Positions 1-28,122 of a stretch of 28,122 bases of DNA are shown here, in pieces; position 1 is the stretch's first letter; every line of letters begins with the position of its first letter. Below the pieces are notes generated by a model that searched no databases, was not told the origin of the DNA, and worked only from the letters and a program-made list of their open reading frames with translations. This DNA is from Anaerolineae bacterium. GTDB lineage: Bacteria > Chloroflexota > Anaerolineae > Anaerolineales > UBA4823. Both the position numbers and the translations under genes were made by a program. Location: positions 1-28,122 of the forward strand of contig JAUXFR010000001.1 in NCBI GenBank assembly GCA_030622805.1, in the 5' to 3' direction.

Positions 1-113
1 ACCTGGAAGTGCAGTTGATCGTACCGGTAGCCCTGGAGCAGGGTTCTAAGTTCGCCATCCGAGAAGGTGGTCTCACCGTCGGCGCTGGCGTGATCACTGA
101 AATCCTCGAGTAG
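1..113 (+). CDS. tuf: Elongation factor Tu, C-terminal fragment (5'-truncated by window edge)
   Basis: Frame from nt 3 reads [36 protein letters not shown], the typical EF-Tu C-terminus (FAIREGG.TVGAG); directly upstream of rpsJ. Confidence 0.95.
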
Positions 114-123
114 GTATAAAGTA

Positions 124-432
124 ATGGTAAAACAAAAACTTCGCATCCGCCTGAAAGCATACGATCACCGTGTCCTCGATCAATCGGCTAAACGCATTGT
201 CGAAACAGCAGAGAGAACTGGGGCACAAGTTGTCGGTCCTGTACCCTTGCCAACTCGTATAGAAAGGTTTACAATACGCCGCTCGACATTCATCGACAAA
301 GATTCTCACGAGCACTTTGAAATTCGCACACATAATCGCTTAATCGATGTATTGGATCCTGATTCGAAGACCATTGATATGCTGATGCGTCTGAATCTTC
401 CAGCGGGTGTGGATATCGAAATAAAAATATAG
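124..432 (+). CDS. rpsJ: 30S ribosomal protein S10
   Basis: [18 protein letters not shown]...GPVPLPT...[11 protein letters not shown] motifs. Confidence 0.99.
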
Positions 433-656
433 TCGTATAGCCGCTTGGTTTGGGAGTCATCTGGTCACAAAAAGGTAACGAGACGACTTCACGGCTAACC
501 AACGGCGAACAGGCAGCAAAAGAGCGGTATTTTTCGCGGACCAACAGATGACCGCTTCGCGATAGACTGGCTTACTATGCTGTGTTCAGGGATGATGCAG
601 CCGAGCCCTGGCTACCAGTCCCGGAAAAATAATTTGATTAACAGGAGACAATTGAG
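433..656 (+). other. Long structured intergenic region, candidate cis-regulatory RNA
   Basis: Several reverse-complement pairs, e.g. gtcatctg 456-463/cagatgac 545-552, gactgg 565-570/ccagtc 615-620, caggg 587-591/ccctg 606-610. Confidence 0.5.
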
Positions 657-1286
657 ATGTTGAAAGGGCTTATTGGCAAGAAAGTCGGTATGACCCAGAT
701 TTTCGATGAGGCCGGTTCTGCAGTTCCGGTCACACTTATCGAAGCTGGGCCATGTTATGTAACCCAAGTGCGGACGCCTGAACAGGATGGCTATACAGCC
801 GTACAATTGGGTTTTGAAGAAGTTAAGCCAAAACGGCTTACCGGTGGTCAATTAGGGCACCTCAAGCGCAACAGTCTTCCCCCGTTGCGCTTTCTACGTG
901 AATTCCGGTCGAAGGAGCCTGGGATAGAAGCGGGTTCGAAACTGACAGTGGAAGTATTTGAAGTCGGTGATCGAGTAGATGTGATCGGTAAGAGCAAGGG
1001 TAGAGGTTTTGCCGGAGCTGTCAAGCGCTACGGATTTCGAGGGGGACCCAAGACGCATGGTCAGTCTGACCGCCTGCGTGCTCCCGGCTCTCGCGGTACC
1101 GGGACATCCCCCGGTCGTGTGTTTAAAGGCTCGAGGGGTCCGGGGCATATGGGGAATGTTAGAGTGACGAGTCAGAATCTTGAAGTGGTTCTGGTCGATT
1201 TAGAACGAAACCTGATCGGTGTGCGAGGCTCAGTCCCCGGCGCGAGCGGCGGTGTGGTGATGGTCAAAGCTGCCCGTAAGGATTAA
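657..1286 (+). CDS. rplC: 50S ribosomal protein L3
   Basis: [31 protein letters not shown] motifs; SD aggag upstream. Confidence 0.99.
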
Positions 1287-1304
1287 GTGTATTTGGAGCG
1301 AAGT

Positions 1305-1934
1305 ATGGAAGCAGATATCATCAACATGGAAGGAAAAAAGGTTCGCAGTGTCGAATTGTCGACAGTGATCTTTGAAGCCCCCATAAATATCGATCTAATG
1401 CACCAGGCGTACGTCCGTCAGTTGGCGAACGCCAGGTTAGGGACGCACAGCACAAAGGGGCGAAGTGATGTCTCAGGTGGTGGAAGAAAACCATGGCGGC
1501 AGAAAGGCACCGGACGTGCTCGCCAGGGATCAATCCGATCAGCTCAATGGGTCGGTGGTGGAAAGATACACACACCAAAGCCGCGTAATTACTCGAAAAA
1601 AATGACAAAGAAGATGCGCAGAGGCGCATTGCGTTCTGCATTAAGTGTTAAAGCGGCAGAAGAAAGCATTATCTTGGTAGAAGAACTTTCCTTTGGGGAA
1701 CCCAGAACTCAGATAATGGCTCAAGCCCTTGAGCGTATCATTGGAGATGCAACCGTATTGATTCTGCTCCCAGAGAAAACGGAAGCGTATGACTTGATTA
1801 CAAGGTCAACCAGTAATTTGCCTTATGTAAAGACGTTAAACGCGAATTATCTTAATATCCGTGATCTCCTGGGGTATGATAGGGTTATTGTGCCGTTGCA
1901 AGCATTAGATATTATTGAGAGTTATTTAGGATAG
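1305..1934 (+). CDS. rplD: 50S ribosomal protein L4
   Basis: KPWRQKGTGRARQGSIRS motif; start moved from GTG 1287 to ATG 1305, which follows a GGAG SD. Confidence 0.98.
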   Translation: MEADIINMEGKKVRSVELSTVIFEAPINIDLMHQAYVRQLANARLGTHSTKGRSDVSGGGRKPWRQKGTGRARQGSIRSAQWVGGGKIHTPKPRNYSKKMTKKMRRGALRSALSVKAAEESIILVEELSFGEPRTQIMAQALERIIGDATVLILLPEKTEAYDLITRSTSNLPYVKTLNANYLNIRDLLGYDRVIVPLQALDIIESYLG

Positions 1935-1946
1935 GTAGAGGTAACA

Positions 1947-2249
1947 ATGACTACAATTTATGATGTTCTTCGCCGTCCAATCATTACAGAAAAAACAAAC
2001 TATCAGAATGACGCGTTGGGCAAATATGTGTTCGAAGTCAGTAAAGATGCTACAAAAAGTATGGTAAAAGACGCAGTTGAGACCCTGTTTAATGTCGCTG
2101 TAACGCGTGTGAACATAATAAATGTTCCCGCAAAACGATCCAAGCGTTATCCAAGCAGGCGAATGGGTGTGCGGCGCAGCGGCTACAAGAAAGCTATTAT
2201 TACACTTGCTGTTGGCGATACCATACCGCTCTTCGAGGGAGTGAGATAA
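1947..2249 (+). CDS. rplW: 50S ribosomal protein L23
   Basis: PIITEKT...YVFEV...YKKAIITL; position in S10 operon. Confidence 0.98.
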
Positions 2250-3082
2250 TGGCAATTAAGAAGTATAAACCCGTCACACCTGGTCGAAGGGGGATGACTG
2301 GCTCTACCTTTGAAGAAATAACGAAGACGAGTCCAGAGAAATCACTGCTGAAGCCGTTAAAGAAAAAAGCTGGTCGAAATATGTATGGTCGGATTACTGT
2401 ACGGCACCGCGGTGGTGGACATCGGCGGCATATCCGAGTCGTAGATTTTAAGCGCAGCAAGCGCGATATACCTGCACGGGTGGCTGCTATTGAGTACGAT
2501 CCAAATCGCTCGGCAAGATTGGCACTTCTTTTTTATGCGGATGGTGAAAAGCGTTATATTATCGCTCCACTTGGGCTGCGAGTGAATGATAGCGTGATTT
2601 CTGGTCGTCAGGTCGAGATTCGTCCTGGAAATTGTTTGCCAATTAGCAGTATTCCTGTAGGCACGATGATCCATAATTTAGAGATCAATCCTGGTCGGGG
2701 TGGTCAGATGGTACGCTCTGCGGGTGCTGCTGCGCAACTTCTCGCAAAAGAAGGTGATTATGCTCAGGTTCGATTGCCTTCCGGTGAAATCAGGCTGATA
2801 CGCCAGGAGTGCTACGCAACGATTGGTCAGGTTGGAAATTTAGATCATGGAAATATCAAACTGGGTAAAGCGGGACGAAAAAGATATCTGGGATTTCGAC
2901 CTGCTGTACGCGGCTCAGCTATGTCTCCACGTGATCATCCTCACGGGGGAGGTGAAGGACGATCGGGAATTGGTATGCCTTCACCCAAAAGCCCCTGGGG
3001 TAAAAAGACTTTGGGTAAGAAGACGCGACGGAATAAACGTACAGATAAGTATATTTTACACCGCCGGAGCAAGAAACGATAG
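2249..3082 (+). CDS. rplB: 50S ribosomal protein L2
   Basis: [21 protein letters not shown] motifs. Confidence 0.99.
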
Positions 3083-3161
3083 TAGTTCGAGAAAAAAGGT
3101 TGGTTTACCGCTGGAACGGATGGTGTTGTTCCATAAGAATTAACCACCAGGAGTAAGAGTT

Positions 3162-3440
3162 ATGGGACGATCTTTGAAAAAGGGTCCTTACATTGACCCG
3201 AAATTGCTAAAAAAAATTGAGAATATGAATGAAAGTGGCGAAAAAAGAGTCATTCGTACCTGGAGCCGTGCCAGCACCATTTTCCCTCAGATGGTGGGGC
3301 ACACCATAGGTGTACACGATGGACGCCGGCATGTCCCCATTTACGTAACAGAGAACATGGTTGGGCATAAGCTGGGTGAGTTTGCACCCACACGGACATT
3401 TCGCGGACACGTCGCCGAGAAGAGATTGCGAAGGAGTTAG
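3162..3440 (+). CDS. rpsS: 30S ribosomal protein S19
   Basis: MGRSLKKGP...TWSRASTI...[11 protein letters not shown]. Confidence 0.99.
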
Positions 3441-3794
3441 TTGGAAGTGGAAACAGATATCATTGCTCATGCCCGTAATATCCGTATTTCCCCGCAGAAA
3501 GTTCGTAGGGTAGTAGACCTTGTGCGCGGAAAAGACGTGGTAGAAGCTCTCACGATTTTGAAATTTGTACCGAACCGTGCCGCCCTTCCCATTTCTAAAG
3601 TAATAGCATCCGCTATGGCGAATGGTGAGGAGAACTTTGGTGTCAGTCGGGATGAAATGTTTGTCCACCGGATATTTGCAGATGTAGCCCCCACGCGAAA
3701 GTGGCGTCGGTTTGGTGCTCGTGGACGATTTAAGCCATGGCTGCGCCGAGCTTCTCATATAACAGTCATCCTGCGAGAGCGGGAAGAAGCGTAG
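3441..3794 (+). CDS. rplV: 50S ribosomal protein L22
   Basis: RISPQKVRRVVDLVRGK...SHITV; start is TTG 3441 or GTG 3447. Confidence 0.97.
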   Translation: MEVETDIIAHARNIRISPQKVRRVVDLVRGKDVVEALTILKFVPNRAALPISKVIASAMANGEENFGVSRDEMFVHRIFADVAPTRKWRRFGARGRFKPWLRRASHITVILREREEA

Positions 3795-3806
3795 CAAGGA
3801 GAGAAT

Positions 3807-4484
3807 ATGGGTCGAAAAGTTCATCCGATTGGGTTTCGATTGAAGATAAATAAAACCTGGGACGCACGTTGGTATGCGGAAGGTGAAGATTATGTGAACA
3901 ACCTGCACCAAGATTTTAAAATCCGTGGAGTGATTAGAGAAGAAGCACCACGTGCAGGTGTGTCCAGGATTGAAATCGAACGCTTTCCAGGCAAGATAAG
4001 AATTTTGGTACATACGGCAAAACCAGGTGTACTGATAGGTCGTAAGGGTGAAAATGTTAAAAAACTCAGAGCTAATTTAGAGGCACTGGTTGGGAAGAAG
4101 ATCGATCTGGAAATCAAAGAAATCAAAGATCCCGACCTGGATGCGTTTCTGGTTGCCAGAAATATTGCAGATCAACTCGAACGTCGTATCAGCTTCCAAA
4201 GAGCGATGAAGCGCGGGATTCAGCAGGCGATGCGTCAGGGTGCTCAGGGAATCCGCGTTGAAGTCTCCGGTCGATTGACCGGTTCTGAAATGGCTCGATC
4301 CGTGAATATGCGGGAGGGTCGCGTTCCACGACAAACCCTAAGAGCGAATATCGATTACGCGCTCTCCGAAGCGCTGACTACGTATGGGAAGATCGGTGTC
4401 AAGGTATGGATTTATAAAGGTGATGTTATGCCTGAGGTTGAGGAGATCATTGAGACCTCTGAAGGCGTATATGTGAGTAAGTAA
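3807..4484 (+). CDS. rpsC: 30S ribosomal protein S3
   Basis: [12 protein letters not shown]...[14 protein letters not shown]...[11 protein letters not shown]. Confidence 0.99.
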
Positions 4485-4486
4485 TT

Positions 4487-4915
4487 ATGTTAATGCCTAA
4501 ACGTGTTAAATACCGTAAACAAATGCGCGGTCGTATGAAGGGAAAAGCCTATCGCGGATCTACAGTGACTTTTGGCGATTTCGGTTTGAAAGCGATTGAA
4601 CCCGGATGGATTTCCTCAAGACAGATCGAAGCCGCCCGCAGGGCTATTGTCCGTGCAATGCGGCGACGCGGTAAATTATGGATACGCATATTTCCCGACA
4701 AACCAGTAACTCAAAGGGCGGCAGAAAGCCGTATGGGTAAAGGTAAGGGCGATGTTGAATTTTGGGTAGCAGTTGTGAAACCGGGTCGTATCATGTTTGA
4801 GGTGGGTGGCGGAATGCCAGATGATATCGCTCTGAACGCCTTGCGCCTGGCACAGTACAAACTGCCGATTAAAACCAAGATTGTCAGTCGAAAAGATCAG
4901 ATGGGAGGCGAGTAA
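4487..4915 (+). CDS. rplP: 50S ribosomal protein L16
   Basis: [11 protein letters not shown]...RMGKGKG. Confidence 0.99.
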
Positions 4916-5130
4916 TGGCAGATGCAAAAGAACTGCGTGATCTGGATCACGATAAGCTGGTCGGTCGTCTCAATGATGCTCGCGAAGAACTCATGAACCT
5001 GCGATTTCAGCAGTCAAGTGGAGAATTGACAGATTTTAACCGTCTGAGCGTTACCCGCCGAGAGATTGCGAGAATATTGACCATTTTAAATGAAAGTCAG
5101 CCGACGACCAGTAAGGAGAATAGCGAATGA
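4915..5130 (+). CDS. rpmC: 50S ribosomal protein L29
   Basis: ELMNLRFQ...RREIARILT; position after rplP. Confidence 0.97.
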   Translation: MADAKELRDLDHDKLVGRLNDAREELMNLRFQQSSGELTDFNRLSVTRREIARILTILNESQPTTSKENSE

Positions 5131-5405
5131 ACACCCGACGAAGATTAACCGGCAAAGTTTTTAGCAATAAAATGGATAAAACTGTAATCGTCGAGGTGTC
5201 AAGATCCTATCGACACCGGCTTTATCAAAAGGTCGTCCACAGCCGACGAAAGTACATGGCGCATGATGAACTGAATTGCGAGGTTGGCGATCAGGTTCGG
5301 ATTGTTGAGAGTCGCCCGATATCACGGCATAAGCGGTGGGTTGTGGAAGAGATTTTACGAAGTGGACATCACAGTACTGGTGAAGAAATGGAGACTGTCC
5401 CATGA
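5127..5405 (+). CDS. rpsQ: 30S ribosomal protein S17
   Basis: [14 protein letters not shown]...AHDE...[18 protein letters not shown]. Confidence 0.98.
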
Positions 5406-5773
5406 TTCAGCAGGAATCACGCATAAAGATTGCTGATAATTCGGGAGCGCGCGAGATACTCGTGATCCATGTGCTTGGTGGTTCGGGGAGGCGGTATGCG
5501 CGGGTTGGTGATGTTGTGGTCGGCACAGTAAAGATCGCGACACCAAATTCCGCTGTTAAGAAAAGTGATATAGTCCGTGCTGTGATCGTCAGAACTGCAA
5601 AGGAGTGGCGCCGGGAGGACGGTTCATCTATTCGATTTGACGATAACGCCGCTGTCATTTTGGATACGGATGGAAGAAACCCAAGAGGAACGCGTATCTT
5701 TGGTCCAGTGGCACGTGAGCTTCGCGAGAAAGGTTATATGAGGATCGTTTCGCTGGCGCCAGAAGTCGTATAG
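5402..5773 (+). CDS. rplN: 50S ribosomal protein L14
   Basis: ADNSGARE...RFDDNAAV...[13 protein letters not shown]...SLAPEV. Confidence 0.99.
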
Positions 5774-5820
5774 GACAGGTTTCCTGAGATCGTACTGTTT
5801 GGAATGATAGGAGCAACAAA

Positions 5821-6150
5821 GTGAGAGTAAAAATACGAAAAGGCGACACGGTTGAGATTATTAGTGGGTCTCGAAAAGATAAGGGTAAGCGAGGCGAAGT
5901 GATAAAGGTTTCGCCAGATTCGTCACGCGCAGTTGTGCAGGGCATAAATTTTCAAAAAAAACACCAGAGCCAGGTTCAAACCCGGGGACGCACGATCAAT
6001 CCGGGAATTATCGAATTTGAAGGATCCATTCACATCTCGAACATAATGCTGGTTTGCCCAAAATGCAAACAACCGACACGTGTCGGTCTTCATCGAGATG
6101 AAGATGGCGTCCAGCGGATGTGCAAGAAGTGCGAGGCACTGTTTGATTAG
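5821..6150 (+). CDS. rplX: 50S ribosomal protein L24
   Basis: IRKGDTVEIISG..KDKGKRG...IHISNIML. Confidence 0.98.
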   Translation: MRVKIRKGDTVEIISGSRKDKGKRGEVIKVSPDSSRAVVQGINFQKKHQSQVQTRGRTINPGIIEFEGSIHISNIMLVCPKCKQPTRVGLHRDEDGVQRMCKKCEALFD

Positions 6151-6171
6151 TGACCTCTGCGGAGCAGAAAT

Positions 6172-6720
6172 ATGAGCACTATTTTAAAGGAATATTATCA
6201 GACTGAAATTGTACCGGACTTGATGAAATCACTCAACTATAAGAATGTGATGGAAGTGCCGCGCATAGAGAAAGTTGTCGTGAATATTGGCGTAGGTGAA
6301 GCAATCGACAACGCACGCGCGCTAGAATCAGCGGTAAATGATCTTACATTAATAACCGGACAAAAGCCCATAATCACCAAGGCGCGTAAAAGTATTGCGA
6401 ACTTCAAGCTGCGCGAAGGTCGAGCGATCGGTGTAAAAGTTACGCTGCGCGGCGAAAGAATGTGGGCGTTTTTGGATCGGTTTATGAACATCGCGCTTCC
6501 GAGAGTGCGCGACTTTCGTGGAATAAGTCCAAATTCGTTCGATGGAAGAGGAAATTACACACTTGGTTTGCGCGAGCAGCTGGTGTTCCCGGAGATCGAT
6601 TACGATACTATCGATAAATTGCGCGGGATGGAAATTACAATCGTTTCTACTGCTCGAACAGATGACGAAGGCAGGCAGCTTTTAGACTTGCTCGGTATGC
6701 CATTTAGGAAGGAAGGTTAA
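6172..6720 (+). CDS. rplE: 50S ribosomal protein L5
   Basis: [13 protein letters not shown]...FKLREG...PRVRDFRG. Confidence 0.99.
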
Positions 6721-6723
6721 TCC

Positions 6724-6906
6724 ATGGCAAAGAAAAGTATGATCATTAAAGAGACCCGGCGTAAGTACCCCACACGCGTCCGAAATCGCTGTATGATATG
6801 TGGTCGACCGCGCGGTTATATTCGTCGTTTTGGACTGTGTCGTATCTGCTTTAGAGAGAAGGCACTCGAAGGAAAAATCCCAGGCGTCGTTAAGTCTTCC
6901 TGGTAG
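6724..6906 (+). CDS. rpsN: 30S ribosomal protein S14, short zinc-binding (type Z) form
   Basis: 60 aa with RCMICGRP...LCRICFRE (four Cys ligands). Confidence 0.98.
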
Positions 6907-6925
6907 CCGGGTGGAGGTATAGAGA

Positions 6926-7339
6926 ATGAGCGTTAGTGATCCAATTAGTGATATGTTAACTCGAATTCGCAACGCATCGATCGTTGGAAACAGTACTGTT
7001 GCGATGCCCAGTTCAAAAATAAAGGTAGCAATTGCTGAAATTTTAGTGAACGAGGGCTATATTACCAGTTATGAAGTTGTGGATGGAAAGGTAAGAAATT
7101 CTAAAGTACTGCGACTTCGTTTGAAGTATGTCGGGATAAGGCGTAGCCGAGAACCTGTAATCAGCGGATTAGAACGTATTAGCCGACCTGGTCGTCGTGT
7201 TTATACCAACAAAAGAGAAATTCCCTGGGTACTTTCTGGTATCGGCATTGCCATCATGTCAACCCCAAAAGGTGTCATGACAGGACAGCGTGCACGTCAA
7301 TTGGGTGTCGGAGGCGAGATACTCTGTAAGGTATGGTGA
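6926..7339 (+). CDS. rpsH: 30S ribosomal protein S8
   Basis: DPISDMLTRIRNA...ISRPGRRVY...STPKGVMT. Confidence 0.99.
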   Translation: MSVSDPISDMLTRIRNASIVGNSTVAMPSSKIKVAIAEILVNEGYITSYEVVDGKVRNSKVLRLRLKYVGIRRSREPVISGLERISRPGRRVYTNKREIPWVLSGIGIAIMSTPKGVMTGQRARQLGVGGEILCKVW

Positions 7340-7443
7340 ATTGGATTGTAGATTGATATCGGTTATTTAGGATTACTGCACAAGCCAGAAAACAGGCTGC
7401 AGTCTATCGGAATCAATTTCAGCAATTATTAGGAGGTTTAGTA

Positions 7444-7986
7444 GTGTCAAGAATCGGTCGTTTACCCGTTGCGGTACCGCAGGGTGTTGATGTAAAAATA
7501 AAGGGCACATATGTGTACGTCAAGGGACCCAAAGGTGAACTGAGTCACACATTTCCTGCATCCATGAGAATTAAACTCAAGGATGGTGAGATTAAAGTGA
7601 CACGTCCCTCTGACGAGAAAGAAGATAAAGCCATGCATGGCACGACTCGCGCAATCATCAACAATATGGTTGTTGGAGTCAGTGAAGGTTTCGAAAAGAA
7701 ACTTGAAATTAATGGCGTCGGATATCGTGCGGAATTGGATGGAGCTAATTTAGTACTGCATGTCGGTTATTCCCATGCGATTACGATTGAACCTCAGGAA
7801 GGGATCACCTTTGAGATAGATAATCGATCTCGGCTAATAACAGTTCAGGGCTTCGACAAACAGGCCGTTGGTCAGACTGCCGCCGTGATACGTAAAGTCC
7901 GTCCTCCTGAACCCTATAAGGGGAAAGGGATTAAATATATCGATGAAGTGATCCGGCGCAAGGCAGGAAAGGCAGGTAAAGTGTAA
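7444..7986 (+). CDS. rplF: 50S ribosomal protein L6
   Basis: SRIGRLPV...GPKGEL...PEPYKGKGI; GTG start after aggagg. Confidence 0.99.
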
Positions 7987-8354
7987 TGGCAAAGAAAAGA
8001 TCGCGCAATGATGCGCGTATCAGGAGACACACTCGTGTGCGGAAAAAGGTGCACGGAACAGCGGATGTGCCACGTTTGAATGTATATCGTAGTCTCTCTG
8101 CGATTTATGCACAGGTTATAGATGATGAGGCAGGTAACACGCTGGTCTCAGCATCATCAATTGACAAAGAAATAAGAGCTCAGATGGGTGGTCTTAAGAA
8201 AACCGAACAGGCTCGAATTGTCGGTCAAGTTCTCGCTGACCGAGCAAAGGATAAAGACATTAAGACGGTCATATTTGATCGCAGTGGATATCGCTATATT
8301 GGTCGCGTAAAAGCATTAGCTGATGGTGCGCGCGAGAGCGGATTGCAGTTCTAA
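7986..8354 (+). CDS. rplR: 50S ribosomal protein L18
   Basis: PRLNVYRS...[26 protein letters not shown]. Confidence 0.99.
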
Positions 8355-8394
8355 TCAGTTGGAATATCTGGTCCAATGATTAGTGTGCCTCGCT

Positions 8395-8928
8395 ATGGAG
8401 AAAACAATTGTGGATAAGCAGTTTTCGGAATTAACTCAAGAACTTGATGAACGTGTCGTTGACATCGCCAGGGTTGCGACCGTCGTAAAAGGTGGTCGAA
8501 GATTTTCATTCCGTGTTGTCGTGGTTGTGGGAGATAAACGCGGTAGTGTGGGCGCAGGTATTGGTAGGGCAAACACAGTCCCCGACGCGATACGGAAAGC
8601 TAACGAGAAAGCACGTAAGGATATGCATGAATTAGCCTTATATAAAACCACGATTCCTCACGAAGTAATCGGGAAGGTGGCCGGTGCGAAAGTGCTGTTG
8701 AAACCCGCCTCAGAAGGGACTGGTGTGATTGCTGGCGGTGGTGTGCGTGCTGTTCTGGAAGCAGCAGGCGTTTCAGATATTTTGACCAAATCACTTGGCA
8801 GCAGCAATATATTAAACGTTGTATCTGCAACCATGAAGGCATTGGACCAGTTGAAATCTCCGGAAATTGAAGCATCAAACAGAGGCAAATCACCACAGGA
8901 TCTGATACCGTATTGGGATCGGAGGTAA
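8395..8928 (+). CDS. rpsE: 30S ribosomal protein S5
   Basis: [17 protein letters not shown]...[12 protein letters not shown]; start uncertain (ATG 8395 preferred over GTG 8383). Confidence 0.97.
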
Positions 8929-8929
8929 G

Positions 8930-9139
8930 ATGCCAAGAAAGAAGAAAGAGATACCAAAAATATTCCAGGTGACACTGGTAAAAAGTCCCATTGGATATTC
9001 CGAACGACAGAAGGGCACGATCAGGGCGCTTGGTCTACGGCGTATGAATCAGACGGTTGAACACGTTGATACCCCTACACTGCGTGGAATGCTGCACAAG
9101 GTCAGCCACCTTGTAGATATTAAGGAAGTTAATGATTAG
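8930..9139 (+). CDS. rpmD: 50S ribosomal protein L30
   Basis: VTLVKSPIG...LGLRRMNQTV...GMLHKVSHLV. Confidence 0.98.
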   Translation: MPRKKKEIPKIFQVTLVKSPIGYSERQKGTIRALGLRRMNQTVEHVDTPTLRGMLHKVSHLVDIKEVND

Positions 9140-9150
9140 CAGGAATAATT

Positions 9151-9606
9151 ATGAAGTTACATGATCTGAAGCCAAACAAAGGATCTAAAAAATCACGCAA
9201 GCGAGTCGGGCGTGGAATCGCAGCCGGTCAGGGAAAGACTGCCGGGCGCGGTATGAAAGGACAGGGCGCACGCGCAGGTGGGGGTACACCGCTCTATCAT
9301 ATGGGTGGCAATCTGCCGCTGTTCCGCAAACTGCCGTTCATGCGGGGGAAGGGATTCACACCAATAAACCGGATTACATACAATGAGGTCAACCTGGAGC
9401 AACTACATGATTTCCCGGCTGATAGCAAAATATCTCCCGAAATCCTGGCAGATGCGAACCTGTTGAACGATGTGCGAAGCCCTGTGGTGGTGCTTGGTCG
9501 AGGTAATGTAAACGTTTCTCTTAATGTGAAATGCCACCGAATCAGTAAAGGTGCTCGTTCAAAGATAGAGGCAGCGGGTGGTACCGTTGAGATCATTGAA
9601 CAATGA
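9151..9606 (+). CDS. rplO: 50S ribosomal protein L15
   Basis: RVGRGIAAGQGKTAGRGMKGQGAR...AGG. Confidence 0.99.
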   Translation: MKLHDLKPNKGSKKSRKRVGRGIAAGQGKTAGRGMKGQGARAGGGTPLYHMGGNLPLFRKLPFMRGKGFTPINRITYNEVNLEQLHDFPADSKISPEILADANLLNDVRSPVVVLGRGNVNVSLNVKCHRISKGARSKIEAAGGTVEIIEQ

Positions 9607-9637
9607 TGACGATTGAGTCAGTTAAGGAGTCGAACTT

Positions 9638-10978
9638 ATGAAGCGGTCTGCTTGGCGCTACTTATGGGCAGCCAAAGACATCCGTCGCAAGCTGCTGATC
9701 ACTCTCCTGATCCTGGCGATCTACCGTTTTGCAGCGCATGTGCCTGTGCCAGGTGCTAATCTAGAAGTAATCGCGCAGCTTACACAAGCCGGTGGAGCGG
9801 GTCAAACGCTGGTCGGATTGCTCGACCTGCTTTCAGGTGGAACGGTATCAAATTTCTCCGTCATGGCGATGGGGGTGTACCCTTACATCACCTCTCAGAT
9901 TATTTTGCAGCTGCTGGTACCGATTATTCCGTCATGGCAGCGCCGTATGGAAGAAGATCCACGAGAGGGTCGTAAATGGATGGAGAAATGGACTCTCATG
10001 ATGGCTGTTCCGATGGCAGCTTTGCAGGCATTTGGACAGATTAACATCTTCAGCTCCCTTGCTGGTGGAATGCCAGTTGTTGACAACTTCGGGTTCAGTG
10101 GTTCCAATCTACTGCCATCACTGACAGTAGTCCTATCGATGACTGCCGGGACTATGTTCGCAATCTGGTTGGGTGAATTGATCTCTGAATTCGGTATTCG
10201 TAATCAGGGTCTATCGCTTATCATCTTCGCCGGTATTGTGTCGCGGGTCCCAGTCACAATCATGGGGATACTATCGGATGAACAAACGCGGGTCATCGGG
10301 TTAATCCTGATGTTGGTTATCACGATCTTAACCATCTTCGCGGTCGTATTTGTCCAGCAGGGACGCCGCAACATCCCGGTAATGTATCCGGGGCGTCGTA
10401 TGGGAAAGCGTATGTCTATGCCTGTCAAAGGAACGCTGCCCCTGATGATCAATATGGCTGGTATGATCCCTCTGATCTTCGCTCAATCACTGCTAACCTT
10501 CCCTGCAATCCTGGCAAGTTTTTTCGTCAGGTCTGAAACGGAGTGGCTTAGCAACCTCGCACTCAGCATTCAGAATACATTTGGTGGTCAGAGTGATGTT
10601 TACTGGTTATTATATTTCCTTGGAGTTGTCGGGTTTACCTTCTTCTATACGAATGTGTTGTTCGCGCAGCAGAACTATGGAGAGAATCTGAAGAAAGTTG
10701 GCGCTCGCATACCCGGTGTCAGTCCCGGCGTACCAACGCAGCGTTATCTGAATCGCGTTCTCAGCCGTATTACCCTGCCGGGTGCGTTGTTCCTGGGTTT
10801 AGTGGCAATCTTGCCCTGGTTGCTGACGAAAATTTTCCCGATCGCGAGCAGCGGCAATTTGCTGCTGGTATCGTCAGCGGGTTTGCTGATTGTTGTTGGT
10901 GTCGTGAGAGATACCTTCTTCAATATTGAGGCGGAGTTGAAATTACACGGCTATGATGACGCCGCGTTAATCCGCTGA
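9638..10978 (+). CDS. secY: Preprotein translocase subunit SecY
   Basis: Multi-TM protein with MGVYPYITSQII, WLGELISEFGI, GLSLIIFAGIV, RIPGVSPG; position after rplO. Confidence 0.98.
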   Translation: MKRSAWRYLWAAKDIRRKLLITLLILAIYRFAAHVPVPGANLEVIAQLTQAGGAGQTLVGLLDLLSGGTVSNFSVMAMGVYPYITSQIILQLLVPIIPSWQRRMEEDPREGRKWMEKWTLMMAVPMAALQAFGQINIFSSLAGGMPVVDNFGFSGSNLLPSLTVVLSMTAGTMFAIWLGELISEFGIRNQGLSLIIFAGIVSRVPVTIMGILSDEQTRVIGLILMLVITILTIFAVVFVQQGRRNIPVMYPGRRMGKRMSMPVKGTLPLMINMAGMIPLIFAQSLLTFPAILASFFVRSETEWLSNLALSIQNTFGGQSDVYWLLYFLGVVGFTFFYTNVLFAQQNYGENLKKVGARIPGVSPGVPTQRYLNRVLSRITLPGALFLGLVAILPWLLTKIFPIASSGNLLLVSSAGLLIVVGVVRDTFFNIEAELKLHGYDDAALIR

Positions 10979-10986
10979 GGAAACTG

Positions 10987-11646
10987 ATGGCGATGTACAT
11001 TGTCCTAGTTGGCCCCCCAGGCGCTGGTAAAGGTACCCAGGCGCAGATCGTCAGCGAAACCCTGTGTATTCCACATATCTCTTCGGGTGTAATCTTTCGC
11101 GAGAACCTGGATAATCAGACGGAACTCGGAAAATTGGCCAGAAGTTTTTTAGAACATGGAGAGTTGGTGCCTGACGATCTGACCATCGCCATGATTAGAG
11201 AACGTCTTTCCCGTCCAGATTGTAAGGACGGTGCTTTGCTGGATGGTTTTCCCCGTACAACTGATCAGGCGGAAGCCCTGGCAGTGATTATGAACGAGTT
11301 GTATGACCGGCAGGTTGATGCTGTGCCTTTCATCCATGTGCATGTAAACGCTTTGATCGAAAGGATGACAGGTCGTTTGACCTGCAAGGCAGGAGGACAT
11401 GTCTTTCATGAGAAGCATAATCCACCAAAACTCGCTGGCATATGCGATTACGATGGCTCAGAACTTTACCAACGGGAAGATGATAAGGAAGAAACGGTCA
11501 GGCATCGCATCCATGTATATTTCGATCAAACTGCCCCTTTGATTGAGTATTACAAAGATGCTGGAAAGCTGATTGAAATTGATGGAAATAAATCAATTGA
11601 GGAAGTGAGCGCGGATATTTTGTCTGCGTTGAATATCGGTGTATAA
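10987..11646 (+). CDS. adk: Adenylate kinase
   Basis: GPPGAGKGTQA P-loop, LLDGFPRT, LYQREDD. Confidence 0.99.
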   Translation: MAMYIVLVGPPGAGKGTQAQIVSETLCIPHISSGVIFRENLDNQTELGKLARSFLEHGELVPDDLTIAMIRERLSRPDCKDGALLDGFPRTTDQAEALAVIMNELYDRQVDAVPFIHVHVNALIERMTGRLTCKAGGHVFHEKHNPPKLAGICDYDGSELYQREDDKEETVRHRIHVYFDQTAPLIEYYKDAGKLIEIDGNKSIEEVSADILSALNIGV

Positions 11647-11650
11647 GGTT

Positions 11651-12430
11651 ATGAACTGGGAACGGAATATTGTCATCAAAAGTAATGAAGAACTGGCAGT
11701 CATGCGAAAGGCAGGAAGAGTCAACGCGTTGGCGTTAGAAACGGTCAGGAAGATGATCCGTCCAGGGATTACAACTGCTGAATTGAATGCGGCTGCTGAA
11801 GAGGTCATCCGCTCCTATAATGGAAAACCGGTTTTTCTGGGGTACCCAGGACCATACCCATACCCGGCGACTCTTTGTATCAGCATCAATGAGGAGTTAG
11901 TGCACGGCATCCCTGGGACGCGCAGACTTGCAGAAGGGGATATTGTCTCAATTGATTGTGGCACAGAATTGAATGGTTTCGTTGGTGATGCAGCATTTAC
12001 AGCAGGTGTTGGTGAAATTTCACCGCAGGCACAACTTCTGCTGCAAGTAACTGAAGAAGCATTATACAAAGGGATTGAACAGATGCGTCCCGGCAACCAA
12101 ACTGGTGATGTGTCTGCTGCGATCCAGAGTCATGTTGAAGAAAATCACCTGCATGTGACTAAGCTCTATACAGGACATGGTGTTGGACGACAGATGCATG
12201 AAGGTCCCCAGGTACCGAATTACGGTAAGTCTGGCAAGGGGATTCCCCTGCGCCCGGGAATGACGATAGCATTGGAGCCAATGGTCCTGGTAGGTACGTC
12301 AAAAACAAAGGTGCTTCCTGACCAGTGGACAGTGGTATCAGAGGATGGATCGCTTACTGCACATTTTGAGCACAGTGTTGCAGTGACAGAAAATGGTTCA
12401 GTGATCCTCACATTACCATCAGAACCATAA
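11651..12430 (+). CDS. map: Methionine aminopeptidase type I
   Basis: SINEELVHGIP, DIVSIDCG, GHGVG..MHEGP, ALEPM, AHFEH; start set to ATG 11651 rather than GTG 11639. Confidence 0.98.
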   Translation: MNWERNIVIKSNEELAVMRKAGRVNALALETVRKMIRPGITTAELNAAAEEVIRSYNGKPVFLGYPGPYPYPATLCISINEELVHGIPGTRRLAEGDIVSIDCGTELNGFVGDAAFTAGVGEISPQAQLLLQVTEEALYKGIEQMRPGNQTGDVSAAIQSHVEENHLHVTKLYTGHGVGRQMHEGPQVPNYGKSGKGIPLRPGMTIALEPMVLVGTSKTKVLPDQWTVVSEDGSLTAHFEHSVAVTENGSVILTLPSEP

Positions 12431-12446
12431 TGGAACACTACCAGTC

Positions 12447-12475
12447 TGGACGAGAGCTGAGTAAACGTGTATAAT
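12447..12475 (+). promoter_or_regulatory. Sigma70-type promoter upstream of rpmJ and the alpha block
   Basis: TGGACG (12447-12452), 17-nt spacer, TATAAT (12470-12475). Confidence 0.6.
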
Positions 12476-12545
12476 CAAAGTTTTGGTTGCTCGAGTATGA
12501 AGTGGTAATTATTTCGAACAGAAATCAGTTCGATTGGAGTAAATT

Positions 12546-12659
12546 ATGAAAGTATCGGCTTCGATTAAAAAGCGTTGTGCGAAGTGCAAGATTGTGAAAC
12601 GTAAAGGAGTCTTGTACGTAATCTGTGAGAATCCGAAACATAAACAGCGACAAGGATAG
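12546..12659 (+). CDS. rpmJ: 50S ribosomal protein L36, zinc-binding form (not in ORF track)
   Basis: Hand translation [37 protein letters not shown]; GGAG SD upstream. Confidence 0.98.
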
Positions 12660-12665
12660 GAAGTT

Positions 12666-13055
12666 ATGGCACGTATTGAAGGTGTAGATCTACCGCGAAA
12701 TAAGCGCATTGAAATTGGATTGACGTACATATATGGAGTCGGTCTCCCACGGTCACATGAGATTTTGTCGGTGACCGGAGTTAACCCGGATACCCGCGTT
12801 ATCGACCTCACCGATTCAGACATCACAAGACTGAGAGAATATATTAACCAGAATTTCAAAATTGAAGGGGACCTGCGCCGTGAGATCCAGCTTAATATTA
12901 AACGGTTAATTGAGATCGGTAGTTATCGTGGACTACGTCATCGACGAGGACTGCCGGTTCGAGGTCAACGGACACGTACAAACGCCCGTACACGAAAAGG
13001 TCCAAAGAAGACTGTTGCTGGTCGTGGAAGGCGGCGTGGCGCTACGAAGAAATAG
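12666..13055 (+). CDS. rpsM: 30S ribosomal protein S13
   Basis: [10 protein letters not shown]...[23 protein letters not shown]. Confidence 0.99.
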
Positions 13056-13188
13056 TTTAGGTGATTCTATCTTCTGAGCTTAATAAATTGGGAAGTGTAC
13101 CTTCCAATCTGCAGCTGCCTGATTTGTAAATTCAGAAGAGGATATCGAAGGAAAAGTTTTAAAAGAAAAGAAATATTAGTGAGGTCTT

Positions 13189-13590
13189 ATGGCACAGAGC
13201 GTACGATCGGCGCGTCGGAAAGGCGCTAAGAAAACAAAACGAACCCTTGCGAAAGGGCAGATCCACATTTATTCAACATTTAATAACACCATAATCACCG
13301 TAACCGATATGGAGGGTAATACGGTGGCATGGGGCAGTGCAGGTTCAGTTGGATTTAAAGGATCCCGGAAGAGCACACCATTTGCAGCTCGACTGGCAAC
13401 CGAACAGGCATTAAAAGCCGCCATGGGTATGGGATTGCAGGAAGTGGAGTTGATCGTAAAGGGTCCTGGCCCTGGACGAGAAGCAGCAATTCGCGCTGTT
13501 CAATCATTGGACGTAAAGGTGTCTGCAATCTCTGATGTCACCCCAATTCCACATAACGGGTGCAGACCTCCAAAAAAGCGCCGTGTGTGA
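13189..13590 (+). CDS. rpsK: 30S ribosomal protein S11
   Basis: STFNNTIIT...[13 protein letters not shown]...[14 protein letters not shown]. Confidence 0.99.
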
Positions 13591-13661
13591 TATTTACAAA
13601 CCCAACGAATACAATTGGTTTGTGTTTAGATTGATAACAAGGAAGGAATAGGTATTAAAAT

Positions 13662-14300
13662 ATGTCAAAATATCGTGGGCCAGTATGTAAGCTATGCCGA
13701 CGAGAGGGCGAGAAATTATTTCTGAAGGGTGATCGATGCATGACGTCTAAATGTGCATTTGATCGGCGCAGCTATCCACCCGGTCAACATGGAAAGAGCG
13801 CCCAATTCCGCCGTCGACGAGAGTCTGACTACAGTCGGCAGTTACGAGCAAAGCAAAAAGCACGCCGAATATACGGCATCTTGGAGAAACAATTTCATCG
13901 CTACTACCAAGTCGCCTTAGGTCGACGTGGACTGACGGGTTTAAATCTTCTACAAATTCTTGAGACACGTCTAGATAATGTCGTATATCGATTGGGTTAC
14001 GCAGACAGTCGTGCTCAGGCGCGGCTGCTGGTTACCCATGGACATTTTTCTGTGAACGACCGTCGTACAGATGTACCGTCGATGCTGGTCTCGGAAAATG
14101 ATGTGGTATCAGTTCGTGACGGCTCCAGGAAGCGCACTTATTTCAAAGAATTGCCTTCTATGGCAGAAGGAAAAAATATCCCTGCATGGTTAGTCAGGGA
14201 TCTAAATAATCTATCTGGTTCTGTATTACGCTTACCCGAGCGTGCTGAGATAGATGGCAATCTAAACGAGCAGTTGATCGTCGAATACTACTCAAGGTAA
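13662..14300 (+). CDS. rpsD: 30S ribosomal protein S4
   Basis: CKLCRREG...PPGQHG...[13 protein letters not shown]...LIVEYYSR. Confidence 0.99.
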
Positions 14301-14403
14301 CATATATGTAACTGCCTGCAATTGAAGCATTCATCAGTACACTTTGTGAGAATTACGCTGATGAGAAGCGCACTGGCAGGCAGTATTCGGGATGAGGTGA
14401 ATC

Positions 14404-15375
14404 GTGATCAGTTTGGGAAATATGGTTACGCCGAAGATTGAGCGTGAGGCTGAAGCACGCAATTATGGGAAGTTTGTCATAAGCCCATTAGAGCATGGAT
14501 ATGGAATTACGCTTGGGAATTCCCTGCGAAGGGTATTGCTGTCTTCTATGGAGGGTGCAGCGGTCACATCAATCCGCATTGCGGACGTGCAGCATGAGTT
14601 TACTGATATTCCTGGTGTCCGGGAAGATGTAATTCGTGTCATGTTGCAGATCAAACAATTACGGATGAAATTATTCGATGTCGAAAACGCTCGACTTCAT
14701 CTTGAAGTTCAAGGTGGAGGCGTTGTCACCGCTGGTGATATTATCACACCACCAGAAGTTGAAATAATGAACCCGGCTCTATATCTGTTCACAATGGATG
14801 ATGGATCAGGTCATATCGAGCTAGAGATGACGGTGGAACGCGGCAGGGGGTATTCACCAGCGGATGAACGTATTGGACGCTTGCCAATCGGTGAACTGCC
14901 GGTGGATGCGATTTACTCCCCGGTCCAGCGCGTGAATTTTGATGTTGGTTATGCACGTGTAGGACAGAGTACCAACTTTGACCGTCTGGTGATGGATATC
15001 TGGACTGATGGTACGGTTGGTCCGGAAGAGGCTTTGAGCAATGCTGCGAAAATCATCATCGAACATCTACGACATCTGGCTGGGATCAGTGAAGAAACAC
15101 TTGCCGCAATAGCGATGGAAGAGGAAGAGACTTCCCGTTTGACGAGTGAGATGATCGAGACTCCAATAGAAAATCTGGATCTTTCCGTCCGAGTGTTTAA
15201 TTCTCTCAAACGAACGGGTATTACCACCGTGGGGGAGGTGCTTGAGTTATTAGAAAAAGGTGATGAAGCGGTAATGTCCATCCGCAACTTCGGTGAGAAA
15301 AGCCTTGAGGAACTTCGAGCGAAAATGTACGAGAAAGAATACCTCGTGGATGAAGAGGACGAGGAAGCGGAGTAA
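14404..15375 (+). CDS. rpoA: RNA polymerase alpha subunit
   Basis: PLEHGYGITLGNSLRRVLLSS...DAIYSPV...IRNFGEKS; start GTG 14404 (SD gaggtg) or ATG 14422. Confidence 0.99.
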   Translation: MISLGNMVTPKIEREAEARNYGKFVISPLEHGYGITLGNSLRRVLLSSMEGAAVTSIRIADVQHEFTDIPGVREDVIRVMLQIKQLRMKLFDVENARLHLEVQGGGVVTAGDIITPPEVEIMNPALYLFTMDDGSGHIELEMTVERGRGYSPADERIGRLPIGELPVDAIYSPVQRVNFDVGYARVGQSTNFDRLVMDIWTDGTVGPEEALSNAAKIIIEHLRHLAGISEETLAAIAMEEEETSRLTSEMIETPIENLDLSVRVFNSLKRTGITTVGEVLELLEKGDEAVMSIRNFGEKSLEELRAKMYEKEYLVDEEDEEAE

Positions 15376-15381
15376 GTTATT

Positions 15382-15759
15382 ATGAGACACAGAAAAGCTG
15401 GGTACAAACTTAGTAGAAAAAAGGATCAACGTAGAGCCTTAAGAAAGAATTTGATTAAACAACTATTCGAACACGAACGAATTCGCACTACTCGCGCGAA
15501 AGCTCAGGCAGTTCGAGGACAGGCGGAGCGCCTGATCACATTGGCAAAACGCGGCAATTCAGCAGGAGCAGAGAAAATGATCCATGCGAGAAGACTGGCT
15601 GCAGCCAGAATTAATGATAATGAAATCGTCATGAAGTTGTTTGATGATATCGCCCCACGCTTTGAGAATCGACCCGGCGGCTACACACGTATCATAAAAA
15701 TGGGTCCACGGCACGGTGATGCTGCTGAAATGGTGCTCTTAGAGCTGGTTGAGGATTGA
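15382..15759 (+). CDS. rplQ: 50S ribosomal protein L17
   Basis: MRHRKAGYKL...RPGGYTRIIK...RHGDAAEM. Confidence 0.99.
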   Translation: MRHRKAGYKLSRKKDQRRALRKNLIKQLFEHERIRTTRAKAQAVRGQAERLITLAKRGNSAGAEKMIHARRLAAARINDNEIVMKLFDDIAPRFENRPGGYTRIIKMGPRHGDAAEMVLLELVED

Positions 15760-15870
15760 GATAAATTTTTATCAGGTGATTAGGTGTTTGGGTAAACAGT
15801 CAACCGGGATCAGGTAAATGTTGAGTAATGCATCAAGATGACTGATCACGAGTTATCCAGACCCTAACAC

Positions 15871-16611
15871 ATGGCACGTTACCAGGTAATTCTTACATAC
15901 GACGGTACAGAGTATCGTGGATTTCAACGTCAGGCAGTTGGTCGCACGGTTCAGGGTGAAACTGAGCATGCACTTCAGAAGATCGGCTGGCAAGGCAGCT
16001 CGATTTTAGCAGCCAGTCGCACCGACTCTGGAGTTCACGCATCTGGTCAGGCGATCACTTTCGACCTGGACTGGCAGCATGGTCACGGGAAATTGCGATC
16101 GGCACTCAATGCTAATCTTCCCCCCGATATCGCTGCCCAATCTGTGTATGAAGTAAATGCTGACTTTCATCCACGTTTTGATGCGATCTCTCGCACTTAT
16201 CGTTACTTTATTTACAGCAAAGCAGTGCGAGATCCGCTGCGAGATCGGTATTCATGGCGTGTTTGGCCCGGATTAATTTTGGATCGCCTGGAAACCGCTG
16301 CCGAATACCTGTTGGGTGAGCACGATTTCGCAGCATTTGGCTCTTCACCACAGCCGGGTGGCAGCACGATAAGAACGGTGTATAGGGCTGACTGGAAGCC
16401 TGATGGAGACCGCCTGATTTTTGAGATCGCTGCCAATGCTTTCCTGACCCATATGGTGCGGCGTTTGGTAAGCTTCCAGGCGGCAATCGGGCAGGGTCTG
16501 GTTGATGTGAAAAAAATGCAGCAGAATCTAGATCACACGCCAAAGACATTAGTGCAGGGTCTCGCACCCCCGCAAGGTCTGTTCTTGACGGCAGTCACTT
16601 TTCCAACGTGA
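15871..16611 (+). CDS. truA: tRNA pseudouridine(38-40) synthase
   Basis: YDGTEYRGFQRQ, ASRTDSGVHASGQ (catalytic Asp), FLTHMVR, LAPPQGL. Confidence 0.97.
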   Translation: MARYQVILTYDGTEYRGFQRQAVGRTVQGETEHALQKIGWQGSSILAASRTDSGVHASGQAITFDLDWQHGHGKLRSALNANLPPDIAAQSVYEVNADFHPRFDAISRTYRYFIYSKAVRDPLRDRYSWRVWPGLILDRLETAAEYLLGEHDFAAFGSSPQPGGSTIRTVYRADWKPDGDRLIFEIAANAFLTHMVRRLVSFQAAIGQGLVDVKKMQQNLDHTPKTLVQGLAPPQGLFLTAVTFPT

Positions 16612-16710
16612 TCCGTATTGAAAAATATTTGGCACTAAACTTGTAAGAAAGTGGAATCATTAAAATTATTTATAACGGCAGGTGAATAACCTGGATGTGA
16701 AACGGAGAGT

Positions 16711-17157
16711 ATGAAGGTGTATAAAACATACGTCCCAAAAAAAGGTGAGATTAAAATGGAATGGGTTCTTGTAGATGCCAACGATCAGAACCTGGGTCGC
16801 CTGGCTTCTCAAATTTCCAGCATTCTATTGGGAAAACATAAACCGAACTTTACGCCTGGTGTTGATACGGGTGACTTTGTAGTGGTTGTCAATTGTGAGC
16901 GTATCCGTGTAACTGGGAAAAAAATGACCGAGAAGATGTATTATCATCACACGTTGTATCCTGGCGGGTTGAAAGAGATATCGCTGCGTGACATGCTTGC
17001 CAAGCATCCCGAGCGGGTGATCAAGAAAGCAGTTTGGGGAATGCTGCCCCACAATAAATATGGACGCAAAGTGATTAAGAAATTAAAGGTATTTGCCGGT
17101 CCCGATCATACGCATCAGGCGCAGAAACCGAAACCAATGGCAATGGATCAGGAGTGA
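16711..17157 (+). CDS. rplM: 50S ribosomal protein L13
   Basis: LGRLASQI...GKHKPNFTPGVDTGD...GMLPHN. Confidence 0.99.
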   Translation: MKVYKTYVPKKGEIKMEWVLVDANDQNLGRLASQISSILLGKHKPNFTPGVDTGDFVVVVNCERIRVTGKKMTEKMYYHHTLYPGGLKEISLRDMLAKHPERVIKKAVWGMLPHNKYGRKVIKKLKVFAGPDHTHQAQKPKPMAMDQE

Positions 17158-17162
17158 TATAA

Positions 17163-17558
17163 ATGACAGTTCAGTATTATGAAGGAATCGGACGTCGCAA
17201 AGCTAGCACCGCACGCGTACGAGTGATGAATGGGTCAGGTGTGTTCATGGTTAACGATAAACCTATCGAAGCCTATTTCACACGTGAGGGTGATATGAAA
17301 GATATCATCGCTCCTCTGGAAGTAGCAGGAGAAAATCCTTCTGCTCTTGATATCACTGTCCTCGTAAAAGGTGGTGGTGTAACCGGTCAACGTGATGCGA
17401 TTAAATTGGGGGTCGCTCGTGCGCTGCTTATCATGAATCCCGATTACCGTCCTGTTATGCGGCAGGGTGGCTTCCTGACTCGCGATCCGCGCGTGAAGGA
17501 GCGCAAAAAACCGGGTCTCAAGCGCGCCAGAAAGGCTCCAACTTACACAAAGCGCTAA
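17163..17558 (+). CDS. rpsI: 30S ribosomal protein S9
   Basis: GIGRRKASTARV...GGGVTGQ...RDPRVKERKKPG. Confidence 0.99.
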   Translation: MTVQYYEGIGRRKASTARVRVMNGSGVFMVNDKPIEAYFTREGDMKDIIAPLEVAGENPSALDITVLVKGGGVTGQRDAIKLGVARALLIMNPDYRPVMRQGGFLTRDPRVKERKKPGLKRARKAPTYTKR

Positions 17559-17573
17559 CGGTTATGACATCAT

Positions 17574-17679
17574 GCGTGTTACGTTTTTAGTAATGCGCCG
17601 TACGTAATGCATAATTAGATTACAAGTGGTCCGGGATAAGTATAATACCGGGTGTTGATTACGCATTACGTTTTCATTT
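17574..17679. repeat. Cluster of GTAATGC-type heptamers forming inverted repeats; possible rplM-rpsI terminator overlapping a -10 box
   Basis: cgtaatgcataat 17603-17615 vs attacgcattacg 17658-17670 (12/13 complementary), followed by ttttcattt; TATAAT at 17641-17646. Confidence 0.55.
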
Positions 17680-17692
17680 AAGAAGGTTTTAA

Positions 17693-19156
17693 ATGGTAGA
17701 AAAGGGCATCACCCTGCTTGGTCTGGGTCCCGGTGATCCAAAGCTGCTCACCCGCGAAGCCTGGCAGGTGCTCAGCGATAGTTCTGAAGTCTGGCTGCGG
17801 ACGCGGCATCATCCGGTGGTCAAGTCGTTCCCACCGAACTTGAAAGTGTACTCTTTCGATAACCTGTATGATGCGTGTGAAGCGTTTGAGGAAGTCTATC
17901 AAAAGATCGTTGAACGGGTGATGGAGTTGGGGCGACGTTCAGGCGGCGTAGTATATTGTGTGCCAGGACACCCACTGGTGGCTGAAGCTACCGGTCCGGA
18001 GATTATCCGCATCGCACAGCAACAAAAAATCAATGTCAACGTTATCGAAGGTATCAGTTTCTTAGAACCCACGCTGACAGCTTTGAATATCGATTTTCTC
18101 CCCCATACAGCAATCGTGGATGCTTTGGAAATTGCCAGCGCTCATGTGCCGCCATTTCCACCGAATGTTCCAGCCATTATTGCCCAAATTTATTCGCGGC
18201 AAGTAGCCAGCAATGTAAAACTTACGCTAATGGAGCTCTACCCAGATGATCATCGAGTGCAGTTGGTGCATGCAGCCGGTACATCCCGGGTGCAGATCGA
18301 AACATTGGCGCTGTTCGAGATTGACCGAAGCACACAGATTGGTTTACTGACATCTTTGTACGTACCGCCGTTAGGAATCGAGAAAGCTTTTGAAGCTTTT
18401 CAAGAAGTGATCGCGCATCTACGCTCACCAGAGGGCTGCCCCTGGGATCGAGAACAAACCCACCAGACATTGCGATCCGACCTTTTGGAAGAGGCTTACG
18501 AGCTGGTCTCAGCGATCGATGAGGATGCCCCGGATTCTATTTGTGAAGAGCTCGGGGATCTGCTGCTCTTAATTGTCATGCACGCGCAAATCGCTTCAGA
18601 ATACGGCGAGTTCACCATGTCCGACGTGCTATCCGGTATCCATCGCAAAATTGTCCACCGCCACCCGCACGTGTTTGGCGGACAGGATGTCAGCGACCCC
18701 CAGGATGTTTTGCTCAACTGGGAACGTATGAAAGCCAATGAGCGCGCCGCGAATGATAAAGCAGAATCCAGCATGCTGGATGGGGTCTCCCGAGCCCTGC
18801 CTGCCCTGATCCAGGCTAACCAGTATCAGCAGCGTGTCGCACGGGTGGGTTTCGATTGGCACCAGATTGAAGGGGTTTGGGAGAAGTTGTTGGAAGAACT
18901 TGAGGAAGTGCAAGATGCGGAATCAGAGGCTGCGCGATATGATGAAGTGGGGGATTTATTATTTGCTGTCGTTAACCTTGCTCGCTGGCATGAAATCGAT
19001 CCGGAGAGCGCCCTCCGGCAGGCAAACGTGCGCTTCCGGAATCGTTTTTTGGAGATTGAGAAGGCGGCACGCGCTCAGGGTCGGGATATAAACGATCTGA
19101 CTCTGGATGAGATGGAGACCATCTGGCAGGCAGCCAAGGTGCCTGACCAGGATTGA
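17693..19156 (+). CDS. mazG: Tetrapyrrole-methylase-like / MazG nucleoside triphosphate pyrophosphohydrolase fusion (YabN type)
   Basis: N-terminal LGLGPGD..LLT, VPGHPLVAE; two MazG domains (LRSPEGCPWDREQT, EELGDLLL, HRHPHVFG, GFDW, EVGDLLFAVVNLAR). Confidence 0.93.
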   Translation: MVEKGITLLGLGPGDPKLLTREAWQVLSDSSEVWLRTRHHPVVKSFPPNLKVYSFDNLYDACEAFEEVYQKIVERVMELGRRSGGVVYCVPGHPLVAEATGPEIIRIAQQQKINVNVIEGISFLEPTLTALNIDFLPHTAIVDALEIASAHVPPFPPNVPAIIAQIYSRQVASNVKLTLMELYPDDHRVQLVHAAGTSRVQIETLALFEIDRSTQIGLLTSLYVPPLGIEKAFEAFQEVIAHLRSPEGCPWDREQTHQTLRSDLLEEAYELVSAIDEDAPDSICEELGDLLLLIVMHAQIASEYGEFTMSDVLSGIHRKIVHRHPHVFGGQDVSDPQDVLLNWERMKANERAANDKAESSMLDGVSRALPALIQANQYQQRVARVGFDWHQIEGVWEKLLEELEEVQDAESEAARYDEVGDLLFAVVNLARWHEIDPESALRQANVRFRNRFLEIEKAARAQGRDINDLTLDEMETIWQAAKVPDQD

Positions 19157-20077
19157 TCAAACAGCCCTCGACCACCTTGCGTAGAGCGCCATCGATAGGG
19201 CTCGCCCAGCACTGCTCTCCATCAATGCCAATTCACCAGTTCTTATCGAACCGCCCAGGTCTATCAACATTTCCTGAAGCGCATAATTGATATTCAGAGC
19301 GGAAGCGCGCAGTGCGTAAGCAGTCAGGACCACAAAAATGGGTTTATCGCTGAGCAGCTTCCGACAATCTATGAGCAGATCTGTCAGCGATTCGTTCAGC
19401 TCCCACATGTGTCCCTTTGGACCGCGGCCGAATACCGGCGGGTCGAGAATCAACCCATCGTAAATGGAACCACGCCGAATTTCACGGCGTACGAATTTAT
19501 AGGCGTCATCTACCAGCCAGCGTATGGGACGTTCTGCCAATCCGGATAGCCTCTGATTGAACTGAGCCCAGCGTACAGCTTTTTTTGAGGCATCCACATG
19601 TGTGACATGCGCGCCGGCACCCGCTGCCGCCAGGCTGGCCAGTCCGGTGTAGCCGAACAGATTCAATACCCGGATCGGTTGGTCGGGTGCCTGTTTCAAC
19701 ATTGCCAGAGAAATTTGATTGTGGATCCAGTCCCAATGGCTGCTCTGTTCTGGAAAAACACCGAGATGGCGTGAATTCGCGATCTGTGCCTGAAATCTCA
19801 ATGATCGGTATCCCATCTCCCAGGAATTTGGGATGCTGCGATTGAATTGCCATTCGCCACCCACCTCACCGCCCGTCAATCTGAAAACAGCGTCAGCTTG
19901 ATCCCAATCTGATGAGGCGTATGCAGGTCGCCAGATTGCCGTGGGTTCTGGACGCACGAAAGTGAATGCGCTGAAACGTTCAAGTTTCTGCCTGTTTCCG
20001 CTGTCCAGCAGTTCGTAATCCTGCCAATGTGATGAAACTGCTACTGTGATCTCTGGGATTTTGCTTTGATCCGGCAT
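19157..20077 (-). CDS. Class I SAM-dependent methyltransferase, RlmI/RlmK-like
   Basis: DYELLDSG...VLNLFGYTG...VDAS...LILDPPVFGRG motifs. Confidence 0.85.
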   Translation of the reverse strand: MPDQSKIPEITVAVSSHWQDYELLDSGNRQKLERFSAFTFVRPEPTAIWRPAYASSDWDQADAVFRLTGGEVGGEWQFNRSIPNSWEMGYRSLRFQAQIANSRHLGVFPEQSSHWDWIHNQISLAMLKQAPDQPIRVLNLFGYTGLASLAAAGAGAHVTHVDASKKAVRWAQFNQRLSGLAERPIRWLVDDAYKFVRREIRRGSIYDGLILDPPVFGRGPKGHMWELNESLTDLLIDCRKLLSDKPIFVVLTAYALRASALNINYALQEMLIDLGGSIRTGELALMESSAGRALSMALYARWSRAV

Positions 20078-20173
20078 AATTTATCTTAACATGAGAGTGA
20101 ATATTATCCAAGGAATAGATGTCAGATCAGAAAGAGGATGCCTGTTCCTGACCTAATCTTTTATAATATTCGC

Positions 20174-20863
20174 ATGAGTAGTTCAGGCATACGAAGAATT
20201 AGCGCCATTGTCTTGTTGCTGGTGTCCCTGGTGATATTGATCTGGGGTATATGGCCCATTAAAAGGCATGTGCACACCACAACATTGATAATTGACCCAT
20301 CTCAATTACCGAACCAGGAGCAAGAACAGTTCCAGTTAAGCCTGGATACACCGGCTGTAATCCGCCTTGGGGACTCTGACCAGATCATTCTCACACTGGG
20401 CAAGGATGGCGATGCGAACTTTCCATCTGAGGCGTTTTCAACCCCTCATGAGGATGGTGAAACAGTAAACCTGTCTAACGATAACTCACAGAACATTATC
20501 GTGCAGGCGCGGCTCGATCTGCCAGGCATTAGCTTTACACCAAAGGGGGAACTCTCCCAGAGCAAGCGACCTGGGACACCGGTCGTGTTTTCCTGGCGCG
20601 TGCTCCCCGAAAAGACTGGGAATCACAAAGGTACGATATGGGTCCACCTGCAGTATGAACCAGAATCCAGTGACGAGATGATCAGGCAACCATTGACGGC
20701 TCAGGTCCTGGAAATCGAAGCTATAAGTCTTTTTGGGTTGAGTGGAAGCTCGGCGCGCGTGATCGGTTCCGTTGGTGTGATCGCAGGGGTCGTATTTGGC
20801 ATAGTCGGGTCGGGGGTCTGGCTCTGGGATACAATTAGAAGGCGCTTACAATCTGATGGTTAA
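20174..20863 (+). CDS. Hypothetical membrane protein, two hydrophobic segments flanking a soluble domain
   Basis: Long ORF; TM-like AIVLLLVSLVILIWGIW and VIGSVGVIAGVVFGIVGSGVWLW; start ATG 20174 preferred over 20138. Confidence 0.7.
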   Translation: MSSSGIRRISAIVLLLVSLVILIWGIWPIKRHVHTTTLIIDPSQLPNQEQEQFQLSLDTPAVIRLGDSDQIILTLGKDGDANFPSEAFSTPHEDGETVNLSNDNSQNIIVQARLDLPGISFTPKGELSQSKRPGTPVVFSWRVLPEKTGNHKGTIWVHLQYEPESSDEMIRQPLTAQVLEIEAISLFGLSGSSARVIGSVGVIAGVVFGIVGSGVWLWDTIRRRLQSDG

Positions 20864-20942
20864 ATTTCAGCAAATCCGAATATAATATCAGGGTTTGACC
20901 CTGAATAAATGATGAGATATCAATACCGAAACAGGATGAATT

Positions 20943-21578
20943 ATGCTTGAAATCAAACAATTTCAACTCGGACCGGCGCTAACTAACGCTTACCTGGTAG
21001 CAGACTCGAGTACGAAACAGGCTGTGGCAATCGATCCAGCCTGGGATGGGGAAGTGATCGCTGCAGAAGCGGTGAAACAGGGTTGGCAAATTGGCGAAAT
21101 CTGGCTGACGCACGCTCATTTTGATCACCTTGGAGGGGTGGCAGATGTCGTTAAAAATGTTGACCCACCGCCGCCAGTTGCGATGCATGACGATGACATC
21201 CCATTGTGGAGCATGCAGGGCGGCGCGCCCATCTTTGGGATGCGTATAGACCCCGGTCCTGAACCGAGCATAAGTTTGAAACACGGTCAAAAATTGAAGC
21301 TTGGAACATACGAATTCGAGGTACGGCATGCCCCGGGACACACACCCGGTCACGTGGTTTTCTACTGCGCATCGGAGAAGGTGGTCTTCTGCGGCGATGT
21401 GGTCTTCCTGGGCAGCATCGGTCGCACCGACCTGCCCGGCGGCAGCTACGAGACTCTCATCAACAGCATCCGCACCCAGATATTGACGCTTCCGGACGAG
21501 ACCCGGCTGCTGAACGGTCATGGACCCGAGACGACTGTGGGGGCGGAGAGGCGGGGGAATCCTTTTTTGGTAGCTTAG
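20943..21578 (+). CDS. MBL-fold metallo-hydrolase (glyoxalase II/YcbL-like)
   Basis: THAHFDH, PGHTPGH, GDVVF.GSIGRTDLPGG, GHGPETT motifs. Confidence 0.93.
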   Translation: MLEIKQFQLGPALTNAYLVADSSTKQAVAIDPAWDGEVIAAEAVKQGWQIGEIWLTHAHFDHLGGVADVVKNVDPPPPVAMHDDDIPLWSMQGGAPIFGMRIDPGPEPSISLKHGQKLKLGTYEFEVRHAPGHTPGHVVFYCASEKVVFCGDVVFLGSIGRTDLPGGSYETLINSIRTQILTLPDETRLLNGHGPETTVGAERRGNPFLVA

Positions 21579-21581
21579 AGA

Positions 21582-21666
21582 GTTGCATTGCATAATCCAT
21601 ATGCAACATATCTGGATTTCCTCATAATAATGAGCAGGATGCTTTGCATTTAATATATGCAATGCA
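21582..21666. other. Inverted-repeat-rich spacer between convergent genes; possible bidirectional terminator or structured RNA
   Basis: Perfect 11-bp inverted repeat tgcattgcata 21584-21594/tatgcaatgca 21656-21666 enclosing two small hairpins. Confidence 0.45.
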
Positions 21667-21711
21667 CCCGTTTATTGTATAAAAAAGTAAGCAAGACCGT
21701 GCCCCCCTACC

Positions 21712-23250
21712 CTACTTCGCATAATCGATCGCCCTGGTCTCACGGATCACGGTGACTTTAATCTGACCAGGATACTGCATGGTCTCTTCGATCTTTTTGG
21801 CGATACTGCCTGCCATGGTGACCGCTTCCAGGTCGTCGATGTCTCCTGGGCGCACGAAGATGCGGACCTCTCTTCCTGCCTGCAGTGCGTAGCTTTGCGT
21901 GACACCTTTCTCAGAATTGGCGATCTCTTCCAGCGACCGGACACGCTTGAGATACTGGTCCAGGCTCTCACGCCGCGCACCCGGTCTGGCGCCGGAGATG
22001 GCATCTGCAACCTCAACGATCGCTGCTTCTATCGATTCCTGTTCAACTTCATGGTGGTGCGCTGCGATACAGTTGACGATTTTCTTGTTCATCCCGAAGC
22101 GTGTTGCCAGTTCTGCGCCGAGTGCAGCATGTGTACCTTCTACATTGTGGTCGATGGCTTTGCCAAGGTCATGGAGCAGAGCGCCCGCTTTTGCGATTTC
22201 AGTATCTGCTCCAAGCTCAGCGGAGATTGCAGCGGCAAGTTTTGTAGTTTCTACTGCATGAGAGAGCTGGTTTTGACCATATGAAGTGCGGTATTTCAAA
22301 CGTCCGAGCGTCTTGACGATCTCGGGGTGCACACCATGCACACCCGCTTCGAACACCGCCTGTTCCCCGGCCTCAATAATCGCTCGATTAATTTCCTTCT
22401 CTTCCTTTTTCAGTACTTTCTCAATATGTGCAGGATGGATGCGACCATCTTCGATTAACTTCAAGAGCGCACGTCGAGCGATCTCCCGGCGGACGGGATC
22501 GAAGGACGAGATTGTGACGGCTTCCGGAGTATCATCGACGATTACATCAACACCAGCAGATTGTTCAAAAGCATGGATATTGCGACCGTTTCGCCCGATG
22601 ATCCTGCCTTTCATTTCTTCCGATGGGATGGGAACGACAGAGGAAGTGATCTCGGATACTTGGTCTGTGGCCACGCGCTGTATAGCTGTGACAATTATTT
22701 TGCGTGCTCGGTTTTCACCATCTTCTTTGGCTTCACGTTCAACCTGGCGAATAATGCGCACCATATCATTGCGTGCATCCTTTTCCACATCAGCCAGGAG
22801 CATCTCGCGAGCTTCTTCGGTGGTCATTTGAGATATTTTCTGAAGCTCTTCTAACTCCTGTTGGTGTAGTTTGTCGATCTCATTTGCGCGTTTATCCATC
22901 GTACTCTGGCGCCGGTTCAGATTGGATTCGCGTTTCTCGAGTCTATCTATACGATTATCGAGTTCATTACGGCGTTTTTGAAGTCGGTCTTCCTCGCGTA
23001 CGAGTTCTTTTCGCCGGTGCGATATTTCATCATCTGCTTCTTTTATTTTCTCGAGAGCCTTATCCCGCGCTTCGATTTCTACTCTGCGGGCTTTCTCCTG
23101 CGCCTCATTGAGCGCATGCTCGGCTTTATCGATCTGCTTTCTTCTTGCTTTCTCGACCTGGCTCTTTTTCCAGAAGAAGCCTGCACCAAATCCGATCGCA
23201 AGTGCGATAACTACGCCGATAACTAATATTACAATATCATTAATGTTCAT
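21712..23250 (-). CDS. rny: Ribonuclease Y
   Basis: N-terminal TM anchor, coiled coil, KH domain (GRIIGRNGRNI), HD domain (LLHDLGK), QAGREVRI; start ATG 23250 after GAGG SD. Confidence 0.98.
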   Translation of the reverse strand: MNINDIVILVIGVVIALAIGFGAGFFWKKSQVEKARRKQIDKAEHALNEAQEKARRVEIEARDKALEKIKEADDEISHRRKELVREEDRLQKRRNELDNRIDRLEKRESNLNRRQSTMDKRANEIDKLHQQELEELQKISQMTTEEAREMLLADVEKDARNDMVRIIRQVEREAKEDGENRARKIIVTAIQRVATDQVSEITSSVVPIPSEEMKGRIIGRNGRNIHAFEQSAGVDVIVDDTPEAVTISSFDPVRREIARRALLKLIEDGRIHPAHIEKVLKKEEKEINRAIIEAGEQAVFEAGVHGVHPEIVKTLGRLKYRTSYGQNQLSHAVETTKLAAAISAELGADTEIAKAGALLHDLGKAIDHNVEGTHAALGAELATRFGMNKKIVNCIAAHHHEVEQESIEAAIVEVADAISGARPGARRESLDQYLKRVRSLEEIANSEKGVTQSYALQAGREVRIFVRPGDIDDLEAVTMAGSIAKKIEETMQYPGQIKVTVIRETRAIDYAK

Positions 23251-23329
23251 CGTTTGCCTCAATTCCTAAGTTGGATCATGATCAACATCAGTACGGAAAC
23301 CCATGTGAAGTCAGATATAAAATCTGATA

Positions 23330-23977
23330 TCAAATGGCTTCTTCCGATGCTGCATGATCGTGTTCCTCTGCCCACACCTGGGCGACCGCGGGGGCGCAGA
23401 TCTCATACGTAAAGCCGCGCCGGGCAAGGAAACCAAACATTTTCTGGCGAAAATCGTCCCATTCCAAACTGCTCAATTTATGTGCCTTTTTTTTAGCTGC
23501 TGCCAGCGCCAATTGTTCTTCATCGATTTCTACAAGCGCGTTATCGATGATCTCTGGATCGACGCCGCGCTGCCTGAGCTCGTACACCAGTGCACGTTTG
23601 CCACGCGGTCGCATCTCACAGCGGTTTTCGACCCAAATCTTCGCGAACCGAACATCATCAACAAACTCGTCTTGCCGCAAGCGCTCCAGAGCGTCAACGA
23701 TTACACCCTCATCAACCCGATGCTTCTTCAGGTTCGTACGGATTTCTGACTCCGAACGAGGGCGATAATTCAGTAACCTTAGTGCCCTCTGGTATGCGAC
23801 TTCTACTGCGTCGTCGGATTGAAGCTGAGCGATTTTTTCGTCGCTGATCTCCTGTCCCACACGCAGCCAGGCTGAGACGATGCGTGACAGCCCGAATGCG
23901 AATTCACCATCCAGATACACGTTAACGCGCTGGCGATTGCGTTTCTGTAAGGTGAGGGCAGTGATTTTGTGCATCAT
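23330..23977 (-). CDS. recX: Regulatory protein RecX
   Basis: ALRLLNYRPRSESEI...FVDDVRFA...ELRQRGV...FLARRGF; lies between a recA-like gene and rny. Confidence 0.93.
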   Translation of the reverse strand: MMHKITALTLQKRNRQRVNVYLDGEFAFGLSRIVSAWLRVGQEISDEKIAQLQSDDAVEVAYQRALRLLNYRPRSESEIRTNLKKHRVDEGVIVDALERLRQDEFVDDVRFAKIWVENRCEMRPRGKRALVYELRQRGVDPEIIDNALVEIDEEQLALAAAKKKAHKLSSLEWDDFRQKMFGFLARRGFTYEICAPAVAQVWAEEHDHAASEEAI

Positions 23978-23981
23978 CTAT

Positions 23982-24023
23982 AAACCAAAACAGCCATGAT
24001 CCTGTCATGACAGGCCACGGCTG
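23982..24023 (-). terminator. Intrinsic terminator/attenuator hairpin immediately upstream of recX
   Basis: Minus strand cagccgtg-g-cctgt-catg-acagg-at-catggctg followed by ttttggttt. Confidence 0.65.
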
Positions 24024-24344
24024 TGGGCAGTAGTAGTTTTAAAAACCTGGTATTTAACAGCAGGTTGGTATGATCCTTGAACTGTCTTGAAGCAGATGCT
24101 ATAGAGGTCTGCTAATGACAGTTCCCCGCTGTGGTAAGTATTCAGGTGTTACGATAGATCGATTCCAAGCAATCAGAAATCTCGCCTATATCAGATCACC
24201 AAATTTTATACTGTAAGAATCAATCCGTTCAGATTATTCTCACCTGAAACCCGGTTATACGCACTGCGACACCAGGTAATGCTTTGATTAGCCGTGGCCG
24301 CGCCAATGAAAGAATGATAATAATTCGACGCGGCGATTCGATTT

Positions 24345-25241
24345 TTACAAGCGCTGGCGGATGACCTGTTCAACCTCTTCCATTAACGAGTGGTTATGTT
24401 CGAAGAAGTTAATCGCAGAATCTCGCCCTGGTCCTAATAATGTGTTTCGATAGCAATAGTTCGATCCACAATGTTCGATGATTGTTAGACGTATGCCCAG
24501 GTCAAATATTTCGCCAGTTTTTCTTATACCATCATTATACATTATATCAAGTTCTGCGCGATCGAGACAGGGTGCAAATCTATTCTTAACAATCTGGACA
24601 CCTATTCTATGCCCAATAATCTGCTGGTTTTGGCTAATAGTTTCTAATAGTGACAACTGCAATCGTAAAGCAGAGTGGAATTTTAGCGCTACTTTCGCTG
24701 GATTCTCTTTCAATCTATGATAAATAACTTTCGACCTGCCAGTAGTGATGTTTGTGAAGATAATCAGCGTTTCTGTTCTTTGTAAAACTTTTGCCAACCG
24801 GTTGAGTGTCTGGGATATGATGAGATCAATAGACCGGATGGATGTATGTTCTGGAGATCTTTCGAATTCTGCTGGGGCTATCAGGGAACTGACCGGGTCT
24901 ATCACGAGTACACCGATGGCGCCAGAACGCGCCATAGTCTCTGCAATACTGAGCACCTGGTCTGCTCGTTGTTGTTGAGAAATGAACAACCTGTTAATAT
25001 TAACACCGCACCGTTCAGCGAAACGAATATCCAGAGTCTGGTCGACATCTATATAAACACACATGGATCCATTTCTCTGCGCTTCTGCGACAATGTGCTG
25101 GCAGAGCGTGGTTTTCCCGCTGCCCATGGGTCCAAATATTTCACATATACTGCCGCCCGGTATCCCCCCAGTGCGGAGAGCATGGTCCAGCAGTATTGAT
25201 CCACTGGAAAAGATGACCTCGCTGTTTGGTTTTCTATTCAT
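24345..25241 (-). CDS. Highly divergent RecA-family protein lacking the N-terminal domain
   Basis: SSGSILLDHALRTGGIP, GPMGSGKTT (Walker A), VLVIDP (Walker B), ALKFH, VKNRFAP, GEIFDLG; colinear with RecA from about residue 33 onward. Confidence 0.85.
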   Translation of the reverse strand: MNRKPNSEVIFSSGSILLDHALRTGGIPGGSICEIFGPMGSGKTTLCQHIVAEAQRNGSMCVYIDVDQTLDIRFAERCGVNINRLFISQQQRADQVLSIAETMARSGAIGVLVIDPVSSLIAPAEFERSPEHTSIRSIDLIISQTLNRLAKVLQRTETLIIFTNITTGRSKVIYHRLKENPAKVALKFHSALRLQLSLLETISQNQQIIGHRIGVQIVKNRFAPCLDRAELDIMYNDGIRKTGEIFDLGIRLTIIEHCGSNYCYRNTLLGPGRDSAINFFEHNHSLMEEVEQVIRQRL

Positions 25242-25289
25242 GACTCAGGTAGCAGGTAAATTCATGGATTATGATTGGCTGTGGAATTT

Positions 25290-25318
25290 AGTGTACAGGA
25301 TAAAATGAATAATGACAA
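25290..25318 (-). promoter_or_regulatory. Sigma70-type promoter for the recA-like gene
   Basis: Minus strand TTGTCA (25318-25313), 17-nt spacer, TACACT (25295-25290). Confidence 0.55.
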
Positions 25319-25413
25319 GCATGCATAGAGGATTAACCGGATTTCTGCTGATTACCTTCACAATATGGTAGGATATATCCCGTTTATTCCATGACTGGAG
25401 GAATGAGTATCGG

Positions 25414-25905
25414 ATGGTGACACGCATCTGTTTTGTCTGTCTGGGCAACATTGTCCGTAGCCCATTAGCAGAAAATCTGTTCAGATATCACGCTGAGAAG
25501 GCAGGAGCAGCTGATCGTTATGTGGTCGATTCGGCGGGTACCAGTGCCTGGCACCTGGGTGAACGACCGGATGCACGCATGCGTCGCGTTGCGAAGCGGC
25601 GAGGATTGGTTTATGATGGTCGAGCCAGGCAGTTCAAGTCCAGTGACCTGGATGAATTCGATCTCATTGTGGCTATGGATCTGGAGAACGCTGATGACCT
25701 GCATCGAATGGCACGCACAATTGATCAATCGGACAAGATACAACTAATGCTTGCGTTTGACCCCCAGGCGGGCGCAGATCTTTCCGTGCCTGACCCGTAT
25801 TTTGGAGGTATCGACGGGTTTGAGAAGGTCTACGAAATTGTTGAGAGATCTGTTCTTGGGTTATTGGAAGAATTGAAGCACGGTGACCTGGAGAGTAAGC
25901 GATGA
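25414..25905 (+). CDS. Low-molecular-weight protein-tyrosine-phosphatase family protein
   Basis: FVCLGNIVRSPLAE P-loop, DSAGTSAWH, VPDPYFG. Confidence 0.95.
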   Translation: MVTRICFVCLGNIVRSPLAENLFRYHAEKAGAADRYVVDSAGTSAWHLGERPDARMRRVAKRRGLVYDGRARQFKSSDLDEFDLIVAMDLENADDLHRMARTIDQSDKIQLMLAFDPQAGADLSVPDPYFGGIDGFEKVYEIVERSVLGLLEELKHGDLESKR

Positions 25906-26762
25906 TGACGTACCCGCAGGCAGTTCTCGATTGGTTAGAAGATAGTGGTTATGGTTCGATTTCCTCGTCGCGCTCGGTCGCCGGTGGCTGCATCAATAAT
26001 GGATCGGTGCTTAAGACATCTTCCGGGAAGACATGCTTTATTAAAATGAACCGACATACGCCAGCGGATATGTTTGAAAGAGAGGCGGAGGGGCTCAGAG
26101 CACTGCGAACAGAAGATGGGCCATTCGTCCCTGAATCCTTTCTGCATGGTCCGGATTTCTTGCTGATGGAAGACTTGAACCCGGGTAGAAGATGCAGTGA
26201 GTATTGGTCGCTGTTTGGTCGCCAATTAGCCGCACTGCATAATCATACCCAATCTTTATTTGGTTTCTCGAATGATAATTACATCGGAAGCACGCCACAA
26301 CCAAATCCATGGACAGAAGACGGGCATACATTCTTCGCAGAACAGCGGCTGATGTTTCAGGCCAGGTTAGCGAATAGACGTGGTCTGCTGGCATCTTCTG
26401 ATGTGCGGCGGATTGAAGATCTGTGTGTCTTGCTGCCTGAGATCGTACCGAGTCAACCCGCTTCTCTGAGCCACGGAGACCTTTGGAGTGGAAACGCCAC
26501 AATGGATAAAGATGGTAATCCAACGATCATCGATCCGGCTGCCCATTACGGTTGGGCAGAAGCAGAACTGGCTATGACAACGCTGTTTGGTTCTTTTCCA
26601 GGCACTTTTTACCAGGCTTACCAGGAAGTTCGATCCCTACCCCCGGGTTATGAGGATCGATTTCCGATCTACAACCTGTATCATCTGCTAAACCATGTTA
26701 ATTTGTTCGGCTCAGGATATTTAAGTCAGACCCTGTCAACGCTTAAGCGCATTATCAGATAA
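25902..26762 (+). CDS. Fructosamine/ketosamine-3-kinase family protein
   Basis: GGCIN, FEREAEGL, FGFSNDNYIGSTPQPN, LSHGDLWSGN, IDPAAHYG..EAELAM, YNLYHLLNH. Confidence 0.95.
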   Translation: MMTYPQAVLDWLEDSGYGSISSSRSVAGGCINNGSVLKTSSGKTCFIKMNRHTPADMFEREAEGLRALRTEDGPFVPESFLHGPDFLLMEDLNPGRRCSEYWSLFGRQLAALHNHTQSLFGFSNDNYIGSTPQPNPWTEDGHTFFAEQRLMFQARLANRRGLLASSDVRRIEDLCVLLPEIVPSQPASLSHGDLWSGNATMDKDGNPTIIDPAAHYGWAEAELAMTTLFGSFPGTFYQAYQEVRSLPPGYEDRFPIYNLYHLLNHVNLFGSGYLSQTLSTLKRIIR

Positions 26763-26766
26763 ATTT

Positions 26767-27372
26767 TTGCGTATAGAGGCATTTTGGGCGTATAAATGCT
26801 ATTCATGCGAGGGATTGTGTAAATTAGAAGAAGTGACCAGTTATAGGAATCCGTTTAAAGTGAAACGAATCATTGATGCAGTCCTGAAGGTTAAAGAGAT
26901 ATCAGTCCCACAGGATGATTCATTTGAGTTCCACGATCCGGGAGCACTCAGAGACGGGGAATTGGAACTGGTCTTATTTCGCACACTTTCCGGCAATCCA
27001 GATCGAGGGGATGTACCTACCTATCGCTTCAAGATTATGCAGGTTGACAGTGATCGAGAAGTCGGTCGTATTGACTTGAGAATAGGGAATACGGAACGGA
27101 TCATCAAGTATCTGGGGCATATTGGGTACCATGTGGGATCAAGATATCGCGGAAATCATTATGCTGCAAGAGCGTGGGCGCTGCTGCTTCCACTGGCGCG
27201 CAGTCATGGCTTGGAAAAATTATGGATCACCTGCAACCCGGATAATATCGCATCTCGCCGAACATGTGATCTGGTCGGTGCTGAATTCGTTGAAATCGTT
27301 GATGTTCCCAAGGGGACGGATTTTTATCGCGCGGGGGAGAAGCAGAAATGCCGCTACCGGCTTGACTTATAA
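26767..27372 (+). CDS. GNAT family N-acetyltransferase (true start probably downstream, e.g. GTG 26833 or 26860)
   Basis: VGRIDLRIG...GHIGYHV..RYRGNHYA...ITCNPDNIASRRTC..VGA. Confidence 0.85.
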   Translation: MRIEAFWAYKCYSCEGLCKLEEVTSYRNPFKVKRIIDAVLKVKEISVPQDDSFEFHDPGALRDGELELVLFRTLSGNPDRGDVPTYRFKIMQVDSDREVGRIDLRIGNTERIIKYLGHIGYHVGSRYRGNHYAARAWALLLPLARSHGLEKLWITCNPDNIASRRTCDLVGAEFVEIVDVPKGTDFYRAGEKQKCRYRLDL

Positions 27373-27480
27373 TATTAACAATCTTCAAATAATATAGAGG
27401 GAAAATTTGATTATAATTGTGGGGTTTGAACAACAGTCCCAAATTTATCTTCTTCAAATCGTATACAGGAGGATGTTTGA

Positions 27481-28122
27481 TTGCTTCAAAATAAGTTATC
27501 GGAAATCAAAGGCGAGCTGCAGAATATTTTTACAGGGAATAGAAACCTGTTAGATTCAATCCTTCCACCTCTGTTATTTGTCTTGATTAACGAGATTATT
27601 GGTTTTGAAGCTGCAATGTGGAGCGCGTTTGGTTTAGCAATCATTTTTGCGATAATTCGCCTCTTGCGCGGTCAATCATTGATTTCTGCACTCGGTGGGA
27701 TCGGTGGTGTGCTTGTAGCGATAGTTGTTGCCAAATGGTCTGGGCATAATGAGGGGTTTTTCCTGCCCGGCATCATCAGCAACCAGGTTTTTATTCTGGC
27801 GATCATTATAAGCCTTCTGATTGGCAAACCTTTGATTGCCGTTGGCAGTTATTTTTTGCGCCGCTGGCCATTGGAATGGTACTGGCATCAACGAGTGAGA
27901 CCTGCTTATATAGAAGTAAGCCTGTTGTGGTTGGTATTCCTTTCTATCCGCTCTGTATTTCAGGTCACGCTGTATCTCAACCATGCAGTGGATGAACTTG
28001 CGATTCTTACATTGATTACAGGAGCTCCAGCGACGGTTACTCTGCTGGCAATCAGCTACCTGTATGGAAGCTGGCGATTGATGCAGTTGGGAGGACCGAG
28101 TGTGGTAGAGTATCAACAGGAT
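27481..28122 (+). CDS. Multi-pass membrane protein, DUF3159-like (3'-truncated by window edge; not in ORF track)
   Basis: TTG 8 nt after AGGAGG; hand translation MLQNKLSEIKGELQNIFTG...LLDSILPPLLF...EGFFLPG...RRWPLEWYWHQRVRPAY... stays open to window end. Confidence 0.75.
   Translation, partial: MLQNKLSEIKGELQNIFTGNRNLLDSILPPLLFVLINEIIGFEAAMWSAFGLAIIFAIIRLLRGQSLISALGGIGGVLVAIVVAKWSGHNEGFFLPGIISNQVFILAIIISLLIGKPLIAVGSYFLRRWPLEWYWHQRVRPAYIEVSLLWLVFLSIRSVFQVTLYLNHAVDELAILTLITGAPATVTLLAISYLYGSWRLMQLGGPSVVEYQQD

Follow-up and report, generated by a model that had tools for sequence, protein, structure and literature searches.

A truncated RecA-derived paralogue in the recA-recX-rny slot of Anaerolineae, a candidate modulator of the RecA/RecX system

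The window analysed here is a stretch of 28,122 nucleotides from a metagenome-assembled genome (MAG) of the Anaerolineae that is 63% complete. It carries a truncated paralogue of recA, followed by recX (the only copy found in this genome) and rny; the three genes share one transcription direction, and the neighbourhood also includes a low-molecular-weight (LMW) phosphatase gene and a fructosamine kinase-like gene. The ATG of the paralogue is directly abutted on its upstream side by a stop codon. Unless stated otherwise, residues are numbered as in mature E. coli RecA (Ec), which corresponds to the position in the paralogue plus 29. The features of the locus are as follows.

24345..25241, minus strand: open reading frame of the truncated RecA paralogue, 298 amino acids, with the RecA core and C-terminal domain and without the N-terminal polymerisation motif
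25110..25133, minus strand: Walker A motif (P-loop) GPMGSGKT, residues 37-44 (Ec 66-73), intact
25041..25043, minus strand: codon 67, GAC, Asp at the site of the catalytic Glu96 in the alignment with E. coli RecA
24897..24899, minus strand: Walker B Asp, residue 115 (Ec D144), kept and followed by Pro in place of Ser145
24837..24860, minus strand: L1-equivalent loop, residues 128-135 (Ec 157-164), showing no sequence relationship to RecA L1
24702..24746, minus strand: L2-equivalent segment, residues 166-180 (Ec 195-209), rewritten
24585..24587, minus strand: Lys219 (Ec K248), kept, the K250 after it being Arg
24351..24515, minus strand: RecA C-terminal domain, residues 243-297 (Pfam RecA_C, 49 bits), confident in the structural model
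23978..24344, minus strand: structured spacer between the paralogue and recX, 367 nt (MFE z-score -5.0)
23989..24023, minus strand: conserved terminator-like hairpin with a U-run, ending about 6 nt before the start of recX
23330..23977, minus strand: recX, 215 amino acids, three RecX helical domains
21712..23262, minus strand: rny (RNase Y), downstream of the paralogue and recX

Bacterial RecA (PF00154/TIGR02012) is the direct parent of this protein. The Pfam RecA profile is matched over positions 32-261 of 262 with 201.6 bits, and the score against the NCBIfam recA equivalog TIGR02012 (257.1 bits) lies under the cut-off of that model (325.3 bits). With phmmer, residues 11-297 align gap-free to residues 40-326 of E. 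coli RecA, which bears out the alignment without indels through loops L1 and L2 that had been proposed in a sequence-only reading of the locus. The AF2 model (mean pLDDT 85, pTM 0.85) consists of a RecA core and the C-terminal domain, and Foldseek compares it to the solved E. coli and Mycobacterium RecA structures with TM scores of 0.82-0.86. Low confidence is limited to the N-terminal tip and to the equivalents of L1 and L2, one of these segments being residues 124-135, which include the L1 equivalent. The same reading had stated that no remnant of the N-terminal region lies upstream and, indeed, a profile of the RecA N-terminal helix and strand finds no match in any of the six frames of positions 25151-25700 (best E-value 0.68). 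The paralogue has the fold, the C-terminal domain and the Walker A and B motifs expected of RecA, and lacks the N-terminal motif, Glu96, the K250 of the K248/K250 pair, and the L1 and L2 loops with Q194, R196, G211 and G212. PADLOC and PHROGs report generic P-loop or UvsX-like similarity only, and nothing that would indicate an origin in defence systems or phages.

All the residues that had been listed as kept or changed could be verified by aligning the protein to E. coli K-12 RecA (L018) with MAFFT. The paralogue retains K72, T73, D144, K216, F217, R222 and K248, and carries the substitutions E96D, H97Q, S145P, Q194I, R196T, G211A, G212K and K250R. The DNA-binding loops were likewise correctly described as rewritten: read from the phmmer alignment, the L1 equivalent shares 0 of 8 residues with E. 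coli and the L2 equivalent 1 of 15. In place of L2, the protein displays a motif of its family, Y203-H204-x-L206, which runs on to K212, a position occupied by Arg in most members.

Residue frequencies were determined on 30 copies of the slot gene picked by genomic context alone. K72, T73 and D94 are kept in all 30, D144 in 29, K248 in 28, N249 in 27 and R222 in 25. Other residues are newly fixed: Asp96 (29/30), H204 (26/30), Arg or Lys at 212 (26/30), Y203 and L206 (25/30 each) and L217 (22/30). Conversely, Q194 (9/30), R196 (6/30) and K250 (12/30) are relaxed, and the Pro at 145 of the window paralogue is atypical of the family, being found in just 2 of the 30 copies. A comparison of 87 family members with 146 canonical RecAs adds L1, R169, R226/R227 and K286 to the relaxed positions; since the family was there defined by D96/Y203/R212, the frequencies of those three residues are circular in this second comparison. 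Asp96 also occurs in 100 of the 111 RecA-like proteins that have no N-terminal motif. The earlier description of the protein as catalytically gutted appears overstated in view of these data, as the nucleotide-binding site and Lys248 are strictly conserved. Moreover, the E96D mutant of E. coli RecA is ATPase-deficient and toxic, yet proficient in DNA binding and recombination (PMC6182174).

The paralogue is a member of an unnamed, monophyletic and sizeable RecA-derived family from one lineage of uncultured Anaerolineae (Chloroflexota), for which no published description turned up in literature searches. Among 5.8 billion proteins, a search returned a 95%-identical orthologue and relatives of 282-322 amino acids with 42-52% identity, also without the N-terminal region. 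At least 53 clusters (50% identity) of metagenome proteins with Asp96 are present among the best 150 matches to 1.84 billion cluster representatives. In the maximum-likelihood tree, the 21 paralogue sequences form one clade (100/97) whose sister is an intermediate copy from another genome (G019), itself devoid of the N-terminal motif. The whole group falls within the Anaerolineae RecAs, next to the canonical copies from its own GTDB family. Most terminal branches of the paralogue clade measure 0.5-2.8, versus 0.04-0.22 in the canonical copies. The ESM Atlas contributed only divergent RecA clusters, mostly viral and given with no alignment or statistics; the tree and the synteny instead favour an origin in place.

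The distribution was surveyed in one GTDB family, and profile searches rank canonical RecAs above the divergent paralogues. A second match exists in about 38 of the 137 species genomes of this family; 26 of them were fetched and their gene order was verified, so that the paralogue is present in at least 26 of the 137. Its retention tracks genera: all six g22 genomes and most of those of g70 have it, and it also occurs in g50, g19 and g52, whereas none of the 25 g7 genomes carries it and it is likewise absent from g68, g69 and g8. With about 26-38 of the 137 species keeping it, and with recX-rny retained in those that have lost it, the paralogue appears to be dispensable over evolutionary time.

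The gene is under purifying selection, as had been anticipated from the extent of amino-acid change over an uninterrupted frame of 298 codons, and neutral decay is excluded because frames of 300 codons remain intact at about 38% identity. Synonymous and nonsynonymous changes number 14 each in the comparison with the 95%-identical orthologue, against a neutral expectation of about 23:77 (dN/dS 0.29; binomial p = 0.0016), while the neighbouring genes have values of 0.28 (recX) and 0.13-0.40 (others) in the same comparison. Two further unsaturated pairs give 0.15 and 0.34, and pN is far under pS in all the deeper, saturated pairs. All 30 context-defined copies are single intact open reading frames, even where recX and rny are frameshifted in the assembly. 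The observations that could have identified a plain pseudogene, namely stopped or frameshifted alleles and a dN/dS near 1, did not materialise: no such paralogue occurs among the copies examined. An assembly artefact is similarly ruled out, since near-identical DNA of the locus (about 99%) is found in at least 20 public runs, spread over 11 metagenome studies of cold seep and marine sediment, and the contigs from four runs of four studies span the open reading frame with zero indels. The SNPs listed in the paralogue from four population samples comprise 11 synonymous and 9 nonsynonymous changes and no indel. A search for RNA-seq runs with the gene listed none. Despite this constraint, the paralogue evolves about eightfold faster than recA: the median identity across six genomes is 38% for the paralogue versus 80% for canonical recA, and paralogues from different genera share 33-47% of their residues. 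Such a very high rate of change is compatible with weak constraint.

The position of the gene is informative about its history. The order paralogue, spacer, recX and rny is found in 34 of the 34 contexts examined, the spacer measuring 232-526 nt. In other families of the same order (G029, G030, G035, G036 and G037), a canonical recA precedes recX-rny, often with a second canonical recA elsewhere. The gene had been assigned to a recA-recX-rny slot from the window alone, an assignment that these contexts confirm, and the slot can be regarded as the ancestral position of recA-recX-rny because other families of the order hold canonical recA there. In the genomes of the same family that have a single recA, recX-rny persists and no RecA-like remnant was found upstream of recX. 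Two candidate broken paralogues were discarded: one (G001) is a frameshifted canonical recA, probably an assembly error, and the other (G035) is a canonical recA cut by the end of the contig. The linkage between the paralogue and recX may also be purely historical, the gene having simply never left recA's place.

The simplest account of these synteny data starts from an ancestral recA-recX-rny arrangement and a lineage with two recA copies. The slot recA would have lost its N-terminal polymerisation motif, then fixed Glu96Asp and rewritten L2, while the second recA, located behind a GAAC-N4-GTGC box, would have kept the recombinase job. The slot copy would then have diverged into the present family and been deleted later in many lineages. 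The profile of the N-terminal motif is matched by 132 of the 146 canonical RecAs versus none of the 111 non-canonical RecA-like proteins, and some of the latter (L024, L145, P0211 and P0230) still have Glu96, Q194, R196 and G211/G212. Judging from these sequences, the polymerisation motif seems to have been lost before Glu96Asp was fixed and L2 rewritten, since some copies without the motif keep those residues. Such extant intermediates let the order of the events leading from recombinase to paralogue be read.

A canonical recA had been predicted to lie elsewhere in the genome or to be missing. It is present on another contig of the MAG (C251, 449 bits), with a normal N-terminus and all the catalytic and DNA-binding residues, and the GC content of that contig matches that of the window. 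Most of the other genomes that carry the paralogue also have a canonical recA elsewhere, both genes being located on one contig in two of them (G021 C1 and G062 C11). The two genes differ in their upstream regions: the GAAC-N4-GTGC box is found ahead of all 10 non-slot canonical recA genes and ahead of none of the 31 paralogues. This distribution suggests that LexA-type control is confined to the canonical copy, the box being a putative operator for this group. No Cheo-type LexA box was found in the 170-nt intergenic region upstream of the window paralogue. One LexA-box-like site with a mismatch is located inside a gene neighbouring the paralogue.

The spacer between the paralogue and recX is structured in all 34 loci, as each of the homologous spacers (232-526 nt) has a better fold than its own shuffles, and the element is missing wherever the slot gene was deleted. 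Its terminator-like hairpin has 11 consensus pairs, 6 of them with compensatory changes (24 loci). An Rfam scan of positions 21000-26000 with E-values up to 1 gave no match. In E. coli, an attenuating terminator is located between recA and recX, and the hairpin before recX is reminiscent of it. The paralogue may be transcribed from the former recA promoter, reading through into recX-rny at an attenuated level.

Several functions may be envisaged for this protein. The one that we favour, with moderate confidence, is that of a pseudo-recombinase, poor in ATP hydrolysis, that acts as a modulator of the RecA/RecX system and was derived in place from the slot recA. It would bind ATP and hydrolyse it slowly or not at all, and would be unable to build a cooperative filament or to carry out strand exchange. 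Its role would be accessory: it may contact canonical RecA protomers, filament ends or RecX via the ATP-bridged face of its core and the new L2 motif, as a functional analogue in bacteria of the archaeal RadB, the eukaryotic Rad51 paralogues or ImuA. In RecA filaments, K248 is the lysine that reaches the neighbour's ATP, and an ATP-bridged contact with a RecA-type protomer, either the paralogue itself or RecA, is suggested because the conservation of K248 would otherwise be hard to explain. An aromatic residue at position 203 matters for the contacts between L2 and DNA in RecA, and residual DNA binding is possible because Tyr203 is nearly fixed.

The way in which such contacts could be made is constrained by the polymerisation interface. 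The N-terminal motif mediates the filament contacts of RecA, and the surface that accepts it is relaxed in the family (S117, Q118, D120 and D139; 87 members versus 146 canonical RecAs). Position 139 is Asp in 82% of the canonical copies and Ala, Ser or Gly in the family; this Asp pairs with K6 in a salt bridge between RecA protomers (PMC6511836). K216 and F217 are partly kept across the family, and the A214-L215-R222 region is still conserved. A textbook end-cap or a canonical contact with the filament end is doubtful because the acceptor surface is degenerate and K216/F217 are only partly kept, which weakens the simple filament cap that had been put forward from the sequence.

The comparison with known systems helps to situate this protein. 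Like RecA, the paralogue keeps the P-loop, Walker B, R222 and K248 and occupies recA's place in the recA-recX operon. Unlike RecA, it is devoid of the N-terminal helix and strand, has Glu96Asp and rewritten L1 and L2, has lost Q194/R196/G211/G212/K250, scores below the equivalog cut-off, changes much faster and coexists with a true recA. N-terminally deleted RecA is known from the engineered end-protomers of PDB 3CMU-type fusions. The paralogue unites the two best-known engineered lesions of RecA, namely E96D, which abolishes ATPase activity and leaves ATP binding (PMC6182174), and the removal of the polymerisation motif. Nevertheless, the E96D and N-terminally deleted mutants keep the DNA-binding residues and the acceptor surface, both of which the paralogue family has lost; unlike those laboratory mutants, the family has also gained a new L2 motif.

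ImuA lacks the N-terminal motif and the paralogue resembles it in being a bacterial RecA homologue without this motif. ImuA is a RecA homologue that serves as an accessory factor and not as a recombinase, and it is predicted to dock a RecA-NT-like motif of ImuB, as shown for the mycobacterial ImuA' (PMC6511836, PMC11791113). Compared with ImuA, the paralogue is much nearer to RecA itself, retains RecA_C and does not conserve the surface that accepts the N-terminal motif; its score against the ImuA model (NF033429) is 37.1 bits for a cut-off of 150, and neither imuB nor dnaE2 was found near it. RadA/Sms is also a bacterial RecA paralogue, which assists RecA, but it bears a zinc finger together with a Lon-like domain and assembles into helicase rings, whereas the C-terminus of the window protein is RecA_C and its score against the RadA/Sms model (TIGR00416) is 25.2 bits for a cut-off of 403. 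In Myxococcus xanthus, RecA1 and RecA2 are both full length. These two recA-derived genes have divided roles and respond differently to damage (PMC7029660); both are recombination-related, whereas in the present case one copy has lost the determinants of a recombinase.

RadB lacks RadA's N-terminal domain and has weak ATPase activity. It is an archaeal recombinase paralogue that acts as a mediator or accessory factor and not as a recombinase (PMC5480776). RadB and the Rad51 paralogues derive from RadA/Rad51, whereas the window protein derives independently from bacterial RecA: it scores 45.2 bits against the RadB model (TIGR02237; cut-off 172) and the tree places it inside bacterial RecA. We would only tentatively go as far as to propose that it is an independently evolved bacterial equivalent of RadB and the Rad51 paralogues, in which an ATP-locked RecA core would, with RecX, tune the assembly or disassembly of canonical RecA filaments. 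In textbook accounts, bacterial RecA is controlled by non-homologous regulators such as RecX, DinI and RecFOR, whereas the mediators of archaea and eukaryotes are recombinase paralogues. A RecA-derived, non-recombinase regulator beside recX, if true, would blur this divide between bacteria and archaea/eukaryotes, as bacteria would have made a recombinase-derived regulator by duplicating recA itself. It would also be a natural experiment in which a filament-forming ATPase was converted into a regulator.

Alternatively, the paralogue could be a nucleotide-binding protein neofunctionalised outside recombination, for instance in RNA metabolism with RNase Y or as another ATP switch, and lie beside recX-rny only through having evolved there. 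The polymerisation interface is lost in both its halves, as are the DNA loops, a new conserved motif stands in the place of L2, the putative SOS box seen at canonical recA is missing, and the gene is co-directional with rny as well as with recX. Yet K248/N249 and the A214-L215-R222 region, which matter at RecA-RecA interfaces only, are conserved, the C-terminal domain is retained, and no domain or motif indicates another pathway; we consider this scenario unlikely.

Another scenario, which appears distinctly less plausible, sees the paralogue as a decoy or partner of RecX, a monomeric RecA look-alike that binds RecX and thereby determines how much of it is free to inhibit the true RecA filament. 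RecX binds the RecA core and C-terminal domain in filaments, and both are retained here; the adjacency to recX holds in all 34 contexts, and the attenuator-like conserved hairpin would fix the ratio of paralogue to RecX. Nevertheless, RecX has stayed very similar in genomes that have lost the paralogue (51-59% identity in the four genomes of the same family), and the history of the slot explains the adjacency equally well.

That the paralogue is a working divergent recombinase, a second RecA with specialised strand exchange in the manner of the Myxococcus pair, is very improbable. The RecA fold, the intact P-loop and the aromatic residue at 203 would be compatible with it, E. coli RecA with E96D still pairs DNA (PMC6182174), and IMG labels relatives as "recombination protein RecA". 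However, the N-terminal polymerisation motif is found in none of the 111 members, L1, Q194, R196, G211/G212, R169, R226/R227 and K250 are lost, the score lies under the NCBIfam recA equivalog cut-off, and the rate of change is about eight times that of recA. Finally, the slow decay of a redundant recA duplicate that has so far escaped stop codons and frameshifts is strongly disfavoured, scarcely credible in fact: the gene is gone from most species of the family, changes very fast and has many relaxed functional residues, but its frame of about 300 codons is intact in 30 of 30 context-defined copies and in four population samples, dN/dS is 0.15-0.34, new family-specific residues have been fixed, and whole genera retain it (g22, 6/6, and most of g70).

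The family is at present dispersed under several labels. The NCBI name of the 95%-identical orthologue is "ATPase domain-containing protein", and the public names of other members are "recombination protein RecA" (in IMG, among others) or none. Such annotations can corrupt recA phylogenies, marker-gene counts and the inference of repair capacities in Chloroflexota MAGs. A scan of the genome contigs with the family alignment mainly recovered canonical recA loci, with a pattern that is common to canonical Anaerolineae RecA.

The derived, truncated RecA paralogue that lies directly upstream of recX and rny is linked to RecA by a natural series of intermediate forms, found at L024 (genome G019), L145 (G102) and L139/L140 (G056/G057) and among the proteins P0211, P0230 and P0141. 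These intermediates lack the N-terminal motif, yet they partly or wholly retain E96, Q194, R196 and G211/G212 (E. coli numbering). In other families of the same order, two canonical recA genes are present, one in the recX-rny slot and another elsewhere (L025-L029 and L035; genomes G029, G030, G036 and G037). The two copies of G029 are sisters in the tree, suggesting a recent duplication or gene conversion. In genome G151, the paralogue is accompanied by two further recA copies, one canonical and a third, canonical-looking one that does not adjoin recX (L131, G151:C16). The sole recA of G001 (L047, G001:C10) is of the canonical type, and its coding sequence is broken across four or more reading frames, probably through errors of assembly or of long-read sequencing rather than decay into a pseudogene.

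The canonical recA located outside the slot is preceded by a conserved box, which in the genome of the window is found at:

L001, 1313-1324 (contig C251): GAAC-N4-GTGC box upstream of the canonical recA

The same box also precedes recA in L028, L030-L034 and L036-L038, so that it is conserved in all ten non-slot canonical genes examined, approximately 15-100 nt ahead of the open frame. It was found upstream of none of the 31 paralogues, and the slot-type canonical recA genes have at best a poor match to it. The box is a putative variant of the LexA operator in this Anaerolineae group.

The slot gene and recX are separated by a long and structured spacer (232-526 nt across the window and the homologous loci):

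23978-24344, minus strand: slot gene-recX spacer, with homologues in L003-L005, L019-L026, L029, L035, L039 and L129-L148

Its conserved blocks are, in order, CGGCCA..GUGACCAGGCA and UGAUCUCAG, the latter being complementary to CUGAGAUCA further downstream; both complementary boxes have diverged in the window's own spacer. The 3' end forms a covarying terminator-like hairpin immediately ahead of the recX start. No Rfam entry matched the spacer, which may serve recX-rny as a previously undescribed leader or attenuator.

Two ATG codons open recX (23974-23977). Since the first is changed to ACG in one population variant from the metagenome run X4, the true start is probably the second, at 23974.

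In the P0006/P0007 lineage, another gene was observed directly 3' of rny:

L005, 11635-12663, and L040, 4860-5136, strand opposite to rny: Peptidase_S24 (LexA/UmuD-like) gene, 342 aa
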